NCBI GenBank assembly: GCA_001003475.1
Contig: LCPF01000001.1
Location: 37,910-101,909 of the forward strand
DNA length: 64,000 nucleotides
Reading direction: 5' to 3'
Source: Candidatus Jorgensenbacteria bacterium GW2011_GWA1_48_11
GTDB lineage: Bacteria > Patescibacteriota > Minisyncoccia > UBA6257 > GWB1-50-10
The position numbers were made by a program, and so were the translations under genes. Positions 1 through 64,000 of the stretch are shown here, piece after piece. Position 1 is the stretch's first letter. The number at the start of each line of letters is the position of its first letter. Below the pieces are notes generated by a model, which worked only from the letters and a program-made list of their open reading frames with translations, had not been told where the DNA came from and ran no database searches.

Positions 1-240
1 CTTTTGCTTTTGTCGTCTTTCGTTATCAAATTTTGTTTCTGCAAATAATAAAGAATGTTGTAAAACCTCTGTTTCTCCTTAAGTTTATTGATTGCGGAAG
101 ATGATTCAGAAAACCTTTCGCTGCGCATTTTTCGATAAGAGTCCTGATAGCCAGAGGTAACCACGTCTATAATGTTGGCCGTCGCGGAAATAGAATTATC
201 TATGGTTCTCAAAATTTTGAATGTCAAATCTCCTTTCATA
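1..240 (-). CDS. hypothetical protein, N-terminal part only (gene continues beyond window start)
   Basis: Hand translation of minus strand from ATG at 238-240 gives an open frame (MKGDLTFKILRTIDNSISATANIIDVVTSGYQ...) with no stop to position 1. It is absent from the ORF track because no stop lies inside the window. No recognisable motif; AT-rich. Confidence 0.3.
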
Positions 241-261
241 TTTTTAAAATATTGGTGGTAT

Positions 262-297
262 TACTATTATATCGGACGATCGTCCGGTATAATAGTA
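262..297. repeat. 36-bp near-perfect palindrome (TACTATTATATCGGACG|ATCGTCCGGTATAATAGTA), centre at 279/280
   Basis: Direct base-by-base pairing check: 17 of 18 pairs are complementary (272/287 T:G is the only mismatch). It lies in the intergenic region between a divergent minus-strand ORF start (240) and the rpmA promoter. Confidence 0.6.
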
Positions 298-485
298 TTG
301 GCCGAACAAGAGAATGCGGTGAATTGAATCCGATTTTCATTGGGAATTTTTCTCAATGACTATCGGCGCGGGATTGTCCTGCCGGCCCGCCAGGTAACCG
401 AGGCCGAAACTCATGGAAACAAGAACGATCAAAAAAAGCCAGAACAAGATCCACTTTCCCCTTTCCCGAAACCAAAATTTAATGC

Positions 486-515
486 TTGACATGGAGAGGT
501 TTTTGACCATATTAT
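486..515 (+). promoter_or_regulatory. sigma70-like promoter upstream of rpmA (TTGACA -35, 18-nt spacer, TATTAT -10)
   Basis: TTGACA at 486-491 and TATTAT at 510-515, about 22 nt upstream of the GTG start at 538. Confidence 0.45.
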
Positions 516-537
516 AGAACAGTTAAGATAAACACAC

Positions 538-810
538 GTGGCACATACCAAAGCTAAAGGCTCAACCAAGTTAGGCCGCGAATCAGCGGCGCAGCGCTTG
601 GGCGTGAAGATATCGGACGGCGGCGCGGTCGCGCCGGGCGAAATCATCATCCGCCAGCGCGGCAACAAGTACTGGCCGGGCGTAAACGTCCGCCAGGGCA
701 GTGACGACACGCTCTACGCCTTAAAGGAAGGCAAAGTGAAATTCCTGAGCAAGAACAAGATCTCTTTCAACGGCCAGAAAAAAGCCATCAAGGTCGTGAC
801 CGTCGTCTAA
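538..810 (+). CDS. rpmA: 50S ribosomal protein L27
   Basis: MAHTKAKGSTKLGRESAAQRLGVK... is the canonical L27 N-terminus (AHKKG/GSTRNGRDS pattern); about 90 aa; GTG start. Confidence 0.9.
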   Translation: MAHTKAKGSTKLGRESAAQRLGVKISDGGAVAPGEIIIRQRGNKYWPGVNVRQGSDDTLYALKEGKVKFLSKNKISFNGQKKAIKVVTVV

Positions 811-836
811 AAAACCGCCTGTTCGGCGGTTTTTTG
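811..836. terminator. bidirectional intrinsic terminator between convergent rpmA and rplI
   Basis: AAAACCGCC-TGTTC-GGCGGTTTT: GC stem with an A-run upstream and a T-run downstream, sited between the two convergent stop codons (810 and 839). Confidence 0.75.
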
Positions 837-838
837 AT

Positions 839-1279
839 TCATTCGTCTTTTTCCAAGAGAACTCTGACCTTGGCGAGCACGCCCTCGCCCAAATCGACTT
901 CTATTTCGTGCTCGCCCAGGGTTTTCAGGTGATGCGCCAAAACAACGGCTGTATTTTTGAAGCCTTTTTCCGAAAGCAAGGCTTCGACGTCTTTTTTCGT
1001 GACCGAGCCGAAAACTTCGTCCTTTTCCCCGGTTTTGACCTTAAAAACCAAAGCCAATTTCTTTATCTCGGGAATCCTCTGTCTCAGCTCGGCGATCAGC
1101 TTGTTTTTTTCTTCCGCTGCCTTCACCCTTCTTCTTTCCAATTCGGCCAGGGCCGCGGGCGTCGCCGCGCCGGCCAATTTTTTCGGCAGAAGAACGTTCC
1201 GGAAGTAGCCGTCTGCCACATCCTTCACGTCATTTTTCCGCCCCAATCCCCTCACCTCGGCCAAAAGGATAACTTTCAT
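839..1279 (-). CDS. rplI: 50S ribosomal protein L9
   Basis: MKVILLAEVRGLGRKNDVKDVADGYFRNVLLPKKLA matches the conserved L9 N-domain (MKVILL.DV.GLGKKGD...GYARNFL.P.G.A). It ends with TGA, showing that UGA is a stop in this organism. Confidence 0.9.
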   Translation of the reverse strand: MKVILLAEVRGLGRKNDVKDVADGYFRNVLLPKKLAGAATPAALAELERRRVKAAEEKNKLIAELRQRIPEIKKLALVFKVKTGEKDEVFGSVTKKDVEALLSEKGFKNTAVVLAHHLKTLGEHEIEVDLGEGVLAKVRVLLEKDE

Positions 1280-2496
1280 TTCGCCATTTCCGCTTTCAAA
1301 ACCTCGATCGCTTTATCAAGCTGGGGGTCGCGTCCGTTTTCAACGTCGTCGTCGGTCAGCTTCACTTCATAATCGGGCGAGATCCCGACCTTATTGATTT
1401 CATCGCCTTTTGGCGTGAGCCATTTGGCAATCGAGATCTTAACCGAAGAGCCGCCGGGCAAATCATTGACCTCCTGGACGCTCCCTTTGCCGAAAGTTTT
1501 CTCGCCGACGATCTTTACGCCGCGGTTATCCCGCAGGGCGCCGGTCACGATCTCCGAAGCCGAGGCCGAACCGCCGTTCACCAAAAGGACGACCGGTATG
1601 CCGGCAAGGGCGGCGTTGCCGTCGGCCAGATTATCCTGGTAATTGCCCGGCGAAAATTGTTCGCGGACAATGAGACTGCCCCGCTTCAAGAACCAACCCG
1701 CGACATCGTCGCCGACCTCGAGAAACCCGCCGGGATTGTTGCGCAGGTCCAAAACCACGCCCTTCGCGCCCTTCAAAAGCGCCGAGAGCGCGCCCTCATA
1801 AAAAAGCTGGGGCACGTTGGCGTTGAAATTATAAAGATGGAAGACTGCGATCTGGCCCGGCTTCATCTCCCAGTCCAGGGTCGGCACCTGGACGATCGCC
1901 CTCACGATCTTGAAATCCTTGGCTTCGGCCCAGCCGTCACGCATGATGGTCAAGGTGACGGCCGTGCCGGGTTCGCCGCGGATCGTCTTAACGGCGCTGT
2001 TGATGTCCATGTCCAGGGTGGAAGTGCCGTTGATGCTCAAAATCTCGTCGCCGGCCTTGAGGCCCGCCGCTTCGGCGGGATTATTCTTCAAGGGGGCGAT
2101 AACAACAAGTTGATTGTTTCGAATGCCCAGTTCGGCGCCAATGCCGCCAAAACTGCCGCTCAAGTCCTGATTGAATTTAGCCGCGTCGCTGGGCGGAAAA
2201 AACACGGAATAAGGGTCGCTTAGGGCGCCCAAAACGCCCTTGATCGCGCCGTACAGCAAATCCTGATCGCTCACGTCTTTGATGTCCACGTACTTGCTCT
2301 TGACGAGACTAACGGCGTCCCAAAGTAAAGACGAATCAACGCTCAAAGGAGTGTTACCCGTCGCGTTTACCGAAACGGCGACGCTTTTAGTTTTACCGAA
2401 AATAAAACCGCCATAAAAAATCCCGCCAGCTAAAACCACGGCCAGCAAGGTCAGCGCCGCGATTTTTATTCTTTTGCCTTTAATGATTTTCGGCAT
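1276..2496 (-). CDS. S41 family C-terminal processing peptidase (PDZ domain, N-terminal membrane anchor)
   Basis: N-terminal TM helix; PDZ-like segment (GAELGIRNNQLVVIAPLKNNPAEAAGLKAGDEILSING); S41 catalytic region with a GGSASASE Ser motif; overlaps rplI by 4 nt. Confidence 0.8.
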   Translation of the reverse strand: MPKIIKGKRIKIAALTLLAVVLAGGIFYGGFIFGKTKSVAVSVNATGNTPLSVDSSLLWDAVSLVKSKYVDIKDVSDQDLLYGAIKGVLGALSDPYSVFFPPSDAAKFNQDLSGSFGGIGAELGIRNNQLVVIAPLKNNPAEAAGLKAGDEILSINGTSTLDMDINSAVKTIRGEPGTAVTLTIMRDGWAEAKDFKIVRAIVQVPTLDWEMKPGQIAVFHLYNFNANVPQLFYEGALSALLKGAKGVVLDLRNNPGGFLEVGDDVAGWFLKRGSLIVREQFSPGNYQDNLADGNAALAGIPVVLLVNGGSASASEIVTGALRDNRGVKIVGEKTFGKGSVQEVNDLPGGSSVKISIAKWLTPKGDEINKVGISPDYEVKLTDDDVENGRDPQLDKAIEVLKAEMAK

Positions 2497-2520
2497 TTTA
2501 TTATTGAAACAAAATATCCG

Positions 2521-3093
2521 TCAAAAATCAACGCCGAATAATTTGTCATAAACCGCGCCGGCGGGACGCAAATGCGATTCTACCAGATCCAAACCTTGAG
2601 CTTCGTAATGCCAATCCAGTTTTTGTTCGATGGGCGGCAAGTTTCCCAGCGACGTCCCGCCAAACCTGGCCAGCGTCAAATGAGAAAAATAAACGCCCCG
2701 GTGCTCCTGCCACCGGACGCCCTTATTTTTCAGATTGTCGTCCAAAAATTGTTTGATCTTGCCAAGCCAGCCGGATGTTTCAACCGTTCCCGTGAGCCAA
2801 ATCGTTCGTCTCACGTCGTTGAACCGCTGCCCGAACGGCCCGTAAACTAACCGGTCGAAATCGATGCGAAAGCCGCCGGGACGAACAATTTCGGCCATGG
2901 CCGCTTTGATCAAAGGCACGGCCGACTCCGGCTCAGAACCCAGGAAACTCACCGTAAAATGCCAATTTTCTTCCGCTACCCAGCGGATATCGCCGCGGCC
3001 GCGAAAAAGCGGCCGAATCAGATCCACCATTTCCCGAATTTTAAATCTGATCTCTTCGGGAACCGCAACGGCAATGAAAAGCCGCAAGTTCAT
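2521..3093 (-). CDS. thpR: RNA 2',3'-cyclic phosphodiesterase (2H phosphoesterase, LigT/ThpR family)
   Basis: Two H-x-T-x motifs typical of the 2H superfamily (HFTVSFLG and HLTLARFG); about 190 aa. Confidence 0.7.
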   Translation of the reverse strand: MNLRLFIAVAVPEEIRFKIREMVDLIRPLFRGRGDIRWVAEENWHFTVSFLGSEPESAVPLIKAAMAEIVRPGGFRIDFDRLVYGPFGQRFNDVRRTIWLTGTVETSGWLGKIKQFLDDNLKNKGVRWQEHRGVYFSHLTLARFGGTSLGNLPPIEQKLDWHYEAQGLDLVESHLRPAGAVYDKLFGVDF

Positions 3094-3593
3094 TCTCTTC
3101 CAAGTTTGGCCGAGGTCCTCAAATTCTTCGCCCGATCGATGAAAAGCTTCCCGTCCAGATGGTCGATTTCATGCTGAAAGACCCGCGCCAAAAGACCCCA
3201 GGCCTTGATCTTTATTTTTTTGCCTTGCAGATTCTGGCCTTGAATCGTGATCCGCGCCGGCCGCTCCACCGGGCCGTAAGTTTCGGGCACGCTCAAACAG
3301 CCTTCTTCGAGCGAGACGGTTTCTTTGGAAACCTTGAGAATTTCCGGATTCAGCACGGCATAAAACTTGGGACGGCCGTTGTCGTCCGGCACTTGGGCGA
3401 CGAAAATCCTTTTCTGAACGCCAATCTGATTGGCCGACAAACCGATGCCGTTCGCCTCTTTCATGGCCCGGCGCATGCTCTTAATGAGCGTCTGAAGCTC
3501 CTTTTTCCCCTGCGGCTCCAAACGAAACGGCCCGAGTTTTCCCCTCAGAATCTTTTCTTCCTTTTTATTTGTGTTTAACAGGATTTCTGCCAT
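3090..3593 (-). CDS. def: peptide deformylase
   Basis: All three PDF motifs are present: GIGLSANQIG (motif I), EGCLSVPE (motif II) and QHEIDHLDG (HExxH motif III). Confidence 0.9.
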   Translation of the reverse strand: MAEILLNTNKKEEKILRGKLGPFRLEPQGKKELQTLIKSMRRAMKEANGIGLSANQIGVQKRIFVAQVPDDNGRPKFYAVLNPEILKVSKETVSLEEGCLSVPETYGPVERPARITIQGQNLQGKKIKIKAWGLLARVFQHEIDHLDGKLFIDRAKNLRTSAKLGRE

Positions 3594-3885
3594 TGGTCTT
3601 CGCGGTTTTCTTGGCGTCCAGCCAGAAAACCTTTTCCTTTTTCACAAGAGAGAGGAAAAGCGCGGGCTTGTTGGGAAATTCGGCTTTTTTGACTTCGTTC
3701 CAGATTTCGTAAACCGCCTGCTGGCCCTTAGCTCTGATGATTTTCAAAATTGCCGGAAAGGTTATTTCTTTTCCGAAAAAGAGCCAAATTTCTTCCGCCA
3801 AAGCTTGTTCCCGATTGGGCGGACGCTTTTCTTTTCGCCGCGCTTTCAAAACATCCAAATAATCTTCGCCCGGTGATTTTCCCAT
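3565..3885 (-). CDS. hypothetical protein
   Basis: 106-aa ORF overlapping the def start by 29 nt; no recognisable motif; lysine-rich C-terminus. Confidence 0.4.
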   Translation of the reverse strand: MGKSPGEDYLDVLKARRKEKRPPNREQALAEEIWLFFGKEITFPAILKIIRAKGQQAVYEIWNEVKKAEFPNKPALFLSLVKKEKVFWLDAKKTAKTNGRNPVKHK

Positions 3886-3907
3886 AACTTCATCTTATAA
3901 TAAACCT

Positions 3908-4192
3908 ATGAATCCCGTTAGAGGCAACCAATTCTATTATATCTATGTCTTACGGAGCAAAAAGAATAAAATTTGGTATACAGGGCTGGCCGTTGATTTG
4001 CGGAAACGCTTTAATCAACACAGCAAAAACATCATTGGCTGGACCAAGAATAGAGGTCCTTTTGAACTGATTTATTATGAAGCCTGCAAAAATATCACTG
4101 ACGCAAGGTCGAGAGAAAAATACCTTAAATCTGGCATGGGTAAGCGATATCTCAAAAACAGATTAAAGCGCTTCCTGCCTCTAACGGGATGA
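3908..4192 (+). CDS. GIY-YIG nuclease family protein (YhbQ/UPF0213-like), copy 1
   Basis: YYIYVLRS...IWYTGLAVDLRKRFNQH...REKYLKS: GIY-YIG catalytic core with conserved R and E/K residues. Its stop overlaps the fmt start (ATGA). Confidence 0.75.
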   Translation: MNPVRGNQFYYIYVLRSKKNKIWYTGLAVDLRKRFNQHSKNIIGWTKNRGPFELIYYEACKNITDARSREKYLKSGMGKRYLKNRLKRFLPLTG

Positions 4193-5049
4193 AATATGCA
4201 TTTTTCGGCACGCCGGAATTCGCCGCCATCATCCTTCGGGGATTGATTGAGGCTCAGATGCCGCCGACACTCGTGATCTCGAACCCCGATCGGCCCATGG
4301 GGCGGAAAAAAATCGTGATGCCGCCGCCCGCAAAATCAATCGCCGAAAAATCCGGAATCCCGGTTTGGCAGCCGGAGAATTTGGAAATCGGGAACTGGAA
4401 ATCGGAAATCAGCAAACTTGGCGGCGTGGACCTCGGCGTTATTGCGGCTTACGGCAAAATCATCCCAAAGGAAATTCTGGATACCCTGCCCGACAAATTC
4501 ATCGTCGTCCACCCGTCGCTTCTGCCCCGTTGGCGGGGCGCCACGCCCATCCAAAGCGCCATCCTCGCCGGCGACAAGATCACCGGAACAACCTTGTTTC
4601 TGGCCGATGAGAAGATCGACCACGGGCCGATCATTGCCGGGCGGGAGTTTCCAATTTCTCCTTCGACCCCGAGCTCGGGACCGAGGGGCAATTTACAATT
4701 TTCAACACTGCATGATAAACTCGCGGAACTCGGAGCAAAACTCCTCTTAGAAACGTTACCAAAGTTCTTGCGCGGAGAAATCAAAGCGCAGGCACAAAAT
4801 GAGGAATACGCCACTTATACCAAAAAGTTCTCGACCGATGACGCTTATGTTGATCTGGCCAAGGACGATCCAATAGCGATCGAAAGAAAGGTTCGGGCCC
4901 TTAACCCGGAACCGGGCGTTTGGACCCTTCAACAAGCTCAAGGCAAGCCAAAAAGAATGAAGATTTTGGAGGCGGAACTGACTGACGGTAAATTAAGGCT
5001 CAAAAAAATCCAGTGGGAGGGCAAAACGCCGCAAGATTTACAGATTTAA
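4189..5049 (+). CDS. fmt: methionyl-tRNA formyltransferase
   Basis: N-terminal formyltransferase domain (FFGTPEFAA...; HPSLLPRWRGATPIQSAIL containing the SLLP motif) and a C-terminal Fmt domain; two short lineage-specific insertions. Confidence 0.9.
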   Translation: MKYAFFGTPEFAAIILRGLIEAQMPPTLVISNPDRPMGRKKIVMPPPAKSIAEKSGIPVWQPENLEIGNWKSEISKLGGVDLGVIAAYGKIIPKEILDTLPDKFIVVHPSLLPRWRGATPIQSAILAGDKITGTTLFLADEKIDHGPIIAGREFPISPSTPSSGPRGNLQFSTLHDKLAELGAKLLLETLPKFLRGEIKAQAQNEEYATYTKKFSTDDAYVDLAKDDPIAIERKVRALNPEPGVWTLQQAQGKPKRMKILEAELTDGKLRLKKIQWEGKTPQDLQI

Positions 5050-5277
5050 TCCCTCCAGCTTTCTGATGAAAGCTTCGAGTTTTTCTTTCGCCGCTTGCCG
5101 ATCCTTGCCGGTGTCGGCTTCCGTTTCCACCAAATACCACTCCTCTATTATCTCCGGACTAAGTTTTTCGAAAATTTCATCGCCGGCGTATCGTTCGTAA
5201 AGCCGGCCCAAAAGAGCCATGATTTGCTCATCCAATCCTTCGGGACTCGGCTCCTTGAACGGCTTCTCATTCGTCAT
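5038..5277 (-). CDS. hypothetical acidic protein
   Basis: 79-aa ORF convergent with fmt (12-nt overlap) and translationally coupled to the upstream sod gene (4-nt overlap); no motif. Confidence 0.4.
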
Positions 5278-5903
5278 TTGCCTAAATTATGCGCCGCCGC
5301 CTCCCAATTCACAACATTCCACCAGGCTTCGACGTACTCGGGCCGGCGGTTCTGGTATTTCAGGTAATAAGCGTGTTCCCAGACGTCCAAGCCCAAGATC
5401 GGCTTTTGGCCTTTCGAGACGGGCGTGTCCTGGTTCGGCGTGGTCATGATCGACAAGCCCTTCGACTCGCTTCGCTCGCTCAGGGTTAACCAAACCCAGC
5501 CTGAACCGAAAACTCCGGCGGCGGCATTCGCGAACTGCTCCTTGAATTTCGGAAGGTCGCCGAAAGCGGACTTAATCGCCTCCGCCAACTCGCCCTCTGG
5601 TTCTTTGGGCCTGCCCTGAGTCGCATCGAAGGGCGCCATTAGATCCCAGAACAGGGAATGGTTGTAGTGGCCGCCGCCGTGGTTTCTCACCGCCATCCGG
5701 ACGTCTTCAGGCACCGCTTCCAAATCTTTCAATAATTCTTCAATCGTCTTTACTTCCAATTCGGAATGTTTCGCCAAAGCCTCGTTCAATTTATTGACGT
5801 AAGCCTGGTGATGCTTCGCATAATGGATTTCCATTGTCCGCGCATCAATGTACGGTTCCAAAGCATCGTAAGCATAGAGCAATTTCGGTAATTCGTGTTT
5901 CAT
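5274..5903 (-). CDS. sodA: Fe/Mn superoxide dismutase
   Basis: [36 protein letters not shown] is the canonical Fe/Mn-SOD N-terminus; [19 protein letters not shown] matches the C-terminal metal-ligand region. Confidence 0.9.
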
Positions 5904-5920
5904 TTTTTGATGAATAATTT

Positions 5921-6379
5921 TTATTCGTCGGCTTTAGTATATTTTAGCAAAATCTCTTCGCCGTCCTTAAGGATTATCCCGGCGGGATCGGCGGCGGAAG
6001 CGCCCTCAATTGCCGCCTCCAGCCGATAGCCGGGCCGATCGATATCTCTGCCCCAGACGTTGAAGAAATCTCCCAAAGTATACTTTCGCCGGCTTTGAGA
6101 CTCAATGTGGATAACGCCTTCTGCCGCGTCATCTTTATGGGTGTGAAGGGCGCGTTCGCAAGCGGCACTCAAACCGATTTCAGCCGGAATCGGTTCGCTC
6201 ACGCCGTCGACAAGAATAACAAGCCGGGGATGAATATGCTCCGCGAGCGGCAAATTAGGAAAGAGGCAAGGAACGCTTGGAGAACTTTTTGAAGAATTTA
6301 GTTTCGGATACAAAAAAAGACCGGCGAGCACCAACACGATAACGGCGGTCCAAATAACGGTTGCTTTATTCTTTTTCAT
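5921..6379 (-). CDS. hypothetical membrane-anchored protein
   Basis: N-terminal TM helix ([19 protein letters not shown]); first gene of an apparent three-gene minus-strand unit with sod. Confidence 0.5.
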
Positions 6380-6404
6380 GGTTTATTAATAATAGTACAA
6401 CTTT

Positions 6405-6475
6405 TGCCGGGTCGTCTAACGGTAGGACCGCAGACTCTGGATCTGTGTATCTAGGTTCGAATCCTAGCCCGGCAG
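6405..6475 (+). tRNA. tRNA-Gln (anticodon CTG)
   Basis: Hand-folded cloverleaf: 7-bp acceptor stem (TGCCGGG/CCCGGCA), D-arm, anticodon stem GCAGA/TCTGT with loop CTCTGGA (U33, CTG, G37), 4-nt variable loop, and T-arm CTAGG-TTCGAAT-CCTAG. 71 nt; no encoded CCA. Confidence 0.75.
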
Positions 6476-6515
6476 CACTCGAAACTTTTTATCCCAAGAC
6501 CGAGAGGGGTAACAG

Positions 6516-9356
6516 CTAACTCAAAAGACCGCGCTTCACCACAACCGCTCTTAAGGTGGAGAGGTCGTCTTTCAGCTCAAATGACTTTTCTAATCGCGGG
6601 TCGTTTGCGATACCAGCCCAAAAAGCAAGCTTTGCTTTAACTTCTTTATCGTCTACATGCGATTGTTTTGTTATTGAGATAAGCGTCTCAAGGGGCATGT
6701 ATAGACCATTGTTTACTTCTGAACCAGAGAAAAACGGATCGCCCTTAAGCACGTCATCAAGGTTTTTCCACCCCTCTTTAAGGGGATACTTACTCCAGTA
6801 CAATTTTATAGCTCCGGGATGTTGCTTTAGTCCTCTACGTGCAGCATTTCGGATTTTATTAATCTCGTTCGTCGCCTCCTTAGATCCCGACCAACTTTGA
6901 TAAAGGACGTAGAAGAAATTTTCCTCGTATTTATAAATAATTTTCTTCCCAAGAAAATATCTTGCTTGCAAATCTTCAAAGACCGATTTTATAGCGTTCT
7001 TAACATCTTGATCGAAGTATTTTAACAGCTTGTCAAAAGCGGCTTCTAAGCGCTGATGTATGGAGCTACCACTACCACGTTCATTATTAGCTAGAGAATT
7101 TAATACAATATACTTCGCGCCAATATTTACAGATGACGAACTTAAAATCTTCTTCAAGATTTTAAGAACAGATTTTAGTCCTTCATCCGCTTTTTCTCCA
7201 CTTTTGTCTTTTTCAATCACGGATAGGATTTGAAAAACAAATTGGTAGATAGCCTCATCATATTCAGTGTCCCCAACGTTCATTGGTTGCAGAACAATCT
7301 TTCCATTCACAAGTCGTTTCCCTAATTCGTCCATGATCCTAATATTCAAATCCTCAGAAACATCCCACATTTCATGCACAAATCTTGCATATCCAACCAA
7401 GTCTTTGTTATTTAGCGTCGAGAGAGTCTTGTTGGATTTATCACTCTGGTGCTGTTGGTAAATTCGGCTGTATTTTCTATATCCCGTCTCAACACTTTCT
7501 GAAACCAACGAGAGATAATCGTGCATTATTTCTGGGTATGACGTGGTCCCAGAATATTGAATTTTGTTTTTTGTGTCATAACTTCTTTGCAGAAAATCAA
7601 GATAATAATGCATAACAAGTCCGATATATTTCTCAGTATTAATTTTTTCCTCATCCGAAAGCGTCCTTCCAATAATTGATTCAACCCAACCAATCAGTCC
7701 TGTCTTTTTTTCCTCCAATTCTTTCTTAATAAGATAACCGCCTAAATTGTCTTTTTCTGTTTGTGCAATAAGTAAATGGATTGTTTTCATAAAAAATTCG
7801 ATAAGAAATGGATGCTGGATCTTGATAAATTCCAACATAGTAACGTCACTAAATCGAATCGCATTTACCTTTTGTCCACCACTTCTGTCCCTAAACGATC
7901 CATAGAAAAACTCCAGGGCGGTAGAAACTCGAGCAACTACTCTAGGCGACTGCTCGGCAAGAACTCCAACCACGTAACCCATGGCGTCACTGTGTTTTCC
8001 CATGAAGGAAATGTTTGGGTGTGAAAAGGTATGTGGATAAATTTCTGTAGGAGTATCAACGCCTTCACTCTTCGCGATATTTGTTAACAAATCGTCGACA
8101 TATTTATATCTAATTAGTGGCTCAACTGGTGGAAGAAATATTCTCTGCACAACACTTTTCGGATCGTCATAAAAGAAGGTTTGCAGCGGCCGAACACGCG
8201 AATCTACGCTTTCGAATGTCTGCAAATGCTTTCTAAATTCTGGCTCTGAGATACAAAAAATAAAAATCAACTTTATGGGAAGGCCAGATCTTCCTTCGTT
8301 TTTGAAACGCTCAACAATTTCAACGAGGCGATATATTTCATCAAGCTGTCCTCGCTCAATCTCATCCACCATGATAATCCATAGCAACTCTTTAATTTCA
8401 GGAATATTTCCAAAAATCCTACCGACTATTTTTGAGGTAAATACTTTCTTGTCACCGTAAAATTGATCGTATGCGACGGCCCTTGTTTTTATCAACCCCC
8501 AATTAAAAAGCGACAGTATCTTGAGAAGGTCCGACAAAAGTCCATTTCCTGATTCTCGAAGAATTGACTGCATGAACGGAAGATACGATGCGACATCCAA
8601 TTTGGGGTATCTTTCTGTGAGGGTTTCGATCCAACGTTCCGCAAAAAGCCTAGAAAAATCTTTTGCCTCATTTGTTTCCGTAAGCGAAATATAGGTATAT
8701 AAAGTTTTTATTGGATCGAAGTTTTCGATAATCATCCTTGCATAAGACGACTTACCAAAACCAAGTCCTCCATAAATTCCAACAACATTCACATAATTAT
8801 TGAGTTTTTTAAGGCCGCTTGCCGCGTTCTTTGCTGAGGGTTCAAAAGTTAGCTTGTCATCTTTTGGTCCGACCGCCCCCGCGGCAAAGTTTCTAAAGGT
8901 AAGATCGGGAGATTGACATAAATGCTCGTTCAGCTTTTTTAAGAGCATTGTTATCAGTGCCAGCACTAGGCCGATCCAGCAATATCCTGACAACCAAAAT
9001 TCAGTCGGGTGGGCTATTAAGGCGACGGCCGACCACAGGATTAGACCATTCACAAACCCCCAATAAAAATAGAAAACCCATGAAGGCTGGTTGTGTAGCC
9101 CTTGCTTTTTTAACTGAGCCGCTGGTCTTATAAAAAAATGGATTAAACCAATGACAATCAGTAAAGCGAGAGTACCAAGAACAATGAAGATGGTTTGGTT
9201 TGCATAAAATAAATCCGTAACTAAATCCCGGATTGGAGGTCCAAATTTATAAAACAAGAGGAAGTTAAGGAACGAGATGGAGACAACCCAAAACAACCTC
9301 CACGCAAAAAGGTGTTTGTAGAATATGTCAAGCCCCGGCAGTGATTTATCCTCCAT
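6516..9356 (-). CDS. membrane-anchored P-loop NTPase, KAP/STAND-like (946 aa)
   Basis: Four predicted N-terminal TM helices. Walker A GGLGFGKSS (GxxGxGKS) about 45 aa after the last TM, and Walker B IIMVDEIER (hhhhDE). A roughly 500-aa alpha-helical C-terminal region. AT-rich relative to flanking genes. Confidence 0.6.
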   Translation of the reverse strand: MEDKSLPGLDIFYKHLFAWRLFWVVSISFLNFLLFYKFGPPIRDLVTDLFYANQTIFIVLGTLALLIVIGLIHFFIRPAAQLKKQGLHNQPSWVFYFYWGFVNGLILWSAVALIAHPTEFWLSGYCWIGLVLALITMLLKKLNEHLCQSPDLTFRNFAAGAVGPKDDKLTFEPSAKNAASGLKKLNNYVNVVGIYGGLGFGKSSYARMIIENFDPIKTLYTYISLTETNEAKDFSRLFAERWIETLTERYPKLDVASYLPFMQSILRESGNGLLSDLLKILSLFNWGLIKTRAVAYDQFYGDKKVFTSKIVGRIFGNIPEIKELLWIIMVDEIERGQLDEIYRLVEIVERFKNEGRSGLPIKLIFIFCISEPEFRKHLQTFESVDSRVRPLQTFFYDDPKSVVQRIFLPPVEPLIRYKYVDDLLTNIAKSEGVDTPTEIYPHTFSHPNISFMGKHSDAMGYVVGVLAEQSPRVVARVSTALEFFYGSFRDRSGGQKVNAIRFSDVTMLEFIKIQHPFLIEFFMKTIHLLIAQTEKDNLGGYLIKKELEEKKTGLIGWVESIIGRTLSDEEKINTEKYIGLVMHYYLDFLQRSYDTKNKIQYSGTTSYPEIMHDYLSLVSESVETGYRKYSRIYQQHQSDKSNKTLSTLNNKDLVGYARFVHEMWDVSEDLNIRIMDELGKRLVNGKIVLQPMNVGDTEYDEAIYQFVFQILSVIEKDKSGEKADEGLKSVLKILKKILSSSSVNIGAKYIVLNSLANNERGSGSSIHQRLEAAFDKLLKYFDQDVKNAIKSVFEDLQARYFLGKKIIYKYEENFFYVLYQSWSGSKEATNEINKIRNAARRGLKQHPGAIKLYWSKYPLKEGWKNLDDVLKGDPFFSGSEVNNGLYMPLETLISITKQSHVDDKEVKAKLAFWAGIANDPRLEKSFELKDDLSTLRAVVVKRGLLS

Positions 9357-9463
9357 CTAAATATGAACTTCCTTGATTTCTATCTGCGATTTTCCTTCTT
9401 TTCTTGGTTGCTGGAAATTTATCAAAAGACCATCTTTGATTTTGAGGATTTTCATGTAATTTT

Positions 9464-10570
9464 TTATTTTCTCTCAAGTTCCTCAAGCGGAGGATAGGTT
9501 TTTTGTTGGCCTGCGATAAGCTTCGGCACCTCTTTGCCCTCTCCAAGCGCTAGTAATCCCCTGAGTCGTAAATCAATAACTCCGACGTCCATGTACATAT
9601 CCTTATAGGATTTGTAACGTTTTTTCCACGCCTGGTGATGCGCATGAATTTCGGATTTCAAATCTCCAGCAAGCGTTAACAGCTGATGAGCTACGCCGTT
9701 AACTTTGTCGCCATACTCATTTCCTGCCAGATATTTGTAGACTTCGTTTACGGCCCTCATTTTCTCGGCATTGGATAACTTCAGTAGTGCGATCCGCACC
9801 AAGCTTTGCCGCAAAACATATGTGACTGGCTCAACATTTACGGGGCTGATGACAAATACCGTGTTGGAAACGAAATAAGACTGCCTCTTAGCCGGAAAAG
9901 CATTGGTAACGAGAACCGCGAAGTTAGCTTGCCTGAATTCGCGCGCGTCAGCGGCCTGCTGGACATGGTTCTGGCTGAAAGACTTAACCTTTTTGCATTC
10001 GTAAACGATCTTACCGACAGGCTTATCCTGCTCCATAACGGTTTGAATAATATCCCCGCCCTTCCCCGGATGGTCGAAGTGGTCGTGCGGAAATAATTCC
10101 TTAAGTTTTGCTAGAAGCTTGTCTTCTTCGAGTAAGCCTTCAATCTGTGGCGTAATTCCTTTTTCCATTTGCTCTCTCAGGCGTTTTATTTCTTGATCGC
10201 CCTTCTCTTTTTTCTCCAAAGCGATTTTCAAGCTTCGCTCCAATTGCCCCATTTTATTCTTAGTCTGGGCAACGCCTTTCGCGGTTTGCGTTTCCAATTT
10301 CTTCTTAAACGTTTCCTGGTCTAGTTTCCGCTGTTCACGGAAGTTGGCGGCAAGTTTGTGTTTTTCTTCTGCTACGGCGCGCTTTGCGGCACGCTGCAAT
10401 TCAGCCTTCTCTTTTTTCCATAATTCGGCTTTGCGCTTTAATTCTTTTCGCTCCTCTTCGAGGTGTTTAATCTCTTCATGTTTCGCTTTCCAAATACCGA
10501 GGGCTTTATCATATTCCTCCTGAGTCAACGGCTTACCGCATACGGGGCATTTTTTTGTTTGGTTTTCCAT
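9464..10570 (-). CDS. DUF2130-like protein: N-terminal CPxCG zinc-knuckle, long coiled coil, C-terminal PD-(D/E)xK-like domain
   Basis: KCPVCGKPL at the N-terminus; about 130 aa of K/E-rich heptad-like sequence; C-terminal GGDIIQ...(18 aa)...YECKKV fits a D...E-x-K nuclease motif. Confidence 0.5.
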   Translation of the reverse strand: MENQTKKCPVCGKPLTQEEYDKALGIWKAKHEEIKHLEEERKELKRKAELWKKEKAELQRAAKRAVAEEKHKLAANFREQRKLDQETFKKKLETQTAKGVAQTKNKMGQLERSLKIALEKKEKGDQEIKRLREQMEKGITPQIEGLLEEDKLLAKLKELFPHDHFDHPGKGGDIIQTVMEQDKPVGKIVYECKKVKSFSQNHVQQAADAREFRQANFAVLVTNAFPAKRQSYFVSNTVFVISPVNVEPVTYVLRQSLVRIALLKLSNAEKMRAVNEVYKYLAGNEYGDKVNGVAHQLLTLAGDLKSEIHAHHQAWKKRYKSYKDMYMDVGVIDLRLRGLLALGEGKEVPKLIAGQQKTYPPLEELERK

Positions 10571-10583
10571 AGATATAGTTGGA

Positions 10584-11393
10584 TTACGCCGTGTCTATTT
10601 CTTTGGCGACTTTCTCGATTAAAGATTTCAATGAAACCCGGTCAAGCGTAATTATTTTTTTTGTCCCATAAATAAGGTTGAGCTCTTTCATTAAATCCCT
10701 AATTTTCTCTCTAGATTGTGCAAATTTCTTGTTCCCCCCGAGGTATTCAAGGACGGTAATAAGTATTCGGTCAGACCGCCCCATGGCGCGTTCAAGAACC
10801 TGCTGATAGATATCCTGCATTGAAAGGAGGATGCGGGTGAAATAGTATGGGTCCTTCTTTTTCAAATCGCCGAAGAAACCCGGATCGCGCTCCCACGGCG
10901 CGTAAGTGAGATGGGCGGCCCACCAGAGCCGCGCGATGGCGTGCCTGCGCAAGTCCCGGTCGTTCCCCCTTACAAACCAGTGCTCTAAAAGCTGGTTGAT
11001 GGCGCGCTGCTTGGCGTCGTCTGTTTTGAGGTCTTTGTATTCTCCGGGCAGGCCCCATCGTACAAGTGAGTACTTGCGGAATTCGACGTGGCTTAGGTAT
11101 GCCCAAAGCCTCGGATCGGAAGCCTGAGTTTCGTCTATGGCGCCGTAAAACTCATGGAGAGCTATGGCATTTTCTAGGTCTGTAGCGACCGGGTCCCTCT
11201 TTAGAGCTTTCAAGAATGGGGATTTACCTTGAACGGGGATTGTCGAAAGGAGTAGGTCCTTGTCTTTCACAGGATAGGAATGTTGGAAATAAGTCTTAAG
11301 AGAACTGCCGGAGCGCAGATCGGCCCTCATTTGCTCGATGACCGCCCGCTTGAAGATTTTTTGGTATTGGGTTTTATTCATACTCTCGTTCAT
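10584..11393 (-). CDS. hypothetical protein (island gene C, 269 aa, Trp-rich)
   Basis: Complete ORF that overlaps by 20 nt the 3' end of the upstream ORF 11374..12222 (gene B), which suggests translational coupling; no recognisable domain; conserved-looking WAYLSHVEF...RLWWAAHLTY segment. Confidence 0.55.
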   Translation of the reverse strand: MNESMNKTQYQKIFKRAVIEQMRADLRSGSSLKTYFQHSYPVKDKDLLLSTIPVQGKSPFLKALKRDPVATDLENAIALHEFYGAIDETQASDPRLWAYLSHVEFRKYSLVRWGLPGEYKDLKTDDAKQRAINQLLEHWFVRGNDRDLRRHAIARLWWAAHLTYAPWERDPGFFGDLKKKDPYYFTRILLSMQDIYQQVLERAMGRSDRILITVLEYLGGNKKFAQSREKIRDLMKELNLIYGTKKIITLDRVSLKSLIEKVAKEIDTA

Positions 11394-12222
11394 CGTTGGT
11401 CTCGAGCAACGACCCTATGCTTTGGAATCCCCGTGAGACGGGGTTGTCGAGAATTTTCTGCGCAACATCAAACGGGTCCTTGTCCCTAAGGCCCTTACCG
11501 TCAAGGATGGCCTCCAAACGGCCGAACCAGCTCATGTCCGCGTAGTCGCCGTTCCCGTTCTGTACTTGGTGCACCGCATCGATCAAGACTGGGAAGACTA
11601 TGGAAGCGTGCAACATCCCCTCTGCGAGCTTCTGGCCCCTGACATCCATGTAACTCTGCCAATCGGTTTTTGAAAGGATGACGGTAATTTTCTCGCCTTC
11701 ATAGTCGATCTGCATTGGCCCTTCGTGATGGCTGCCCACTACTATCGACATGAAAGACGAGACCGGTGGCCGGAGAGGATCGAAATTCTTCTCGGCTATG
11801 AACGAAGTGTACCCTCCGACTGCGAGGACATCACCCGCTTCTACGTCGAAAGATGCTCCTTCGTAATCTGGATGGCATTCGCTCGGCTGGTAGCCGGGGA
11901 TGTCCTTGTCGGCGCACACGTAGAAGCCAACCGCCACTCTTTCGCGGACCAGTTTCGACGGAATCATGAACCTGTCGATTGTTTTCCTCGTAGAATAGCT
12001 TGACCGGAAGAAAGTGCTTTGGCATTCGACTTCAGTCACGAATGACGCCTTTCCGTCCCGGATCAGCTCCTCGATCTTCGCGTTCTTCAAATTAAATATC
12101 GGGTTCAGCGTAATCTCGTCTTTTTTTAGTTCATAATGGAAGGGAGCGACGCGGAAAAAACCGCCGAGGTCGTCTTCGTTGCCAAGCACCGGATGCGGGT
12201 ATGATTTTGAATTAACCCTCAT
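11374..12222 (-). CDS. hypothetical protein (island gene B, 282 aa)
   Basis: Complete ORF that overlaps by 11 nt the 3' end of the upstream ORF 12212..13324 (gene A); no recognisable domain; possible metal-binding SHHEG patch. Confidence 0.55.
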   Translation of the reverse strand: MRVNSKSYPHPVLGNEDDLGGFFRVAPFHYELKKDEITLNPIFNLKNAKIEELIRDGKASFVTEVECQSTFFRSSYSTRKTIDRFMIPSKLVRERVAVGFYVCADKDIPGYQPSECHPDYEGASFDVEAGDVLAVGGYTSFIAEKNFDPLRPPVSSFMSIVVGSHHEGPMQIDYEGEKITVILSKTDWQSYMDVRGQKLAEGMLHASIVFPVLIDAVHQVQNGNGDYADMSWFGRLEAILDGKGLRDKDPFDVAQKILDNPVSRGFQSIGSLLETNDEREYE

Positions 12223-13324
12223 AGCTTTCTATGCCTAAGGCATATTTTTTCCTCGACTCGAGCCTCACGGCAAGGCGGATGGTCTGCCCGTTCTTAATGG
12301 AAAGGCCCTTGATCATAGATCCATCTGTTTCATATTTCGCCTTGGAGTCGATGTCCGTCGCTGATTTTATTTCGGCTGGATAGCTGTTGTCGTCGCCGAC
12401 CGCCACCAGCCTTATCCCTCCTTCGCACTCCTCGCGGCCCGTGATTGCGAAATGGTATTCGGGGCCTTCTTTCGTTTTCTGGATGAAGCTCCGGAAGGAT
12501 ATTGCGGAGGTTTTTATCCTGACGCCTTCTTCCCCTCCCGCTTCCGGCCCGGTCGGCCTTCCATGCGGCCCTTTGCCTGGGCCTTTGGGTGGCGTGCGCT
12601 TCACCCCTCCCGGCTCCTTGTTCGTAACTATGCTTTTCCGGATGACTTTTTCCACGTCCGCAGGGGATTCTTCTTTATTCGCGCCGACTTCGCGCCCGCT
12701 TTCCTGGGTTCCTTCCAGGTCGGTCGGATCGAACGCGGCCCCTTGCTGCGGAAGGTAGTCCCTGTCTTCATTGTCTGGCAGGTACTTATCCAACCCCGGG
12801 ATGTCCTGAGGTTCAGTAGTAACGGTCCCTCCCATGCTTTTCAACGATTCCTTTATGAAATCGTCCAGCTCGTGCATGGCCGCCCATCCGTTCTTGGCCC
12901 GGTCCCTGTCCCATTTATCGTGGGCGGGCGGCTCCATGTCTCGGAGAAGCCTGTTGCCGCGCTCGTCGTCACAGATGAAGACTCCGGCGTAAGGCTCCCT
13001 CAGCACGCGGGATGCTTTTTCCGTAACGAGCATTTTCGGCTTCCGGACCATCATGACTTTGCTGGGGTAATTTTCCTGCTTGCGCACGAAAAGCAGGACC
13101 TTCCCGAGGTGCTTCAACTCCTGTTCGAATTTCTGCTCCCAGTTCGTGGCCGCTTCGTAGAAGAATTTCGCGTCCTCCGCATCGAATTCGCTGAACTTCT
13201 CCGGTAGGTTGTCCTTCGTTATGCGGATTTCAGAGCCGTCCTTGACCACTACTTCAAGGTCGCCGTGAAGGATGGCAAGCCAAAAATTTTGAACGCACGC
13301 ATAGAAAGAAACTACCGCATTCAT
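12212..13324 (-). CDS. hypothetical protein (island gene A, 370 aa, with central Gly/Pro/Glu-rich disordered linker)
   Basis: First gene of the island operon. Globular N- and C-terminal parts are separated by a low-complexity segment KEPGGVKRTPPKGPGKGPHGRPTGPEAGGEEG. No recognisable domain. Confidence 0.55.
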   Translation of the reverse strand: MNAVVSFYACVQNFWLAILHGDLEVVVKDGSEIRITKDNLPEKFSEFDAEDAKFFYEAATNWEQKFEQELKHLGKVLLFVRKQENYPSKVMMVRKPKMLVTEKASRVLREPYAGVFICDDERGNRLLRDMEPPAHDKWDRDRAKNGWAAMHELDDFIKESLKSMGGTVTTEPQDIPGLDKYLPDNEDRDYLPQQGAAFDPTDLEGTQESGREVGANKEESPADVEKVIRKSIVTNKEPGGVKRTPPKGPGKGPHGRPTGPEAGGEEGVRIKTSAISFRSFIQKTKEGPEYHFAITGREECEGGIRLVAVGDDNSYPAEIKSATDIDSKAKYETDGSMIKGLSIKNGQTIRLAVRLESRKKYALGIESYEG

Positions 13325-13453
13325 TTTAAGAACAAATACGAGAAGGCGGTTGTATTAAACGCGGAAAAGCTAACCGCACGGCAAATCTCCAACAAGATAT
13401 TGAAAGATCTTAGATACTGAACCAGAGAACGCGGCACTAAAAACTTCTCATCC

Positions 13454-13484
13454 CAAAAACCGGGATGAGCTGATTTCCCCGGTT
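13454..13484 (-). terminator. intrinsic terminator of the 13483..14295 membrane-protein gene
   Basis: On the minus-strand RNA: CCGGG-(13-nt loop)-CCCGG followed by UUUUU. The hairpin overlaps the stop codon. It separates this gene from the island operon, whose promoter region is 13325..13450. Confidence 0.5.
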
Positions 13485-14295
13485 ATTGGGTTATTCCGCT
13501 CAGTGCCCGCTCTTCCGCGGTTTTTCTGAACTGCGGCGTGAAATGACAAAGAATAAAAACGTAAGCGGCGAATTTGAAAATATGCCCCAGCATGTTGTGA
13601 AAGTAGTAAGCGCCGGGATAGAGAGTGAATTGGAATTCGCTGAAGATCGTGAAAACGAAAAAAAGCAGAAAATAATAAGGCGGGACGGCGCCCAACTTCC
13701 TGCTCTCATACCAATAAAGAAAGGCGGTCGCCGCAAACAGGAACATCAAGAAAATTTCGACTTCTATTTTCACGATGGTCAGGCCGAAAACTTTGGCCAT
13801 TGACGGCAATTGGGGAACGAAATAATAAACAGCGAGAAAAACGGCCATAGCGACCACGAAAGCGATCGCCACGCTTCCCGCAATGCTTAACTTGGATCTC
13901 GTTGAAGGCTTTATAAACACGCTTATCAAGAGTCCGGCCGCGACAATGAACCTCGCCGTAAGCCAAAAATAAATGGCGGTGTTTACCGTCGGGAAAATGA
14001 TCGTTTGGGGCATTCCGCCGTAGCTTAGAATATGCAGGATGTCGATCACGGCGGACGCAAGAAAAACGATGCAGAAAACCAAAGAACGCGCGCTTTGCGT
14101 AATCTGATAAGCGGAAAAGGCATAGAGGCCGATGACGAGAGCCACGGCAACGGTGAAAAATTCAACCAAGGCGTGGAAACCGAGATACCACATCCCGAAT
14201 TCGTAATAAAAAGCGCTGGGCTTGACGCCGGTTATAAGGATGACAGCAAGGGCCACAATGGCAAAAATCCAAAAATTTTTGCGCGAAATAATCAT
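13483..14295 (-). CDS. polytopic integral membrane protein (about 7-8 TM, sensor-domain-like, no output domain)
   Basis: 270 aa, almost entirely hydrophobic helices; no catalytic motif. Confidence 0.5.
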   Translation of the reverse strand: MIISRKNFWIFAIVALAVILITGVKPSAFYYEFGMWYLGFHALVEFFTVAVALVIGLYAFSAYQITQSARSLVFCIVFLASAVIDILHILSYGGMPQTIIFPTVNTAIYFWLTARFIVAAGLLISVFIKPSTRSKLSIAGSVAIAFVVAMAVFLAVYYFVPQLPSMAKVFGLTIVKIEVEIFLMFLFAATAFLYWYESRKLGAVPPYYFLLFFVFTIFSEFQFTLYPGAYYFHNMLGHIFKFAAYVFILCHFTPQFRKTAEERALSGITQ

Positions 14296-14344
14296 TCCGT
14301 TGCTTTAATTATACACCCCGCCATATGAAACGTTAATAAGGCGG

Positions 14345-16932
14345 CTAACCGGGATTTCTGGCGAATACAGTCCTCGCCAAAAGCTTCCTTACTTCTTCAA
14401 GCAAAAGGATCGAAGCGGCAATCGAGGCCGCGTAAACCCATTCCCAAGCGGTAAGCGGCACCGTATGCAGGAATCGCTGCATAAAAGGATGATAAACCGC
14501 CAAGAACTGCAGCCCGATTATCAAAATCGTCGCACCGACCAAAAACATGTTTTTGAAAGGATTGATGGAAAAGACAGATTTGTCTTCACTCTTGCAATTC
14601 CACGCGTTGAACCACTGGAAAACCGCAAGCGTGGTCAGGGTCATAGTGAGCGCTTTCTCCAAATCACCGTCAAGGTACTGCCTAAACACAAAAAGAGACC
14701 CAAGAGCAATAATGATTCCCATAAACACCATTCGCTTCATCGCGAACGAATCAAGAATATACCTGGCGGGCTTCGCATAGCGGCGGCCGAGCAGGCCGTC
14801 CTCCCGCGGCTCCATCGCGAGCGAGACGTCGAGGAAGCCGTCGGTGACGAAGTTAAGCCAGATAATCTGAACCGGCAAGAGCGGCAGGGGGAGCCCCATG
14901 AACATCGCGCCGGAAATGGTAAGCACCTCCCCGATGCCGGTCGAGAAAAGATAAAGAATAACCTTCCTAATGGTCTTGTAGATATTCCGGCCCTCTTCAA
15001 CGGCGGAAATGACGCTCCCGAAATTGTCGTCCAAGAGCACGAGGTCGGCGGCTTCCTTGGCCACCTCGGTGCCGATTTTTCCCATCGCCACGCCGAGATC
15101 GGCGGCCGCGAGAGAAGGCGCATCGTTTACGCCGTCGCCGGTCATGGCAACCACCTCGCCCCGTTTTCTGAACAGCTCGATGATCCGCATTTTATGTTCG
15201 GGGGTCACGCGCGCAAAAACATTGCAGATTCCGAATTTTTTCGACAATTCTTCATCCGAGAGCTTTTCCAATTCTTCTCCGGTGATGACGCCATCCTTCC
15301 CATCCGCAAGCCCCGCTTCTTCCGCAATCGCACGAGCGGTAATCTTGTGATCCCCGGTGATCATCACGACCCGGATGCCGGCCTGTTTGGCCCTTTCGAT
15401 GGCGCCTTTCACTTCTTCCCGCAACGGGTCTTTCATGCCGAAAAAACCGCCAAAAATAAGCGGCGGCAATTTTCCGCTAGTCACGGAGTCGCCCGCGTCC
15501 GGGTTGATCGCAAAAGCGAGAACCCGAAAACCCCGCTGGGACATGTCGAAAAATACGGCTTCGAGCCCTTCTTTTTCAGCGCCGGAAAGTTTCTCTGATT
15601 TCTTCGCTCGCCAGACGCGATCACAAAGCTCGAGGATCTTTTCCGGCGCGCCAACAACGGTCAGAAAATTCCTGTTTTCAAACCTGTGAATCGTAGCGTG
15701 ATACTTGGTGAGATAATCGAAAGGCAGTTCGGCTATCTTGGGTGATTCCTGCTCGCCATCCCTGAAGCCGATCTTGCGGCCGAACACTCCCAAGGCCGCC
15801 TCGGTCGGGTCGCCGGACACTTTCCAGATATTCTTTCCTTCCACATACATTGCATGAGCATTGGAGCAAAACAAAGCAACTCTTCCCGCCAGCACAAGCT
15901 CCGGATGATTCAATGGCTCGACGGCCGCTCCCTTCAGGAGCACTCTTCCTTCCGGCTCATAGCCGCGCCCCTCAACATCAAATGTCTTTCCGTCAACATA
16001 CACTTTCTCAAGCGTCATCTCATTTTTAGTGAGAGTGCCGGTTTTATCGACGGCGATGATCTTCGCCTGCCCCAACGCCTCGACTGCCTGTAATTTCTTA
16101 ACCAGCACATTGCGCTTAGTCATGCGCCACACTCCCGAAGCCAAAACCAGGGTCATGACTATCGGCAGGCCTTCCGGAATAATCGAGACCGCAAGAGACA
16201 CCACGGTTGCGAACATCTGCCTCAACGATTCTCCGGCGGCAAGACCAAAAACCATAAGAACGGTTCCGATCGAAAACACGGTGATGATGATAAGGCGGGA
16301 AAGACAACAACCGCCTTGCCGTTGCCGCTTGCGATATTGGTACCCTTGAAAATCATGTTCCTTTGGTCATACGCAGAAATGCGAATATTGCCCAACGCAT
16401 CGCTGGTCTTTAAGACCGGAACAGACTCGCCGGTAAGGCTAGCCTCATTAACGCGGAGGGAATTGACGGAGATAAGTCGGGCGTCGGCGGGAATTTTATC
16501 GCCTTCCTGAAGAATGACGACGTCACCGGGAACAATTTCCTTGTCGGGTACGATCATGATTTTACCGTCCCGCAACACCGAAGCGGAAGTCTCCACGAAT
16601 CTCCGGAGAGCCAGCAACGTATATTGAGCTCTTCCTTCCTGAATTGTTCCCACGATCGCGTTGAATATGAGGACCAGGAAAATAATGACCGCATCAGCGG
16701 TCTCGCCCATGAATAAAACAACCGCCGCGGCGGCCATCAAAACATAGATGAGCGGGCTTAAGAACTGCGAAAGAAATATGGAAAATACGCCGGCGACTTT
16801 TGGTTCCGGGAGAGAATTGGGGCCATACCCGACAAGACGCTTACTGGCCTCTTCAAAACTCAGCCCCGATTCGTCAGAATCGAGTTCTTCAAATATCTCC
16901 GACGGTCGTTTCGCATACCAACGAATACTCAT
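14345..16932 (-). pseudogene. P-type cation-transporting ATPase (type II, Ca2+/Mg2+-like) split by a frameshift or small deletion near 16300
   Basis: ORF 16222..16932 encodes the N-terminus, the first TM pair and the actuator domain (LTGESVP), then runs out of frame after GNGKAVVV. ORF 14345..16279 encodes the rest (DKTGTLT phosphorylation site, MITGDHKITA, GDGVNDAPSLAAADLGVAMG, C-terminal TM helices). Its upstream in-frame extension (LSRLIIITVFSIGTV) is the expected M3 helix. About 20 aa of the expected ATG..T..GKIA..TPLQ segment appear to be missing. This could instead be an assembly error. Confidence 0.5.
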
Positions 16933-17001
16933 CTCTTAATTTTATCAGAAGGTTAAAAGATCGAATAATCGGGATTGGTACGTCTGCGGATGTCTCCGCC
17001 G

Positions 17002-17910
17002 CTAAACCCTTAAATACTTCCTGATGGCGAAAACCGAGGAAACGATCCCCAAACCGATACTGAACAAAAGCTGATAAAGGAAAAGGTTCAGGAAATTCTC
17101 GCTGAAATAAGAATTCAAATCGATGTCCTGGATGAAACTGTTCACGTACGGGGAAACGAAATTGATCAAAGGGATGAAAATCAGAAAGCCGACGGTGCCG
17201 GCGATCAAGCCGTAAACAACGCTCTCGAAAACATAGGGACCGCGAATAAAAGCGTTCGAGGCGCCGACGAGCCGCATGATGCCGATCTGGTCGCTGTTCG
17301 AGAAAATCGCGAGACGGATGGTATTGAAAGTGACGGCCACGGCCAGGAACGCAAGGAACAAGGTCAGAATGAACCCGCCGTTTTTCAAAATACTGACCAG
17401 CGAGTTCAACCGGTTAATGACCACTTGGTTTTGGGCATAAGTCACTTTCCCGACCAAATCCTGCAAATTCGGCGAATTCAAATAATCGGCGATGGCCTGG
17501 TACTGGCTCGGATCCTTGGCCTTGACGTTCAGGGAAGCCAGAAGCGGATTTACGTCCAGCTCGGACAAGGTTTGGGTCACGGTTTCCTCGCCGGCATGCT
17601 TGGCCTTAAATTGAACCAAGGCCTCATCCTGCGAAATATAATCAACGCCCTTGACCTCGGTCAGGCCCTCGAGCGACCGCTTGATGTTCAAAATGGAATC
17701 TTCGGGCGCGTTGCTCTTGAAATAAACGCTGATATCAATCTTGTCCTGCAGGGAGGAGATGGCTGTCTTCGCAACAACATTAAAGAGGATCAAACCCTCG
17801 AAAACAACACCCGCCAAAAACATGATGCTGATCGTGGAAACCGACAGCCAGCCGTTCCGCAGAAAGCCCTGCCAGCCGTATTTGATTATTCTCGCCAAAG
17901 TAACGAACAT
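17002..17910 (-). CDS. ftsX: cell-division ABC transporter permease FtsX
   Basis: Four-TM FtsX-like permease topology with a large periplasmic loop; lies immediately downstream of ftsE (1-nt gap). Confidence 0.8.
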   Translation of the reverse strand: MFVTLARIIKYGWQGFLRNGWLSVSTISIMFLAGVVFEGLILFNVVAKTAISSLQDKIDISVYFKSNAPEDSILNIKRSLEGLTEVKGVDYISQDEALVQFKAKHAGEETVTQTLSELDVNPLLASLNVKAKDPSQYQAIADYLNSPNLQDLVGKVTYAQNQVVINRLNSLVSILKNGGFILTLFLAFLAVAVTFNTIRLAIFSNSDQIGIMRLVGASNAFIRGPYVFESVVYGLIAGTVGFLIFIPLINFVSPYVNSFIQDIDLNSYFSENFLNLFLYQLLFSIGLGIVSSVFAIRKYLRV

Positions 17911-17911
17911 A

Positions 17912-18595
17912 TTAACTGATTATAAATCGGCCGTGGAGGTCGTCTTTAAGCATTCGGCCGTTTTCGAGGGTAATCACGCGCTGACCCAAGGTATTCACGA
18001 TCTCTTTATCGTGAGTGGCTAAGATCACCGTGCTGCCAAGCTCGTTAATCTTCATCAAAAGGCGGATTACCTCCCAGGTGTTAAAGGGGTCGAGGTTGCC
18101 GGTCGGCTCATCGGCAATGATCACGTCCGGCCGGTTAATCATCGCCCGGGCGATCGCCACCCGCTGCTTCTCGCCGCCAGAAAGTTCCTTGGGAAAATTG
18201 AACATCTTGTCCTTCAGGCCGACCATGTCCAAAACCTGAGGCACGAGCTCGTTGATCTCCCGCTGGGGCCGGCCCTCCACCTCGAGGGCGAAAGCCACGT
18301 TTTCAAAAGCGTTCTTTTGGGCGAGCAGTCGAAAATCCTGGAAAATCACGCCGACGTGACGGCGAAATTCGGGCATTTCATCCGGCTTCAATTTATTGAT
18401 CTCGTAAGAACCAAAGAAGATCTGGCCTTTCGAGGGCCTTTCCTCGCCGATCAGGAGCCGGACAACCGTCGATTTGCCGGCGCCGGAACGGCCGACAATC
18501 GAAACGAATTCGTTGGGCTGGATTTTAAAGGAAATTTTGTCCAAAGCAACGGCATTACCGTTGTAATCTTTGGTAACGTTTTGAAAAACTATCAT
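17912..18595 (-). CDS. ftsE: cell-division ATP-binding protein FtsE
   Basis: Walker [13 protein letters not shown] signature [15 protein letters not shown] and Walker [13 protein letters not shown]; FtsE-sized (227 aa). Confidence 0.9.
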
Positions 18596-18603
18596 CAGTG
18601 TCT

Positions 18604-19308
18604 TTATTTTACTCCCGCTTTTAGCAACAAATCAAGATTGCCTTCCAAAACTTCTTCCACGCGCGATATTTTAAAGCCGGTCGCGTGGTCTTTCACTTGC
18701 TTATAGGGATGCAAAACGTAAGAACGGATTTCATGACCCCATTCCGGCGCCACCCTCACCCTTAAATTACCGACGGCTTCTTCGTGCCGGTCTTCCATTA
18801 ATTTTGCGATCTTGATTTTGAGCAAATGCATGGCTTTTTCCCGGTTGGAGGATTGGGAACGCTCAACCTGGGAAGAAGAGCTTAATCCGGTCGGCAAATG
18901 GACGATCCGCACGGCCGTTTCCACCTTGTTCACGTTCTGGCCGCCGGGTCCGGCCGAACGGGAAAATTCTATTTTCAAATCTTTTTCCGGAATCTGGATT
19001 TTCACTTCGTCCACTTTCGGCAAATCCGGCAGGACTTCCACCAAAGCAAAGGAAGTGTGCCGCAGTTTCTTCGCATCGAACGGCGAGATCCGCACCAAAC
19101 GGTGCACGCCCGATTCATCCTTAAGCCTTTCGTAAACGCCCATGCCCGAGATTTCCAAAGTGTTCTCGCTCACGACCGCCTTCTTCCATTTCTTGAGATC
19201 GGCATAACGGGAATACATCCGCAAAAGCATTTGCGCCCAATCTTTGGCGTCGTCCCCTCCTGCGCCCCCTAAAACGGAGATTGTTACTGTGTTGGAATTA
19301 TAATTCAT
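18604..19308 (-). CDS. prfB: peptide chain release factor 2-like, lacking N-terminal domain 1 (234 aa)
   Basis: SPF tripeptide (RISPFDAKK) for UGA/UAA recognition; GGQ motif (GPGGQNVNKVETAVRIVHLPTG); RF2-like C-terminus. It starts 3 nt after the stop of the upstream MBL gene, with an in-frame TAG immediately upstream. There is therefore no room for domain 1 or the programmed +1 frameshift site. Confidence 0.7.
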   Translation of the reverse strand: MNYNSNTVTISVLGGAGGDDAKDWAQMLLRMYSRYADLKKWKKAVVSENTLEISGMGVYERLKDESGVHRLVRISPFDAKKLRHTSFALVEVLPDLPKVDEVKIQIPEKDLKIEFSRSAGPGGQNVNKVETAVRIVHLPTGLSSSSQVERSQSSNREKAMHLLKIKIAKLMEDRHEEAVGNLRVRVAPEWGHEIRSYVLHPYKQVKDHATGFKISRVEEVLEGNLDLLLKAGVK

Positions 19309-19311
19309 GAA

Positions 19312-19947
19312 CTAGTAATCTGTTTTCTTGTTCAATTCCGGAACAATAAATTTGATGCCCAGTGGTTCTAAAACAACAGACGGTAATTTATTTGTTGACC
19401 CGATGGATTTAAGCATGCCATCGTGCACCGGAAAACAAATCTTCGGCTTTAACTCTTTGGCATATTCAATGCCGTCCGACAGACGCAGCCACGGTCCGGC
19501 CACAGGAAGAGCCAAAATCTCGATTGGTTTACGAGGATTTGTAAAAGCGTCACCGGGATAAAAGAACTTGTTTGCGATAAAATAACCGGTATTTTCTGTT
19601 TGCGGTATCGCGGAATGCATGACGGCATGTTTTTTACCGAATGCTTCGATAGATATTCCTTTTTCTTCCAGAATTTGACCGTCTTCTAAGAAGACATACC
19701 TTATCCCTTCTTTAGCCAATAAATTTCCCACCGAATGATTCGTTACTATTTTCGCTTTTGGATTATTGACCAAAATAGTCTTTAACGAATCTAGGTGCAA
19801 ATGGTCCTGGTGTTCGTGGGTAATGAGGACAACGTCAATATTTTTTGCGTCGTTCTGGCTCGTGGAATAATTGCCGGGGTCGGTCAATATCCTCAAATTG
19901 CCTTCTTCAATCAAAAGGCAACAATGACCAAATTTAGTGATTTTCAT
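19312..19947 (-). CDS. MBL-fold metallo-hydrolase
   Basis: HxHxDH motif (ITHEHQDHLHLD) and downstream His/Asp ligands; 211 aa. Confidence 0.8.
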   Translation of the reverse strand: MKITKFGHCCLLIEEGNLRILTDPGNYSTSQNDAKNIDVVLITHEHQDHLHLDSLKTILVNNPKAKIVTNHSVGNLLAKEGIRYVFLEDGQILEEKGISIEAFGKKHAVMHSAIPQTENTGYFIANKFFYPGDAFTNPRKPIEILALPVAGPWLRLSDGIEYAKELKPKICFPVHDGMLKSIGSTNKLPSVVLEPLGIKFIVPELNKKTDY

Positions 19948-19948
19948 G

Positions 19949-20019
19949 AGCCGGAGAGAGGAATCGAACCTCCGTCTTTGCTTTACGAAAGCATTGCTCT
20001 GCCATTGAGCTACTCCGGC
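19949..20019 (-). tRNA. tRNA-Thr (anticodon CGT)
   Basis: Reverse complement folds as a cloverleaf: acceptor GCCGGAG/CTCCGGC, D-arm GCTC-AATGGCA-GAGC, anticodon loop TTCGTAA (U33, CGT, A37), T-arm GGAGG-TTCGATT-CCTCT. 71 nt. Lies directly upstream of the MBL gene start. Confidence 0.75.
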
Positions 20020-20030
20020 TAAAAGCGACC

Positions 20031-20954
20031 CTACTTCTTTTTATTCAAAAAATCGTAAATATTCAAGACCGCCTTCACGCTGTCGCCGGCCGAGATGTTA
20101 TTCTGGCGGTAAAGGCCGTCCGTGACGTCGCCGGCCGCCCAAATCCCCTTTTCGCTCGTGGCCTGGGTTTTGGGATCGGTCACTATTTCCCCTTTCTGAT
20201 TTATAGACACCAAATCTTTAACGAGGGCGCTATTGGGTACAATACCGATCTCGACGAAAACGCCACTCAAGTCCAATTCTTTTTTTTGACCGCTTGTTCC
20301 ATCCAAATACCTCAGACCCTTCAGGATTTCGTCGCCGAAAACTTCTTTGGTATCCGCGTTCAAAATTATTTCCACTTTTGAATTGGCTTTAATCTTATCC
20401 TGCATTTCCGGATCGCCCTTCAAGGCGCCGCTCCGTTGCAGCAAATAAATCTTCTTGGCGTAGGGCAGCAAATCATTCACCGCCTCGAGGCCGGCGTTGC
20501 CGCCGCCCACGACTGCCACCGTCATATTTTTGAAGATGGGAGCATCGCAGGTCGAACAATAAACCACGCCCCGGCCCTCGAATTCTTTTTCGCCGGGAAC
20601 GCCGAGCTTTTTCCGGCTGCTGCCGGTCGCAAGCAAGACAGTTTTGACTTCCAGAATTTTTCCCTGGTCGGTCGCAAGGCGGAAGCCGACGCCGATTTTT
20701 TCTATTTTCGAAACGCGGTCACTATCCAAAATTTCAACCCCTTCTTGGGCCCGCAAATGATCTTCCAAGGCCTTGGCCAGGTCAAAGCCGGAAATTGATT
20801 TCACGCCGATCCAATTCTGGACATCGGCTGAAACCAGAGATTGGCCGCCGAAAGAATCGGTGATCAAAACCGTTCTGATTTTTTTGCGGGCGGCGTAAAC
20901 GCCAGCGGCGACTCCGGCCGGCCCGCCGCCAACAATAACAAGATCATAAACCAT
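20031..20954 (-). CDS. trxB: thioredoxin-disulfide reductase
   Basis: FAD-binding GxGxxG (VIVGGGPAGVAAG), redox-active CSTCD, NADPH-binding GGGNAG. I chose the start at MVYDL (20954), not the track's upstream Met (21026), because it abuts the stop of the upstream redoxin gene. Confidence 0.85.
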   Translation of the reverse strand: MVYDLVIVGGGPAGVAAGVYAARKKIRTVLITDSFGGQSLVSADVQNWIGVKSISGFDLAKALEDHLRAQEGVEILDSDRVSKIEKIGVGFRLATDQGKILEVKTVLLATGSSRKKLGVPGEKEFEGRGVVYCSTCDAPIFKNMTVAVVGGGNAGLEAVNDLLPYAKKIYLLQRSGALKGDPEMQDKIKANSKVEIILNADTKEVFGDEILKGLRYLDGTSGQKKELDLSGVFVEIGIVPNSALVKDLVSINQKGEIVTDPKTQATSEKGIWAAGDVTDGLYRQNNISAGDSVKAVLNIYDFLNKKK

Positions 20955-20958
20955 AAAA

Positions 20959-21189
20959 TTACAAATGGAGCGCCTTCGCGATCGCAAGCTTGTTAAAGCC
21001 CACGAAAATCTCGCCGTTGACGTCAATCACCGGTACGCCCAACTGATGCGATTTCCTGACCATTTCTTCCCTCGCCTTATCATCCGAGGCAACGTTCAAT
21101 TCTTCGTAAGCAATTTTGTGCTGAGCGAAAAAATCTTTGGCCATCCGGCAATAAACGCAGGACGGGGTGGTATAAATTTTAACCGACAT
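20959..21189 (-). CDS. glutaredoxin-like / NrdH-like redoxin
   Basis: 76 aa, CVYC active site near the N-terminus, thioredoxin-fold length; immediately upstream of trxB. Confidence 0.7.
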   Translation of the reverse strand: MSVKIYTTPSCVYCRMAKDFFAQHKIAYEELNVASDDKAREEMVRKSHQLGVPVIDVNGEIFVGFNKLAIAKALHL

Positions 21190-21225
21190 ATTTTTTTAAA
21201 ATTCTAATTTAAAGACCGTAAAGAA

Positions 21226-21453
21226 TCAAGACTGCGGCGGGGTAAAATTCCAAAGAGCGAAGATAATGGTCAGGCTCCCGACCATGAGATTGTTCCAAAC
21301 GACCAAATTCAGGTCAGAGAACCCTAAAAGCCAGGGCGAAACGAGAAGCCAAGTTCCCAAACCGAAAATTACCCAGTGATTCCAGCGCATGTTCTTGATT
21401 CCAAGTCTAATTATACAAGCCGACCCAAGGGAAGCAAGGGAAAAAGCGACCAA
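21226..21453 (-). CDS. SPW-repeat small membrane protein
   Basis: Two TM helices with an SPW motif (LLVSPWLLGF); 75 aa. Confidence 0.55.
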   Translation of the reverse strand: MVAFSLASLGSACIIRLGIKNMRWNHWVIFGLGTWLLVSPWLLGFSDLNLVVWNNLMVGSLTIIFALWNFTPPQS

Positions 21454-21488
21454 AAGACCCCGAAACGGGGTCTTTTGTGGTAACTAGT

Positions 21489-21668
21489 TTATCTCCGAAA
21501 AGATCTCACTCGTTCCATGTGGCACTGCCGGCAAAGCAGTTTATCCATCCTAGACGGATCCGGTTCGAAGGGCAGCTCGGTAATCGCCGCGCCGCACTTT
21601 GAACACTGCCAGTTGCCCTGGTACATCTTCTTTTGGAAGCCAGCGCCACCTTGATCGTTAAAAGCCAT
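21489..21668 (-). CDS. small zinc-ribbon protein (59 aa; below ORF-track size cutoff)
   Basis: Hand translation: MAFNDQGGAGFQKKMYQGNWQCSKCGAAITELPFEPDPSRMDKLLCRQCHMERVRSFRR. CSKCG...(21 aa)...CRQCH forms a CxxC-x21-CxxC zinc ribbon. The overlapping track ORF 21506..21712 is in a different frame and looks spurious. Confidence 0.45.
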   Translation of the reverse strand: MAFNDQGGAGFQKKMYQGNWQCSKCGAAITELPFEPDPSRMDKLLCRQCHMERVRSFRR

Positions 21669-21806
21669 TTTACTTTACGCTTTATTCGTCCCTTTTGTTT
21701 AGGGTTCAACAAAATGGCTCCGATAAAATCTCACCAAATTGACTACTTCTCTAAACTTGTTTGTTATCTTAATCTATTTGAATCGAAATGTCAACCCCGC
21801 ACCTTT

Positions 21807-22064
21807 TCAGGACCGTAGGCTACGCCAAATCCTTCTTTTAAGCTGTGCATAGACCTTGCCGAATTGCTTAATTTTCTTTTCCCTGTCTTTAGCATCATCC
21901 GAATTGGCGTAGCCTTCAAAATAGACTAATTGCCAAGGAGAATATCTCTTAGTCGCTAATGATTTTCCAGAGTTATGCTCTTGCAATCTCGTTTGAAGAT
22001 TTTTGGTATAACCAATATACAATTCTTTCCTGGTATAACTTCTTAAGATATATACAAAATGCAT
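21807..22064 (-). CDS. GIY-YIG nuclease family protein (YhbQ/UPF0213-like), copy 2
   Basis: VYILRS...LYIGYTKNLQTRLQEHN...REKKIKQ: same GIY-YIG architecture as the copy at 3908..4192. Confidence 0.75.
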   Translation of the reverse strand: MHFVYILRSYTRKELYIGYTKNLQTRLQEHNSGKSLATKRYSPWQLVYFEGYANSDDAKDREKKIKQFGKVYAQLKRRIWRSLRS

Positions 22065-22088
22065 AAGAAGCCCCGAAAAGGTGCGGGG

Positions 22089-22922
22089 TCAAGTTTTAAC
22101 CAACTCATCGAGGACTTTGGTCATAATCTGCATCGGGATCGCGCCGCCAATCGAAAACATTTTCTTATCCTTGGAAATTTGGAATAAGGGCGGATTCGAG
22201 GGATACTGCTGGTTTATCGAGTTAAGCAGACTGACCATGTCGGCACTCAAGCCCCGGTCCGCGACCACGATACTGTAAGGCGTGCCCCGGCCGCCGGCGT
22301 TTTTGGCGTCGGCTTCATCGGCGGCAACGCGATCGGCGTATTGACCGCTCGTCAGGCATGACCGGAACTGTGCTTCGTCCAAACCAATCTGGGTCGCGAT
22401 CTGCGGCAAAAGAGCCGGATCTAAACCGTTATTCGACGGCGTGACGGAAAAAACCTTATCAACGTAAGCCCAAAACTTGTCGTTGCCGCCCAAAGCGTTA
22501 GCGCATTCGGTCGCTTGGGCTTCTTGACGCGCCTTGGAATGAAGTTGATCGATTGGAAAATGACGATAAACCCAAGCCGTCTTGCTGCCGTAGGTCTGCA
22601 TAACCGCGTGCAGAGTATCGTGAAAAGTTTTGCAAAAAGGACATTCCAAATCGGAAAATTCGATTATTTTTATCGGCGCCGAAAAATCGCCCAAAATATG
22701 GTCGGCTTTGGAAACCGGCCTCACCTTATCAACCAACGAGGACCCTCCGACGCTGCCGCTCAAATTAGCCGTCTCCGAACTCCCTGCTTTTTTTCCGGAA
22801 TTGTAAATCAAGGAGCCGGAAATCAAAACAGCGGCAATGAGGACGCTTGCCGGCAAAAAATAATCGCGTTTTGCTTTTGATTCTTGATTTGGATTTCCCG
22901 AGGAATTTAAATCTTCCGGCAT
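22089..22922 (-). CDS. DsbA-like thiol:disulfide oxidoreductase (membrane-anchored)
   Basis: N-terminal TM helix, CPFC active site (LECPFCKTFHD), DsbA-family thioredoxin fold length. Confidence 0.75.
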   Translation of the reverse strand: MPEDLNSSGNPNQESKAKRDYFLPASVLIAAVLISGSLIYNSGKKAGSSETANLSGSVGGSSLVDKVRPVSKADHILGDFSAPIKIIEFSDLECPFCKTFHDTLHAVMQTYGSKTAWVYRHFPIDQLHSKARQEAQATECANALGGNDKFWAYVDKVFSVTPSNNGLDPALLPQIATQIGLDEAQFRSCLTSGQYADRVAADEADAKNAGGRGTPYSIVVADRGLSADMVSLLNSINQQYPSNPPLFQISKDKKMFSIGGAIPMQIMTKVLDELVKT

Positions 22923-22937
22923 TTCAATTAATAATTC

Positions 22938-24434
22938 TTGTGTGTTAAAATCTTAGACAACATGTCGCTCAAAGTCAAACTTGATAACGTCAAAAGCCTG
23001 CTTTTGGAAAACCGCCACCTTAAACAGACGGTCTTTAAAAACACTTTTTGGCTCACGGTCAGCAACATCGCCACCCGCTTCATCAAAGCGGTCTTGATTA
23101 TTTACGCTGCCCGGGCTTTGGGCGTCGCCGGCTACGGCGTTTTCTCCTATGCCGTCACCTTATCGGGTTTTTTGGCGATATTTTCCGATCTGGGCCTCGG
23201 GCCGATCCTCACCCGCGAAGGCGCCAAGCATCCGGATAAAATAAAAGTCTTCTTGGGCACGGCCCTTTTCATAAAACTGGCCTTGGTTATTTTTACCGTA
23301 ATTTTAACGATCTCGGTCGGTCCTCTGATCAGCAAAATCCCGGAAACGATTTCCCTCCTGCCTTTAGCCGCCCTGCTTCTGGCCTTTGACAGTTTTCGGG
23401 ACTTCTCCTCGAGCTTAAGCCGTTTCCGGGAAAAGATGCAGATCGATGCGGCCATTAACGCCGTTACCTATGCCGCGGTGACCGTGCTCGGCCTTATCGC
23501 CATTATTATCGAGCCAACACCCATAAGCCTCATGATCGGCTACACGGCCGGTTCGGGCGTCGGCGCCGTTTTTTCGATTTGGGTTTTCCGGGAATATTTC
23601 CACCGTTTCTGGTCCTTCTTCGACAAAACCCTGGTCAGGGAAATCTTCGGCAACGCTTGGCTCTTCGCCTTAATGGGCCTCATGGGCGGCATCATGATCT
23701 CAACCGACACGATCATGCTCGGCTGGCTCAAAAACGCCACGGAAGTCGGATATTACTCGGCGGCCCAAAGACCAGTGCAGATTTTTTATATCTTGCCGAG
23801 CATACTCGCCACGAGTATTTTTCCGGCACTCTCCAAGTTCGCGCTTCAAGATAGGGGAAAATTCCGCCTCGTCCTCGAAAACTCGATCAAAATCCTCTTC
23901 ATGTTCGCCTGCCCGCTCGTCGCCGGCGGCTTCATCTTGTCCGCCGAAATAACGGCTCTCCTTTTCGGCCAATCTTATTTGCCGGCGGCGCCGATGTTTT
24001 CGCTTTTAATCTTCACGCTCCTGATGGTTTTCCCCGGCACCGTCATTGCTAACGCTGTCTTCGCTTCGAACGCCCAAAAGAATTTTCTGGGCTTTCTCGC
24101 GGTTGGCGCCCTAAGCAACGCTTTGTTCAATTATTTGCTCATCCCCCAGTGGGGCGGCGTCGGCGCCTCCATGGCCACGATCATCGCCCAAGTTTTGGCG
24201 AACGGACTCATATGGTGGAAAATGAAAAAGATAGCCGATTTCCGAATGCTCGCCCACATCCAAAAAATAATCTTTGCAACGATAATTATGAGCTTGGCCG
24301 TCCTGCTCTTCCAATTCTGGGGCGTAAACATCATCCTGAACATTGTCCTCGCCGGGGGAATTTATTTCCTTTTTCTTTACGCCTTAAAAGAGCCGCTGCT
24401 GGACAAAAGCTTTGTTTTGAGTATTTTTAGATAA
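22938..24434 (+). CDS. oligosaccharide flippase (Wzx / polysaccharide biosynthesis protein family)
   Basis: About 14 TM helices and 498 aa, typical of Wzx/MOP flippases; first gene of the glycan locus. Confidence 0.7.
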   Translation: MCVKILDNMSLKVKLDNVKSLLLENRHLKQTVFKNTFWLTVSNIATRFIKAVLIIYAARALGVAGYGVFSYAVTLSGFLAIFSDLGLGPILTREGAKHPDKIKVFLGTALFIKLALVIFTVILTISVGPLISKIPETISLLPLAALLLAFDSFRDFSSSLSRFREKMQIDAAINAVTYAAVTVLGLIAIIIEPTPISLMIGYTAGSGVGAVFSIWVFREYFHRFWSFFDKTLVREIFGNAWLFALMGLMGGIMISTDTIMLGWLKNATEVGYYSAAQRPVQIFYILPSILATSIFPALSKFALQDRGKFRLVLENSIKILFMFACPLVAGGFILSAEITALLFGQSYLPAAPMFSLLIFTLLMVFPGTVIANAVFASNAQKNFLGFLAVGALSNALFNYLLIPQWGGVGASMATIIAQVLANGLIWWKMKKIADFRMLAHIQKIIFATIIMSLAVLLFQFWGVNIILNIVLAGGIYFLFLYALKEPLLDKSFVLSIFR

Positions 24435-24472
24435 GCTCGTCAACCGCAGTCAGCCCATATGCCTCGAAGGGG

Positions 24473-25024
24473 GTGATGGTTATGACCGTCTATGTTTTGG
24501 GCAACGCGAGAAAGGGCGTCACGATCATTTTCGTTCTGCTCGTGGTCGGGAGCGTCCTCTACGCCCCAATCATGAACGGCGTGACCGCCGCCTGGACCGC
24601 TTTCCACTCGATCACCGACTGGTTAAGCGGAATCCTGCCAAACCGCATTCTGGCATTCCTCGTTACCCTGGTCGGCCTGCTCGTCCTGTTTTTCGCCGCC
24701 GGCCTGCTCTCGGACGCCTTGAAGAGACTGGCGCTTTGGATCAAATTCCGGCGCTACAGCAAGAACGAGTCGAGGGTAGTCTACGTGCCGGACGGCGCCG
24801 GCGGTCAGCTCGACGGCATTATTGTCGACGAGAGAAAGATCCCGGACGAAAGCGGCAAGCTCGTAACCCACTACCGGATCCTCACTCCCCGCTTCGGCAG
24901 CCTCAACTGGCCGAACCCTTGGCGCCCCGAGGGCAGCTTCACGAGAAGAAACGACGTGACGCCGCTCCAGGTGTTGACCGAGGTCGTCTTGAAGAGCGGC
25001 ATCGGCAACGGCAGCAAGAAGTAG
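24473..25024 (+). CDS. hypothetical membrane protein
   Basis: Three N-terminal TM helices and a soluble C-terminal part; no motif. Confidence 0.45.
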   Translation: MMVMTVYVLGNARKGVTIIFVLLVVGSVLYAPIMNGVTAAWTAFHSITDWLSGILPNRILAFLVTLVGLLVLFFAAGLLSDALKRLALWIKFRRYSKNESRVVYVPDGAGGQLDGIIVDERKIPDESGKLVTHYRILTPRFGSLNWPNPWRPEGSFTRRNDVTPLQVLTEVVLKSGIGNGSKK

Positions 25025-25032
25025 GATTCACC

Positions 25033-25058
25033 GGACCCGCCCCCTAGGGCGGGTCCAA
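25033..25058 (+). terminator. stem-loop after the 24473..25024 gene (possible terminator)
   Basis: GGACCCGCCC-CCTAG-GGCGGGTCC forms a perfect 10-bp GC-rich stem. It is followed by an AT-rich stretch with only a weak T-run. Confidence 0.4.
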
Positions 25059-25103
25059 ACTTTAAACCTTATTTATAAAAATAGATGATGTTAATATAAG
25101 CAT

Positions 25104-26414
25104 ATGTCTCTAGCCAAAAAAACAGGCCTTTTGATCGGCGATATCCTGATCCTCTACGTCTCCTTAGCCTTGACGCTCCTGATCCGTTACGGCTTTTTCG
25201 AATTAAGCGACCGGTTCAAAACCCATTTTTGGCCGTTTTCCCTCATCTTCGCAATTTGGCTGCTTATTTTTTATTTGGCCGAGCTTTACCACCACCAGAC
25301 AATGCGCAATGCCGCCGTTCTCTTCAAGGCTTTGGCGATCGCCGTTTTTCTGGCCGGCGTCGTTTCGGTAATCGTTTTTTATCTTTTCGGACAATTTTTC
25401 GAACTGACGCCCAAAACGAACTTGCTCCTATTCGCTTTTATTTTCCTTGTTTTAAATTATTTGTGGCGGGCGGCAATCATCAAATTTCTCAAAAGGAATA
25501 TCCTTGGCATAACCGTGATCGGCGATTCACCCCTGATGACAGAAACAATAAAATACCTCAAGGAAAACCCCCAAACCGGCTATGAAACAACCGAATGGCT
25601 GAAAGAACCGGAAAATATCGACCTTAAGACGGTTATAAAGACGATCAGGGAAAACGAATCGCAACTGGTCGTCATTCAACCCCACTTCACCAAAAATTTC
25701 GCCAACCTGAACATTGCTTACAAGCTTCTGCCTTTGGGCGTAGGCATAGTCAATTTCTGGGATTTCTACGAAACCATCTTCGAAAAAGCGCCGCTTGAAG
25801 AACTCGAGGAAGGCTGGTTTGTCGAGAACGTCGCGACCCGACGGCCTTATTATGACGCCTTGAAAAGATTATTGGATCTCGTCCTAAGCTTCACAATCGG
25901 CATTATCCTCCTGCCTCTCACGATGATTTTAGCCATAATCATCAAGGCGTCTTCCTCGGGGCCGCTCCTTTACCGGCAGGAGCGCATCGGGAAGGGGGGC
26001 AAGCTTTTCACGATCTACAAATTCCGGACAATGCACAATGACAATCGCGGCCCGCTGTGGACGGAGGAAAACGACAATCGGATCACGGCCGTAGGCAAAT
26101 TGCTCCGCTTTGCCCACTTGGACGAAATTCCCCAACTTTGGAACATCCTCAAGGGCGACATTTCTTTTACTGGCCCGAGGCCCGAAAGGAAAGAATTGGC
26201 CGAACAATACCAAAAATTCCCCTATTACGAAATAAGGCACATTGTGAAGCCCGGTCTCACGGGCTGGGCCCAAATCAACTACAAAGCGAGCGCTTCTCTC
26301 GAAGAGGCTTACGAAAAACTCCGCTATGACATTTTTTACGTCAAAAACCGTTCCTTCTTCCTCGATCTCAAAATAATCCTTAAAACCATCAAATACGTCT
26401 TTTTCTCCCACTGA
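25104..26414 (+). CDS. undecaprenyl-phosphate sugar phosphotransferase (bacterial sugar transferase, WbaP/WcaJ family)
   Basis: N-terminal TM helices plus the conserved C-terminal catalytic region (KFRTM...DEIPQLWNILKGDISFTGPRPE). Confidence 0.85.
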   Translation: MSLAKKTGLLIGDILILYVSLALTLLIRYGFFELSDRFKTHFWPFSLIFAIWLLIFYLAELYHHQTMRNAAVLFKALAIAVFLAGVVSVIVFYLFGQFFELTPKTNLLLFAFIFLVLNYLWRAAIIKFLKRNILGITVIGDSPLMTETIKYLKENPQTGYETTEWLKEPENIDLKTVIKTIRENESQLVVIQPHFTKNFANLNIAYKLLPLGVGIVNFWDFYETIFEKAPLEELEEGWFVENVATRRPYYDALKRLLDLVLSFTIGIILLPLTMILAIIIKASSSGPLLYRQERIGKGGKLFTIYKFRTMHNDNRGPLWTEENDNRITAVGKLLRFAHLDEIPQLWNILKGDISFTGPRPERKELAEQYQKFPYYEIRHIVKPGLTGWAQINYKASASLEEAYEKLRYDIFYVKNRSFFLDLKIILKTIKYVFFSH

Positions 26415-26416
26415 TT

Positions 26417-28345
26417 ATGTGCGGCATTAGCGGTCTTTACCGCTTCAATAACCCAAAGAAGATCAGCGAACCGGAGTTGGTTAAAATGCGCGATACGCTC
26501 GTCCATCGCGGACCGGACGGCGCTGCCGATTATATTTCCCCGGATAAAAAGGTGGGTCTCTCCCAAAGACGCCTCGCCATCATCGATCTTTCGCGCGGTG
26601 CCGCCTGCCCAATGACGAACGAGAACGGCAAGGTCTGGATAACCTACAACGGCGAAATCTACAATTTCAAAATCCTGCGCGAAGAGCTGATTAAAAGAGG
26701 GCACCGCCTGAAAACCAAGGGCGATACCGAGGTAATCCTGCACGGCTACGAAGAATGGGGATGCGAAATAGTCGAAAAATTGAACGGCATGTTCGCTTTC
26801 GTCATTTGGGATGAAACCGAAAAAATTCTTTTCGCCGCCCGCGACCATATGGGCATCAAGCCGTTTTATTACGCTTTTCAAAATGGGGTCTTTTATTTCG
26901 GCTCGGAGATCAAGGCCATTCTCGCCCACCCCGAATTCAAGAAAGACCTGGACGAACGAGGCGTTTCCTCTTATCTGACTTTTTCGGCGACGCCGGCGCC
27001 TCAAACCCTCTTTAAGGACGTCGCCAAACTTCCGGCCGCCCATTACTTGGTCATAGAAAAAGACGGCTCTGTCCGACAAAAAGAATACTGGAATCCGGCG
27101 TTCGCAAAAAAAGAAAGTCTCAACGAATCGTCCTATGTTAAGGAAGTTCGAGTTCTTCTCGAGGATTCCATACGCGGCCAGATGGTTTCGGACGTTCCTT
27201 TTGGCTGCTTTCTTTCGGGCGGCATTGATTCATCGCTGAACGCCACCCTGATGAGCCGGGTTTTGGGAAAACCGGTCGAGACCTTTTCGGTCGGCTATAA
27301 AAACCTTGCGGAAAAGAATGAATTCGAATATTCACGCCTGGTCGCCAAGTCGCTCGGGGCGAAAAATCACGAAATCCTTTTGGACGAATCGCATCTCCGC
27401 GAATTCTTACCCCAATACGCCCGGTTTGCCGATGACCCGAACGGCGACCAGGTTTGCTTCCCGCTTTTTTGGCTCGCCAAGCTCACTCACGATGCCGGCG
27501 TAACGGTCATTCAAATCGGCGAAGGTTCGGACGAAATATTCTCCGGCTACGATACGTACGTTAAAGCCCTCAAATTGTCCAAGGCGTGGAACCAGTTTAA
27601 AAAAATGCCGAATTTTCTAAAAACTTTCCTTTACGGCCTGGGCGAACTCGGGCCGCTCACGCACGCGCGTTTTGATTTCGGCAAAGAATACGCCCAAAGG
27701 CTCAAAATGAACCGGGAACCTTTCTGGGGCCTGGCCATCGCTTTCGGCGATCACGCCAAGGAAAATCTTTTGACCGGTGAATTTAAAGCCAGACTGAACG
27801 AATCAAGTTATACCTTTGTCCAGAATTACTATGAAGACCTCCGCAAAATCGACGGCCAAGCCGACCAACTCGAAAAAATGACCTATATCGAGATTAAGAA
27901 CCGCTTGCCGGAGTTTCTGCTCGCCCGCGCCGACAAAATGACAATGGCCCACTCGATCGAAGGCCGTGTCCCATTCCTCGACAAAAGGCTGGTGGAGCTG
28001 GCTTTCAACATGCCGGCTCACATCAAAATAAAAGGCAACGAACCGAAGCATATCCTCAAAAAAGTGGCGGAGGAAATCATCCCGAAAAGCATCCAAAAAG
28101 AAATAATCTGGAGAAAAAAGCAGGGCTTCTCGAACCCGATAAGCGAGTGGTTGAAGCCGGAAAATCCCGTTTCCCGCGAACTGACGAATACGGTCCTTAA
28201 TTCAAAAATACGCGAAAGGGGATTTCTGAACTACGACTACGTGAAAAAAATTGTTCACGCTCACCAGCAGCAAGACGCGGAAAACAATTTCCGCATTTGG
28301 AATCTTATCACTCTGTCGCTTTGGTACGACCACTGGTTCCGATAA
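26417..28345 (+). CDS. asnB: asparagine synthase (glutamine-hydrolysing)-like amidotransferase
   Basis: N-terminal MCGISG (Ntn nucleophile Cys2) and a PP-loop synthetase domain (SGGIDSS); 642 aa. Confidence 0.85.
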   Translation: MCGISGLYRFNNPKKISEPELVKMRDTLVHRGPDGAADYISPDKKVGLSQRRLAIIDLSRGAACPMTNENGKVWITYNGEIYNFKILREELIKRGHRLKTKGDTEVILHGYEEWGCEIVEKLNGMFAFVIWDETEKILFAARDHMGIKPFYYAFQNGVFYFGSEIKAILAHPEFKKDLDERGVSSYLTFSATPAPQTLFKDVAKLPAAHYLVIEKDGSVRQKEYWNPAFAKKESLNESSYVKEVRVLLEDSIRGQMVSDVPFGCFLSGGIDSSLNATLMSRVLGKPVETFSVGYKNLAEKNEFEYSRLVAKSLGAKNHEILLDESHLREFLPQYARFADDPNGDQVCFPLFWLAKLTHDAGVTVIQIGEGSDEIFSGYDTYVKALKLSKAWNQFKKMPNFLKTFLYGLGELGPLTHARFDFGKEYAQRLKMNREPFWGLAIAFGDHAKENLLTGEFKARLNESSYTFVQNYYEDLRKIDGQADQLEKMTYIEIKNRLPEFLLARADKMTMAHSIEGRVPFLDKRLVELAFNMPAHIKIKGNEPKHILKKVAEEIIPKSIQKEIIWRKKQGFSNPISEWLKPENPVSRELTNTVLNSKIRERGFLNYDYVKKIVHAHQQQDAENNFRIWNLITLSLWYDHWFR

Positions 28346-28375
28346 GAAGAAATACGGGTTTTTCTTTACCAAATT

Positions 28376-28390
28376 GATTTGGTATAATTT
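28376..28390 (+). promoter_or_regulatory. extended -10 promoter element (TGGTATAAT) upstream of the 28413 gene
   Basis: TGGTATAAT at 28381..28389, about 24 nt upstream of the ATG at 28413, in the short spacer after asnB. Confidence 0.3.
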
Positions 28391-28412
28391 GGGTGATTTA
28401 AACATATCGAAC

Positions 28413-30035
28413 ATGAGAATACTGACCGGTAAAAAATGGAGGGAAGGATTCTTGGATTACCACCAGAATAAAAGCGATTACAGGATCCAAGTCCTCGCCT
28501 GGCAAAACCTGGAACGCCTGGAAAACGTCTATCACACGAGGCCGAAAAGCCTGAGATTGCTCGTCAATTATTTCCCCGTTGTCGGGCCGGAAGGGATGTT
28601 CACGAAAGTCTGGTCGCGAATAAGAGAGGAGAGACGCAATGAAAAATACGTTTCCTGCGGCGTGGGGAAAATCATCAAAAGCGCGGCCGACCGAGCCTTC
28701 ACCGAAGGGGAAACCGTCGGCTTTATCGCTCCCCTGCATCCGGCCATGGTAGAACGGGTAACCTTGCCCGAAAAACTCATTTTTAAAATAGAAAAATCCG
28801 ACATCCCCGAATTACCCAAAGAAAAAATCCTTTACTTCCCCATCCAAAATAAAGAATCGCGAAACGGGTGGTGGCAAGACATCCGCGGCTGGAGCATTTA
28901 TTCCGGGATAAAAATTTCCAAAGAAACGCGGAATGCGCTCGCGAATGGCCTCAAAAAATGGCTCAAGGAAACCGAATGGACCGAACCCGAAAAAATCGAC
29001 GCCCGAAATGCGACCCCTATCACGGAAATCAAAGGAAAAATCAAAAAAATCAATCCCAATAAAAAAAGCGGGGTTTTATTCGGTTACGGCAATTACGCAA
29101 AAATAAACATAATCCCCTACATGAAACCTTTTGTGGACATCCAGGCGGTCCATGAGATCGACCCGACGCAAATATTCCTGGAACAGGGGGTTCAAAAATG
29201 GGATGCCGCCCCTTTCCCGCGAAAAGACGAGAAATACGACGTGTATTTCGTCGCAAGCTACAATCACACTCATGTCCCGATAACCCTCCACGCCCTGAAA
29301 CAAGGGGCCTACGCCCTGGTGGAAAAACCGGTCGTCATGGATTACGAAGAGCTCGCCGCCCTCGAGAAAGCCCTCAAGATCGCCGGCCGGAAACTCTTTA
29401 TCGGCTTCCATAAACGCTACGGCTTATTCAATAAAATGGCTCTCCAAGATCTGAATGTAACCTACGGCGAGCCGATTTCCTACCATTCCATCGTTTACGA
29501 ACTCCTGCAGCCGGAATTTTTCTGGTACAACTGGCCGGTCTCAAGAAGCACCTTTTTAGCCAATGGCTGCCACCAAATCGACCACTTCCTTCACCTCAAC
29601 AACTGGAGCAAGCCCATAAATGCCGATATCAAGCTTTTACAGGACCACGCCGTATTGGTCTGGATCGAACTCGAGAACGGCGCAACCTTCACCACGACCT
29701 TCAGCGAAAAAGGCAGTTTGAGGGTGGGGCCGCGGGACCGCGTTGAGCTCAAGGTCCACGGCCGGGACGTCCGGATCACGGACGCCATCCACTACGTGTC
29801 CGAAGACAACCACCGAATCATCAGAAAAATGCGGATCTTCAAAACGAACAGCTACAAAGACATGTACCGGGAGATCGGCAAAAAAATCGCCAATAACGAG
29901 CCAGGCGATTCGATGGAATCCATTATGATGTCGGCGAAAATAATGCTGGACCTCGAGGAAAAACTCCAGAAGATGAAAGGTTGGGGCAACCGCTACGAAA
30001 GAGCGAAGGAGGAATTTTCGGACTGCTTTTTTTAA
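28413..30035 (+). CDS. Gfo/Idh/MocA-family oxidoreductase with about 250-aa N-terminal domain of unknown function
   Basis: C-terminal half has a Rossmann NAD(P)-binding start (SGVLFGYGNYAKINIIP) and the Gfo/Idh/MocA motif (LHALKQGAYALVEKP). I chose the start at MRILTGKK (28413), not the track start 28251, which overlaps asnB in another frame. Confidence 0.6.
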   Translation: MRILTGKKWREGFLDYHQNKSDYRIQVLAWQNLERLENVYHTRPKSLRLLVNYFPVVGPEGMFTKVWSRIREERRNEKYVSCGVGKIIKSAADRAFTEGETVGFIAPLHPAMVERVTLPEKLIFKIEKSDIPELPKEKILYFPIQNKESRNGWWQDIRGWSIYSGIKISKETRNALANGLKKWLKETEWTEPEKIDARNATPITEIKGKIKKINPNKKSGVLFGYGNYAKINIIPYMKPFVDIQAVHEIDPTQIFLEQGVQKWDAAPFPRKDEKYDVYFVASYNHTHVPITLHALKQGAYALVEKPVVMDYEELAALEKALKIAGRKLFIGFHKRYGLFNKMALQDLNVTYGEPISYHSIVYELLQPEFFWYNWPVSRSTFLANGCHQIDHFLHLNNWSKPINADIKLLQDHAVLVWIELENGATFTTTFSEKGSLRVGPRDRVELKVHGRDVRITDAIHYVSEDNHRIIRKMRIFKTNSYKDMYREIGKKIANNEPGDSMESIMMSAKIMLDLEEKLQKMKGWGNRYERAKEEFSDCFF

Positions 30036-30042
30036 CGGCCAT

Positions 30043-31212
30043 TCAGACTCTCAGCGCCGAAATTATTCTTTCGGCGGCTTTTCCATCTCCGTAAGGGTTG
30101 GTTCTGCCAATCATGGACTCATAGATCATCGAGTTGTCCAAAAGCTCAACGGCTGAATTCACTATTTTACTCTTATCGGTTCCCACAAGCCTGCTTACGC
30201 CGGCCTCGACTCCTTCCACTCTTTCTGTTTTTTCCCTCATCACCAAAACCGGCTTGTTCAAAGACGGCGCTTCCTCTTGGATGCCGCCGGAATCGGTCAT
30301 GATTAAATAAGACCTGCTCATTAGGAAAATATTAGATTCGTAGTCCAACGGCTCGGTCAAGAAAATATTTTTTTGATCCTTGAGTGCCGGGTAGACCACG
30401 TTCTGAACGCTAGGGTTCAAATGAACGGGATAAATTATCATTATATCGTTCCTTTTTTCGGCCAATTCCTTCAAGGCGGCACAAATATTCTTCAAGCCCT
30501 CGCCAAAACTTTCCCGGCGATGAGCCGTCACCAAAATTATCTTTTTTCCAGCATTGATATCAAACCCGTATTTCCCCATGAAATCTTCCCGCCGTCCTTT
30601 CTCAAAATCGTGGTTTTTTTGTTTTTGGTTCATCCAAAGCAAGGCATCAATCGCCGTGTTGCCGGTAACATATATCTTCCCGTCCGGCACGCCTTCATTA
30701 AGAAGATTTTGTCTGGCTGTTTCGGTCGGTGCAAAATTAAAATCAGCCAAACGGCATAAAAGTTGCCGGTTCATTTCTTCGGGAAATGGGGAATACTTAT
30801 CGTAAGTACGAAGGCCGGCCTCAACGTGGGCGACTTTAATTTTGAAATAATAAGCCAAAAATCCGGCCAAAAAGACCGTGGAAGTATCTCCTTCTACCAT
30901 TAGTAGGTCGGGCTTTTCCCTTCTTAAAATATTAAAGAAGCGCAAAAATCCAAAACCGCTCTGGATAAGCGTCTTTATTTTGATAAGAACATTGACCTTC
31001 TCGTTAAGCAATTCCTTGTCATTCACGGAAATTCCCAGATCGAAATCCGGCCTAATGTCGAATGTCTTTAAAACCTGATCAAGCATTTCTTTGTGCTGCC
31101 TGAAAACGCAGACCAGAACTTTAAAATCTTTGTTCTTTTTCATCTCTTTTATGACCGGCGCCAGCTTGATTGCTTCAGGTCTGGTGCCGAAAACAACAAG
31201 AATTTTCTTCAT
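30043..31212 (-). CDS. wecB: UDP-N-acetylglucosamine 2-epimerase (non-hydrolysing)
   Basis: MKKILVVFGTRPEAIKLAPVI N-terminus, HVEAGLRT and DSGGIQEEAPSLNKPVLVMRE motifs. Confidence 0.85.
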   Translation of the reverse strand: MKKILVVFGTRPEAIKLAPVIKEMKKNKDFKVLVCVFRQHKEMLDQVLKTFDIRPDFDLGISVNDKELLNEKVNVLIKIKTLIQSGFGFLRFFNILRREKPDLLMVEGDTSTVFLAGFLAYYFKIKVAHVEAGLRTYDKYSPFPEEMNRQLLCRLADFNFAPTETARQNLLNEGVPDGKIYVTGNTAIDALLWMNQKQKNHDFEKGRREDFMGKYGFDINAGKKIILVTAHRRESFGEGLKNICAALKELAEKRNDIMIIYPVHLNPSVQNVVYPALKDQKNIFLTEPLDYESNIFLMSRSYLIMTDSGGIQEEAPSLNKPVLVMREKTERVEGVEAGVSRLVGTDKSKIVNSAVELLDNSMIYESMIGRTNPYGDGKAAERIISALRV

Positions 31213-32468
31213 AACATTGACTCGAAGATCCTCTCAATCTTATCCAAACAAACATCTTTGGTAAAGTGGCTCAAGGCGTATTCGAAAGAATTACTGCCGT
31301 ATTTTTTCAATTTTTCCTTCTCCAAGTATATCTTTTCGGTAAGTTTGAGCATTTCCTTGGGATCATCCGAAACTGTCGCCAAACCGCAATCCGCTTCTCG
31401 CACTATTTTTATGCCGTCGCTTTCCTTATGAAGGAAAGCTAAAACAGGAAGTCCGGCGGCCATATAACCCATAAGCTTCGCCGGCACGGCCGGCGTGGTA
31501 TTGGCGCTGGTAAGCGATAAAAATCCGACATCGGCGTCTTTCAAAAACCAAGGGTAGTCTTCTTTCGAAACAAGGGGTCTAAACTGAACATTATCCAGTT
31601 TTAAAGATTCCTTAAGCGCTAGTAATTTATTCTTTTCCGAACCTTCGGCTGAAAAGAGAAATACTATATCTTTGTATTTTTTAAGATTGGAGGCGATCTT
31701 TAAAAAGATCTCCAATCCTTGAGACGGACCCAAAACACCACCAAAAACAAATACAAATTTATCCTTCAGACCATAAAGTCCCCTAAACCTGCCGGTAGTT
31801 TTCGCCTCTTTAAAAGGCTTGATATCTATCCAGTGCGACACGACATTTATCTTGGACGAAGACACTCCCCGCTTTTCGATTAAAAACTTTTTATGACTGT
31901 CGGATGGCGTAATGATGAAATCGCAATTTTTGTAAGCCCATCGCTCCATTCTTCTAAAGAAGGAGGTTAGAAATGGATTTCTGAGTACTCCCAAGTCAAC
32001 CGCGTTTTGAGGGAAAAAATCCTGAACATTCAGGCAAAACTTGGCACCATAACGATTCTTGACCAGATTGGCGGCGATCGCAAGCGGGAGAGGCGGACTA
32101 TGAACGAAAACAATGTCTATTTCTTCGCGGATATTACGTTTTATTTGTCTGAAAAAAATATAAGGCAGAAAAAGCTGAGAAATTCCCTTCAGGATAAAGC
32201 TGACATTATGATGCGGCAATGCTTTCGCGCGAATAACCGTAATCTTTTCTTCTACGTTGACCCCGGAATAAATTTTGCGGCCCCCGACGACGTGATGTTC
32301 GGGCCAAGAAGTCACTACATAGACCCTATGACCGCGCTCGGTAAGTCCATCTGCCATCTCCTTCATGAGATGCGAGGAAGAACGGACTTCCGGCGGATAA
32401 GAATCCGTAATTATGAGAATGCGCATGATTTTATTTGCTTGCTCTTTTTTCGTAAATCTTGGCGTCAA
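31209..32468 (-). CDS. glycosyltransferase family 4 (WcaI-like)
   Basis: GT-B fold: N-terminal ILIITDSYPPE.. domain and C-terminal GT1/GT4 motif region (E..G.P..A). Confidence 0.75.
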   Translation of the reverse strand: MTPRFTKKEQANKIMRILIITDSYPPEVRSSSHLMKEMADGLTERGHRVYVVTSWPEHHVVGGRKIYSGVNVEEKITVIRAKALPHHNVSFILKGISQLFLPYIFFRQIKRNIREEIDIVFVHSPPLPLAIAANLVKNRYGAKFCLNVQDFFPQNAVDLGVLRNPFLTSFFRRMERWAYKNCDFIITPSDSHKKFLIEKRGVSSSKINVVSHWIDIKPFKEAKTTGRFRGLYGLKDKFVFVFGGVLGPSQGLEIFLKIASNLKKYKDIVFLFSAEGSEKNKLLALKESLKLDNVQFRPLVSKEDYPWFLKDADVGFLSLTSANTTPAVPAKLMGYMAAGLPVLAFLHKESDGIKIVREADCGLATVSDDPKEMLKLTEKIYLEKEKLKKYGSNSFEYALSHFTKDVCLDKIERIFESML

Positions 32469-33279
32469 TCAAAAACCGGTACCAAAATCCGTGCAGAAAA
32501 TGGAAAACAAACCCCTTTTTCCCGTCCAGAAATCCCAACCGGAAAAAATAACGATAAATAAAATAAGCGAAGGCGCGGAAAAAAGGAGGCAGTTCATAAT
32601 AAAAAGATCTTTTCCCGCCCTGGCCGCGGCTTCCCTTGATCACCTCGCTGGCTTCTCTTAAGGCATAATCATTGTGTTTGGCCATCCAGGCAGTCAAACC
32701 ATTCTGGTTGTCGTCCACGAAATCATTTCCCAATTTTGCCGCTTTTCCCCGCAAAAGCAGGGCGTGCTCGTCCATTTCCCTTTCTTCGATCCGGCCCGCC
32801 CCTTTGCGCCACAATCTCAAGAACCAAGCCGGGTAATAGCCGCCGTGGCGCATCCACCGCCCCAGAAAATAAACCCGTCTTTTAATGTAGTAACCGCTAA
32901 CCTCAGCGGTCGCGGATTTATGCTCCCTCCTTCGCTGAGAAGCTACGGCGGGCAAGGATTCCTGCTGATGACCGCTGATGACTTGGCTGATTTCCAACTT
33001 CAATTCTGGGGTCAAATACTCGTCGGCGTCCAGCCTTAAAATCCAATCGCTTTTGACGTCCAGGTTATCCAAAGCCCAGTTGAACTGATCGGCCTGATTT
33101 TTGAAGGGGCGCTGAGATATATTCGCCTTGTATTTCCCGGCAATATCCAAGGTTTTATCGGTTGAATAGGAATCAACGACAAATATCTCCTGCGCCAAAC
33201 CTACGATGCTTTTCAGGCATCGCTCCAAATTCGACTCCTCGTTATAAGTCAGAATGACGGCGGCGACGGACGATCTCAT
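32431..33279 (-). CDS. glycosyltransferase family 2
   Basis: GT-A N-terminus AAVILTYNEESNLERCLKSI...DSYSTD (DxD-type). Confidence 0.75.
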   Translation of the reverse strand: MRSSVAAVILTYNEESNLERCLKSIVGLAQEIFVVDSYSTDKTLDIAGKYKANISQRPFKNQADQFNWALDNLDVKSDWILRLDADEYLTPELKLEISQVISGHQQESLPAVASQRRREHKSATAEVSGYYIKRRVYFLGRWMRHGGYYPAWFLRLWRKGAGRIEEREMDEHALLLRGKAAKLGNDFVDDNQNGLTAWMAKHNDYALREASEVIKGSRGQGGKRSFYYELPPFFRAFAYFIYRYFFRLGFLDGKKGFVFHFLHGFWYRFLIDAKIYEKRASK

Positions 33280-33282
33280 ATC

Positions 33283-34464
33283 TCAATGATGAACGAGCTT
33301 TTGATATTCGTCAAAAAACCTCATGGCCACCGCCGCCGGCGAAAATTCATTTTGAACCAACTGCCGGCCCGCCCGCACGTACTCTTTTCTCTGCGCCGGA
33401 TTCTCCAAAACATCCGAAACGGCCCGGCTAAGTTCCTCCTTGTTTTTCGAAACAACCTTGCCTGCCTTATAGCGGTCGATCAAGTAGCTAATGGCCACGC
33501 CCTTGGTTACCACCACCACGGTATGCATGAGCCCCTCCATCGCGGCCATACCGAAATTCTCGGAGAACGACGGCAAAACGAAAACGTCGGCATATTCGAG
33601 CGCCGCATTTTTATCGTCCCCAAGAAGCATGCCGGTGAAAAAAACATCTCTTTTTTCTTTCAGATCGTTTCTGCTCATCCATTTTGATATTTCTTTGGAA
33701 TAATCATCATCATCGCTTCCCGCCAAAACCAAAACAGTATCGGGAATTCTGTCACGCACCCGCCGGAAAGCCGGAATCAGCGTATCCAGTCCTTTTTTCC
33801 AGTTAAGACGGCTCATGAAAAGCACTATTTTCTTGCGGGGCGGAATTTGGTATTTCTTCCGAAACTCTTCCTCGGTCGGAATTTCACGCGATTCTTCCGG
33901 CTCGAAAGCATTGGGAATTATAAAGGAATTTCCGGGAGGCAGGCCGGATTCAAAATACTCTTTTCTTTCTACCTCGGCCGTAAAATGAATTGCGGCGGCG
34001 CCGGCTAAATTGTTTCTTTCTATCAACTTCAGATATACCAGCTTCAGGAAGCGGCTTTTCCTTGCGAGCGGCTCCTTCATTAAGCTGCCCCGCGGCGAAA
34101 TGACATAGGGTTTATGAAATTTTTTAGCGTAATAAGCCCCCAAGGCAGAAACCGACAGAAAAACAGAAGTAATATGGATCAAATCAAAATCCCCGATCCT
34201 TTCGGCCAAAGCCGAACGCAAATCCCGGGAATAGAACCATTTTCTCGGAAAAGAGCTTTTGAAATAAAAGATCGTGACGCCGTCAACGATGACCGGCTTG
34301 TTCAGAGGCACGTCCAGGTCTTCCGGTCCATTGATATTGGTCGTAAAAACCGTTACCTCAACTCCTTTTTTGACCAGCCACTTATTGAGATAATGAACGC
34401 TCAAAATGGGCCCGCCGTAACGATAGGCCGGCAAATAAGTGGGGACGACGTGCAAAATTTTCAT
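33283..34464 (-). CDS. glycosyltransferase family 4
   Basis: MKILHVVPTYLPAYRYGGP N-terminal GT4 domain and a C-terminal GT1 domain with E..G..EA motifs. Confidence 0.75.
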   Translation of the reverse strand: MKILHVVPTYLPAYRYGGPILSVHYLNKWLVKKGVEVTVFTTNINGPEDLDVPLNKPVIVDGVTIFYFKSSFPRKWFYSRDLRSALAERIGDFDLIHITSVFLSVSALGAYYAKKFHKPYVISPRGSLMKEPLARKSRFLKLVYLKLIERNNLAGAAAIHFTAEVERKEYFESGLPPGNSFIIPNAFEPEESREIPTEEEFRKKYQIPPRKKIVLFMSRLNWKKGLDTLIPAFRRVRDRIPDTVLVLAGSDDDDYSKEISKWMSRNDLKEKRDVFFTGMLLGDDKNAALEYADVFVLPSFSENFGMAAMEGLMHTVVVVTKGVAISYLIDRYKAGKVVSKNKEELSRAVSDVLENPAQRKEYVRAGRQLVQNEFSPAAVAMRFFDEYQKLVHH

Positions 34465-35771
34465 TGATTTTGGGCATTTTTATTTCTCACTAAAAAGAAG
34501 TGTATCAAAACCAACAAAATAATCAGCTTCACCAAACCGGCGTAAGTTGAGGCTATCCAACCCTCCAGGCCCTTAATAATTTGAAGCCACGCCAGGGTAT
34601 AAAGCATCACGCCGCCAGGCGAATGATTGGTCGATTCAATAAGATAAAAATAAATGAACTTGTAAATGATTCCTATAAAAAACATGCCCGCAATGATGCC
34701 AACCAGGCCGAAATTGAGGTACCAATCCCCGATCATGGTTACCCCCACGCCGCTTTTAAAATCATCCGGACTCACGAAACCCAATTGCCGCCCCACCGCA
34801 TTGCCGTCTATGGCGATTGACGGCTTGTCATGCCAAATGAACTTCGGCGGAGTAAGGCTGATAAAAAATTCCAATAAATCCTGGCCGTACCAAAAATCAT
34901 GGAATTTTTCAAAAATATGGTAGAAAATGGAGTACTGATTTATCCGCGCAACTCCGCTATCCAAGGCAAAACCAACCGCATTACTGACACGGGATGATTG
35001 GCCGCCGTCGTTAAAATACCAATTCAAATTGGGTTTCGGCGAATTGTAAAAATGAACGGAAGGCATGACAACAAGCAGAGACAATAAAATGACAAAGATC
35101 GTTCTTTTGTAATTAAAACCAACGATGTAGTGCCTAACGATCAAATAAACAAAAATAGGAATAAGAGCCTCAAGCCGGCTGCCCCTTAAAAACCCATAAA
35201 TAAATTCGAGCACGAATAAGGACCAAGCCCACCACTTCCAGACGCGAAAATTCCCAAACCCTTCCTTTAAACTTCTGTAATAGAAGAGGAAAGCGACCGC
35301 CAAGGCTACGGTGCCGAGCAAACTAAAGAAACCGACGGCGCTGTAAAAAGGGCCCTGCTCAAAAGACGGATTTATGCCCAAATGAGAAAAGCCCTCCTGC
35401 CAAATCCAGATCGCTTTAACGAATAAATTACCAACCGAAAGGGCAATTAAGGCCCAAAAACCTTTCTTAAGCGACCACTCTCGCTTTAAAAAGCTCGGGA
35501 TGAATTCCAGCCTCCCGCCCCTAAAAATCCTTGCCGCAAACAAATAGCCGGCGGCCAAAGAAACGCTACCCAGCAACAGATAAATAACGACGCGCCAGCT
35601 AAAAACCCATTGGTAAGCCAAGGTGGATTTGGCGGGAAGTCCCAACAAAATTATTGCCAGGAGCGCAACGGGAAAAAATAGATAATAAGCGATGGTAAAC
35701 CAAGGCAGCGCAAAAAAATCGATATTCTTTATCTTCGAAAATAAAAGTGCTATTTTTTCCGATTTAGCCAT
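34461..35771 (-). CDS. oligosaccharide repeat-unit polymerase (Wzy-like) polytopic membrane protein
   Basis: About 11 TM helices with one larger periplasmic loop; sits among GT genes. Confidence 0.5.
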   Translation of the reverse strand: MAKSEKIALLFSKIKNIDFFALPWFTIAYYLFFPVALLAIILLGLPAKSTLAYQWVFSWRVVIYLLLGSVSLAAGYLFAARIFRGGRLEFIPSFLKREWSLKKGFWALIALSVGNLFVKAIWIWQEGFSHLGINPSFEQGPFYSAVGFFSLLGTVALAVAFLFYYRSLKEGFGNFRVWKWWAWSLFVLEFIYGFLRGSRLEALIPIFVYLIVRHYIVGFNYKRTIFVILLSLLVVMPSVHFYNSPKPNLNWYFNDGGQSSRVSNAVGFALDSGVARINQYSIFYHIFEKFHDFWYGQDLLEFFISLTPPKFIWHDKPSIAIDGNAVGRQLGFVSPDDFKSGVGVTMIGDWYLNFGLVGIIAGMFFIGIIYKFIYFYLIESTNHSPGGVMLYTLAWLQIIKGLEGWIASTYAGLVKLIILLVLIHFFLVRNKNAQNQ

Positions 35772-36965
35772 TTAAAGAGTTTTGGGGAGGAAATTATTCT
35801 CGATAATTTTTGCCAAACGTTCGGCAATCAGCCGATAACTTTCGGGTACGTAATGAACGCCATCCACGTAAGCCGTGTTTTTGAAATCTTTGAACAAGCA
35901 AGACAAATCGCTGATTTTTACATTTTGAGAATCCGGAATGTCGGCCATCAACTTGCCGACCCGCGGCCAATATTCCTTAACTTGATCGATCCAATTCGTT
36001 TTCTCCACCGCCCTAAAATATTCCAAAACGCTGTTTTCGTAACTTGATAAATTATCTTTGCAATAGCCAAGGGTCGGCTGGAAAACAAACAACCCTTTGA
36101 TGTTTTTATTGTCCAAAATTTCTTTTTCTATTTTCAGATTATTGAGATAAAGATCTATCGCGGCTTCTTTGATTCGGGCGTTTTCGGGATAAACCTTGAA
36201 ATCGTGCCTCCGAAAAGCAACCCGGAATAAATCGGTCAAAAACGCGCTCTTCTTTATCAACACCTTGGCGTCGTAAGCAAGAAGCGACCTCAGCGACGGA
36301 TAGTTCACGAAAGAATCCAATATCCTTTGATTAGCGAAATAATCGCCGTTCTTCCTGCCCTTCCAGTCCGGCAGGATCGAATAATAAAGATCGTTGCGCC
36401 CATCGAATATTATCACCAGGTCCGGTTCCAAATCCGAAATTTCGGTCTCGAGAAGCGCCAATTCCTGCTGCGAAAAATAACCGACGACGCCGGCATTGAT
36501 AACCTCGGCCGAAGGAATGATTTTTTTCAATTCCTCTTCAAGATAAGAAGAAATCATCCATTTCTCGTTAAACCCGCCCTCGACGGTCGAGCCGCCCAAA
36601 ATAAAGACCCTGAAATCGCCTTTTGGTTTGGGCACGATCATCTCTTTCGAGCGAAAACCGAAAGAATTAGTCGTGTAATCGATGTTTTTCGTCTTAAAAC
36701 CAAAATTGGGCTTCAGCGCCGTTACGGTATACGGAGAGTAGATCGCGCCGGTGCCATAGAAAAAGCTTTGTGCGTCGCCGAGTTTTTTTACGTAATCCAG
36801 AAAGCCCCGAAGATCTCCGAATCCTTCCGCCGAATCTGGGGCCGACGGAAGTTCGCGGAAAATTGCGCTTCTACGAATTCTGAAACCGAACTCAAGCAAT
36901 CCGAGGAGTAAAAGAAAGATTATAAGGCTGATAGCCGCTTTCTTTAAAACTTCGTCTTTCATCAT
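35772..36965 (-). CDS. membrane-anchored SGNH-hydrolase-like protein (variant block I GGST)
   Basis: N-terminal TM helix; FRVFILGGSTVEGG resembles SGNH block I but lacks the GDS serine context. Confidence 0.45.
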   Translation of the reverse strand: MMKDEVLKKAAISLIIFLLLLGLLEFGFRIRRSAIFRELPSAPDSAEGFGDLRGFLDYVKKLGDAQSFFYGTGAIYSPYTVTALKPNFGFKTKNIDYTTNSFGFRSKEMIVPKPKGDFRVFILGGSTVEGGFNEKWMISSYLEEELKKIIPSAEVINAGVVGYFSQQELALLETEISDLEPDLVIIFDGRNDLYYSILPDWKGRKNGDYFANQRILDSFVNYPSLRSLLAYDAKVLIKKSAFLTDLFRVAFRRHDFKVYPENARIKEAAIDLYLNNLKIEKEILDNKNIKGLFVFQPTLGYCKDNLSSYENSVLEYFRAVEKTNWIDQVKEYWPRVGKLMADIPDSQNVKISDLSCLFKDFKNTAYVDGVHYVPESYRLIAERLAKIIENNFLPKTL

Positions 36966-38755
36966 TCTTTTTTGTTTTTATAAACGACGAAATCTTTTAA
37001 TACCAGGATGTCCAATTCGCTCCGCTCGAAAGTCGAATAAGCATCGGCTGGCGTATTCACGATCGGTTCGCCCTTAAGATTGAAGGACGTATTTAAAATC
37101 AGCGGTACCCCGGTGATGTCGGAAAATTTCTTTATTAACCCGTAATAGCGGGGGGAATGCTCCCTGAAAACCGTCTGCGGCCGGGCGGTGCCGTCGACGT
37201 GGGTAATGGCCGGGATGATTTCCTGCTTGTCCTTCAATACGTCCACGACGTAAAGCATGAATCGGGCCGGATAATATTTTTTTGGTTCCGGCAAATCAAA
37301 AAACTTATCCGCTTCTTCGACTAAAACCGAGGGCGCGAAAGGACGATAGGGTTCGCGGAATTTTATCTTGGTATTGACGACGTCCTTCATTTCCGATCGA
37401 CGGGGATCGCCCAGAATCGATCGACTGCCGAGCGCCCGCGGCCCCCATTCGAATTTGCCGTCAAACCAGCCTATCACCTTGCCGTTCGCTATTTCCCTGG
37501 CGATCAAGTCGAATAACGCCTCTTCGTTCTTAAAATATTGGTGTTCTATTTTATTTGAATCTAAAAATGATTTTATGTCGTTTTCGGAATATTCTGCCCC
37601 GTAATAAGCGTGCTCCATTTTGTAACTGCGCTCATTGCCCAAAGCCTGATTCCAGACGAGCAGGGCGGCCCCCAGGGCGCCGCCGGCGTCGCCGGCGGCC
37701 GGCTGGATAAAAATCTCGTCGAAGCCGGCGTTCTTCAGTATTTTCCCGTTCGCGACGGAGTTCAGAGCGACGCCTCCCGCAAAACAAAGCTTGGACAAGC
37801 CGGTGATCCGCCTGGCTTCTTTCGCCAAAAGAATCACGGCTTCCTCCAAAACGGCCTGAACCGAGGCGGCGATATCGGCATAATGTTCCTGTTCCAACGC
37901 GATCCTCTCAAACTCCTTGCCTTGCGGCTTTTCCCCGAAATAAGACGGCCAACCCGTTTCCCGCGTAAAAAATTTCGACTTGGGGTCGCGCGGCGGGCCG
38001 AACAATTCGATGAATTTTCCGGAATAAGTCCGGCTTAAGGATCGGTGAAAAGAGAAATAACTGAGATCGAGATCGTAAGAACCGTCAGGGAAAAATCTTA
38101 TCGTTCTGCGCACCAAATCGGCGTACTTGGGCTTGCCGTACGGCGCCATTCCCATAACCTTGTATTCGCCGTCATTAACCTCAAACCCCAAAAAGGCCGT
38201 AAAAGCGGAATAAAGAAGGCCCAAAGAATGGGGGAAATGGATTTCCTTTAGAATCTTGACCTTCTTCCCGTCCCCGACGCCGATTGTCGTAACCGCCCAC
38301 TCGCCTACCCCGTCAATCGTCAGGATCGCCGCTTGGTCGTAAGGAGACGGCAAAAAAGCCGAAGCGGCATGGGACAAGTGGTGTTCCACGAAAAGGACCT
38401 TGCCCGGATCAATCCCGAGCCGACTGCTTATAATCTGCCGAATCCATATTTTTTTCAGAAAAAGGCTCTTGATCGACGCGACAAAAACGTGAGGCGCAAT
38501 CGGAAAAGTCGCCAAATCCGTTTTCATGATTCTATCAAGCTTGATAAAGGGTTTCTCGTAGAAAACGACATAATCAACGTCCTTAGCGCTTATTCCTCCT
38601 TTTTTAAGGACAAAATTGATCGCCAATTCCGGAAAATCCGAATCGTGTTTTTTTCTTGAAAAACGCTCCTCTTCGGACATTGCTACCGGGACCCCGTTCA
38701 TAAGAAGCGCCGCCGCTGCGTCGTGATAAAAAAAGGAAAGGCCGAGGATATTCAT
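36962..38755 (-). CDS. carbamoyltransferase (NodU/CmcH family)
   Basis: MNILGLSFFYHDAAAALLMNGVPVAMSEEERFSRKKHDSDFP is the hallmark N-terminus of NodU/CmcH/TobZ-type O-carbamoyltransferases; 597 aa. Confidence 0.85.
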   Translation of the reverse strand: MNILGLSFFYHDAAAALLMNGVPVAMSEEERFSRKKHDSDFPELAINFVLKKGGISAKDVDYVVFYEKPFIKLDRIMKTDLATFPIAPHVFVASIKSLFLKKIWIRQIISSRLGIDPGKVLFVEHHLSHAASAFLPSPYDQAAILTIDGVGEWAVTTIGVGDGKKVKILKEIHFPHSLGLLYSAFTAFLGFEVNDGEYKVMGMAPYGKPKYADLVRRTIRFFPDGSYDLDLSYFSFHRSLSRTYSGKFIELFGPPRDPKSKFFTRETGWPSYFGEKPQGKEFERIALEQEHYADIAASVQAVLEEAVILLAKEARRITGLSKLCFAGGVALNSVANGKILKNAGFDEIFIQPAAGDAGGALGAALLVWNQALGNERSYKMEHAYYGAEYSENDIKSFLDSNKIEHQYFKNEEALFDLIAREIANGKVIGWFDGKFEWGPRALGSRSILGDPRRSEMKDVVNTKIKFREPYRPFAPSVLVEEADKFFDLPEPKKYYPARFMLYVVDVLKDKQEIIPAITHVDGTARPQTVFREHSPRYYGLIKKFSDITGVPLILNTSFNLKGEPIVNTPADAYSTFERSELDILVLKDFVVYKNKKE

Positions 38756-38771
38756 AGAAATTTTTTAGCTC

Positions 38772-38996
38772 TTACTCATCTCTGAAATCTTCCATTCCCG
38801 GAAAAACATCTTTCCTTAAGAACCAATTCGAATGTTCGCTTTTTCGCCGCAGGACCTTAACAAAAATCCTAAAGGGAATGGCGAAAAGAGAAAAAATAAG
38901 AAAATAAAAGATCGTAAGAAAAATGCCACTCATGACATTTCCCATAAACAAACCCGTCTTCATCCAGCCGTCCCGGACTTTCTTTAAAAATTTCAT
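38772..38996 (-). CDS. small membrane protein (possibly SxtJ-like)
   Basis: I chose the start at MKFLKK (38996), not the track's 39110, to avoid a 100-nt overlap with the upstream DUF5989-like gene. Two TM helices. Position between the DUF5989-like gene and the carbamoyltransferase. Confidence 0.35.
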   Translation of the reverse strand: MKFLKKVRDGWMKTGLFMGNVMSGIFLTIFYFLIFSLFAIPFRIFVKVLRRKSEHSNWFLRKDVFPGMEDFRDE

Positions 38997-39007
38997 ACAG
39001 CCGATTA

Positions 39008-39199
39008 TTAAAAAAGCGTGTAGATGAACGGACCCAGCGGGGAGCTTTGAGCGAATATTATCAAAATAAAAAAGGCCGCCAGGACAAAAACCATCGGTAT
39101 CAACCACCACATTTTATTCCGCCAAAGGAAACCGAACAATCTGCCCAAAATCCCGAATCGTATTCTTGCAGAAGCGAAGAGTAATTTGATTTTTTCCAT
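39008..39199 (-). CDS. DUF5989-family small membrane protein (SxtK-like)
   Basis: 63 aa, basic N-terminus, single TM, C-terminal ...SPLGPFIYTLF matching the characteristic PFIYTLF ending of this family. Adjacent to a carbamoyltransferase, as usually seen. Confidence 0.55.
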   Translation of the reverse strand: MEKIKLLFASARIRFGILGRLFGFLWRNKMWWLIPMVFVLAAFFILIIFAQSSPLGPFIYTLF

Positions 39200-39301
39200 A
39201 AAAAAATTCTACCAAAGAATGCGAGGGTTATCAATATGAGGTCAGAGGACCCGATTAAAACACCGCTAATCCAAGAACCCTCGAAACCGATTTATTAAAA
39301 A

Positions 39302-40267
39302 TCAGCGCGGAGGATTCTGGTTGAAAAAGGCGTTGATTCGATCAGCGACAAATCGCTTGCCTTGCGCGGTCAAATGCTCGTTGGGATACGCCGGATAATC
39401 GAAGTAATCGCGGGTTAGAGAGAGCGTCAAATCCAAGCACGGCATTTTTTTATCTTCCAGAACCGAACAAACCAAATTGGCGTTATACGCGACCTGTTCC
39501 ACGAAATCGTTCCCGATGAACTTTGTTCCCGTCTCATAATCTATCGGGGAAATATAGACGTATATTTTTGTGCCGGCCTTATCCGCCAAGTCCAGCAAGG
39601 ATTCCAAAGATTTCATTTTCCTTTGATTTCGATCAAGCTTGAACATGTATTTATAGACATAATCGTCCCTGATATTTTCTTCGGTGGCGGGCTTGTTCTT
39701 ATCCACCGCTTCGAAATCTTCCACGATTCCCGCTTGTTTTTGACCGTAATAAACGGGGGTTTTTAAAAACTCGGTGTAGGAAACCGAATTAACGTCAATC
39801 GCCCTTAATATGGCTAGGGGCGTATAAAAATAAGAGATGAAAGAGGTGCGATCCTTCAGTAAAAATATTTCCTTCTCGAATTGATTCACCGGGCGCATGT
39901 CCCATTCGGGAGAGAAAGATCTGAGTTGTACGGGAAAGATGATCGCTTGCGGCTTCGAGGGGGCGCGGGAAATATAATCCAATACGGCCTCATAAATACC
40001 CAAATGATAAGCCGGGTGAGCCAAATTGCCCAGCTTATAAGCGGGGTTGGCCGCTTGGAACATCTCAATGATGGACGATTGGTTGTCGGAACTGCCGCCG
40101 GTGGGCAAAACCGAGCTGTCTCCGAAGAAAAGAATTTGTGTCCGATCTCTCAAATAGCCGTTCAAGGAGGAAACCAGCGGGTCGGGTTCGATATAGCGCG
40201 CAATAACCACCTGAGCCGCCAGGACAAGCGCGACAAAAGCAATTAATTTCAAAAAGAAAGATTTCAT
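39302..40267 (-). CDS. secreted SGNH/AlgJ-DltD-like protein (partner of MBOAT)
   Basis: Signal/anchor sequence; ILFFGDSSV block-I-like motif; lies immediately downstream of the MBOAT gene (10-nt gap). Confidence 0.45.
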   Translation of the reverse strand: MKSFFLKLIAFVALVLAAQVVIARYIEPDPLVSSLNGYLRDRTQILFFGDSSVLPTGGSSDNQSSIIEMFQAANPAYKLGNLAHPAYHLGIYEAVLDYISRAPSKPQAIIFPVQLRSFSPEWDMRPVNQFEKEIFLLKDRTSFISYFYTPLAILRAIDVNSVSYTEFLKTPVYYGQKQAGIVEDFEAVDKNKPATEENIRDDYVYKYMFKLDRNQRKMKSLESLLDLADKAGTKIYVYISPIDYETGTKFIGNDFVEQVAYNANLVCSVLEDKKMPCLDLTLSLTRDYFDYPAYPNEHLTAQGKRFVADRINAFFNQNPPR

Positions 40268-40276
40268 TCGTATTGA

Positions 40277-41818
40277 TCAGAACTGGAAATAAATAAAGGG
40301 TATTTCGTGGGTGACGCCTAAATTCATTATCGCCAAAACCGCGCTGAAATATAGAACCGCGCGGACCCAACGGTATTTGACGGAAAAGAGATTCAAGGTT
40401 TTCGAATAGCTCACTGCCTCGGCTAAGACAAAGAACAAAACCAAAAAGATCAAGAATAAAAATTGCCGCCGGCCTTCACCGTCAAGCAAAAATTGATTCA
40501 GGAAACCAAAAAGCGCAGGCGTTGTCGCCTGATTAAGGGAGGTTGTGACCCCGACGAAACGCCCAAAGAAACCGATTAAACCGTTAAAAGAATGGATTAA
40601 AATATAGCCGGCGTCGCCGAGAGTAGCCGCCCGAAAAAAAACAAAACCGATGCAAGCCAGAGAAAACGTCAGGAGCGTCTGCCAAAAATGATACAATCTT
40701 GGAAATTTAAGGAAACCAACTTTCCGCACGATCCATTGACGCGACTTTTGGGTTATCTGGCCAAAAACCATGTAGAAACCATGGAGGGCGCCGAAGGCAA
40801 CAAAGGTCCAATCAGCGCCGTGCCATAAACCTATCAAGACCATTGTGATAAAAAGCGCAAGATAAAGCCGCGTCCGGACGTGCGCTTTTATCGAAAAGAC
40901 CAAGGGGTAATACAAATAATCGCGCAGCCAATTGGAGAGAGACATGTGCCAGCGCCGCCAATATTCCGCCATTGATCGCGATAAATAAGGGTAATTGAAA
41001 TTCTCTATCAGCTTGATTCCCAATACCTGCGCCCCGCCGATCGCAATATCAGAATAGCCGGAAAAGTCGCAATATAACTGGATGGCAAAGAAAAACGTGG
41101 CCGTGAGAAGAATGAGTCCGGAATAACCCTGGGGATAAAGATACGCTTGATCCACGTAAGCCGCCAAATTGTCGGCAATGACTATTTTTTTGAAAAATCC
41201 CCACAGCATCCGCTCCAGTCCCGCTTTAAGGTTTTGCAGACCGAATTTTTGTTCCTGTTTGAGCTGCGGCAAGAGATTATAAGGACGCTCGATCGGGCCA
41301 GCCACCAATTGGGGGAAAAACATGACGTACAAAGCGTAAGTCAATAAATTATTTTCGGCCCGGTATTTTCCCCGGTAAACCTCGATTACGTAACTCAAGC
41401 TCTGAAAGACATGAAAAGACAAACCAAGCGGCAATACGATTGAAAGGATCGGAAGCGAATAATTCCAGTGGATGAGCCTAGCTAAAGCGCCAACGTTATC
41501 GCTGAAAAAATTGAAATATTTGAAAACAAAAAGTGTTCCCAGGTTCGCCAAAATGCTCACAAAAAGGAGAATTTTTCTCTTTTCTCCTTGATTTTTTTCT
41601 ATCTGCTTAGCCAGGAAAAAATCGGTGGCGATCAGGAAAAAAAGGATGAGGATGTACTTTGGCACGAAGGCCATGTAAAAATAGCTGCTCGCAATTAAAA
41701 GAATCAAACTGCGCCACTTATGTGGCGCTAAATAATAAATCGCAACGACAATCGGAAAAAACAAAAGAAAGGAGAAGGAATTGAAAAGCATTTCAGTTAG
41801 TTTCCGATTCCGGAGCAA
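40277..41818 (-). CDS. MBOAT-family membrane-bound O-acyltransferase (AlgI/DltB-like)
   Basis: About 10 TM helices with the conserved MBOAT histidine region (AEYWRRWHMSLSNWLRDYLYYPL). Confidence 0.85.
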   Translation of the reverse strand: MLRNRKLTEMLFNSFSFLLFFPIVVAIYYLAPHKWRSLILLIASSYFYMAFVPKYILILFFLIATDFFLAKQIEKNQGEKRKILLFVSILANLGTLFVFKYFNFFSDNVGALARLIHWNYSLPILSIVLPLGLSFHVFQSLSYVIEVYRGKYRAENNLLTYALYVMFFPQLVAGPIERPYNLLPQLKQEQKFGLQNLKAGLERMLWGFFKKIVIADNLAAYVDQAYLYPQGYSGLILLTATFFFAIQLYCDFSGYSDIAIGGAQVLGIKLIENFNYPYLSRSMAEYWRRWHMSLSNWLRDYLYYPLVFSIKAHVRTRLYLALFITMVLIGLWHGADWTFVAFGALHGFYMVFGQITQKSRQWIVRKVGFLKFPRLYHFWQTLLTFSLACIGFVFFRAATLGDAGYILIHSFNGLIGFFGRFVGVTTSLNQATTPALFGFLNQFLLDGEGRRQFLFLIFLVLFFVLAEAVSYSKTLNLFSVKYRWVRAVLYFSAVLAIMNLGVTHEIPFIYFQF

Positions 41819-42557
41819 TAAGGAAAGTCAGGTTGGTAAGTGAGCGCGATTCCGGGGAACAAAGAAAAGAAATCATCGCCGCTACGTCGGCTGCTTGAGC
41901 GAGGGTTTTGGTCGGGCTTTTTTCCCGGAACATATCCAAAAACGCCTGCGGCGTGGCGCTGTTCATACCTCCCGGCAGGACGCCGGGCGCCACCGAATAA
42001 ACGCGCACACCCAACGGCGCGAGCTCCTCCCTAAAAGCGGCCAAAATGCCCTGAAGCGCGAATTTGGCAGGGCTGTAAGCACCGCGGGCCCGCGTATTAA
42101 CTTGGGTAATTACGGCGGCGGTGGTAATTCCGATTATAACCCCTTCTTTTTGCTCTTTTATCCTTTTAGCGCACGCCGCCAGAAAATTAAAACTACCAAA
42201 GACATTAAGGCCAAATTGCTCCTTCAGTTCTTCCGAAGAAGAGAGATGAAGTTGTTTTGGTTTCGGCGCCGTCCCGGCTGCATGGATGCAAACACGAATC
42301 GCCCCTTGTTCCTTTTCGATGGTACGGATAGTCTCTTCCACGCGAGCGGGGTCTTCCAAATCGCACGAATACGAACGATGTCCGGCACCGGCAAGGCCGG
42401 CGATAAGTCCAACAGCAGTTTCATTCGAGCCGTTCTCACGATAAAGAGCGGCTATTTTTAGACCGTCCGCCGCCAATTTTTCGGTGATCGCGGAACCGAC
42501 ATAGCCCGTCGCGCCGGAAATGACGACTACCCTTGATTTATTTGATTGCTTGTTCAT
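41793..42557 (-). CDS. SDR-family oxidoreductase (FabG-like)
   Basis: TGxxxGxG (ISGATGYVGSA) and a YxxxK catalytic motif; 254 aa. Confidence 0.75.
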   Translation of the reverse strand: MNKQSNKSRVVVISGATGYVGSAITEKLAADGLKIAALYRENGSNETAVGLIAGLAGAGHRSYSCDLEDPARVEETIRTIEKEQGAIRVCIHAAGTAPKPKQLHLSSSEELKEQFGLNVFGSFNFLAACAKRIKEQKEGVIIGITTAAVITQVNTRARGAYSPAKFALQGILAAFREELAPLGVRVYSVAPGVLPGGMNSATPQAFLDMFREKSPTKTLAQAADVAAMISFLCSPESRSLTNLTFLIAPESETN

Positions 42558-42584
42558 GAGAATCGTTCAAAATAATCATATTTT

Positions 42585-43007
42585 TTAAGAAAGGATTTGA
42601 ACCGTTGCCGTTCCCTCGACCGCATTCCTCCCATCTTTAATTATAGAAATAAAAATATCGACGAGGCCGATCGCAAGGCTCTTGCTCTTGACCTCGCCGC
42701 GAATGACGACCTTGTCGCCGATGAAGACCGGCTCTTTAAAATCCAGTGTTTGCCGGACATACAGGCAACGCTTGCCGGGCAGATACATACCGACCAGGGT
42801 AGAGCAAGCTGAACCGACGAGCATGCCGTGGACCAGCCGGCGGCCGAATTTCGTCTTTCGGGCATATTCCTCGTCAAGATGAAGCGGGTTCTTGTCCCCG
42901 GTAAGGGAGGCGAACGCCAGGACATCCTCATTGGTCCAAATCCGGTCGAAAGACGCCGTATCGCCGACGGAAATATCATTGATTGAAAGGTCTCGCGGTT
43001 CCGTCAT
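42585..43007 (-). CDS. MaoC-like (R)-specific dehydratase, hot-dog fold
   Basis: LTGDKNPLHLDEEYARKTKFGRRLVHGML matches the MaoC dehydratase motif. Confidence 0.8.
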   Translation of the reverse strand: MTEPRDLSINDISVGDTASFDRIWTNEDVLAFASLTGDKNPLHLDEEYARKTKFGRRLVHGMLVGSACSTLVGMYLPGKRCLYVRQTLDFKEPVFIGDKVVIRGEVKSKSLAIGLVDIFISIIKDGRNAVEGTATVQILS

Positions 43008-43234
43008 GATTTTTTACCTCTTTCCTCCACTACTTTCCTTAGATCGCCCAGAACCTCGGCGGTTATCACCTCCTGCATCGTAAAAGACAGGCCGAAATTC
43101 TTCTCGAGCTCGGAAATAAAAAGAAGATAGTTCATTGAATCCCATTCCGGAATATCCCTGGAAGACATATCGTCCCGGATCTTGTCCTGGCTAATTTTGA
43201 ATATCTCCCCGACGATCTCATTAAATGTCCTCAT
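43004..43234 (-). CDS. acyl carrier protein
   Basis: 76 aa from MRTFNEIV..., with the phosphopantetheine-attachment motif EWDSMNYL. The track's longer 155-aa version overlaps the upstream gene and is unlikely. Confidence 0.7.
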   Translation of the reverse strand: MRTFNEIVGEIFKISQDKIRDDMSSRDIPEWDSMNYLLFISELEKNFGLSFTMQEVITAEVLGDLRKVVEERGKKS

Positions 43235-44280
43235 TTTTTTATGCTCATCCACGAAGGGACATTGGGCTTTTTGGACAGATCGTATTCTTCCCGGACAAAA
43301 TATTTTTCTATAAAATCCTTCGCTGGCTTGTTCTTTTCGGTCTCTTTGAAAACAATCGAAAGCTTTTTGGCGTTTTCCGACAGGGCTTCTCCGGCAATGA
43401 AGCCCAAAAACGCCTCCTCCGCTCCCCGACCGAGGGCCCGGCAACTCATTAAAAGCGATTCCACCTTCCAAGCCTCCTGATTTCGTTCAACTAAAGCGAG
43501 GGCAATTATTCCGTAGTCGCCGAATTTATCCCGCAATCCTCCGTGAAAAACAATATGTTTCGGACTCAAAATATATTTTTTTATTTCTTCCTCGCTTAAC
43601 GGATTTTTATTGGTGTTAAATTGGTTGGTTTTCCCGGTAAGCTGAGCCAACCGCGCAACGGCAGAATCGTCATCTTTATAAACGGATAATTCAAGGGAAA
43701 GATTCCGAAGAAAGTCTTCTTTCAATTGATAGCTGTTTTCTTCTTCTTTCCTTAAACGTTCCGTGACATACAGATTGCCCCTCATCTTGTCTTCTTCGGT
43801 AAAGGCCTCCGCCGGAAAATAATCCAGTGAATTCAGGAAATTCGTGAGTTGAGACGGGTCGGTGGGCAGATCGGGCGCCTCCACCTCCGGCAGAAGAGCA
43901 CGGACCATTTCCCGGTTCATCGGATCGTCGTCCAAAAATACCATGGAATCAAGACCGATATTCAATTCTTCGGCGAGCTCTCTTAAATTCTGGACCTTAT
44001 CGTTCCAATTCATTCGAACGGCCGCAAAATTATCTTCCCTTAAAATCATATTCGGATGCGTCCGAATCGCCCTCCAGGCGTCTTCCGGATTGTTCCGACT
44101 GTTGATCGCGAGGATCACGCCACGGTTATAATGATCGAGCAAGGCCTGCTGAAACGCCACAAAACCGCTCCCCGGCGGCGTCAAAGAAAGAGCGATATTC
44201 TCCATGCCTTCTTCGCCAATAACGCCTCCCCAAAGGGTGTTGTCCAGATCTAAAACAATGCACTTTTTGTTTGTCTTCAT
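43231..44280 (-). CDS. HAD-superfamily subfamily IIIC / FkbH-like protein
   Basis: HAD motif I DLDNTLWGG at the N-terminus and 349 aa; overlaps the ACP start by 4 nt, which is the FkbH-ACP pairing seen in glyceryl-ACP pathways. Confidence 0.65.
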   Translation of the reverse strand: MKTNKKCIVLDLDNTLWGGVIGEEGMENIALSLTPPGSGFVAFQQALLDHYNRGVILAINSRNNPEDAWRAIRTHPNMILREDNFAAVRMNWNDKVQNLRELAEELNIGLDSMVFLDDDPMNREMVRALLPEVEAPDLPTDPSQLTNFLNSLDYFPAEAFTEEDKMRGNLYVTERLRKEEENSYQLKEDFLRNLSLELSVYKDDDSAVARLAQLTGKTNQFNTNKNPLSEEEIKKYILSPKHIVFHGGLRDKFGDYGIIALALVERNQEAWKVESLLMSCRALGRGAEEAFLGFIAGEALSENAKKLSIVFKETEKNKPAKDFIEKYFVREEYDLSKKPNVPSWMSIKK

Positions 44281-44621
44281 TTTTTTATTGCAATGGCCGC
44301 AGCTATTTTGTTCGTGTGGCTTATCGACAACAAAATCGAACGCTGAAGCCGATTATTTATCCAGACTGTCGGTTGACCGTTTTTCTTTCTCACGATTTCT
44401 ACCGAGGAGAAAAGAAAATCTTTTTGCCCCAGCGTCTTGAAAACCGCCTCCTTGGCCGCGAAAGTCCCCGCCAAATGCGGCGCGGCGTCCCGGAAAGAAA
44501 AACAATAATCAAGCTCTCTTTTGGTGTAGCTGCCCGAGAGAAACGGGCTTTTTTGGCCCTTTTTGAAAGAATCGAATCTTCTGATTTCTAAAATGTCTAG
44601 ACCCAATCCCCTCAAGCGCAT
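44277..44621 (-). CDS. acpS: holo-ACP synthase-type 4'-phosphopantetheinyl transferase
   Basis: GLDILEIRRF (GxDxxE) and FAAKEAVFK motifs; about 114 aa from MRLRGLG. The track's 208-aa version extends upstream in-frame across the next gene and is unlikely. Confidence 0.6.
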   Translation of the reverse strand: MRLRGLGLDILEIRRFDSFKKGQKSPFLSGSYTKRELDYCFSFRDAAPHLAGTFAAKEAVFKTLGQKDFLFSSVEIVRKKNGQPTVWINNRLQRSILLSISHTNKIAAAIAIKK

Positions 44622-44683
44622 TTCGTGATTATTATCACTCAAGTCCCGGGCCTTGGCAACATATTGACGCCCATAGTTATCTT

Positions 44684-45787
44684 TTATTTGATCTTTTCCG
44701 CCAAAAAATCCATGACCGCCCTGGCCATCACTCGGTGGCCAGCCGGCGAAAAATGATAATCGTAGTAATAGAATAATTTTTTCCGCGGGTCTTTCGTTTT
44801 TTCCGCAAGAAATGATTCGTAGGAATCTCCGAACCAGATGCCCCGGCTTTTCAAAAAATCGTAAACATAATCGCGATAAGACCGGCCCCCGTTGCCGGCA
44901 CATTCTTTCTTGATGGCGGCATCCAGATTCAAAGTGTTAATTTGAAATTTATAAATGGGCTCGTTGTCAAAAATATGCATATAATTGACGAGGTAAACAC
45001 CGATTTCCGCCCCGGCATCATTGACCATTTTCTTTATGCCGTCTATGTAATGTCCCGTTTTTTTCTGGAACCAATCATCGGCGTATTCGTCACGGGAACA
45101 CAGAAACTTGACCCAATCGGGACTGGCCTGTCCTTTCAAATATTCCGGCCAAAGGACGTTGTGCAGTCGGGGGAATTCGCGGCCGGCTAAAACGTCCAAA
45201 TAGCGAAGGGCCCAAAATTTTTGCAGAAGCCAAAGTTTGGATTGGCTTTTGGGTCTTAGGGGCAGGTTTTGATTGTCGAAAACAAAGCCGAATTGGTCCT
45301 CAAAATTAAAATCGTCGGCCAAATCGTTGGGGGACAAGAATAAAATAACCACATCCGGTTTCAACGCCGGCAGGTATTTCCTAAGCTGCAAAATGTATTG
45401 CGCCGGCGAACCATTCTGGATCGCGCCATTTATAATCCGCCAGCCACTCTGGCCCGCCGCATTTAACGACTGCTGAACAAGGCTGTAAAAACGCTCGTCA
45501 TTCGAAACGCCGTCAGCCTCGACGAAGGAATCCCCCAAGAACAATATCCTTTTCTCCCCGGTTTTTTTCTCGCCAACGTCATCTTTCATCCTGAAACCGA
45601 TATTGTTCGTATAATCTTCCCCGATATCAAACTGTTCGGCGGGCAATTCAGCCGGCAGTTTTTTTAAAACCTCAAGCGTATCGTGGGCGTAGATCGTCCT
45701 TTTGACGTTCGGCCGGAGCGATCTTATGAGATCCGGATCGGGCTGAAAAGCGATATCTTGTTTGTAAAGCCTGACGCCCATCTCCAC
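44684..45787 (-). CDS. SGNH/GDSL hydrolase-family protein
   Basis: ILFLGDSFVEADG is SGNH block I (GDSx); soluble. Confidence 0.55.
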   Translation of the reverse strand: MEMGVRLYKQDIAFQPDPDLIRSLRPNVKRTIYAHDTLEVLKKLPAELPAEQFDIGEDYTNNIGFRMKDDVGEKKTGEKRILFLGDSFVEADGVSNDERFYSLVQQSLNAAGQSGWRIINGAIQNGSPAQYILQLRKYLPALKPDVVILFLSPNDLADDFNFEDQFGFVFDNQNLPLRPKSQSKLWLLQKFWALRYLDVLAGREFPRLHNVLWPEYLKGQASPDWVKFLCSRDEYADDWFQKKTGHYIDGIKKMVNDAGAEIGVYLVNYMHIFDNEPIYKFQINTLNLDAAIKKECAGNGGRSYRDYVYDFLKSRGIWFGDSYESFLAEKTKDPRKKLFYYYDYHFSPAGHRVMARAVMDFLAEKIK

Positions 45788-45847
45788 TAAAAAGAAAGAA
45801 AAACGCCCAAAACGACCAATCCGGTTTTTTTCAGAAATTCTTTCATT

Positions 45848-46900
45848 TCAGTCGTTTAACAAATCGACGATCCCGCTCTTCGCGGCCAGGGCGTGACCGA
45901 AAACGTTCCAATGGCCCTCGTGGGGAAAGTAATATTTTTCCGAATCATTCAATATTTGGGGAGTCAAATCCACGAAAGGAATTTTTTCTTCCCGTAAAAT
46001 GTCGCCGATTTTCGAACCGAGCTCTTTCTCCAGATAGTTATGCTTGATATTCATCGAGGGAACGACCAAAACGACCAATTTTTTGCCGGCCAGCTTCTTA
46101 ACGGTTTCTTTCAAAATCAACCTGATGACCTCGAAGTTCTTTTCATAATCATTCGGATTTTTCACCAACCCCCCTTTTTCCAAAATGGGATAAAATTGGT
46201 CCTTAACCAGATTTTTGACGAGGTCAAAAGACTTCAATTTTAAAATCCAGGACAGGGAGTCATAAAATAATCTGTTCTTAATGCGGGTGTCAACGTTCTC
46301 GAGCCGGGCCTTTTCGTCGGGCGGAGGCACGTTTTTCACGGCAAGTTTGCCGTCTTCGATATCGAAATAAGGCTTGTATCTGTCGCCTTGATAGGGGTGG
46401 TCCAGGACAACATCCTCAATGTCATTGCCAAGATACAGGGCGTAAACGACAACGTCCGGGTCGTATTTCAAGGCCTGGTTTTGAAGAAGGAGCAGGTACT
46501 GGCCGGGGTCGTAACCGGAGACGCCGAAATCCATGACCTCGTCGTTCGTCTCGGTTTCGATCAATTTCGAGAAGGCTTGATCAAGCGGGACGCCGACGCC
46601 AAAAACGAACGAATCGCCCAGGACGGCGATCCTTTTCTTCGTCTTGATACGCAGGAAATCCGCATCACTCCTAAATCCCTGAGCGTTCGTTTTATAGACA
46701 ACATTAAAATCTCGGCTTGCCTGCTTTACGGAAACATTCGGCAGCATCGACCAGCCCAAAAGGTCATCGTAACGATAAAGGCTACCGCTTATTTCCTCCA
46801 CATAAGGTTTTTCGACCAAGGTGTCGGAAATTCGCAAAATAGCCTCCACCATGGCCAGGCTCAAAATCAAGCCGAGCAGAATCAAAAATATCTTTTTCAT
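45848..46900 (-). CDS. SGNH/GDSL hydrolase-family protein, membrane-anchored
   Basis: N-terminal TM; IAVLGDSFVFGVG is SGNH block I; paralogous to 44684..45787. Confidence 0.55.
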   Translation of the reverse strand: MKKIFLILLGLILSLAMVEAILRISDTLVEKPYVEEISGSLYRYDDLLGWSMLPNVSVKQASRDFNVVYKTNAQGFRSDADFLRIKTKKRIAVLGDSFVFGVGVPLDQAFSKLIETETNDEVMDFGVSGYDPGQYLLLLQNQALKYDPDVVVYALYLGNDIEDVVLDHPYQGDRYKPYFDIEDGKLAVKNVPPPDEKARLENVDTRIKNRLFYDSLSWILKLKSFDLVKNLVKDQFYPILEKGGLVKNPNDYEKNFEVIRLILKETVKKLAGKKLVVLVVPSMNIKHNYLEKELGSKIGDILREEKIPFVDLTPQILNDSEKYYFPHEGHWNVFGHALAAKSGIVDLLND

Positions 46901-47856
46901 TTCAATTGCGCGACTATGAAAAGGTTGGTGCCTCGAATATAGAAAACCCTGCTCAAAATATAGATCGGCGGCAAAAGGATCAAGCCCAAGATTAAAGAAA
47001 GGAACCGCTTAAGCCGAGAAAGAAACAAAATCAAGCCATGGCCGATGAGTTTCCCGTCGTGAGGATGTTTATCGCCACGCTCCTGACCCGCAACGGTTGC
47101 AAGGCCGGTAGCGGTATTAATCTGAATCAATCCCAAGACGAAATTAAGCACCTGGGCCAAACTGCTTATCCTTTCCTCATTAAGATAAATGGTCTTGAAA
47201 CCGCGGGTCGCCAAAAAATTCGAAAGCGAGTCGGCGTTCCAGCGGGTCAGATGATGAGGCGGGTAATCCCATCCTTCCCTTCTCTTCCGTAAATTGAATT
47301 TCAGTTCTGTTCTTCTTTCGTTCGGCAGATCAATGATGATAACCCCTTCATCGGATAGCGCTTCTTTGATTTGATTCAAGAGCCGGTTTGGGTCTTCAAC
47401 GTGTTCAAGAATATGGATCAAAACGACAAAATCGAATTTCTGCCCGAGTTTTTCAAACCCCCCGCCAATGTCGCCAACCAGGACGTTTTTCAATCCGAGC
47501 GTTTTGGCATAGGCTACGGCTTGGCCGTTGAAATCAATGCCGTAAACATCATATCCTTTTTTTTCGGCCATTTTTAAAAACCACCCCGGGCCGCAAGCAA
47601 CTTCCAATAATTTGCCGGTCCTAAAGCCCAGAGAATCCAGGGAATTAAAAACCTCCCGGAATTCCCATTTTTTCTCGCTGTAACCTCCTGCCAAAGCGCC
47701 GTACGATTCTTCGTAATATTCCCGGCTGCCGGCCCTCATCGGATGGGTAAAAACGACCCGGCAATCGCCACAGCGATAGAAAACGCCTTCTCGAAATCGT
47801 TCTTCCGGTTTAGTCTTGCTGCTTCCGCAAATAGGGCAATTCATTTTTCTAGCCAA
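46897..47856 (-). CDS. class I SAM-dependent methyltransferase with N-terminal zinc ribbon and C-terminal membrane segment
   Basis: CPICGS...CGDC zinc ribbon; motif I LEVACGPGWF; C-terminal hydrophobic helices. Confidence 0.7.
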   Translation of the reverse strand: MARKMNCPICGSSKTKPEERFREGVFYRCGDCRVVFTHPMRAGSREYYEESYGALAGGYSEKKWEFREVFNSLDSLGFRTGKLLEVACGPGWFLKMAEKKGYDVYGIDFNGQAVAYAKTLGLKNVLVGDIGGGFEKLGQKFDFVVLIHILEHVEDPNRLLNQIKEALSDEGVIIIDLPNERRTELKFNLRKRREGWDYPPHHLTRWNADSLSNFLATRGFKTIYLNEERISSLAQVLNFVLGLIQINTATGLATVAGQERGDKHPHDGKLIGHGLILFLSRLKRFLSLILGLILLPPIYILSRVFYIRGTNLFIVAQLK

Positions 47857-49004
47857 CCGGCTTGTTTGAAAAAATCGACCCAGCGCCCGATAAAGACACC
47901 GATCGACAGATCGCCAACTTTTTTTGAATTGTTCCGACCCATTTCTTCCCTTAGAACCGGATTCTTATAAAGATACAATATTTTTTCGGCCAAAGCATCG
48001 GCCGACCCGGCCGGAACAACGAATCCGTTAACGCCGTTTTCGATGATGTCCTGGCCGGCGCTGTGATCGGTGGTCACGACCGGCAAGCCAAATCCCATCG
48101 CTTCCACCAAAACCTGACCAAAGCCGTCGTCTAAGGTTGGAAATGCAAAAATGTCGGCCCGCCCATACAACTCGCCTATCTTATGATGAGGCACCGCGCC
48201 GGCATACTCAAAGCAATCCGCATATTTTCGCATAATCGGTTTCATTTCTTCGGAAACATTGCCGGCTAATATCAGCCCGATCTTTTTATTTCCAATCTTA
48301 GAAACTGCCTCCAATAAATACTGCACGCCCTTGCCCAAAGCGATATTGCCCACGTAAAGGACCCGGAAAATGTCGCGTTTTTCCTTGGTCGGTTCGGGAT
48401 GCCTGCCGAAAAACAAATTCTCCGAACCGAGGGGAAAATGAATCATTTTTTCCGGATCAATGCCGGCGGCGACATAGGTTCCGGCGGCGTAAGAAGAAGG
48501 GGTAAAGATAGCGTCGGCCGCCTCATACTCTTCTTTCTCTCTCTGAATCGTCTTCTCATCAATCGGAAGGTACGTCGAATTCCATTTTAAAAATTCCGCC
48601 CGCCTGATAGCATCGGAAAAAACAACGTGGGACGAACCGCGGTACAGGATCGTTTTGGCGCCGATCTTTTTCGCCGCCTTAATCGTCTCCAGCGCACAAG
48701 AAGACCTTGCTATTACCACACTGCTGCCCGCAATTTGCCTCGCGGCCCAAACATCAAACCATTTGCTGTCCCAGTAGTCGGTGCGTAAAATCTTTCTTAA
48801 AAACGGCTGCGCGAGCCGCGGCCAAAGAAAAACCCTCACCTTATCCGGACTTACGACTTCCAGGTCTTTTCTCCGCCAAGCCAAGCATCGACTCTTCGGA
48901 CCGTAGAAATCGGTAAGCAGGAGATGGAGCATTCCCTTTTTTTCAAACCCTTCTGCCCAGCGAAACAAATCAAACTTTCCGTAAGCCGATATGGTAATTT
49001 TCAT
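47841..49004 (-). CDS. glycosyltransferase family 4
   Basis: GT-B with a C-terminal GT1 motif (GFGLPVVEAMGFGLPVVTTD). Confidence 0.8.
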   Translation of the reverse strand: MKITISAYGKFDLFRWAEGFEKKGMLHLLLTDFYGPKSRCLAWRRKDLEVVSPDKVRVFLWPRLAQPFLRKILRTDYWDSKWFDVWAARQIAGSSVVIARSSCALETIKAAKKIGAKTILYRGSSHVVFSDAIRRAEFLKWNSTYLPIDEKTIQREKEEYEAADAIFTPSSYAAGTYVAAGIDPEKMIHFPLGSENLFFGRHPEPTKEKRDIFRVLYVGNIALGKGVQYLLEAVSKIGNKKIGLILAGNVSEEMKPIMRKYADCFEYAGAVPHHKIGELYGRADIFAFPTLDDGFGQVLVEAMGFGLPVVTTDHSAGQDIIENGVNGFVVPAGSADALAEKILYLYKNPVLREEMGRNNSKKVGDLSIGVFIGRWVDFFKQAGWLEK

Positions 49005-49007
49005 GTT

Positions 49008-49946
49008 TTAAGATTGATGTTTTTGGATTTGATAGGATAACAGCCTTAAAAAACTTGACCACTTGCCGTAAATAAAGGCCGACTGCTGAATGAAATAAAG
49101 GCAAGCGAAAAGAAAAACGTCCCTAAATCGGCGGGAAGAATAATGCGAGAGACGAAAACCGGTAAAAACAGCGGGGACTATTAAAGCCAGACCTAAAACG
49201 GTGATAAACGTACGAATGGCCGCCCGGACGAAAATCTCCAAAAGGGATTTTTCTTCGAGAAAAAAGCTGGCAATTGCGCTCACCCTTTCCTTCTGGATTC
49301 GCCAGAAATCCCGAAAACGGTGGGGTGCAAAATGTTTAACCGTAATCGACAAATCAACGGCTTTCTTGTATCTGCCGACTTTCAGTTTTTTGCCGAAATA
49401 GCCGTCTTCGCCGGCCGTTAATTTCACCGGCGGCGTCGGAAATAAACCAATGGCAATGACTACGCTCTTCCGACAGGAAAACCCTTCCGTCCATTCGGCG
49501 GCCGAGTAATCACCTTCGTTTCTGTAGTGGAAGCGATGCAGAGCCTCAACGAATCTGGCGAAGACATTTTCCTGATTGATCACCTCGGCATTGACCAAAA
49601 CATAATCGGCGCCGGCGGCGTAATGTTCTAAAATCCTGATTATGAAATCGGGCGGCAAAATAACGTCCGCGTTCAGGATTACAACTACTTCCCCCTTGGC
49701 GGCCAGAATGCCGTCATTCCGGGCGCCGCAGCGACCGCCAAAGTTTTTCTCCCGTTTAATCAACCTGACGGGGCCGATTTTTTCGTAGCGACCGACAATA
49801 GCCGGAGTTTCATCGGTAGAATCATCAACCACGATGATTTCCTTAAGGGGGTGGTCCAAGGCCAAACACGCATCAAGAGTCTTTTTAATGTCTTCCGCCT
49901 CGTTGAAAGTGGGGATGACAATGCTGACGAAAGTTTCCTTAAGCAT
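49008..49946 (-). CDS. glycosyltransferase family 2 (with C-terminal TM)
   Basis: VSIVIPTFNEAEDI...VVDDSTD is the GT-A signature. Confidence 0.8.
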   Translation of the reverse strand: MLKETFVSIVIPTFNEAEDIKKTLDACLALDHPLKEIIVVDDSTDETPAIVGRYEKIGPVRLIKREKNFGGRCGARNDGILAAKGEVVVILNADVILPPDFIIRILEHYAAGADYVLVNAEVINQENVFARFVEALHRFHYRNEGDYSAAEWTEGFSCRKSVVIAIGLFPTPPVKLTAGEDGYFGKKLKVGRYKKAVDLSITVKHFAPHRFRDFWRIQKERVSAIASFFLEEKSLLEIFVRAAIRTFITVLGLALIVPAVFTGFRLSHYSSRRFRDVFLFACLYFIQQSAFIYGKWSSFLRLLSYQIQKHQS

Positions 49947-49961
49947 TACCTTGATAATATC

Positions 49962-50708
49962 TTATGCTCGGTAAATGGCCAAAATGCAACTCGTTTGTTT
50001 TAAATCGGCGTTGTCAACGGAAATCAATTTATAAGACAAATCCAAAAGCAGTTTGGCGCAGTCTTCGCGGCGCTTTGAATCGTCGATGGACAGGTAAATG
50101 ACCGGGTGGCGGCGCCGCAAAACAGTCGTAGCCCCCCTCAAAACGAAATATTCCGCCCCCTCAACGTCGATTTTTATGAAATCCGGCGTTGGCAATCTGC
50201 CGCCCGCCACCTCCTCATCGATAGAAACGGTCTTAACGATGATCTTCCCCGCTTCGTCGATTCTGCCGGTAAAAGCATTTGAGCCTTCGCTGAACGGAAA
50301 TCGACCGGACTTATCGTAAACGCCGGCCTCGATCACGTTTACGTTCGGGCATTGATTGCTAGCGATATTTTTCTTCAGGAATCTCAAATTAAACGGATTG
50401 GGCTCAAAAGCGAAAACCCGGCCCGTCGGACCGACTAAAACCGAGGATAAAAGCGAATAAAAACCGGCATGGGCGCCGATGTCAAAAACCGTATCCCCCC
50501 GCCGAAGCGTCTTCTCAAAAATTTCTTGGACTTCTATTTCATAAGTGCCGAGCCAATAGCCCAGACTGCCGGAGCCAATGACCCATTTTTTGCCGCGAAG
50601 CCGACCCTGCAGGATCGGCAGAACAGAATCCTTGGGTATCAGGCGCAAAAAACTTCTTAAGGTCCGGCCAACGAAACTATGGGTCGGTATCTTGGAAAAA
50701 TTAATCAT
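49962..50708 (-). CDS. FkbM-family methyltransferase
   Basis: FDIGAHAGFYS and IKIDVEGAE are hallmarks of the FkbM methyltransferase domain. Confidence 0.75.
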   Translation of the reverse strand: MINFSKIPTHSFVGRTLRSFLRLIPKDSVLPILQGRLRGKKWVIGSGSLGYWLGTYEIEVQEIFEKTLRRGDTVFDIGAHAGFYSLLSSVLVGPTGRVFAFEPNPFNLRFLKKNIASNQCPNVNVIEAGVYDKSGRFPFSEGSNAFTGRIDEAGKIIVKTVSIDEEVAGGRLPTPDFIKIDVEGAEYFVLRGATTVLRRRHPVIYLSIDDSKRREDCAKLLLDLSYKLISVDNADLKQTSCILAIYRA

Positions 50709-51876
50709 GGATGCTCAGGGCCTTTTTAAGGCCGTAAATATCCGCATCAAAACTGTATTTCTGGACAATTTCGAAAGATTTTTTGCCAAGAGCCGCCCTT
50801 CCGGCCCTGTCCGCGATTAGACGCCCCAAAATATCGGCCAGTTCGTTCACGTCCCCTGATTTGAAAATAAAACCGTTCACCCCGTTCCGGACCAGGTCCG
50901 GACCGCAACCGGCGATATCCGAAACGATGACCGGCAGACCGAAACACATTGCTTCGTTCACGACCAAACCCCAGGTTTCGCCAAGGCCGGAGGGCAAAAC
51001 GAAAACATCGGCCAAGGCATAATATTCGGCCAATTCTGTCTGATTCTTGAAGCCTTCAAAAAGAACGTTCCGGAGACCGGTGCGTTCCGCGTATTTTTCC
51101 AAAACCGGACGCAAAACGCCATCGCCGACGAAAACAAGAGCTTTGTCCTTGCTCCCGCTCTTTTCGTAAGCCCGCAATAAATCCAGCGGTCTTTTTTTGG
51201 AATTCAGTTTTCCCAAAAAAAGGATCACCGGTATTTCCGGCGCAAGACCGATTTTTTTCTTCAAAATCTCCCGCTTGCCGCTCAGCCGGCGCGCTTCGCC
51301 GATGAAGCGGGCGTTATCGACGGCATAAGGGGCGAAAAACAATTTTTCTTCCGGCGCTCCGTAGTACTCGTAAAACTTCCTGTTTTCTTCACCGACGTAC
51401 AGGAACGCGCTGATGCGCCTGAAAAGCGCTCCCAGGATGATTTTTTTGATATTTATTTTCCAGCCGGCCTTCAAAAATTCCTGATTCAGGGGATTCTCGC
51501 CGCGCAAAAAGACGGGCGTCCGGCGCCAAAAAGCGGCGGCCAACGCCAGCCAATTAGTAAGAGAGTTCCAGCCGAAAATCAGAACCGCTGAATATTCATT
51601 CCTCAAAATCTCCCGCCATATCCCCGGATTGATCTGGCCCCAAAATCCGCTCGAGGGATTCGGGGAATAATTCTTCAAAAAAACATGCTTGTAGCCGGCC
51701 AAAAGCGGCGTATCCCATTTTATTTGGCGGCCGAATTCCGGATCGTATTTGGCTGCCGCGCCAAAATCCCAGCAAAAATAAACCGTCAAATCAATTTGGG
51801 GATCTTCGGCTAATTTCCTGAAAAGAGGCGCTTGATATTGGATGGGGTGACTAGTAAGTACCGCTAATTTGTACAT
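50701..51876 (-). CDS. glycosyltransferase family 4
   Basis: C-terminal GT1 motif (ETWGLVVNEAMCFGLPVIVSD). I chose the start at MYKLAVL (51876) to avoid a 124-nt overlap with the upstream methyltransferase gene. Confidence 0.7.
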   Translation of the reverse strand: MYKLAVLTSHPIQYQAPLFRKLAEDPQIDLTVYFCWDFGAAAKYDPEFGRQIKWDTPLLAGYKHVFLKNYSPNPSSGFWGQINPGIWREILRNEYSAVLIFGWNSLTNWLALAAAFWRRTPVFLRGENPLNQEFLKAGWKINIKKIILGALFRRISAFLYVGEENRKFYEYYGAPEEKLFFAPYAVDNARFIGEARRLSGKREILKKKIGLAPEIPVILFLGKLNSKKRPLDLLRAYEKSGSKDKALVFVGDGVLRPVLEKYAERTGLRNVLFEGFKNQTELAEYYALADVFVLPSGLGETWGLVVNEAMCFGLPVIVSDIAGCGPDLVRNGVNGFIFKSGDVNELADILGRLIADRAGRAALGKKSFEIVQKYSFDADIYGLKKALSIHD

Positions 51877-51887
51877 ATCACCGAAAA

Positions 51888-52631
51888 TCAAAGGCCATGG
51901 CGCGACGAACCGTTCACCGAAGAAACTATGATGTTTTGGGTAAAAATCCCGCTCGGCGAACCGGTTTCGATCAAAAGATAGAACCTGACAATGAAAACGA
52001 TGAGCTGCCAAAGAACAAAACGGACAAACGACCTTATTCCGTGGACAACCGGCCCCATCGGAAAAACTTCGATGTTTTTGAATCCGAAGATCGACAAGAG
52101 CTGAGAAACGCTATTTTTGGTAAAACTGGTTTCGTGGGTAAAATCACCGTGGCGAATCCGACCCCAAAAAGGGCTTTCGGCGTTCGCGGTCTGAATTACG
52201 AGAACCCCTCCTTTCTTCAGAGACCGAGAGATCAATTCCAAAATGTTCAAAACCTCTTCCTTGGTTTGATGCTCCAGGACGTCCTTCATGAAAACAACGT
52301 CGTAGAAATCCGTTTTTTTCTTCAGAAATTCATAGATGTCGGATCGCTGGATATTTTTTATCCCCATTTTTTCAGCGGCCGCTACCTGTTCGGAACTGAC
52401 GTCTATCCCTTCTGTTTGATCAAATCCTTTTTGCTGCAGCCACCAGACAAACCCGCCGTTGCCGCAACCAAAATCACCGATCTTCGCGCTTTTTTCTTTG
52501 GGTAGAAATTTTCCGAAATATTTTTGCCAGATCGGAAATTGTCTTCTGATCGCTCCCAGACCCAAATCTCCGTACAATTGCCCAGTGTGGGTGGAAATGT
52601 ATTTTTCGTAAAACTTATCTCGATAGTTCAT
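51888..52631 (-). CDS. class I SAM-dependent methyltransferase
   Basis: Motif I IGDFGCGNGGF and motif post-I/II. Confidence 0.7.
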   Translation of the reverse strand: MNYRDKFYEKYISTHTGQLYGDLGLGAIRRQFPIWQKYFGKFLPKEKSAKIGDFGCGNGGFVWWLQQKGFDQTEGIDVSSEQVAAAEKMGIKNIQRSDIYEFLKKKTDFYDVVFMKDVLEHQTKEEVLNILELISRSLKKGGVLVIQTANAESPFWGRIRHGDFTHETSFTKNSVSQLLSIFGFKNIEVFPMGPVVHGIRSFVRFVLWQLIVFIVRFYLLIETGSPSGIFTQNIIVSSVNGSSRHGL

Positions 52632-53670
52632 ACACTAAATTCTCGACTTTTTGGACGAATTTATCAAATCCAAAAACGTCCAAAACGTTCTTCCTGAGAA
52701 AATCCCGGTCCAGAAGACGGGTGGGACATTTTCCTTTCAAAACGCCCGTGATCGCGGCAACGATATCTTCGCCGCTGTCGGGATCGACCAGGATGCCCAA
52801 TTTGCCGTTCAAGACGGCTTCCCGGGAACCGTCACGATTGCCGGCAACAACCGGCCGGCCGCAAGCCAAGGCTTCAATGAATGCCATGCCAAAACCCTCC
52901 CCCTTGGACGGCATCACGAAAACGTCGGAAAGGTTGTAATAATCGACTAATTCCTCTTCGGAAACCCGATCAATCATAACCACAAAAGAGCTGGTTTGCG
53001 TTGATTCAACTAAGCTTCGGACCCGACCAGAATCACTGCCCTTGCCGATCAGGAAATATTTAACGTTGGGTGTTTCCTTGATCATCCCGGGCAATGCGGC
53101 GATTATCTTATCGTAGCCCTTGTACTGTTCGGCGGCGGAAAGCCGGGAAACGGTAAGTATTATTTTCGAAGAATCAGAAAGGCCATGCTTCCTTAACAAA
53201 TGCGTTGGTTTCTCCTTCATTAAAAATTTCTTTCCGTCAACGAAAGGCGGCAAATAAAATATCCTATCCCCGACTTCCGGAATTTGCCCAACGATTTTTT
53301 CTTTCGAAAAATTGGAAATAACGACGATCAACTTGGCCTTTTTCAAAATTTTTCTTTTAAGGCGGCTCTTGATTTCCCAAGCCTCGATGCCGTAAGCGAT
53401 GATCGAGTAATCCTGGCCGAAAAATACCTTCAAGAAATACGCCGGCGGGCCGAAGTTAACATGGCCGCAAATTATCATAGCCGGCCGGAACGTGAAAAAT
53501 CCCAAAAACAATCTCGCAACGAAAACGATTTTCGAAAAAAACAACTTTTTTCCGAGCGCCAAGACCGAAACTTCGTGTCCGTTCCGTTTCAAGGCCTCAA
53601 TCAGTCCGCCTCCGAATTTTTGGATGCCGCCATTTTCTTCCAAATCGCTCGTTAAAAAAATGATCTTCAT
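52615..53670 (-). CDS. glycosyltransferase family 4
   Basis: GT-B with a C-terminal GT1 motif (EGFGMAFIEALACGRPVVAGN). Confidence 0.8.
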   Translation of the reverse strand: MKIIFLTSDLEENGGIQKFGGGLIEALKRNGHEVSVLALGKKLFFSKIVFVARLFLGFFTFRPAMIICGHVNFGPPAYFLKVFFGQDYSIIAYGIEAWEIKSRLKRKILKKAKLIVVISNFSKEKIVGQIPEVGDRIFYLPPFVDGKKFLMKEKPTHLLRKHGLSDSSKIILTVSRLSAAEQYKGYDKIIAALPGMIKETPNVKYFLIGKGSDSGRVRSLVESTQTSSFVVMIDRVSEEELVDYYNLSDVFVMPSKGEGFGMAFIEALACGRPVVAGNRDGSREAVLNGKLGILVDPDSGEDIVAAITGVLKGKCPTRLLDRDFLRKNVLDVFGFDKFVQKVENLVYELSR

Positions 53671-53754
53671 GTTTTACCCTAATTCATAAAATTATCGGTT
53701 TGACCGCGTCTTTTCATTATAATATAATGCTTTTAAGGTCTCCGAGGCCAGAAT

Positions 53755-54600
53755 ATGGCTTTACCCAATATTTCAACAGATAAAAAAATTAAAGGCGTCA
53801 TTCTAGCTGGCGGAAAAGGCGTGCGGCTGCATCCCCTCACGAAGACGATAAACAAACATCTCCTCCCGGTCGGCCGGGAACCGATGATTCTGAATCCGGT
53901 ACGGAAATTGATCGAAGCCGGCATAACCGATATCCTCATCGTCACGAGCACCCACCATATGGGCAACATCGTGAATCTTCTGGGCAGCGGGGAAGAATTC
54001 GGCTGCAATTTCACTTATAAGGTCCAGGAGAAAGCGGCGGGAATCGCCCATGCCCTGGCGCTCGCCGAAGATTTCGCGAACGGACAGAAAATAGCGGTGA
54101 TCCTAGGGGACAACATCACGACCGCCTCTATAAAATCTTTTGTTGAAAAATTCGCCAATCAGGAAAAGGGCGCGCTCGTGCTCATTAAAAAAGTCGACGA
54201 CCCGACAAGGTACGGCGTCGCGGTCATAGACGAAAAGCAGATAGTCGAAATCGAAGAAAAACCCCAAAGCCCAAAATCTAATTTTGCGGTCATTGGCTAT
54301 TATATGTACGACCCTTCGATTTTCGACATCATCAGGCAGATCCAGCCTTCAGATCGGGGCGAGTACGAGATCACGAGCGTCAATAATGAGTATATCCGCC
54401 GGGGGGAATTGACTTACGGCATTTTGGACGGCGAATGGACCGACGCCGGTACTTTCGAATCCCTTCTTTACGCCAACCAAATGCTCATTAAAATCCCCGC
54501 CTCGCAGCAGGAAAAGCAGGTCGTTTCCAAGGAGCAAATAACGGAAATGCTCAAGGAACTGGAAAAACAAGAAAAAGAGCTTAAAAAATACCTCGAGTAA
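53755..54600 (+). CDS. rmlA: sugar-phosphate nucleotidyltransferase (glucose-1-phosphate thymidylyltransferase-like) with C-terminal coiled-coil tail
   Basis: KGVILAGGKGVRLHPLTKTINKHLLPV matches the RmlA G-x-G-T-R-L signature region. Confidence 0.75.
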   Translation: MALPNISTDKKIKGVILAGGKGVRLHPLTKTINKHLLPVGREPMILNPVRKLIEAGITDILIVTSTHHMGNIVNLLGSGEEFGCNFTYKVQEKAAGIAHALALAEDFANGQKIAVILGDNITTASIKSFVEKFANQEKGALVLIKKVDDPTRYGVAVIDEKQIVEIEEKPQSPKSNFAVIGYYMYDPSIFDIIRQIQPSDRGEYEITSVNNEYIRRGELTYGILDGEWTDAGTFESLLYANQMLIKIPASQQEKQVVSKEQITEMLKELEKQEKELKKYLE

Positions 54601-54601
54601 G

Positions 54602-55552
54602 ATGACCAATAAAAATTCACCTGAATATTCGGTCGTGGTGCCGGTCTATAACAGTGAAGGCTCTCTAAAAGAGCTTTATGAACGCCTAAAGAAAGTTTTT
54701 AATGCATTGAACAGCCCGTGGGAATTGATTTTCGTTAATGACTACAGCCGGGACAACAGCTGGAAAGTATTGCGGTCTATCGCGAATGGGGACGAAAAAG
54801 CAACCGTCATAAATTTAACCAATAATTTCGGCCAGCAAAATGCATTGATGTGCGGCCTCTCTTATTCAAAGGGGATTTACGCCATTACAATAGATGACGA
54901 TCTTCAGCATCCACCCGAAGAAATACCGAAACTTATCAAAACCATCACCGCCTATAACTACAGCGTAGTTTACGGTCAGCACCCGGCAACGAAACGCGGC
55001 TGGTTCCGCGATCTCGCTTCGGCCCTCATTAAAAAAATCCTTTCTTACGTTACCGGCAGCGGCTACACGACAACCTCTTTCCGGATAATCAAGAACTCCG
55101 TCGTTGAAAAAATAACCGGTTTCAAACAATACAACGTCATGATTGACGTCCTCATCAAGGATATCGTGAACAAATTCGACGTTGGCCATTGCGCGATCGA
55201 ACATCACGAAAGAAAAACCGGCAAATCCGGTTATTCCCTCAAGAAACTTCTTACCCACGCGGCCAACATGATCCTGAATTACACGTTATGGCCTTTGCGT
55301 TTGGCAATGGTCATGGGTTTTTTCTTCTCCTTCTTCAGTATCTTGGCCGGGATCTATTTCATCGTAATTTATTTCCTCCGCGGGGTGGCCGTCCAGGGCT
55401 GGACATCAACGATGGTCATTATCGCTTTCTTTTCCGGGGTAAATTTGTTCCTACTCGGCATTGTCGGCGAATACATCGGCCGGGTCTTCCTGAATATCGC
55501 CCAAAAGCCGCAGTATTGCGTCAAGGAAGTCTACAAAAAACAAACCGCTTAA
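54602..55552 (+). CDS. glycosyltransferase family 2, polyprenyl-phosphate glycosyltransferase type (GtrB/ArnC-like)
   Basis: YSVVVPVYNSEGSL...NDYSRD GT-A domain and two C-terminal TM helices. Confidence 0.75.
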   Translation: MTNKNSPEYSVVVPVYNSEGSLKELYERLKKVFNALNSPWELIFVNDYSRDNSWKVLRSIANGDEKATVINLTNNFGQQNALMCGLSYSKGIYAITIDDDLQHPPEEIPKLIKTITAYNYSVVYGQHPATKRGWFRDLASALIKKILSYVTGSGYTTTSFRIIKNSVVEKITGFKQYNVMIDVLIKDIVNKFDVGHCAIEHHERKTGKSGYSLKKLLTHAANMILNYTLWPLRLAMVMGFFFSFFSILAGIYFIVIYFLRGVAVQGWTSTMVIIAFFSGVNLFLLGIVGEYIGRVFLNIAQKPQYCVKEVYKKQTA

Positions 55553-55565
55553 ACCCTACGAACCA

Positions 55566-56237
55566 ATGGTCAATTTCGACGATCACGCCATCACCTACAG
55601 GAAGTCGCTGGGGCACAGCTTAATGCTCTTCGGCCAAAAAGAGTCTTTTTTCGATTTTTACAAAATGGACCTTTTGAGCGCGATCATAAGCAAGGGGGTG
55701 GCTTACGATTTGATGGACTACGGCTGCGGCGTGGGAAAATTGACTATCCTCATAGCTAAAGAATTCCCGAAGGCCAAGGTTTGCGGCTACGACATATCAG
55801 CCGAGTCGATGCGGGTCGCCGAGGAAGAAAGCGCCGGATTAAAGAATGTCTTTTTCACGACGGCGCCCTCAAACGAACAAAAATACGACTTCATCATAGT
55901 GGCGAACGTCTTCCACCACGTCGAACCGATTGAACGCAAAGAAACGCTGCTCAAAATAAAAATGCTTCTTAAGCCCGGCGGAAAAATAATCATTTTCGAG
56001 CACAATCCCCTAAACCCGGTGACCCGCTATATCGTGAGCCAATGCCCGTTCGACAAGGACGCCGAAATAATCCTGCGCCGCAAGTTCCTAAAGCTGACGG
56101 CGGATTGCGGCCTGAAGACCGACGGAAAAAAATACATTCTCTTTTTCCCCTGGTCTCCAAAAATTTTCAGGAAAATGGAAAAACTTTTGGGATTTATGCC
56201 TTTGGGCGCCCAATACATGCTGGTCCTGACGCTTTAA
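55566..56237 (+). CDS. class I SAM-dependent methyltransferase
   Basis: Motif I MDYGCGVGK and motif II region. Confidence 0.7.
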   Translation: MVNFDDHAITYRKSLGHSLMLFGQKESFFDFYKMDLLSAIISKGVAYDLMDYGCGVGKLTILIAKEFPKAKVCGYDISAESMRVAEEESAGLKNVFFTTAPSNEQKYDFIIVANVFHHVEPIERKETLLKIKMLLKPGGKIIIFEHNPLNPVTRYIVSQCPFDKDAEIILRRKFLKLTADCGLKTDGKKYILFFPWSPKIFRKMEKLLGFMPLGAQYMLVLTL

Positions 56238-56243
56238 AATCCC

Positions 56244-56987
56244 ATGAACAAAAAAATACTTGAGCTTATCGAGAAAAACGGTTATTCCATGAACGACGAG
56301 GTTAGGGACGCTATTGACCAATTGGTTGAAATTTTAGAAGCCCAAAAATCGGGGACGGAAAATATTAAGCCAATTTTAGAATGGCTTAAAGAGAAAACCG
56401 AATCCTATCCGGCAAAAATCCAAGAGATAGGCATTAATAACCTTGATAAATGGCTCGTTCATCCGGGAACCGGAGTCATTTCCCACGAGACCGGGAAATT
56501 CTTTTCCATTATTGGCGTAAAGGTTGAGGGCGCGAAAGGACGGGAAGTCACCTCGTGGAGCCAGCCAATGGTGAAACAAGAAGAATGCGGCATCTTAGGA
56601 ATACTGTGTCAAAAAAGGAACGGTTTAATGAATTACTTGCTCTGGGCTAAATTCGAACCGGGCACCATTGCCGGACTACAACTCTCGCCTACCCTGGAAG
56701 CCACCGAAAGCAATTTAAAACGAGCCCACGGAGGGAAAAAACCGCTTTTTGCCGAATATTTTGAAGGGGGCGGCCGCGGAAAAGTATTGGTAAGTGTTGT
56801 TGAAGTGGAAGATCCGGGCAGGTTCTATCATAAAACTAATCGCTGCATGATTGTTGAGGCGCCGGAAAACGAGGAAATCGCGATACCAGAAGATTATATT
56901 TGGCTCACCCTTAACCAAATCAAGAAATTATTGAAAATCGACAACGTCGTAAATGCGCTAGCCCGTTGCGTTTTCGGAAGTCGTTGA
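56244..56987 (+). CDS. NDP-hexose 2,3-dehydratase-like protein (single-repeat, half-size)
   Basis: Similarity by recall to EvaA/TylX3-type 2,3-dehydratases (LLWAKFEPG.. region); 247 aa, against about 460 aa for two-repeat enzymes. Confidence 0.45.
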   Translation: MNKKILELIEKNGYSMNDEVRDAIDQLVEILEAQKSGTENIKPILEWLKEKTESYPAKIQEIGINNLDKWLVHPGTGVISHETGKFFSIIGVKVEGAKGREVTSWSQPMVKQEECGILGILCQKRNGLMNYLLWAKFEPGTIAGLQLSPTLEATESNLKRAHGGKKPLFAEYFEGGGRGKVLVSVVEVEDPGRFYHKTNRCMIVEAPENEEIAIPEDYIWLTLNQIKKLLKIDNVVNALARCVFGSR

Positions 56988-57971
56988 TCTTACTTTCAAT
57001 TTTTTCCACCAGGCCTCGTTTTCGATGTACCATTTGATGGTCTCTTTAAGACCGTCCTCAAAGCTGACTCTCGGCGCCCAGCCCAATTCCTTGTTTATTT
57101 TTGAAAAATCGATCGCGTACCGCCGATCGTGGCCGAGCCGGTCCTTGACGAATTCAACCGAACTTTCGTTTTTACCCATCAGTTTCAGAATTTGATAAGT
57201 CAATTCCTTGTTCGTTATTTCGGAATTTCCGCCAACGCAATAAGTGCTGCCGATCTTACCTTCGTGAAGGATCAAATCTATGGCTTGACAGTGATCATCG
57301 ACGTAGAGCCAATCACGGACATTCAGGCCGTCGCCGTAAAGCGGCACCTGCTTACTCTCAAGCAAATTGGTTATGAAAAGTGGAATTAATTTTTCCGGGA
57401 ACTGATAAGCACCGTAATTATTGGAACAATTCGAGATCGTCACCGGCAAACCAAAAGTATGGTAATAAGCCCTAACCATATGATCAGAAGCGGCTTTTGA
57501 GGCGCTGTAAGGACTGCGGGGGTCGTACGGCATTTTTTCGTTGAATTTGGGATCGTCGGGACCGAGCGAGCCGAAAACCTCGTCGGTCGAAATGTGGTGA
57601 AAGCGCTTACGACCGTTATTCCTGGCCGCCTCGAGGAGTGTATAGGTCCCCACGATATTCGTATGGATGAAGTTCTGCGGATCCGCGATGGATCGATCAA
57701 CGTGCGACTCCGCGGCAAAATGGACGATCGCCCCCGCCTCCCTCACCAAGCCGTCAACCAAATCCTTATCGCCGATATCCCCCTTAACGAATTTATAGCG
57801 CGGTTCGCCCTCAATATCCTTTAAATTTTCTAGATTGCCCGCATAGGTCAAGGCGTCCAGGTTGATAATTCGGTAATCGGGATATTTCTTAAGAACGTAA
57901 TGAATAAAATTACTGCCGATAAAGCCGGCCCCGCCCGTTACTAAAATCGTCTTGAATTCGTTCTTATCCAT
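56958..57971 (-). CDS. rfbB: dTDP-glucose 4,6-dehydratase
   Basis: ILVTGGAGFIGSNF Rossmann motif and an RmlB-specific active-site region. Confidence 0.9.
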   Translation of the reverse strand: MDKNEFKTILVTGGAGFIGSNFIHYVLKKYPDYRIINLDALTYAGNLENLKDIEGEPRYKFVKGDIGDKDLVDGLVREAGAIVHFAAESHVDRSIADPQNFIHTNIVGTYTLLEAARNNGRKRFHHISTDEVFGSLGPDDPKFNEKMPYDPRSPYSASKAASDHMVRAYYHTFGLPVTISNCSNNYGAYQFPEKLIPLFITNLLESKQVPLYGDGLNVRDWLYVDDHCQAIDLILHEGKIGSTYCVGGNSEITNKELTYQILKLMGKNESSVEFVKDRLGHDRRYAIDFSKINKELGWAPRVSFEDGLKETIKWYIENEAWWKKLKVRSTTSENATG

Positions 57972-57973
57972 GG

Positions 57974-58996
57974 CTATTTTATTTCATTGAGCTCGACTCT
58001 CCTTTTTTCATTAGTCGACAAACGAATCGCTTCCAAAACCCTGGCTTGGGCCAAAATTTTCGAATAGATCGAATTTATTTTTTTTCCCCTTTCCTCTTTA
58101 TGCAGAATTGTATCGCAAAAATCGCTGAAATTCAGCTCAAATTGGTTCGCGGCCGAAGCGTCAATTGAGGTCACAACCTCTTTAAGGTTTTCGTTTTTTA
58201 AAAGCTCGATCGTCGGCTTCATTTCCGGCGGGATAGAATAAGCTCTTCCGACCGTTATTAATCCCTCGGACCCCCAGACGGAATAATTATTCTGATAGAC
58301 CGCGTCGAAGCCGAAACCAAGAAAAGCAGATGCTCCATCCGGAAATTCAAAAAATGCGGTCCCCCGCACATCAATGGGATTTTCGTCGTTGTCCAGTCTT
58401 GCCGTAACGGCCAACGGTTCACTATTCAAAATCTTCCTGGCCATAAAAACGGTGTAAGCGCCGGCATCGTTCAGGCTGCCGCCACCAAGGCTTTTGCTGT
58501 AACGAAAATTATTTTTGTCCGTGAAGGGAAAGCCGAAATACCCTTTGAAAACAAACGGCCGCCCAATGGCCCCCTCCTTGATCAGGGAAACGATCTTCTG
58601 GTGCTGGGGGTGAAAATCGCACATAAAATTCTCGTAAAGAACGATCTCTTTCCGCCGGCAAAGATCAACGATCTCCTTGACCGCAGTGAAATTTTCCGCC
58701 AGGGATTTCTCGCAGATTATATGTTTGCCGGCCAGAGCGGCCTTTATCGCCCACTCCTTATGCAATCCGATCGGCAAGGGAATGTAGACGGCGTCTAGGA
58801 CGGGATTTGAGATTAAGGATTCGTAAGATTCCTCGGCTCGAAGACCGAAACGAGAAGCCCACTCCTTGGCCTTCCCATAATCGCGGCTGGCAATGCTTAC
58901 CAATTCCGCGCTGGGGACCGATTGAAACGCCCGAATCGCGTATTTCTCGGCGATATTCGCGCAGCCCAGTATGCCGATTTTAATTTTTTCCTTCAT
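57974..58996 (-). CDS. Gfo/Idh/MocA-family oxidoreductase
   Basis: IKIGILGCANIAEKYAIRAF Rossmann N-terminus and an EKP motif. Confidence 0.8.
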   Translation of the reverse strand: MKEKIKIGILGCANIAEKYAIRAFQSVPSAELVSIASRDYGKAKEWASRFGLRAEESYESLISNPVLDAVYIPLPIGLHKEWAIKAALAGKHIICEKSLAENFTAVKEIVDLCRRKEIVLYENFMCDFHPQHQKIVSLIKEGAIGRPFVFKGYFGFPFTDKNNFRYSKSLGGGSLNDAGAYTVFMARKILNSEPLAVTARLDNDENPIDVRGTAFFEFPDGASAFLGFGFDAVYQNNYSVWGSEGLITVGRAYSIPPEMKPTIELLKNENLKEVVTSIDASAANQFELNFSDFCDTILHKEERGKKINSIYSKILAQARVLEAIRLSTNEKRRVELNEIK

Positions 58997-60248
58997 TCAA
59001 TGATCTTAAATTAGCCGATCTTTTGAGCAGGCCGAAAACGTAAAAATAAGCGAGGAGGGCGATAGCGATAATGAACAGCATTAAAATGGCATTATAACCA
59101 TACGCCTTCTCTAGGCCGAAAGGCAACCAGGCGACAAAAAGGTTGACCAAGGATATTTTAACAAGAGACTCCCTGTCCATCTCAAAATACGTTTTCATGA
59201 AAAACAAAGCGACCAACAGAAACGCCGGCCAGCTATAGGCAGCCAATCTTTCAATGCCTGTGGTCACGGTCACGCCGACGAGATAATGCCCTAGGCCGTA
59301 GAAAAGGGCAACGATTAACCAGACGGGCGATTTTTGGATTATCGTCTTGAAATTGCGGCCCAGATAAAAGACGACGACCGGCAAGACGCCGAAGACGGTG
59401 AGGAGAGCAGTCACCGTCATTAGGGGGAATTGCGGATCGACGCCGCAGAAACCGACCTCATGGACGGCGCCGAAGAGTCGCCAATTCGGCAAGTCCATTA
59501 TCTTAAAAATCGGAACGCAATTCTGCAGCGTATTAACCCACAACCTTACCCCCAAGACGTTGTTCAGAAAATAAAAAGGAACCTTGAAAGCCACGTAAGA
59601 AAAATTATTCATGCTGTGGGTATTGGGCAAGCCGATATTGTTTATTTGATTGGCGGTAAAGATCGAAACAACCATCACCAGGAAAATAGCGAAGGAAAAC
59701 GCCCTCTTTGATCGGAATAGGCTAACCGCCAAATAAATCACCCCTAGAAGAATGGTCGATTCCCTCGCCAAAAACAGCAAGAAGAGCGTAAGCAGGCTCG
59801 CAACGTCCATTTCGTAAAAAACGAAAAGGAAAAAGGCGGCTGTCAGGAAAAGATAGAAGCCGTCCGGCAGGAAAATATCGTGGAAAGTCCTCAAAAACAG
59901 CGGCAACAAAAAAAATGGAACAATCAGGAAATAGGACAAATCTAATTTTCTGAGGATCAGCGTGGTGATGACAAAAAAGAAGAACAGCGAAAAAACGGCC
60001 AGCAACAAAAAAACTTGAGTTAGATCTGCTGAAAAATACGAGCTTATCTGACCAGCCAAAAAAGAGTGGAAGAACCTCCCGGAAAACGGCTTCATCACGT
60101 TTTCAATGTGGCCCTCGGCGATCGAAATATACCACTGGCTATCCGAGTCGTGGATCGGCGCCACGAAAGGCAGGTTCAAAATTATTACCGCAATCGTGAT
60201 TATGCCCGCCGGGACCAGAAAAAAATAATTTTTTAAAAACCTGATCAT
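58980..60248 (-). CDS. polytopic membrane protein (possible GT-C / glycan polymerase-like)
   Basis: About 12 TM helices; no soluble catalytic motif; embedded in the glycan locus. Confidence 0.45.
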   Translation of the reverse strand: MIRFLKNYFFLVPAGIITIAVIILNLPFVAPIHDSDSQWYISIAEGHIENVMKPFSGRFFHSFLAGQISSYFSADLTQVFLLLAVFSLFFFFVITTLILRKLDLSYFLIVPFFLLPLFLRTFHDIFLPDGFYLFLTAAFFLFVFYEMDVASLLTLFLLFLARESTILLGVIYLAVSLFRSKRAFSFAIFLVMVVSIFTANQINNIGLPNTHSMNNFSYVAFKVPFYFLNNVLGVRLWVNTLQNCVPIFKIMDLPNWRLFGAVHEVGFCGVDPQFPLMTVTALLTVFGVLPVVVFYLGRNFKTIIQKSPVWLIVALFYGLGHYLVGVTVTTGIERLAAYSWPAFLLVALFFMKTYFEMDRESLVKISLVNLFVAWLPFGLEKAYGYNAILMLFIIAIALLAYFYVFGLLKRSANLRSLNEGKN

Positions 60249-60335
60249 TTCGTCCCTGCCGGCATATTGTTTTTAATCCCCGATGGGTTTGTTTCGAAAA
60301 TTTCGGGAGCCCCTGGCGCGACTGGGTCCGGCACC

Positions 60336-60926
60336 TTATAGCCCGCGGGCTTTGTCGATGTAGCCTTGGACGCTCTGGTCCTTGGGCCAATAACTAAGGA
60401 TGATGTTTCCGAACTCCTGAATTTTAGCCTTGTCGTCTTTTAAAAGATAAGCGTTAAGCAGGCCGTAAAGCACCGGCGGCAATTTGGGGCCGATGGCATA
60501 AGCTTTCAAGTAATAATCCTCGACTTTTCGGAAGTCCGCGTCCTTACGGCCGTAATTGTACCACAAAGACAAATACATATTGCCCCCCATAATCACATGA
60601 CGGACGTTGTTCTCAAGAAGCATCGGCTCGATATAGTCGGCAAGCGCCCGCGCGACGGCTTCGGGCTGATTGGCTTGATTAAGCAAGCTCATCACGTCGT
60701 TACCGAAGAATTTAACAACTTCTTCCTGACCGATCGGCGAATAGAATTTAAAAACATTGTCGTAGTTAGCCTCGAATTCCTGAAGGCTTTTGGCCGAACC
60801 TGCGGCGGACATGGCGCTGATATAGCGTTCGGACTTGCCGAAGGGCAGATAAGAGCCGAGGTAAATCGAGGAAACGGCTAAAATTATCAGGATAACAACG
60901 ATTATTTTTTGAAAAGTGAGGCTCAT
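60336..60926 (-). CDS. hypothetical membrane-anchored protein
   Basis: N-terminal TM helix; about 170 aa predicted extracytoplasmic. Confidence 0.45.
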   Translation of the reverse strand: MSLTFQKIIVVILIILAVSSIYLGSYLPFGKSERYISAMSAAGSAKSLQEFEANYDNVFKFYSPIGQEEVVKFFGNDVMSLLNQANQPEAVARALADYIEPMLLENNVRHVIMGGNMYLSLWYNYGRKDADFRKVEDYYLKAYAIGPKLPPVLYGLLNAYLLKDDKAKIQEFGNIILSYWPKDQSVQGYIDKARGL

Positions 60927-60930
60927 TTTT

Positions 60931-62394
60931 TTAATTGATCGTTAGTCTTGTTTGGGAAAATTTATACGAAGCGAAAGCCAAAAACAAAAAAACATTGATA
61001 TAAATAGGCAAAACGTCAAAAAGAACAATGCCTTGAACCAAATAAGCGATGGGTAAGGCGACCATTAACCCCGTTTCGACGAGATCGGCGCGGCTCAAAA
61101 CGCCCTCTTTCCTGTTTTGAGGCTGGGATGACTGGCGACCGAATTCCTCCGAATCGGCTTTGATCCGCTTCCACAAATGCCAGTACAAAATCACGAAAAT
61201 GCTCAAAAAACTCAAGAATCCCAAAGCGCCGGTCTCGACCAAATAATCGAAATAAATGCTGTGGGCGCGATCGAACCAGGCCCCGAAACCGTTCTGCGCG
61301 CTAAAATACCTGATGTCAAAATGCCGATCAAAAACCTGAAGATAATTCTCCGGCCCCCAACCCAAGAGCGGCCGCGCCTTCCAGCCTTCCCAGGCGATTT
61401 GCCACATGATGGTGCGGGTGCTGAACGTCTCGGTGGCAAAGGTGATGTTAAAAATACGCGAAGCCGGCAAAGATTTTACAAAAGGAGTGTTTTGAAAAGT
61501 GATCATGAGGCTCACGGCCAGAATTACGAGAAATAATCCCCCGATAAGCCACTTCCGCCAAGGACGATGGACATAAATGAAATAACCGAGAAAACCGACA
61601 ACCGCGGCGACAAATCCCAGAAAAGCGCCGCGGGTCCCGGACCAATAGAGGATCACAAGAAAAACCGCCCCCAAAAGACACAAAACCAGTTTGCCGAAAG
61701 ACCATTTCCTTTTCGGAGAATAGATAAAAAGGAAAATGAGATAGAAAAGCATGAAAATGGCGTAAGCCGCCACGTAAGCGGGGTTGCCGATCGAGCCCTG
61801 AAAACGCTCGTTAAATTCCGCCCCGACAAAATCCTTAAAAGCTTGATAAAACGGCCCGCCCTCGCCCGTAAGCACCGTCTCCACCCCGCCGCCCGGCGCC
61901 TGCCGCTGCATCGTATCCGCGTCCAGATATTTCAAACTGGCGCCCACGCCGTAGCCGACCATTAAAAGGCCGGCAATGACCGACGACCAAAATATCTTCC
62001 GCCAGTCGGCTTGGTCGCGAAAAAGCAAAATCAAAAGCCAGAAAAAGGCTAAAAGGTGCAGCATTTGCAAGCCGCCCTCGCCGCGCTCGAAATTGGACCA
62101 AAAAGAATTGGCCGGATCAAAACCAAAAAAGCCGGCCAAGACGAAAACGAAAGCGAAAACGGTAACCGCCATCACCAGGGGCGATTTTAAAAATTTTACA
62201 AGGCGGCTTTTATAAGTTTCCGCCTCGGAAGAAAACAAAAGCCCCATAAGAAAAGCAATCAGGGCCAGATCAACGGTTGTCCTGAACCAAACGTACTTGC
62301 CGACGATAAAGGGGAAAAGCGTCGAGGTCGTCACGAGCGCGATCGCCAAAACGGAAATGTAAAGGAAAAATTTGGAAACTTTGAAATAATTCAT
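60931..62394 (-). CDS. O-antigen ligase / Wzy-family polytopic membrane protein
   Basis: About 12 TM helices with a large periplasmic loop near the C-terminal third (WaaL/Wzy_C-like arrangement). Confidence 0.55.
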   Translation of the reverse strand: MNYFKVSKFFLYISVLAIALVTTSTLFPFIVGKYVWFRTTVDLALIAFLMGLLFSSEAETYKSRLVKFLKSPLVMAVTVFAFVFVLAGFFGFDPANSFWSNFERGEGGLQMLHLLAFFWLLILLFRDQADWRKIFWSSVIAGLLMVGYGVGASLKYLDADTMQRQAPGGGVETVLTGEGGPFYQAFKDFVGAEFNERFQGSIGNPAYVAAYAIFMLFYLIFLFIYSPKRKWSFGKLVLCLLGAVFLVILYWSGTRGAFLGFVAAVVGFLGYFIYVHRPWRKWLIGGLFLVILAVSLMITFQNTPFVKSLPASRIFNITFATETFSTRTIMWQIAWEGWKARPLLGWGPENYLQVFDRHFDIRYFSAQNGFGAWFDRAHSIYFDYLVETGALGFLSFLSIFVILYWHLWKRIKADSEEFGRQSSQPQNRKEGVLSRADLVETGLMVALPIAYLVQGIVLFDVLPIYINVFLFLAFASYKFSQTRLTIN

Positions 62395-62454
62395 TTTACG
62401 GATGACCGCTGATTAATAACTGATTTACGCTGATAGAAAAAGTATAATAAAAAC

Positions 62455-62853
62455 ATGGGAAAAAAGAAAGTTGCTAATTTCTTGTATGAAGATTTGTCAT
62501 ATAAGATACGCGGTTGCGTATTTAATGTATATAATTCCCTGGGTTTCGGGCACAAGGAAAATATCTATCAAAAAGCGCTGGCTATTGAGTTTAATAAAGC
62601 TGGAATTAAATTCGAGAAAGAAAAATCCCTACCGATAAAGTACGGAGAAAAAGAGTTGGGAAAGTACCGACCAGATTTCGTTATCGAAAACAAAATCATC
62701 ATAGAAACAAAAACGGTTGAATTTATGCCAAAAAATTATGAAACCCAATTGGTTTATTATCTTAGAGGAACGAAATTCAGGCTTGGTTTCTTGATAAATT
62801 TCGGCACCCCAAGGTTAGATATTAGAAGAAGAATTAACTCGAATCAGCGTTAA
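62455..62853 (+). CDS. GxxExxY protein (PD-(D/E)xK superfamily)
   Basis: ALAIEFNKAGIKFEKE...YRPDFVIENKIIIETKT contains the family-defining G-x-x-E-x-x-Y region and a D..E.K-like core; 132 aa. Confidence 0.8.
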   Translation: MGKKKVANFLYEDLSYKIRGCVFNVYNSLGFGHKENIYQKALAIEFNKAGIKFEKEKSLPIKYGEKELGKYRPDFVIENKIIIETKTVEFMPKNYETQLVYYLRGTKFRLGFLINFGTPRLDIRRRINSNQR

Positions 62854-62880
62854 TCAGCTTATATCAGTGAGAATCAGCGG

Positions 62881-62916
62881 AAAAGCAAAAGGCCCCTTGC
62901 GGGGCCGATTGCTTTT
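62881..62916. terminator. bidirectional intrinsic terminator between the GxxExxY gene and the convergent surface-protein gene
   Basis: AAAAGCAAAA-GGCCCC-TTGC-GGGGCC-GATTGCTTTT: perfect 6-bp GC stem with a 4-nt loop and A/T runs on both sides. Confidence 0.6.
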
Positions 62917-62955
62917 GGTTATACGCTACCAAAAAACTCGGATCAATCAGTCAGA

Positions 62956-64000
62956 CTAAGTCTTCGCGGTCACGGTCGCAAGAGACGGCACGCCGCTCAT
63001 GTAGAGATCCATGATCGTGTCGGTAAGATCCGAATCAGACGAGGGGTTACCGGAGTAACCAAGAGACGACTCAGCCGCATTAAAGAGAATGTTGCCGAGC
63101 GCGCTCACGGAGAACTGGAACGTGTTATTGTTCGCAGCCGCCGCACTAGTCTTGATCGTGAACCACCGATGCGAACCACCGTCGATCTGCTGTTCCGCCG
63201 CCGTGATGGTAGTCGTCGCGAAACTAATGGTCGAGGAAGCGCCCGTGGTGCCGGCTACCGCCGTATAACCATTGCCGCTATTCCAGCCAGAAGTGTCGGT
63301 CTCGCCGCCACCGACTGTCGAAGCGTAAATCTTGAAGTTTAGGGAGGTCGAAGCTGACCCGCCGTTCGTGAAGGTCAAGGTTGACGTTGAGAGCAAGATC
63401 GGGGCCGTCCCGTTGTTCGCAATCTTGAACGAAGCAACAGTGATACCAGCGCCTGTTCCTGACTCCGTGTTAACCGAGCCTGCGCTAACAGCTACGCTCT
63501 GCGGCACCACGAAGGTGAAGGCAGAAGCGGTCGGCGCACCGGTAACGGTGCCCGAGGTCGAGGCTGAGACCGCACCTTTTACGGTGATGTGGGTCGTCGA
63601 GGCAATGCTCAACTTGAAGCTGTTGCCCAAGTTAGACACGCCACCCGCACCAATGTCGGCTTTGACATAAATCGTCGTACCGGTCGTCGGCACGGCCGCG
63701 GACAAAAGATTGTCCACCGTGCCCGATGACGGGAAGGTTAGCGTACACTCGCCGTTCGCACAAGAAGCAAACTGGGAAGCCTGAGCAAACGGAGTGGCAG
63801 CCGTATCCTGATAAAGTTTGACGTTTATCAAGGTTGAGGTCGCAAGACCGGTTGAGCCCGAGCTCGTCGCCGTCAGCTTCAAAGAAGTGATCTTCTGAAG
63901 CTCGTACTGCGAGGTGAGCTTGAAGGCAAACCAGGTGCCCTGCGAAGTGCCAATCTGCGCCGTTTGAGCGGTCGAGGGCGAAGCGCCCGCGCCGGAAACC
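62956..64000 (-). CDS. Thr/Ser/Gly/Ala-rich secreted or surface protein, C-terminal part (frame stays open to window end)
   Basis: Low-complexity T/S/G/A-rich beta-type sequence. The track ORF starts at an internal Met (63882), but the frame is open upstream to position 64000. Confidence 0.45.
   Translation of the reverse strand, partial: VSGAGASPSTAQTAQIGTSQGTWFAFKLTSQYELQKITSLKLTATSSGSTGLATSTLINVKLYQDTAATPFAQASQFASCANGECTLTFPSSGTVDNLLSAAVPTTGTTIYVKADIGAGGVSNLGNSFKLSIASTTHITVKGAVSASTSGTVTGAPTASAFTFVVPQSVAVSAGSVNTESGTGAGITVASFKIANNGTAPILLSTSTLTFTNGGSASTSLNFKIYASTVGGGETDTSGWNSGNGYTAVAGTTGASSTISFATTTITAAEQQIDGGSHRWFTIKTSAAAANNNTFQFSVSALGNILFNAAESSLGYSGNPSSDSDLTDTIMDLYMSGVPSLATVTAKT

Follow-up and report, generated by a model that had tools for sequence, protein, structure and literature searches.

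The locus beside tRNA-Gln

The window analysed here is a 64-kb stretch of DNA from Candidatus Jorgensenbacteria, a CPR bacterium. It carries five ORFs in the same orientation on the minus strand (A to E, 6516–13324), placed between a tRNA gene and the terminator of an upstream gene:

6405–6476, plus strand: tRNA-Gln(CTG), called by ARAGORN, with its 3′ end toward the island
6471–6505, plus strand: proximal repeat copy, the final ~6 nt of the tRNA and ~29 nt 3′ of it
6516–9356, minus strand: E, 946 aa, membrane-anchored KAP-family P-loop NTPase
9464–10570, minus strand: D, 368 aa, DUF2130 protein (Pfam)
10584–11393, minus strand: C, 269 aa, PDC-M33C / DUF6339, full length (Pfam, PADLOC)
10599–13288, minus strand: DNA block homologous to intact serine-recombinase elements (blastn), from about codon 265 of A to the end of C
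11374–12222, minus strand: B, 282 aa, PDC-M33B, full length (PADLOC)
12212–13324, minus strand: A′, 370 aa, 5′-truncated PDC-M33A (PADLOC)
13289–13429, no strand assigned: junction DNA from the homology breakpoint to the distal repeat, holding the new ATG of A′ (13324)
13430–13465, no strand assigned: distal repeat copy, overlapping the hairpin that terminates the upstream MASE3 gene (feature 13430–13469)

The first-pass annotation had placed five minus-strand genes here, with overlaps of 11 nt (A/B) and 20 nt (B/C) and gaps of 13 nt (C–D) and 107 nt (D–E), and all of this is borne out. The tRNA does lie next to the last gene, but the spacing to the stop codon of E is 39 nt and not the 40 nt given before. 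The flanks are housekeeping-like, as had been described, one holding SOD and a 152-aa gene and the other holding the MASE3 gene, a P-type ATPase and ftsEX. The five-gene arrangement is 100% identical in every contig of the same population, being clonal and fixed across several samples.

The imperfect direct repeat reported to bound the island is present (35 nt, ~77% identity between 6471–6505 and 13430–13465), and its local alignment score of 28, compared with 15.9 ± 2.2 in shuffles, was reached by 0/1000 shuffles and 0/544 real-sequence controls, which places it beyond chance. Repeats of this kind are not usually left behind by serine recombinases. A terminator-like hairpin (10-bp stem and T-run, 3′ of the MASE3 gene) does separate the island from the upstream gene, but it maps to 13469–13447 on the minus strand rather than to 13454–13484 as proposed earlier. 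The distal repeat copy also serves as this terminator. Nothing resembling the junction DNA was found in intact elements, and its blastn matches come only from same-population contigs, at 100% identity.

A truncated PDC-M33 copy

Genes A, B and C had been thought to hold no assignable motif and to belong to no named system. Both claims give way to PADLOC profile matches to PDC-M33A (4.6e-47), PDC-M33B (1.8e-59) and PDC-M33C (3.6e-35), with an additional Pfam DUF6339 match in C (6.9e-40). PDC-M33 (A/B/C), which shares its gene order and overlapping-gene layout with the window genes, is one of 145 phage defence candidates in PADLOC that were predicted from their location inside BREX, DISARM and Type I R-M systems (Payne et al. 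2024, bioRxiv 10.1101/2024.01.29.577857). The window copy differs from it in that A is without the N-terminal GHKL ATPase domain and in that the methyltransferase, Vsr and 72-aa gene of most loci are missing.

B and C match their profiles end to end, B being folded into an N-terminal beta-sandwich domain and a helical C-terminal domain. Window A covers only positions 249–625 of the 627 in its profile (the C-terminal 60%), while positions 5–625 are matched by the intact homologue P0001 (5.7e-143); homologues of A are ~625 aa long, nearly all of them 608–644 aa among the 120 matches listed. A′ retains the S5/transducer-like domain of the middle part together with a disordered linker and the beta domain of the C-terminus, and is without the GHKL (Bergerat) ATP-binding domain formed by about residues 1–261 of the intact protein. 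The block at 10599–13288 is the sole DNA homology to intact elements (77% identity to L001, 74% to L006), with sharp breakpoints in the blastn alignments, and the A, B and C proteins are 82–86% identical to those of L001, the closest intact element. A search of the 64-kb window for the methyltransferase, Vsr, the 72-aa gene (s72), the recombinase and the N-terminus of A found none of them. Neither the 5′ truncation of A nor the absence of these usual partners had been remarked upon in the first pass. Because A is truncated and the partner genes are missing, the window copy is most likely non-functional, an inactivated PDC-M33 remnant that is probably inert.

It is unlikely that the truncated A′-B-C set is still alive, whether through a nucleotide-independent activity such as binding to DNA or acting as a decoy, or through a new assembly of B and C with D and/or E. 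Residual function would be consistent with the intact ORFs of A′, B and C, with the new ATG eight codons upstream of the homology breakpoint, with the clonal fixation of the arrangement across samples, and with the conservation of A′, whose remaining part preserves 15/15 residues that are invariant in the family and which has diverged no more than B and C. However, a recent deletion would leave intact ORFs too. The entire Bergerat domain is gone, A′ begins a short way past a terminator, the new ATG has no visible Shine-Dalgarno-like sequence before it, and other short forms of A are plainly decaying, as split pseudogenes with the N-terminal fragment and the MTase-Vsr-s72 genes still present.

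The intact family and its proposed mechanism

The neighbourhoods of related genes were surveyed in 79 metagenomic loci, 26 of them testable in having enough sequence on both sides. B adjoins A in 60/61 loci and C adjoins B in 52/54 loci with room, so that the three genes are kept together almost without exception (~80 loci) and are not scattered. A cytosine-5 DNA methyltransferase adjoins A-B-C in ~21 of the 26 loci with room on both sides (~80%), on either side of the genes and in either orientation. Vsr occurs in 17/26 and the 72-aa gene is also frequent. Divergences of the methyltransferase and of A co-vary (Spearman 0.36, reached by 0/500 Mantel permutations). In close relatives a large serine recombinase is also part of the element, and L001 and L006 share a conserved 6.6-kb core, recombinase-MTase-Vsr-s72-A-B-C. 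Intact elements have the layout of the window, their cargo end abutting the 3′ end of a tRNA, which is tRNA-Ser in both L001 and L006 and tRNA-Gln(ctg) in L153.

Alignment of intact A proteins reveals an N-box (E..IQNS.DA, with N56 invariant), a G1 box (D128.NT.GL.G) and a G2 box (GGSFGIGKG), and the best structural matches are MORC3, SMCHD1 and MutL. Intact A is on this basis a predicted MORC/MutL-like GHKL+S5 ATPase; its GHKL domain was missed by Pfam, NCBIfam and PDB sequence profiles. The C-terminal domain has a beta-sandwich-like fold, and a search of A, B and C for a nuclease fold or motif found none. We found no published description of the MTase/Vsr linkage or of the MORC-like fold of PDC-M33 A; both are worked out here, the PADLOC entry consisting of three genes only.

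Iyer, Abhiman and Aravind (2008, PMC2292703) predicted that some R-M operons encode GHKL+S5 ATPases alongside cytosine methylases and Vsr. Intact A resembles these prokaryotic MORC/paraMORC proteins in its GHKL+S5 module, its links to cytosine methylase and Vsr-family genes and its occurrence on mobile DNA, whereas their partners are SF-II helicases or recognisable restriction endonucleases and those of intact A are B and C (DUF6339). Intact A is not assigned to any of paraMORC1–5, and A′ has no GHKL domain to compare. A further likeness is to the GHKL ATPase of VcSduA (Shedu type I-D, paraMORC3), which is fused to a DUF4263 PD-(D/E)xK nuclease and is thought to gate that nuclease in anti-phage defence (PMC12137116). 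VcSduA is, however, a single polypeptide with a recognisable nuclease, and none of the PDC-M33 proteins A, B and C has a nuclease domain that can be recognised.

For intact PDC-M33 a restriction-modification-like action appears most likely. The linked methyltransferase would label self DNA, while an ATP-driven dimer of A, together with B and C, would engage unmodified incoming DNA and cause it to be cleaved or nicked, either by the Vsr-family endonuclease encoded alongside or by an unrecognised active site. Such logic may not be universal, since ~20% of the loci have A-B-C without an adjacent methyltransferase, including Lactococcus plasmid pS127, where the genes lie between an AlwI-family restriction enzyme and AbiGII.

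A role in very-short-patch repair instead of defence is also conceivable, with Vsr and a MutL-like A (B and C as adaptors) mending T:G mismatches that arise from 5mC deamination by the element's Dcm-type methylase, and the window genes as the remnant of a repair module. This would accord with the MutL/MORC-like fold, with Dcm and Vsr as the dominant neighbours, and with the functional interaction of MutL and Vsr established in E. coli (cited in PMC2292703). We nevertheless regard it as quite improbable, because ~20% of loci have A-B-C without MTase or Vsr, the plasmid copy sits between the AlwI-family enzyme and AbiGII, about one-third of MTase-bearing loci are without Vsr, the module has CBASS and other defence genes beside it, and PDC candidates were chosen for lying inside loci of BREX, DISARM or Type I R-M.

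A′-B-C is likely to be the distal 2.7 kb of the 6.6-kb mobile core (serine recombinase, C5-MTase, Vsr, 72-aa gene, A, B, C). A deletion would have taken the recombinase, methyltransferase, Vsr, 72-aa gene and the entire ATP-binding domain of A, and with the methyltransferase and that domain gone the window copy would be unable to hydrolyse ATP or to mark self DNA. Joint loss of the methyltransferase and the motor domain may have been survivable for the cell.

Genes D and E and the origin of the island

D is DUF2130-like, as had been recognised, with an above-threshold Pfam match (6e-21), a CxxC motif (CPVC, residue 8) and the D...ExK motif of the PD-(D/E)xK-like core (GGDII at 171 and YECK at 190, giving D173...E191-x-K193). 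Steczkiewicz et al. (2012, PMC3424549) list DUF2130 (PF09903, COG4487) as family 109 in the PD-(D/E)XK phosphodiesterase superfamily; it is not in PADLOC. Over residues 2–144, D has weak matches to Rad50-hook, coiled-coil and LmuB, which lend slight support to a likeness between the N-terminal CxxC and coiled coil of D and a Rad50/SMC hook region. In intact elements the place after C is a variable cargo slot, filled by a DUF2130 gene in L001 and by a CBASS pair in another close relative. D sits in this slot and is a putative independent singleton.

The description of E as a KAP-type P-loop NTPase with a four-TM N-terminal anchor agrees with its Walker A motif (GGLGFGKS at residue 196), four hydrophobic segments within residues 16–142, and the occurrence of PF07693 in many homologues. 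It shares the Walker A motif, transmembrane segments and ~950-aa architecture of the KAP family, but its own Pfam KAP_NTPase score of 14.8 against 20 bits falls under the gathering threshold, and its four TM segments are N-terminal. The sole PADLOC match of E is to PifA (1.5e-4), over the P-loop only. Its homologues stand alone in five other contexts, their neighbours including a Type IIG R-M gene, a HinP1I-type R-M system with Vsr, and a serine recombinase. E is probably a stand-alone single-gene module that recurs in other CPR defence islands, and its low GC content (0.395) suggests that it was acquired separately.

It is likely, in our view, that 6477–13469 is a composite islet of defence type, situated directly 3′ of tRNA-Gln and made up of a PDC-M33 remnant and two independent singletons. 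Its modules A′-B-C, D and E would be unrelated to one another, and the segment is better read as a patchwork island, in which a beheaded copy of a catalogued candidate anti-phage system is joined by two unrelated stand-alone genes, than as a new system.

The first-pass annotation had favoured a single undescribed defence system in which a P-loop NTPase and a nuclease-fold protein act with three accessory proteins, a reading encouraged by the common orientation, the tight packing and the fixation of the five genes in the population. We consider this very unlikely: with A-B-C, DUF2130 occurs in 1/26 testable loci and E homologues in 0/82, the latter standing alone elsewhere. The DUF2130 protein after C in L001 is 29% identical to D, against 82–86% for A, B and C, and CBASS can fill the same slot. 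GC steps down from 0.55 (A) to 0.395 (E), and A is truncated. The proposed pairing of the P-loop NTPase with the nuclease-fold protein reflects no more than chance proximity. None of the five genes is a remnant of phage structural or replication genes.

The composite islet had also been called compositionally distinct. This holds for D (0.458) and E, the lowest in the island, which fall below the flanks (0.47–0.53), but the GC of A (0.549), B (0.521) and C (0.49) is no different from theirs. That it is an insertion at the tRNA-Gln 3′ end and not core context is supported by relatives in which recombinase-bearing elements abut tRNAs, and by L043, which keeps the tRNA-Gln(CTG)-hyp152-SOD-fmt synteny without the island; this empty site is, however, a single distant relative with a different far flank. 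No near relative with an empty site was found. An ancestral core context beside tRNA-Gln, with the repeat as two similar terminators, would fit that null result, the lack of an integrase in the window, the host-like GC of A, B and C and the coincidence of the distal repeat with a hairpin, but is hardly credible given the synteny in L043, the recombinases and tRNA junctions of related elements, the AT-richness of D and E, and the 74–77% DNA identity, with sharp breakpoints, of A-B-C to mobile elements in unrelated contigs.

Composition and boundaries of the tRNA-Gln segment

The five minus-strand genes beside tRNA-Gln(CTG), here A to E, were proposed in the first-pass annotation to form one undescribed, tRNA-integrated defence system. 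Our analysis confirms the observation and bears out this interpretation in part. The segment is probably a tRNA-adjacent islet of defence type, in which an inactivated remnant of PDC-M33, a candidate phage defence system in PADLOC with three profiles, accompanies two independent single genes, D and E. The result for the window is mainly corrective: the supposed five-gene system is better described as a mosaic islet, whose largest module was already catalogued and is truncated here.

Features of the segment and its surroundings
6405-6476: tRNA-Gln(CTG), 39 nt from E
6471-6505 and 13430-13465: imperfect bounding repeat, 35 nt, ~77% identical
6516-9356, minus strand: E, 946 aa; exact match, locus tag UY23_C0001G0052
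9464-10570, minus strand: D, 368 aa
10584-11393, minus strand: C, 269 aa
11374-12222, minus strand: B, 282 aa; exact match, locus tag UY23_C0001G0055
12212-13324, minus strand: A, 370 aa
13469-13447, minus strand: terminator-like hairpin, 3' of the MASE3 gene upstream of A
19948-20019, minus strand: tRNA-Thr(CGT), second tRNA of the window

The five open reading frames lie where they were first placed, with overlaps of 11 nt (A/B) and 20 nt (B/C) and gaps of 13 nt (C-D) and 107 nt (D-E), and the terminator described between the island and the upstream gene is present as a minus-strand hairpin. The exact matches of E and B carry the name Candidatus Jorgensenbacteria bacterium, which makes the source a CPR/Patescibacteria genome from groundwater. 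Every same-population contig, across several samples, has this island unchanged at 100% DNA identity, with A again 370 aa long.

That the segment is a tRNA-integrated island is supported by several observations and opposed by others. It abuts the 3' end of the tRNA, and the imperfect direct repeat reported to bound it is beyond chance, its alignment score of 28 (shuffles 15.9 ± 2.2) being reached by none of 1000 shuffles and none of 544 real-sequence controls. Part of the segment has mobile-element homologues with sharp breakpoints, and the cargo genes D and E are AT-rich. On the other hand, the distal repeat copy also serves as a terminator, serine-recombinase elements are without comparable repeats (no att-like direct repeats above chance at the ends of three related loci, L001, L006 and L153), and the window contains no recombinase homologue; in the intact relatives a large serine recombinase is present. 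The compositional distinctness attributed to the island holds for E (GC 0.395) and D (0.458), both below the flanks (0.47–0.53), but not for A (0.549), B (0.521) and C (0.49), none of which falls below them. A match in inverted orientation, pairing the anticodon arm of the tRNA with 13410-13428, was dropped, its score of 17 against 15.9 lying within the chance range.

No empty site in a close relative was found in a scan of contigs for the flanking SOD gene, where the best match was 66% identical and local synteny was kept in one locus only. In this distant locus (L043), tRNA-Gln(CTG) is followed, without the island, by a homologue of the 152-aa gene hyp152 that separates tRNA-Gln from SOD (48% identical), then by SOD and fmt, and a CHASE2/cyclase gene ends ~550 nt beyond the tRNA. 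The ~550-nt spacer past the tRNA-Gln 3' end of this locus contains, in the region 1933-2200, a short tandem duplication, with the peptide MIEKPILIIVIPRADALG occurring twice in an ORF translation.

Truncation of A in the window

The gene combination had been thought to match no named system; the PADLOC check shows that A, B and C correspond to the catalogued PDC-M33, matching profiles PDC-M33A (4.6e-47), PDC-M33B (1.8e-59) and PDC-M33C (3.6e-35), respectively, and C also matches Pfam DUF6339. The three genes are co-oriented and adjacent in the order A-B-C, which is common to all surveyed loci. The PDC set comprises 145 phage defence candidates predicted from their embedding in BREX, DISARM and Type I R-M loci (bioRxiv 10.1101/2024.01.29.577857); our literature search found no paper naming PDC-M33 or DUF6339.

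The window A spans only positions 249–625 of the 627-position PDC-M33A profile. An intact homologue (P0001; 623 aa, 81% identical to the window A) spans positions 5–625, and nearly all of the 120 A homologues listed are 608–644 aa long. Residues 262–623 of this homologue align by tblastn to window positions 13300-12215, and no trace of the N-terminal part (residues 1–261) was detected anywhere in the window. DNA homology to intact elements is likewise limited to 10599-13288, a stretch that reaches from about codon 265 of A through the end of C. The 158 nt between the shortened A (A') and the stop codon of the upstream MASE3 gene have no match in the intact elements and include the terminator of that gene; the new ATG of A' is not preceded by a Shine-Dalgarno-like sequence. 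The upstream ORF (13483-14295) was considered as the missing N-terminus of A and rejected, as it encodes an unrelated MASE3 membrane-sensor protein. The entire 64-kb window contains no recombinase, methyltransferase, Vsr or GHKL domain, nor s72, a 72-aa gene found upstream of A elsewhere. Two other short forms of A in the database are split pseudogenes in which the N-terminal fragment and the upstream partners are retained.

A' is intact A minus its ATP-binding domain, with all else kept. The cognate methyltransferase and restriction nuclease of a functional restriction-modification system were not found here: there is no methyltransferase in the 64-kb window and no recognisable nuclease in A, B or C. 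Because the ATPase and the methyltransferase are both absent, the ancestral function is excluded for this copy, which is most likely an inactivated PDC-M33 remnant. A', B and C are nevertheless all intact ORFs, A' retains 15 of the 15 invariant residues of its remaining part, and its divergence is not above that of B and C; it follows that either the deletion happened recently or constraint still acts on what remains. In the simplest history, a PDC-M33-type element would once have occupied the tRNA-Gln 3' end and later have lost its proximal ~4 kb by deletion.

Other decaying copies occur in CPR genomes. A is broken into two ORFs in both L184 and L185; B is also split in the former, and the methyltransferase and recombinase are reduced to fragments in the latter. 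These copies suggest that the system is frequently inactivated in small CPR genomes.

Intact PDC-M33 elements and the fold of A

The closest intact loci (L001–L009) share the order large serine recombinase, C5 DNA methyltransferase (TIGR00675 dcm, 1e-91), Vsr, s72, A, B, C and a variable slot, the last being occupied by a 465-aa DUF2130 protein in L001 and by a CBASS pair (CD-NTase and Cap15) in L006.

Intact mobile elements
L001, 6843-15000
L006, 6848-15230

These two elements have in common a 6.6-kb core of 74% DNA identity whose end coincides with the end of C; beyond their cargo lies a short conserved block at tRNA-Ser, with the tRNA 3' end abutting the cargo. In L001 the part of the core from the methyltransferase to C occupies 8266-13497. 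In L153 the recombinase adjoins tRNA-Gln(CTG). Serine-recombinase elements abutting tRNA genes are added as carriers of PDC-M33 in CPR.

The neighbourhood was surveyed in 79 further metagenomic loci (A identity 30–68%) by ORF calling and iterative HMM searches, with loci that have room for the gene in question as denominators (26 having room on both sides). The A-B-C linkage is near-invariant, B adjoining A in 60/61 loci and C adjoining B in 52/54, and the core is accompanied strongly, though not universally, by a C5 methyltransferase and Vsr. The methyltransferase gene is directly adjacent in ~21 of the 26 loci, where it may precede s72-A or follow C and may be on either strand, and overlaps A in four (L119, L140, L141 and L151); Vsr is present in 17/26 and s72 in 12/26. 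Pairwise identities of the methyltransferase and A are correlated (Spearman 0.36, with 0/500 Mantel permutations as high; 0.65 for A and B), which fits co-inheritance with the methyltransferase being replaced now and then. In about half of the loci, A is directly preceded by the conserved ~72-aa s72 ORF (9781-9999 in L001, and its homologues). Searches of Pfam, NCBIfam, PHROGs and PADLOC gave no match for s72, which might control or regulate the system.

The family is widespread, with 1,862 representatives of B at 50% identity, and plasmids of Lactococcus, Ligilactobacillus, Priestia and Deinococcus are also among its carriers. In pS127 of Lactococcus lactis (NZ_CP061323.1 106588-110213), A-B-C has an AlwI-family restriction enzyme on one side and AbiGII on the other, and C5 methyltransferase, Vsr and s72 are all missing within 5 kb. 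This conjugative dairy plasmid has a culturable host, and its C is annotated 'DUF6339 family protein'.

When A, B and C were compared with the sequence profiles of PDB, Pfam, NCBIfam and PHROGs, nothing was returned beyond DUF6339 in C, and no nuclease was recognisable in any of the three. It was fold comparison alone that revealed the GHKL module of A. Together with the Bergerat-fold signatures in the intact-A alignment (E..IQNS.DA with N56 invariant, D128.NT.GL.G and GGSFGIGKG), the comparison predicts that intact A is a MORC/MutL-type GHKL ATPase with a transducer module, a disordered linker (~440–519) and a C-terminal beta domain. To the catalogued PDC-M33 our results thus add a cryptic MORC/MutL-like ATPase, invisible to sequence profiles, and the association of the A-B-C core with a C5 methyltransferase, often along with Vsr and s72.

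The intact system probably acts in the manner of restriction-modification, the methyltransferase marking self DNA while a dimer of the GHKL protein, together with B and C, would engage unmodified DNA and license its cleavage. A mechanism of this kind agrees with the class that Iyer et al. 2008 (PMC2292703) predicted. In those MORC/paraMORC R-M systems, GHKL (Bergerat) ATP-binding motifs I–III are part of the type, but they are missing from A' in the window. The partners also differ: a DNA methylase with a nuclease and/or SF-II helicase in the R-M operons, the C5 methyltransferase and Vsr without a helicase among the partners found for PDC-M33, and neither methylase nor Vsr in the window. Alternatively, the co-occurrence of Dcm-type methyltransferase, Vsr and a MutL-like protein may identify the intact unit as a repair module, which we regard as a minor possibility.

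Two more novel readings are, taken together, improbable. Intact PDC-M33 might be a new methylation-gated restriction system, or the ATPase-less A'-B-C might be kept under selection in a new role. In the first case, an ATP-driven DNA clamp of MORC/MutL-like type would form the core with B and the DUF6339 partner, and this core would either recruit the co-encoded Vsr nickase or clamp or compact unmethylated invader DNA non-nucleolytically; the latter route would make it the bacterial equivalent of MORC silencing in eukaryotes. Experimental interest lies in the intact family, with its cryptic MORC-like ATPase, C5 methyltransferase and Vsr, which, if phage defence were shown, would provide a tractable bacterial relative of the eukaryotic MORC silencing ATPases.

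D, E and the neighbouring genes

The proposal that all five genes form one system is contradicted by the survey, in which DUF2130 accompanies A-B-C in 1/26 loci and E in 0/82, and by E homologues that stand alone. D was correctly described as DUF2130-like with a CxxC motif and a PD-(D/E)xK-like core: it matches Pfam DUF2130 at 6e-21 (75.3 bits, cut-off 26.7), with CPVC at residue 8 and D173 and E191-C-K193 as D...ExK, and DUF2130 belongs to the PD-(D/E)XK superfamily (PMC3424549). Identity between D and the DUF2130 protein that follows C in L001 is just 29%, compared with 82–86% for A, B and C, so that D is a different occupant of the variable slot and not a conserved partner. The N-terminus of D weakly resembles the Rad50/SMC hook and coiled coil. 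PADLOC matches of D to LmuB/JetC were rejected as evidence of membership, being confined to the coiled coil, as was a PifA match of E (1.5e-4) confined to the P-loop.

E does have the P-loop and four-TM N-terminal anchor ascribed to it: Walker A (GGLGFGKS) is at residue 196, and the four hydrophobic segments all fall within residues 16–142, outside the NTPase domain. The PF07693 score of E itself (14.8 bits) is below the gathering cut-off of 20; its relatedness to the KAP family is supported indirectly, since many homologues (30–55% identity) in this mainly CPR family of ~950-aa proteins carry a precomputed PF07693 match. Stand-alone homologues follow a Type IIG R-M gene near tRNA-Asn (L186/L187) or a HinP1I-type R-M system with Vsr (L188), lie beside a serine recombinase (L102), or are located downstream of tRNA-Gln(TTG) (L100). 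These contexts support the view that E, as a single gene, serves in defence or conflict, and nothing more specific. This TM-KAP NTPase family is recurrent in CPR defence islands and is a single-gene candidate.

Upstream of A, the minus-strand MASE3 gene (13483-14295) encodes a stand-alone protein of 270 aa with no output domain. MASE3 usually forms the N-terminal domain of a kinase or cyclase. With the gene ending 158 nt from truncated A, one deletion might have taken both the C-terminal part of the MASE3 protein and the N-terminus of A; the gene has, however, a stop codon and terminator of its own. Further upstream, a P-type cation ATPase (14345-16932, minus strand) consists of two overlapping ORFs (236 and 644 aa) with a break near 16303. 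In same-population contigs it is a single 892-aa gene, and the window is 100% identical to one of them (L010) save for ~91 nt missing near 16303; the break reflects either a deletion that shifts the reading frame or a variant of the assembly.

Follow-up and report, generated by a model that had tools for sequence, protein, structure and literature searches.

The gene described here lies on the minus strand of a 64,000-nt stretch of DNA (hereafter the window) and encodes a protein that, judged from its sequence, belongs to a small, sharply delimited, and previously undescribed clade of KAP P-loop NTPases. We lean, with modest confidence, towards the view that the gene specifies an intact, horizontally acquired, and self-contained anti-phage or anti-mobile-element protein of this family, for which a single-protein defence switch of the PifA/EF_KAP type would be the likeliest function. 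It is most likely an uncharacterised form of a known kind of system and not something altogether new. A role of KAP NTPases in conflict or defence was already predicted two decades ago, while phage blocking was shown experimentally only in 2025-2026. The present clade offers a compact architecture of anchor, switch, and helical arm that is also found naturally split into two genes, together with high-confidence structural models, and it occurs in Patescibacteria and other uncultured symbionts with a poorly known immune repertoire. If it is a defence protein, it would provide a recognisable immune marker for CPR genomes as well as a tractable candidate for studying the coupling between sensing and the membrane in a KAP NTPase; otherwise, it would be just another divergent member of the KAP family carried by mobile DNA.

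The KAP gene and its neighbours in the window

The list of open reading frames and their translations yielded an intact ORF with an ATG start and 946 codons ahead of its stop codon (Table 1). Its product matches at 100% identity a hypothetical protein listed by NCBI for Candidatus Jorgensenbacteria bacterium GW2011_GWA1_4.. and was modelled with AF2 at a pLDDT of 86.4. As the original prediction had noted, the gene is AT-rich, with a GC content of 39.5% vs 46-55% in the four upstream genes and ~50% in the flanks, and its placement within an island likewise held up, as an AT-rich gene in a horizontally acquired island. The tRNA-Gln(CTG) gene, which lies 39 nt past the KAP stop codon, marks one edge of this island. 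The 3' end of tRNA-Gln is not repeated elsewhere in the window, a search for att-like direct repeats gave nothing convincing, and megablast of positions 5500-10600 against E. coli genomes returned zero matches; the DNA of the window comes from a CPR bacterium and is not enterobacterial. An AAGGA Shine-Dalgarno-like element precedes the KAP ATG by ~11 nt. There is also a sigma-70-like match near the gene (9477..9448), but the number of such matches in the region is at chance level, and promoter and terminator matches around the KAP gene were no more frequent than in shuffled sequence.

Table 1. Features of the KAP gene, its predicted product, and the adjoining genes (window positions; residues refer to the 946-aa protein)
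Feature	Position	Strand	Basis
Complete KAP ORF, predicted membrane-anchored KAP-family P-loop NTPase	6516..9356	-	ORF list, identical NCBI protein, homologue clusters, AF2
Predicted four-helix TM region, residues 16-141	8934..9311	-	hydropathy, positive-inside bias, family conservation, AF2 helices
Pre-P-loop motif, residues 154-175 (RFAxGxVG..D167.L.F..SA)	8832..8897	-	conservation; aligns with PifA N-terminal motif
Predicted KAP P-loop NTPase core, residues ~172-435	8052..8843	-	AF2 secondary structure, Pfam, hhalign, Foldseek
Walker A GGLGFGKSS, residues 196-204	8745..8771	-	sequence; follows strand 189-195
Walker B IIMVDEIER with KAP-type extension, residues 327-335, pattern hhhhD-E-x-E-R	8352..8378	-	sequence; conservation
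Predicted C-terminal all-alpha domain, residues 441-946	6519..8036	-	AF2, Foldseek, hhalign, split genes
Intergenic gap, 107 nt, 5' of KAP gene	9357..9463	-	sequence reading
tRNA-Gln(CTG), past KAP stop codon	6405..6476	+	ARAGORN
Neighbouring module outside KAP system: DUF2130, PDC-M33C, PDC-M33B, PDC-M33A	9464..13324	-	Pfam, PADLOC scans
DUF2130 gene	9464-10570	-	
PDC-M33C/DUF6339	10584-11393	-	
PDC-M33B	11374-12222	-	
PDC-M33A, 5'-truncated	12212-13324	-	

The KAP gene had also been taken for the terminal gene of an island operon. This part of the original prediction did not survive, as the genes upstream are a PDC-M33 remnant and a DUF2130 gene. PDC-M33A is reduced to a fragment that corresponds to residues 262-623 (the C-terminal 362) of a 623-aa homologue, while the C5 methylase and recombinase associated with PDC-M33 are absent at this locus. 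The module in the window is probably dead. Homologues of M33A, M33B, M33C, and DUF2130 occurred in none of 37 other KAP loci, and the KAP gene was in turn absent from three canonical PDC-M33 loci, one of which carries the same DUF2130 gene at 76% identity. Given this mutual absence, the difference in GC content, and the intergenic gap, we can conclude that the KAP gene moves independently of the adjoining truncated PDC-M33/DUF2130 module. The layout itself would suit a co-directional operon in which the KAP protein is the terminal effector or sensor and acts with PDC-M33 A/B/C and DUF2130, since the five genes stand in a row on the minus strand between a terminator-like hairpin (13447-13469) and tRNA-Gln and since no convincing terminator was found between DUF2130 and the KAP gene. 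However, the separate occurrence of the two sets of genes, the incomplete state of the PDC-M33 module, and a difference of 6-15 GC points between the KAP gene and its upstream neighbours have already largely refuted this operon, which we consider very improbable.

Membrane anchor, NTPase core, and C-terminal domain

Four TM helices ahead of Walker A were a central element of the original prediction, and hydropathy, the mean of 66 homologues, and the AF2 helices all agree on them. Kyte-Doolittle peaks of at least 1.6 lie at residues ~16-36, 55-76, 97-115, and 120-140, and the helices are placed at ~16-36 (TM1), 55-76 (TM2), 93-115 (TM3), and 121-141 (TM4). The same four peaks recur in hydropathy averaged across the 66 homologues, and AF2 places long helices at 6-52, 54-75, 93-115, and 125-146. 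After residue 160, the maximum is 1.15 in the window protein and 1.0 in the family mean, with zero hydrophobic segments in the interval between Walker A and Walker B (residues 204-326) of either. The predicted TM segments thus rest on hydropathy, positive-inside bias, family conservation, and AF2 helices, by which they hold up. With a strict cut-off, 2-4 hydrophobic segments were counted ahead of Walker A in nearly all full-length homologues and almost none behind it; down to identities of 25%, almost every full-length member keeps the four-helix bundle, and at the same position. Among the 66 homologues, K and R are concentrated in three places, namely the N-terminus (3.4 per sequence), loop 2 (3.3), and the stretch behind TM4. 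This distribution gives an N-in, NTPase-in topology, such that both the N-terminus and the NTPase, along with the conserved loop 2, are predicted to lie on the cytoplasmic side. Loop 2 carries a conserved Q85/S92/W93/Y96 (QPSW) motif. In the family alignment, the TM helices are conserved in hydrophobicity and not in sequence, and so a mere anchor fits these data as well as an effector does.

Classical KAP NTPases (Kidins220/ARMS and bacterial relatives) reportedly carry two or four TM helices inserted in the NTPase domain, an insert that is said to be present in eukaryotic and some bacterial members and not to be universal. The present clade resembles them in NTPase family, membrane anchoring, and cytoplasmic P-loop domain, as well as in a tendency towards mobile elements and decay into pseudogenes, whereas its bundle is N-terminal and no hydrophobic segment interrupts the NTPase domain between the Walker motifs. 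The topology had been called unusual, which is correct insofar as the helices are wholly N-terminal to the P-loop instead of inserted, but it is less unprecedented than was implied: PifA is without TM helices and EF_KAP already has an N-terminal TM helix in addition to an internal one. As PifA also lacks the insert, its absence here does not exclude KAP membership.

The AF2 model of the NTPase core contains strands at 189-195, 218-224, 325-331, 362-369, and 404-407 and a soluble, low-confidence insert (~250-323) between Walker A and Walker B. Residues G196, G199, G201, and K202 of Walker A and D331, E332, and R335 of Walker B are invariant in 66 homologues, while F157, D167, and A175 are invariant or nearly so in the family. 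A D-[DE]-x-[DE]-R extension of Walker B is reportedly typical of KAP proteins. Against the Pfam KAP_NTPase profile (PF07693), the window protein scored 14.8 bits (E 0.018, residues 175-352), below the gathering threshold of 20 bits; the same profile matches 38 of 50 family members at E<=0.01 (best E 4.3e-12), and many homologues carry a precomputed PF07693 match. The sub-threshold score of the window protein counts against our preferred explanation. Alignment of the family profile with F-plasmid PifA by hhalign gave a probability of 97.3% (E 1.8e-11, 387 columns) and extended from query residues 154-603 over PifA 21-461, a span that includes the post-NTPase helical region and pairs IIMVDEIER with PifA VVMDDLDR. 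The PADLOC PifA model (PDLC02361) matches 22/50 family members (best E 5.4e-7), although in the window protein it covers residues 164-214 only (profile 14-65 of 720, 18.5 bits). Taken together, the Pfam, PADLOC, and hhalign results bear out the assignment to KAP-type P-loop NTPases, and the window protein is a homologue, but not an orthologue, of PifA.

The companion suggestion of a STAND-like protein fared worse. No STAND profile matched the window protein, and the family gave just weak matches to NACHT (2/50), nSTAND3 (1/50), and NPHP3_N (7/50); AAA_16 matched six of the 50. STAND NTPases (NACHT, NB-ARC, Avs-type) similarly place a helical or repeat sensor after a P-loop switch, but the profile matches to them are marginal and the clade has the KAP-type Walker B extension. 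Nor was a housekeeping or transporter ATPase the best match, with ABC_tran found in 2/50 members at E 0.0077. Apart from the weak PifA match, the family goes unrecognised by the models of PADLOC and NCBIfam, the latter of which returned only scattered single matches. A profile search of PDB sequences produced noise only (TM-helix designs, the NRC3 P-loop, and YnaI, all at E 0.02 or worse). When PDB and BFVD were searched by Foldseek with the full model, they gave just weak AAA+/ORC/NLR/KAP-like matches, among them ORC/Cdc6, AAA+, SAMD9, and NLR resistosomes (NRC3, wheat G10), all with E of 1.6e-3 or worse (3e-3 or worse for the NLRs) and TM-scores on the query of 0.2 or less. Two homologues bear the names "DMT family transporter" and "YozB/DUF420", which we rejected as artefacts of the hydrophobic N-terminus (DUF420 1/50, E 0.0027).

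The helical domain of ~500 aa that had been noted after the NTPase was recovered as residues 441-946. Modelled alone, it reached a pLDDT of 91.2 with helices only, and residues 455-946 are wholly helical in both AF2 models. Its first third, up to query residue 603, is homologous to the post-NTPase helical region of PifA by hhalign, while the remainder is family-specific, with the motifs GxKYIILNS..RGxGSxIHxRL and EENFFYVLYQxWSG; conserved residues of the domain include K748, Y808, E811, Q820, W822, and G824. Foldseek with this domain found no PDB fold match, the best hits being generic alpha-solenoids (E 0.085). We treat the domain as a putative sensor or scaffold, and "sensor" is an assumption on our part since no relative of known function could be detected for this domain. 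In three loci (L038, L039, and L040) it is a separate gene. Split TM-KAP and C-terminal-domain gene pairs overlap by 8-11 nt, with the separate domain gene translationally coupled to the TM-KAP gene.

Relatives and their genomic contexts

The KAP protein has ~120 homologue clusters, and the family is small, with 260 representatives among 1.84 billion clusters. Close homologues share 75-80% protein identity, a distance at which synonymous sites would be saturated. The clade is found mainly in Patescibacteria and sporadically in Rickettsiales, Omnitrophota, Elusimicrobia, Bdellovibrionales, and Gammaproteobacteria MAGs. For comparison of neighbourhoods, we used 38 KAP loci, i.e. the window and the 37 others. 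Beyond the window, the KAP gene is a solitary one or takes the split two-gene form. A large serine recombinase (430-560 aa, Resolvase+Recombinase+Zn_ribbon) was located within 6 kb in 12 of these, and within 200 bp of the KAP gene in L003/L004, L007, L013, and L025/L034. Six loci from Patescibacteria and Gammaproteobacteria MAGs share a common backbone of a ParB-N6_N4 methylase and an HTH_Tnp_1_2 protein. Restriction-modification genes were also encountered: in L009 and L038, the KAP gene directly follows hsdR-M-S on the same strand, in L032 it follows hsdR in the same way, and in L013 a type I R-M system is in the vicinity. Further neighbours include RE_LlaMI with a methylase and a Schlafen-helicase-S24 protein. 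In all five loci tested, the KAP gene was AT-richer than its own flanks, and frameshifted copies were present in L014, L018, L023, L029, and L030. The serine recombinases, the R-M neighbours, the AT-richness, the frameshifted copies, the sporadic spread across phyla, and the small size of the family are the grounds for reading the gene as mobile and defensive. Zero KAP-family relatives were detected by tblastn against GenBank phages and PLSDB plasmids or by a pattern scan of IMG/VR, and thus a prophage-borne or plasmid-borne status could not be shown.

Several of these contexts would also be expected if the protein served its carrier mobile element instead of the host, whether in entry exclusion, in element maintenance or addiction, or in competition between integrative elements with large serine recombinases. 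The tight adjacency to such recombinases and the shared backbone in six loci are consistent with this idea, as are the plasmid-borne nature of PifA and the possibility that its primary role is something other than phage exclusion (PMC13552941). In contrast, the window, L001, L005, L009, L017, and L033 have no recombinase or element backbone nearby and yet retain an intact KAP gene, and a position next to R-M operons is what one typically sees in host defence islands. We therefore regard service to the element as doubtful. Three homologues (L005, L017, and L033) are located amid housekeeping genes, which counts against our preferred explanation. Such loci, along with a phyletic spread biased towards small-genome symbionts, parasites, and predators, might instead point to a Kidins220-like, non-defence membrane scaffold or signalling NTPase that has a part in how host-dependent bacteria, such as CPR, Rickettsiales, Omnitrophota, and Bdellovibrionales, use their cell surface. 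This proposal is hard to reconcile with a patchy distribution (some hundreds of representatives among 1.84 billion clusters), with pseudogenised copies, with an atypical composition in every genome tested, or with the lack of a conserved non-mobile gene neighbourhood across the 38 loci, and we consider it highly unlikely.

Known KAP defence proteins and a proposed mechanism

PifA, the founder of KAP (PF07693), is the F-plasmid T7-exclusion protein and alters membrane permeability (PMC8829019; PMC13001434). Its homology to the KAP clade begins at the pre-P-loop motif, takes in Walker A, the soluble insert, and Walker B (hhhhD-[DE]-x-[DE]-R), and reaches into the helical domain that comes first after the NTPase. 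In either case, one large protein is encoded on DNA that moves horizontally. They differ in that PifA has 741 aa and no TM helices (PMC13001434), whereas the clade has four at its N-terminus; in addition, the last ~340 residues of the KAP-clade protein do not align with PifA, and PifA has a pifC repressor partner, while the KAP-clade gene is without one. EF_KAP, which we compared by its description, is similarly a single-gene system that combines a TM anchor, a KAP NTPase, and a large uncharacterised C-terminal region, and it is genetically linked to serine recombinases (PMC13552941). In EF_KAP, however, one TM helix is N-terminal, another lies inside the KAP domain, and the C-terminal region is 322 aa, compared to four helices before the NTPase and ~500 aa in the KAP clade; the recombinases beside EF_KAP are small, whereas those beside the clade are large (430-560 aa), and the clade differs from EF_KAP in its hosts, which are CPR and other uncultured lineages.

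The PifA homology, the contexts of the homologues, and the experiments on other KAP NTPases (PMC13552941) make a defence or abortive-infection role, as originally predicted, the best available interpretation, and the protein might further act as a membrane-disrupting effector. EF_KAP is reported as not abortive infection (PMC13552941), and this counts against our preferred explanation. Under that explanation, the helical C-terminal domain would recognise an invader-derived protein or state, and recognition would alter the nucleotide state or the oligomerisation of the KAP NTPase. The signal would then pass via juxtamembrane elements (the QPSW motif of loop 2 and the pre-P-loop motif) to the membrane bundle, and infection would be stopped by membrane permeabilisation or ion leakage, or because DNA is kept from entering at the membrane. 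Such an outcome would parallel the altered membrane permeability of PifA and also the unrelated membrane NTPase Tmn (YobI family), another defence that consists of one membrane-embedded P-loop NTPase equipped with helical sensor arms, in which ATP turnover is coupled to a membrane/ion effect (plasmolysis) (PMC13001434). Tmn may serve as a mechanistic analogue of the clade, but it belongs to a different NTPase family and carries an insertion of two TM helices behind Walker A, where the clade has none, and the PADLOC Tmn model matched 0/50 family members.

Alternatively, the protein might serve in defence with its membrane helices as a mere tether, while the NTPase regulates the C-terminal helical domain as the actual effector, with no cell suicide or membrane damage, which is the model proposed for EF_KAP and other proteins that combine KAP with a region of unknown function. 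EF_KAP protection requires both Walker B and the C-terminal region and is equal at low and high MOI (PLoS Biol 2026, PMC13552941); in our family, the TM sequences are poorly conserved, the C-terminal motifs are strongly conserved, and the domain can be a separate protein, all of which would fit this arrangement. Set against it are the all-helical nature of the C-terminal domain, its matches to just generic solenoid or scaffold folds, and its lack of any nuclease-, protease-, or NADase-like signature, as well as a four-helix bundle conserved in presence and position beyond the need of a single-helix tether. We consider this arrangement possible, although on balance unlikely.

A bolder reading, which we put forward only as an improbable one, would make the four-TM KAP clade a membrane-embedded, NTP-gated immune effector. 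Sensing by the C-terminal arm would trigger oligomerisation, and the N-terminal bundles would then form a pore or ion-export path, i.e. a "resistosome-like" KAP. Such proteins would be exchanged preferentially among ultra-small, host-dependent bacteria, and in several genomes they would be a PrrC-like back-up guard of a type I R-M operon. The host-dependent bacteria concerned are CPR, Rickettsiales, Omnitrophota, Endomicrobia, and Bdellovibrionales, in which known immunity is otherwise sparse.

Architecture and family assignment of the KAP protein

The KAP gene is an ORF of 946 residues with an ATG start and an AAGGA element ~11 nt before it; the ORF list and translation contain no other long ORF at that place, and the product matches an NCBI "hypothetical protein" of a Candidatus Jorgensenbacteria bacterium at 100% identity, which puts the window in a CPR/Patescibacteria genome. 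Kyte-Doolittle analysis located four N-terminal hydrophobic segments (see the table) with no comparable segment past residue 160, and the mean hydropathy of 66 homologues (25-80% identity) has the same four peaks. Within these homologues, K+R residues are concentrated in three places, namely the N-terminal tail (3.4 per sequence), loop 2 (3.3), and the stretch behind TM4, with no enrichment in loops 1 and 3. By this bias, the N-terminus, loop 2, and the NTPase all lie on the cytoplasmic side. In almost every full-length homologue, hydrophobic segments precede Walker A and none lie behind it. An AlphaFold2 prediction based on the family alignment (pLDDT 86.4, pTM 0.72) likewise contains helices in the TM region, together with a five-stranded P-loop core and an all-helical remainder from residue 455 to 946. 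The evidence for four predicted TM helices is thus strong but indirect, and the original prediction of such a bundle ahead of Walker A and Walker B, followed by a ~500-aa helical domain, agrees with these results. Both Walker motifs were found where they had been claimed, and their key residues are invariant in the family.

Classical KAP NTPases, as reportedly described by Aravind and colleagues in 2004, carry an insertion of two or four TM helices within the NTPase domain. Here, in contrast, the Walker A-Walker B interval (residues 204-326) is soluble and the helix bundle is N-terminal to it. PifA, the F-plasmid protein that excludes phage T7 and the founder of the KAP family, has no TM helices (PMC13001434), and the experimentally tested antiphage protein EF_KAP has one N-terminal and one internal helix (PMC13552941). 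The N-terminal bundle is therefore a real difference from classical KAP proteins without being unique, and its earlier description as unusual was somewhat overstated.

Against the KAP protein alone, the Pfam KAP_NTPase model scored 14.8 bits, below its gathering score of 20, and PADLOC PifA gave just a short match. Among 50 family members, these two models matched 38 (best E 4.3e-12) and 22, respectively. A profile of 66 family members aligned to the PifA sequence from NC_002483 with 97.3% probability (E 1.8e-11) over 387 columns, which span the conserved pre-P-loop motif and both Walker motifs and continue into the first helical domain; the D-E-x-E-R extension of Walker B also resembles the DDLDR of PifA. 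By these profile comparisons, assignment to the KAP NTPases is secure at the family level. STAND models produced only marginal matches in the family; by profile, the first half of the "KAP/STAND-like" label holds and the second is not supported. Pfam and NCBIfam profiles yielded no signal for an ABC-type or other housekeeping ATPase, the outcome that would have spoken against the original prediction. PDB sequence and fold searches returned only generic AAA+/ORC/Cdc6/NLR/SAMD9/BrxC similarity (E 1.6e-3 or worse), while the C-terminal 506 residues, modelled separately (pLDDT 91.2), had no significant fold match, the best being cullin-, importin- or Ric-8-like solenoids at E 0.085. The clade is small and sharply bounded: when 1.84 billion cluster representatives were searched exhaustively with the family profile, only 260 proteins reached E<=1e-3 and 148 reached E<=1e-30. 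No PADLOC or NCBIfam model covers it; the clade is undescribed and CPR-centred, and the kind of protein is itself already known.

Coordinates of features in the window, in the KAP protein, and in loci with KAP homologues
Feature	Position	Strand	Remark
tRNA-Gln(CTG)	6405-6476	+	39 nt past KAP stop codon, opposite strand; island edge
KAP gene	6516-9356	-	946 aa
DUF2130 gene	9464-10570	-	upstream of KAP gene
PDC-M33C (DUF6339)	10584-11393	-	upstream of KAP gene
PDC-M33B	11374-12222	-	upstream of KAP gene
PDC-M33A fragment	12212-13324	-	matches only positions 249-625 of 627-position model
Terminator-like hairpin	13447-13469	-	other island boundary
P-type cation ATPase	14345-16932	-	ORFs 16222-16932 (236 aa), 14345-16279 (644 aa)
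TM segments	residues ~16-36, 55-76, 97-115, 120-140		Kyte-Doolittle
P-loop core strands	residues 189-195, 218-224, 325-331, 362-369, 404-407		AlphaFold2 model
Walker A GGLGFGKSS	residues 196-204		KAP protein
Walker B IIMVDEIER	residues 327-335		KAP protein
KAP with type I R-M	L009 4608-12802; L038 1-7521; L032 7119-12718; L013 1206-12811
Two-gene KAP versions	L038 4710-7521; L039 4824-7545; L040 3385-6106
Toxin and CHAP genes	L003 1-4922 and 16103-16828		flank KAP locus

The KAP gene in other genomes

In the window, the KAP gene has 39.5% GC, compared with 46-55% in the four same-strand genes upstream (PDC-M33A, B, and C, and DUF2130) and ~50% in the flanks, which bears out its reported AT-richness; in each of the five loci compared, the KAP gene has a higher AT content than its flanks. 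We gathered 37 further KAP loci from metagenome contigs and GTDB species genomes and clustered all of their ORFs, which revealed no relative of PDC-M33A, B, C or DUF2130 in any of them. The gene does lie on an island, as originally predicted, but its proposed membership in an operon there is not upheld. The only recurrent neighbours were a large serine recombinase (12/38 loci, <200 bp from the KAP gene in L003/L004, L007, L013, and L025/L034) and a pair consisting of a ParB-N6_N4 methylase and an HTH_Tnp_1_2 protein (6 loci), each seen in both Patescibacteria and Gammaproteobacteria MAGs. Type I R-M genes adjoin the KAP gene or lie near it in several loci: hsdR-hsdM-hsdS immediately precede it in the same orientation in L009 (labelled Saccharibacteria) and L038 (a metagenome contig), where the gaps are 4-7 nt, hsdR is 60 nt upstream in L032 (Omnitrophota), and a type I system is found just past the recombinase in L013 (Parcubacteria). 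It recalls the way in which PrrC is embedded within hsd loci, and by that analogy a functional coupling with type I R-M is possible. Elsewhere, the KAP gene adjoins RE_LlaMI with a C5 methylase, a Schlafen-group-3 helicase fused to an S24 peptidase, or a LexA-S24-C5-methylase fusion. One CPR-like contig (L003) is a conflict-gene neighbourhood, in which a SpvB/RHS/YD-shell polymorphic toxin (>2,400 aa), an Ntox44-domain protein, and a CHAP-domain protein flank the KAP locus.

The hosts include many Patescibacteria classes as well as MAGs assigned to Rickettsiales, Gammaproteobacteria, Elusimicrobia/Endomicrobiales, Omnitrophota, Bdellovibrionales, and UBA10199. Among L008-L037, those outside Patescibacteria are mostly small-genome symbionts, parasites or predators, a bias that may reflect shared niches, mobile elements, or the search itself. 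In five loci (L014, L018, L023, L029, and L030), the homologue is frameshifted or stopped into 2-3 ORFs, in line with reports that prokaryotic KAP genes are prone to decay. Phage, plasmid, and IMG/VR collections yielded no relatives. Taken together, the neighbours, AT-richness, frameshifts, and scattered hosts mark this as an accessory or defence gene that moves horizontally, and we are highly confident that it encodes an N-terminally membrane-anchored KAP NTPase independent of its neighbours.

Modularity and a candidate sense-switch-act mechanism

The exhaustive profile search also recovered many proteins of ~400-430 aa over profile positions 6-425 (TM and NTPase) and others of ~500-515 aa over positions 434-935. 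In L038, L039, and L040, a TM-KAP NTPase gene (395-432 aa) is followed by a C-terminal-domain gene (506-514 aa) that overlaps it by 8-11 nt. Therefore, the C-terminal helical domain is a unit in its own right that acts together with the membrane NTPase.

Exclusion of T7 by PifA involves changed membrane permeability (PMC8829019; PMC13001434), and KAP NTPases with uncharacterised C-terminal regions were found in 2026 to protect against phages, for which both Walker B and that region are needed (PMC13552941). Given the PifA homology, this protection, and the mechanistic analogy to the membrane NTPase defence protein Tmn, the KAP protein is most likely a one-protein sense-switch-act system. The C-terminal helical arm would bind an invader-derived cue, the NTPase would then switch its nucleotide state or oligomerise, and the output would reach the membrane through the four-helix bundle, with the conserved QPSW motif of cytoplasmic loop 2 and the pre-P-loop motif as candidate couplers. 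In the chief rival reading, the four helices would do no more than tether the protein, and the effector would be the C-terminal domain. This would suit the poor sequence conservation of the TM helices; however, the bundle itself is strictly conserved, and the C-terminal domain looks scaffold-like and non-enzymatic. From the PifA homology and the defence and mobile neighbours of the homologues, the suggested abortive-infection or sensor role translates into a defence or conflict function that is probable only, while the membrane-effector step specifically is rather doubtful. The clade could serve as a compact model of KAP NTPase function and, in Patescibacteria, as an immune marker.

The island in the window

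Housekeeping genes border the island: L9, S41 protease, def, fmt, and SOD at one end, and genes for a MASE3 protein, P-type ATPase, FtsX/FtsE, and PrfB at the other. A 107-nt gap separates the DUF2130 gene from the KAP gene downstream. Neither a second copy of the tRNA-Gln 3' end, as expected of an att site, nor an integrase was found in the window, and thus the island looks like a fixed remnant. In three canonical PDC-M33 loci of other Patescibacteria (L042, L043, and L044), the order is large serine recombinase, C5 DNA methylase, a 61-72 aa ORF, A (623-631 aa), B, and C; one of them adds the DUF2130 gene of the window (76% identity). The A fragment of the window is 80% identical to residues 262-623 of a homologue of 623 aa, and therefore the window holds a 5'-truncated PDC-M33 remnant with neither methylase nor recombinase. 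By its canonical order, PDC-M33 may be an R-M-like cargo module linked to a methylase. In L043, it is carried on the recombinase, ParB-methylase, and S24 backbone that also occurs with the KAP gene, so the KAP and PDC-M33 modules hold equivalent cargo positions. Between the MASE3 gene and the truncated PDC-M33A lies a strong terminator-like hairpin (10 bp stem then T-run). The P-type ATPase occupies two overlapping ORFs, each in its own reading frame, instead of one, reflecting either a frameshift pseudogene or an assembly error.

What the first reader, a model, noticed from the sequence alone, without database searches (positions are those of the whole stretch)
10584..13324. Three translationally coupled genes (A-B-C) with no recognisable domains form the first part of the island operon
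Gene A (370 aa) has two globular parts joined by a Gly/Pro/Glu-rich disordered linker (KEPGGVKRTPPKGPGKGPHGRPTGPEAGGEEG). Gene B (282 aa) begins MRVNSKSYPHPVLGNEDD and has a SHHEG patch. Gene C (269 aa) is Trp-rich (HWFVRGNDRDLRRHAIARLWWAAHLTY). The 11- and 20-nt overlaps imply stoichiometric co-expression, as for subunits of a complex. These three genes have a much higher GC content than the NTPase and DUF2130 genes next to them. The island therefore looks assembled from at least two sources.
Basis: partly seen in the sequence, partly recalled or inferred. Interest (0 to 1): 0.7.

Follow-up and report, generated by a model that had tools for sequence, protein, structure and literature searches.

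The report
Beheaded remnant of MORC-like defence cassette
The three overlapping genes are real and conserved, but they are the tail end of a larger, already catalogued but untested candidate anti-phage cassette, and this genome's copy has lost its DNA methylase, a small partner gene and the ATPase head of gene A, so it is most likely a disabled leftover.

Summary
The ORFs, their 11- and 20-nt overlaps, the quoted peptides and the GC contrast are all present. "No recognisable domains" is wrong. A, B and C match the PADLOC candidate system PDC-M33 (A/B/C), which is untested, and C is Pfam DUF6339.

In 27 of the 32 other distinct loci the cassette sits with a C5 DNA methyltransferase, often with Vsr. 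In 28 of them a conserved 72-aa gene (S) lies directly upstream of A. In close relatives a serine recombinase precedes the methyltransferase.

The 64-kb window has none of these parts. Homology to the closest intact element runs from A codon 262 through B, C and the DUF2130 gene. DUF2130 therefore shares their source, and only the low-GC NTPase looks foreign.

The same junction appears in other assemblies. The genes are under strong purifying selection, with no speed-up in this lineage.

Best reading: a recently decapitated, probably inactive copy of a methylase-linked, paraMORC-type restriction-like system in a Candidatus Jorgensenbacteria (CPR) genome.

The parts
12212..13324 (-). A' : 5'-truncated gene A (370 aa). 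Residues 9-370 correspond to residues 262-623 of the ~623-aa PDC-M33A / paraMORC-like proteins. The first 8 codons (MNAVVSFY) are not homologous.
   Evidence: tblastn of P0001 and P0004 covers window 13300..12215 only, at 80-81% identity and without gaps. The PADLOC PDC-M33A match is to profile 249-625/627. All 11 family-invariant residues of this part (N266 F267 L276 V278 R347 G376 L380 E384 P386 H388 G563 of P0001) are retained.
12824..13300 (-). Retained transducer (S5-like) middle domain of A', including the invariant ExxxH motif (EPPAH).
12527..12778 (-). Gly/Pro/Glu-rich disordered linker of A'.
   Evidence: pLDDT is below 50 for P0001 residues 436-519. This stretch has no consensus in alignment A1.
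12230..12502 (-). C-terminal beta-sandwich domain of A'.
11374..12222 (-). Gene B (282 aa), full length. Residues ~12-183 form tandem FN3/Ig-like beta-sandwiches and residues 185-277 form a helical bundle. It corresponds to PDC-M33B.
10584..11393 (-). Gene C (269 aa; alternative start at 11381 gives 265 aa). It is DUF6339 and PDC-M33C. It is Trp/Arg-rich and is probably the DNA-binding partner.
   Evidence: Pfam PF19866 E 6.9e-40. PADLOC E 3.6e-35. 72 columns are invariant. Some homologues are fused to the Bac_DnaA_C DNA-binding domain PF08299.
9464..10570 (-). DUF2130 gene (368 aa): Zn ribbon, coiled coil and a PD-(D/E)XK-type domain. It comes from the same ancestral element as A'-B-C.
   Evidence: Pfam PF09903 E 6e-21. 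76% aa identity to the DUF2130 that follows C in L045/L046, and DNA homology runs to its stop codon. D173, E191-x-K193 and C8/C11 are invariant. The family is placed in the PD-(D/E)XK superfamily in PMC3424549.
13303..13482 (.). Deletion junction / spacer between the MASE3 gene stop and the start of homology in A'. It is unrelated to any related element.
   Evidence: DNA homology to L045, L001 and L006 stops at window 13288-13302. blastn and tblastn of the spacer find nothing in the loci or elsewhere in the window. Sequence.
13447..13469 (-). Terminator-like hairpin (10-bp stem plus T tract) just after the MASE3 stop and upstream of A'.
   Evidence: No sigma-70-like promoter was found between it and the A' ATG.
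6516..9356 (-). 946-aa membrane-anchored P-loop NTPase (weak KAP/PifA-like). It is neighbouring cargo of different origin and is not part of the A-B-C module.
   Evidence: GC 0.395, the 0.7th percentile. Weak hits to KAP_NTPase (E 0.018) and PifA (E 1.5e-4). It was found only in copies of this same genome.
6405..6476 (+). tRNA-Gln(CTG) at the far edge of the island, 39 bp from the NTPase stop.
   Evidence: ARAGORN. No att-like repeat of 9 nt or more is shared with the other edge.

Best explanation
A', B and C are the surviving 3' part of a mobile, methyltransferase-linked defence cassette. The PADLOC database lists this cassette as the untested candidate PDC-M33.

The intact cassette in relatives (shown): [serine recombinase] - C5 DNA methyltransferase - (Vsr) - S (72 aa) - A (623 aa) - B - C, sometimes followed by a DUF2130 PD-(D/E)XK protein. 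A is a MORC/MutL-like GHKL ATPase with an S5 transducer domain, a disordered linker and a beta-sandwich. It carries the ExxxH signature described for paraMORC2.

Proposed mechanism of the intact system (inferred): it works like a restriction-modification system. The methyltransferase marks host DNA. An ATP-driven dimeric A clamp, together with S, B (tandem beta-sandwich plus helical bundle) and C (DUF6339, likely DNA-binding), acts on unmethylated incoming DNA. DUF2130 or a still unrecognised active site would supply cleavage.

This genome (shown): a deletion removed everything upstream of codon 262 of A. That includes the recombinase, the methyltransferase, Vsr, S and all ATP-binding motifs.

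Consequence (inferred): one event that removes the methylase and disables the ATPase at the same time is a safe way to lose such a system. The remaining A'-B-C-DUF2130 is then most likely a recent, non-functional or at best crippled remnant. It has not yet accumulated disabling mutations.
For: Identity:
- PADLOC PDC-M33A/B/C and Pfam DUF6339 hits.
- P0001 matches PDC-M33A over its full length.
- PDC-M33 is an untested 'guilt-by-embedding' candidate.

Truncation:
- All ~100 full-length homologues are 610-640 aa.
- The window aligns only to residues 262-623, and nothing in the 64 kb matches residues 1-261, S, Dcm, Vsr or the recombinase.
- The same junction is found in other assemblies at 100% identity.

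A is a GHKL+S5 ATPase:
- Bergerat-motif residues E52, N56, D59, D128, G133, G136 and G168 are invariant, and the other glycines of the third motif (G162, G163, G166) are nearly invariant.
- The ExxxH motif is invariant.

Methylase linkage:
- Dcm lies next to the cassette in 27 of the 32 other distinct loci, and S in 28.
- In the distant loci L040 and L041, Dcm and Vsr sit on the other side of the cassette but are still adjacent.

Mobile and defence context:
- Neighbours include serine recombinases, CBASS, Shedu and other R-M genes.

Other points:
- Shared origin with DUF2130.
- A terminator lies upstream and no promoter-like site was found.
- Other decaying copies exist: L047, L048, L010 and L011.
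Against: - No experiment has tested PDC-M33.
- No nuclease fold was found in A or B.
- DUF2130 is present in only a minority of cassettes.
- The Clostridium (L042) and Lactococcus (L049) cassettes show no adjacent Dcm or S. In Arthrobacter the nearby dcm-vsr pair has its own type II endonuclease. The methylase link may therefore be lineage-specific or due to island co-residence.
- A', B, C and DUF2130 are all intact, keep every invariant residue, and show no rate acceleration relative to intact sisters (chi2 <= 2.6). This fits a recent deletion but equally fits continued function.
- The promoter scan uses an E. coli-type consensus that may not apply to CPR bacteria.
Confidence: 0.65

Rival explanations
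1. The truncated module is still functional. A' (S5 domain, linker, beta-sandwich) with B, C and the DUF2130 nuclease would form a methylase- and ATP-independent complex kept by selection. This could be a constitutive or differently triggered defence or abortive-infection module.
For: - All four ORFs are intact with their overlaps preserved.
- All family-invariant residues are retained.
- Relative-rate tests show no acceleration.
- The truncation falls close to the GHKL/S5 domain boundary, at the start of helix 255-272.
- A new in-frame ATG is present.
- The arrangement is identical in several assemblies.
Against: - GHKL+S5 machines act through ATP-driven N-terminal dimerisation (established knowledge of the family; summarised in PMC2292703), and that domain is entirely gone.
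- S, which is present in 28 of the 32 other distinct loci, is also gone.
- The window is the only one of 33 loci with this form. Other short A proteins are frameshift pseudogenes.
- A terminator lies upstream and no promoter was detected.
- All available copies are 100% identical, so there is no post-deletion divergence on which selection could be read.
Confidence: 0.2
2. The intact S-A-B-C cassette is not a restriction system. It would be a MutL-like accessory to Dcm-Vsr very-short-patch repair, or a methylation-guided DNA-compaction or silencing device that excludes unmethylated DNA without cutting, as in BREX or eukaryotic MORC. The window copy is still a remnant under this reading.
For: - A resembles MutL and MORC.
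- Vsr is often adjacent.
- MutL-Vsr cooperation and MORC DNA looping are discussed in PMC2292703.
- No nuclease fold was recognised in A or B.
Against: - Vsr was detected in only 17 of the 27 Dcm-linked loci, so A-B-C tracks Dcm rather than Vsr.
- The cassette travels in defence islands and on recombinase-bearing elements.
- PADLOC derived it from embedding within BREX, DISARM or type I R-M loci.
- A PD-(D/E)XK DUF2130 gene is attached in this sub-clade.
Confidence: 0.2
3. The junction is an assembly artefact (chimeric contig), and the real genome carries an intact A with S and Dcm.
For: The 2015 groundwater assembly does contain at least one discrepancy nearby: a 91-bp indel at window position 16303 relative to L015.
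Against: - The same MASE3-A'(370 aa)-B-C layout is recovered at 100% identity in separately assembled ENA, Logan and JGI contigs (L015, L016, L019).
- No read-independent sign of a break was seen.
- The flanking terminator and spacer are continuous.
Confidence: 0.03

Closest known systems
PADLOC phage-defence candidate PDC-M33 (Payne et al. 2024 bioRxiv 10.1101/2024.01.29.577857; CAS_00129)
   Same: A, B and C match the three PDC-M33 profiles in the same order and on the same strand. Full-length relatives match PDC-M33A end to end.
   Different: The window's A covers only profile positions 249-625. PDC-M33 is defined as three genes. Here a fourth conserved gene (S, 72 aa) and a C5 methyltransferase (with or without Vsr) are shown to accompany it in most loci. 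PDC-M33 has never been tested experimentally.
paraMORC GHKL+S5 ATPases of restriction-modification operons, especially paraMORC2 (Iyer, Abhiman and Aravind 2008, PMC2292703)
   Same: In relatives there is an N-terminal GHKL domain with intact ATP-binding motifs, an S5 domain, an invariant ExxxH at the C-terminal end of S5, and a neighbourhood with cytosine methylase and Vsr.
   Different: There is no conserved SFII helicase or recognised endonuclease partner. The partners are S, B and C (DUF6339). No Pfam GHKL model detects the family. No direct sequence comparison with published paraMORC2 members was possible. The window copy lacks the GHKL domain altogether.
Eukaryotic MORC3/MORC2, SMCHD1 and bacterial MutL N-terminal ATPase modules
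   Different: Sequence identity is only 8-12%. There are no CW, coiled-coil or hinge domains and no MutL C-terminal endonuclease. A instead has a long disordered linker and a beta-sandwich.
Classical type II Dcm-Vsr restriction-modification modules
   Same: In relatives a C5 methyltransferase (best PADLOC match MTase_II, E 6e-114) and Vsr are directly linked on the same strand.
   Different: The CPR loci have no conventional restriction endonuclease. The S-A-B-C cassette occupies its place. The window has neither methylase nor Vsr.
GHKL-Shedu (VcSduA / paraMORC3; PMC12137116)
   Same: It is a GHKL ATPase used in anti-phage defence together with a PD-(D/E)XK nuclease. In this sub-clade a PD-(D/E)XK DUF2130 gene follows C.
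   Different: In VcSduA the nuclease (DUF4263) is fused to the ATPase and the system is a single gene. No PADLOC Shedu hit was obtained for A, B, C or DUF2130.

Membership tests
PADLOC PDC-M33 candidate system | Significant matches to the PDC-M33A, PDC-M33B and PDC-M33C profiles | tested here: met
   E 4.6e-47, 1.8e-59 and 3.6e-35.
PADLOC PDC-M33 candidate system | The three genes are adjacent, on the same strand and in the order A>>B>>C | tested here: met
   Coordinates 13324..12212, 12222..11374 and 11393..10584, all on the minus strand and overlapping. The cassette order FAM_02818>>FAM_02838>>FAM_01881 is given.
PADLOC PDC-M33 candidate system | Full-length A protein (~627-position profile) | tested here: not met
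   Only profile positions 249-625 are matched. Residues 1-261 are absent from the whole window.
PADLOC PDC-M33 candidate system | Demonstrated anti-phage activity | not testable with these tools
   It is listed among 145 untested candidates, and no paper mentions PDC-M33.
paraMORC / MORC-type GHKL+S5 ATPase | N-terminal GHKL (Bergerat) fold with conserved ATP-binding motifs | tested here: not met
paraMORC / MORC-type GHKL+S5 ATPase | S5-fold transducer domain following the GHKL domain | tested here: met
paraMORC2 (Iyer et al. 2008) | [quoted passage not shown] | tested here: met
   E384-P-P-A-H388 is invariant in 37 sequences and is present in the window as EPPAH.
paraMORC2 (Iyer et al. 2008) | Sequence clustering with published paraMORC2 members | not tested
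   No reference paraMORC2 sequences were available in the tools. Pfam gives no hit for P0001.
paraMORC2 (Iyer et al. 2008) | Operon association with DNA methylase, Vsr, SFII helicase or RE-fold nuclease | tested here: inconclusive
   Methylase is present in 27 of the 32 other distinct loci and Vsr in 18 of them. No conserved helicase was found. A DEAD/ResIII gene occurs only in L001-type loci, 4 kb away. None of these is present in the window.
Restriction-modification system | Cognate DNA methyltransferase encoded with the restriction component | tested here: not met
   No PF00145-type gene anywhere in the window (tblastn and HMM). Present in relatives.
Restriction-modification system | Identifiable endonuclease | tested here: inconclusive
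   No nuclease fold in A or B. C was not modelled. The adjacent DUF2130 has a conserved D...ExK motif but is not universal.
Pfam DUF6339 (PF19866) | Score above the gathering threshold over the full-length profile | tested here: met
   137.1 bits against a cut-off of 23.2, profile 1-174/175.

The most novel reading that the evidence does not exclude
The intact Dcm-(Vsr)-S-A-B-C cassette would be a new class of epigenetically guided immunity, widespread in CPR bacteria. A MORC-like ATP-driven clamp, with partners of no known enzymatic fold (tandem-FN3 protein B, DUF6339 protein C, mini-protein S), would silence or destroy unmethylated DNA. This would be a prokaryotic counterpart of MORC-mediated transposon silencing. 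In addition, the window's headless A'-B-C-DUF2130 might still be maintained by selection as a methylase-independent derivative.
Probability: 0.2. Interest if true: 0.65.

Novelty: new member of a known kind. Interest (0 to 1): 0.33.

Why it matters
For this window the practical point is annotation. The 370-aa 'gene A' should be flagged as a 5'-truncated fragment, and the locus should not be counted as an intact defence system. PADLOC-style three-gene rules would probably call it PDC-M33.

More broadly, the comparison sharpens the description of an untested candidate system:
- It has a fourth conserved gene (S).
- Its large subunit is a MORC/MutL-like GHKL ATPase with the paraMORC2 ExxxH signature.
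- In most loci examined it is coupled to a C5 methyltransferase, often with Vsr, on recombinase-bearing elements that are common in Patescibacteria.

This gives a concrete, testable R-M-like hypothesis for PDC-M33. It also gives a natural example of how such a system can be lost safely, with methylase and ATPase removed in one deletion.

Tried and rejected
- Sequence-profile searches of A, B and C alignments against all PDB sequences gave nothing.
- Pfam and NCBIfam gave nothing for A or B, and Pfam also found nothing for full-length P0001.
- PHROGs gave no meaningful hit and IMG/VR gave no relatives, so there is no evidence of phage origin.
- I suspected from the conserved D/E/K residues that B was a PD-(D/E)XK nuclease. 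The AF2 model is tandem beta-sandwich plus helical bundle, so I rejected this.
- I considered AbiR and Mza from memory as methylase-dependent or MutL-containing systems. PADLOC gave no such hits, so I dropped them.
- I looked for att-like direct repeats between the tRNA-Gln edge and the junction and found none of 9 nt or more.
- The 180-bp junction spacer and its 51-aa plus-strand ORF matched nothing.
- A search for relatives of the MASE3 gene in metagenome contigs, meant to find an empty site, found none.
- Short A homologues P0080 and P0063 were checked as possible natural 'short forms'. They are frameshift-split pseudogenes.
- The AFDB fold library was unavailable.
Full report
**1. Observation**

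Three minus-strand ORFs occupy 12212..13324 (A, 370 aa), 11374..12222 (B, 282 aa) and 10584..11393 (C, 269 aa). A and B overlap by 11 nt, and B and C by 20 nt.

GC is 0.525 for A-B-C, which is the 98th percentile of same-length windows against a window mean of 0.478. GC is 0.458 for the DUF2130 gene and 0.395 for the 946-aa NTPase, the 0.7th percentile. The description is therefore accurate as far as it goes.

The window comes from Candidatus Jorgensenbacteria GW2011_GWA1 (CPR/Patescibacteria). B and C are identical to UY23_C0001G0055 and UY23_C0001G0054 on a 635-kb contig.

**2. The genes have recognisable relatives**

- C is Pfam DUF6339 (E 7e-40).
- A, B and C hit the three profiles of PADLOC candidate system PDC-M33 (E 5e-47, 2e-59, 4e-35).
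- PDC-M33 is one of 145 untested candidates proposed by 'guilt-by-embedding' (Payne et al. 2024). It is defined as cassette FAM_02818>>FAM_02838>>FAM_01881.
- No paper in the library mentions PDC-M33 or DUF6339.

**3. Gene A is a fragment**

The PDC-M33A match covers only profile positions 249-625 of 627. About 100 homologues are 610-640 aa long, and the window protein covers only their C-terminal part.

tblastn places P0001 residues 262-623 on window 13300..12215 without gaps, at 81% identity. Residues 1-261 match nowhere in the 64 kb. The first eight codons of the window ORF are not homologous.

- ParE, GyrB, Topo VI-B and Hsp90, weaker

So A is a GHKL ATPase followed by an S5 transducer domain, a disordered linker (residues 436-519) and a C-terminal beta-sandwich (528-618).

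The Bergerat-fold motif residues E52, N56, D59, D128, G133, G136 and G168 are invariant in 37 diverse homologues, and the remaining glycines of the third motif are nearly invariant. All of these lie in the part the window lacks.

The retained part carries an invariant E384-x-x-x-H388 (EPPAH). Iyer, Abhiman and Aravind (2008) gave exactly this signature for the paraMORC2 family of R-M-associated GHKL ATPases.

**4. What the complete system looks like**

Gene contexts of close and distant homologues were examined. HMM scans were then run over all fetched loci. The recurrent layout is:

C5 DNA methyltransferase - (Vsr) - S - A - B - C.

In close relatives a large serine recombinase precedes this.

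S is a conserved 72-77-aa protein with the motif RTNEVLRRLKILGNCANRSxYDYTEEEV. It abuts or overlaps the start of A. It is conserved as far as an Arthrobacter plasmid (E 8e-25) but is not part of the PADLOC definition.

Counts over the 33 distinct loci (32 without the window):
- The methyltransferase is adjacent in 27.
- S is present in 28.
- The loci without a detected methyltransferase are mostly cut by contig ends or visibly decayed. L042 (Clostridium) and L049 (Lactococcus plasmid) are possible true exceptions.

In the distant loci L040 and L041 (33-34% identity in B), the methyltransferase and Vsr sit downstream of C rather than upstream of S. Linkage that survives rearrangement argues for functional coupling.

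What follows C varies. It can be CBASS (CD-NTase plus Cap15), HNH, PLD, Shedu or DUF2130. This is typical of defence islands.

The B family is large, with 2648 50%-identity clusters at E<=1e-3. No relatives were found in IMG/VR or PHROGs.

**5. What is left in this genome**

The window has no methyltransferase, Vsr, S, recombinase or A N-terminal domain. It is the only locus with available upstream flank in which the A N-terminal domain is missing.

The closest intact element with the same cargo is L045/L046: recombinase-Dcm-Vsr-S-A(623)-B-C-DUF2130(368). It is homologous to the window over 13302..9464 at 75% DNA identity. That span runs from codon 262 of A through the DUF2130 stop codon. The DUF2130 proteins are 76% identical.

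Upstream of 13302 lies 180 bp of unrelated spacer. Before that come a terminator-like hairpin (13469..13447) and the stop of a MASE3-domain membrane protein gene. No sigma-70-like promoter is detected ahead of A'.

The same junction is recovered at 100% identity in separately assembled ENA, Logan and JGI contigs. An assembly chimera is therefore unlikely.

The far edge of the island is a tRNA-Gln gene at 6405..6476. No att-like repeat is shared with the other edge.

**6. The GC 'mosaic'**

The decline A_C > B > C >= DUF2130 is also present in intact relatives: 0.503/0.473/0.451/0.449 in L045 and 0.509/0.509/0.477/0.475 in L001. Together with the shared homology, this means DUF2130 is not from a different source.

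The 946-aa TM-anchored P-loop NTPase is different. Its GC is 0.395, its KAP and PifA similarity is weak, and it is absent from all related elements. It is the real compositional outlier.

**7. Are the remaining genes alive?**

- pN (0.08-0.13) is far below pS (0.7-0.9) against relatives, so these are genuine, constrained genes.
- Tajima-type relative-rate tests against two intact sisters with three outgroups show no acceleration in the window lineage (all chi2 <= 2.6).
- All family-invariant residues are retained.
- All available copies of this genome are identical, so selection after the deletion cannot be measured.

The data fit a recent deletion. They do not exclude residual function.

Other loci show the family decaying by frameshifts: L047, L048, L010 and L011.

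**8. Partner proteins**

*C.* It has 72 invariant columns rich in Arg, Trp and Asp. In some homologues it is fused to the DnaA C-terminal DNA-binding domain PF08299, which suggests DNA binding.

*DUF2130.* It has a Zn ribbon, a coiled coil and an invariant D173...E191-x-K193. Steczkiewicz et al. 2012 place the family in the PD-(D/E)XK superfamily. It is a plausible nuclease for this sub-clade, but it is not universal in the family.

**9. Mechanism**

Shown:
- The domain identity of A.
- The cassette composition.
- The methyltransferase linkage.
- The deletion in this genome.

Inferred from the known behaviour of GHKL+S5 machines and the paraMORC/R-M framework:
- The intact system acts like a restriction-modification system.
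- The methyltransferase protects host DNA.
- An ATP-gated A dimer, with S, B and C, engages unmethylated DNA.
- Cleavage comes from DUF2130 where it is present, or from an unrecognised site.

The window copy has lost the ATP gate, S and the methylase in what looks like a single deletion. Such an event avoids post-segregational killing. I rate the truncated PDC-M33 identity at about 0.95, non-functionality of the remnant at about 0.65, and the R-M-like model for the intact system at about 0.6.

**10. Rivals**

- A still-functional headless module (0.2).
- A repair-accessory or non-cleaving silencing role for the intact system (0.2).
- An assembly artefact (0.03).

**11. Verdict**

It misses three things. 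The set is a known candidate. Gene A is decapitated. The defining partners are gone.

Novelty is that of a degenerate new member of a known, untested kind. The useful by-products are a better definition of that kind: a fourth gene S, a MORC-like ATPase with the paraMORC2 signature, coupling to Dcm and often Vsr, and prevalence in CPR bacteria.

Noticed in passing
window 14345..16932 (minus strand), break near 16303: The P-type cation ATPase is split into 236-aa and 644-aa ORFs. An ENA assembly of the same population (L015) has 91 extra bp at this point and an intact 892-aa gene. The window therefore carries a frameshifting 91-bp deletion or an assembly error.
   Followed up: partly
relatives: L001 9781..9999, L045 7919..8137, L050 6804..7031 and others; absent from the window: A conserved 72-77-aa protein (S; motif RTNEVLRRLKILGNCANRSxYDYTEEEV) lies directly upstream of A in 28 of the 32 other distinct loci, including an Arthrobacter plasmid. 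It is not in the PADLOC PDC-M33 definition and has no Pfam, PADLOC or PHROG match.
   Followed up: yes
window 6516..9356 (minus strand): A 946-aa protein has N-terminal transmembrane segments and a P-loop (GGLGFGKS). Similarity to KAP NTPase (E 0.018) and PifA (E 1.5e-4) is only weak. Its GC is very low (0.395). It was found only in this genome among all fetched loci, so it may be a separate abortive-infection-type gene.
   Followed up: partly
window 6405..6476 (plus strand): tRNA-Gln(CTG) lies 39 bp from the NTPase stop and marks one edge of the ~7-kb island (6477..13482). No att-like repeat was found at the other edge.
   Followed up: partly
window 13483..14295 (minus strand): A 270-aa protein consists only of a MASE3 membrane sensor domain, with no output domain, and is followed at once by a terminator-like hairpin. 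It is unclear whether it is a stand-alone sensor or itself a truncated sensor kinase. No relatives were retrieved from metagenome contigs.
   Followed up: partly
window 13265..13420 (plus strand): A 51-aa ORF (…KNKYEKAVVLNAEKLTARQISNKILKDLRY) lies antisense across the junction and the A' start. It has no significant Pfam hit and no match in the fetched loci. It is probably spurious, but it could be the 3' relic of a gene destroyed by the rearrangement.
   Followed up: partly
homologues P0252, P0259, P0262 (C family): Some DUF6339 proteins are 370-383 aa and carry a C-terminal Bac_DnaA_C (PF08299) DNA-binding domain. This hints that C is the DNA-binding subunit.
   Followed up: no
L006/L013/L043 downstream of C; L045 1912..3346: In relatives the cassette is followed by a two-gene CBASS (CD-NTase plus Cap15). 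In L045 a diversity-generating-retroelement-like pair (RVT_1 plus bAvd) sits a few kb upstream. CPR mobile elements therefore stack several defence modules.
   Followed up: no
L047, L048, L010, L011/L012: Several metagenomic copies are decaying. A and B are split by frameshifts (L047). Dcm and the recombinase are reduced to fragments (L048). L010 has multiple stops, B is truncated, and L011 has only a Dcm remnant. This suggests frequent loss of the system.
   Followed up: partly
L049 (Lactococcus lactis plasmid NZ_CP065734.1) and Ligilactobacillus salivarius megaplasmids: A-family homologues (~30% identity) occur on dairy and gut lactic-acid-bacteria plasmids, next to IS6 elements and an AlwI-type R-M system. 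These are culturable hosts in which the family could be tested.
   Followed up: no
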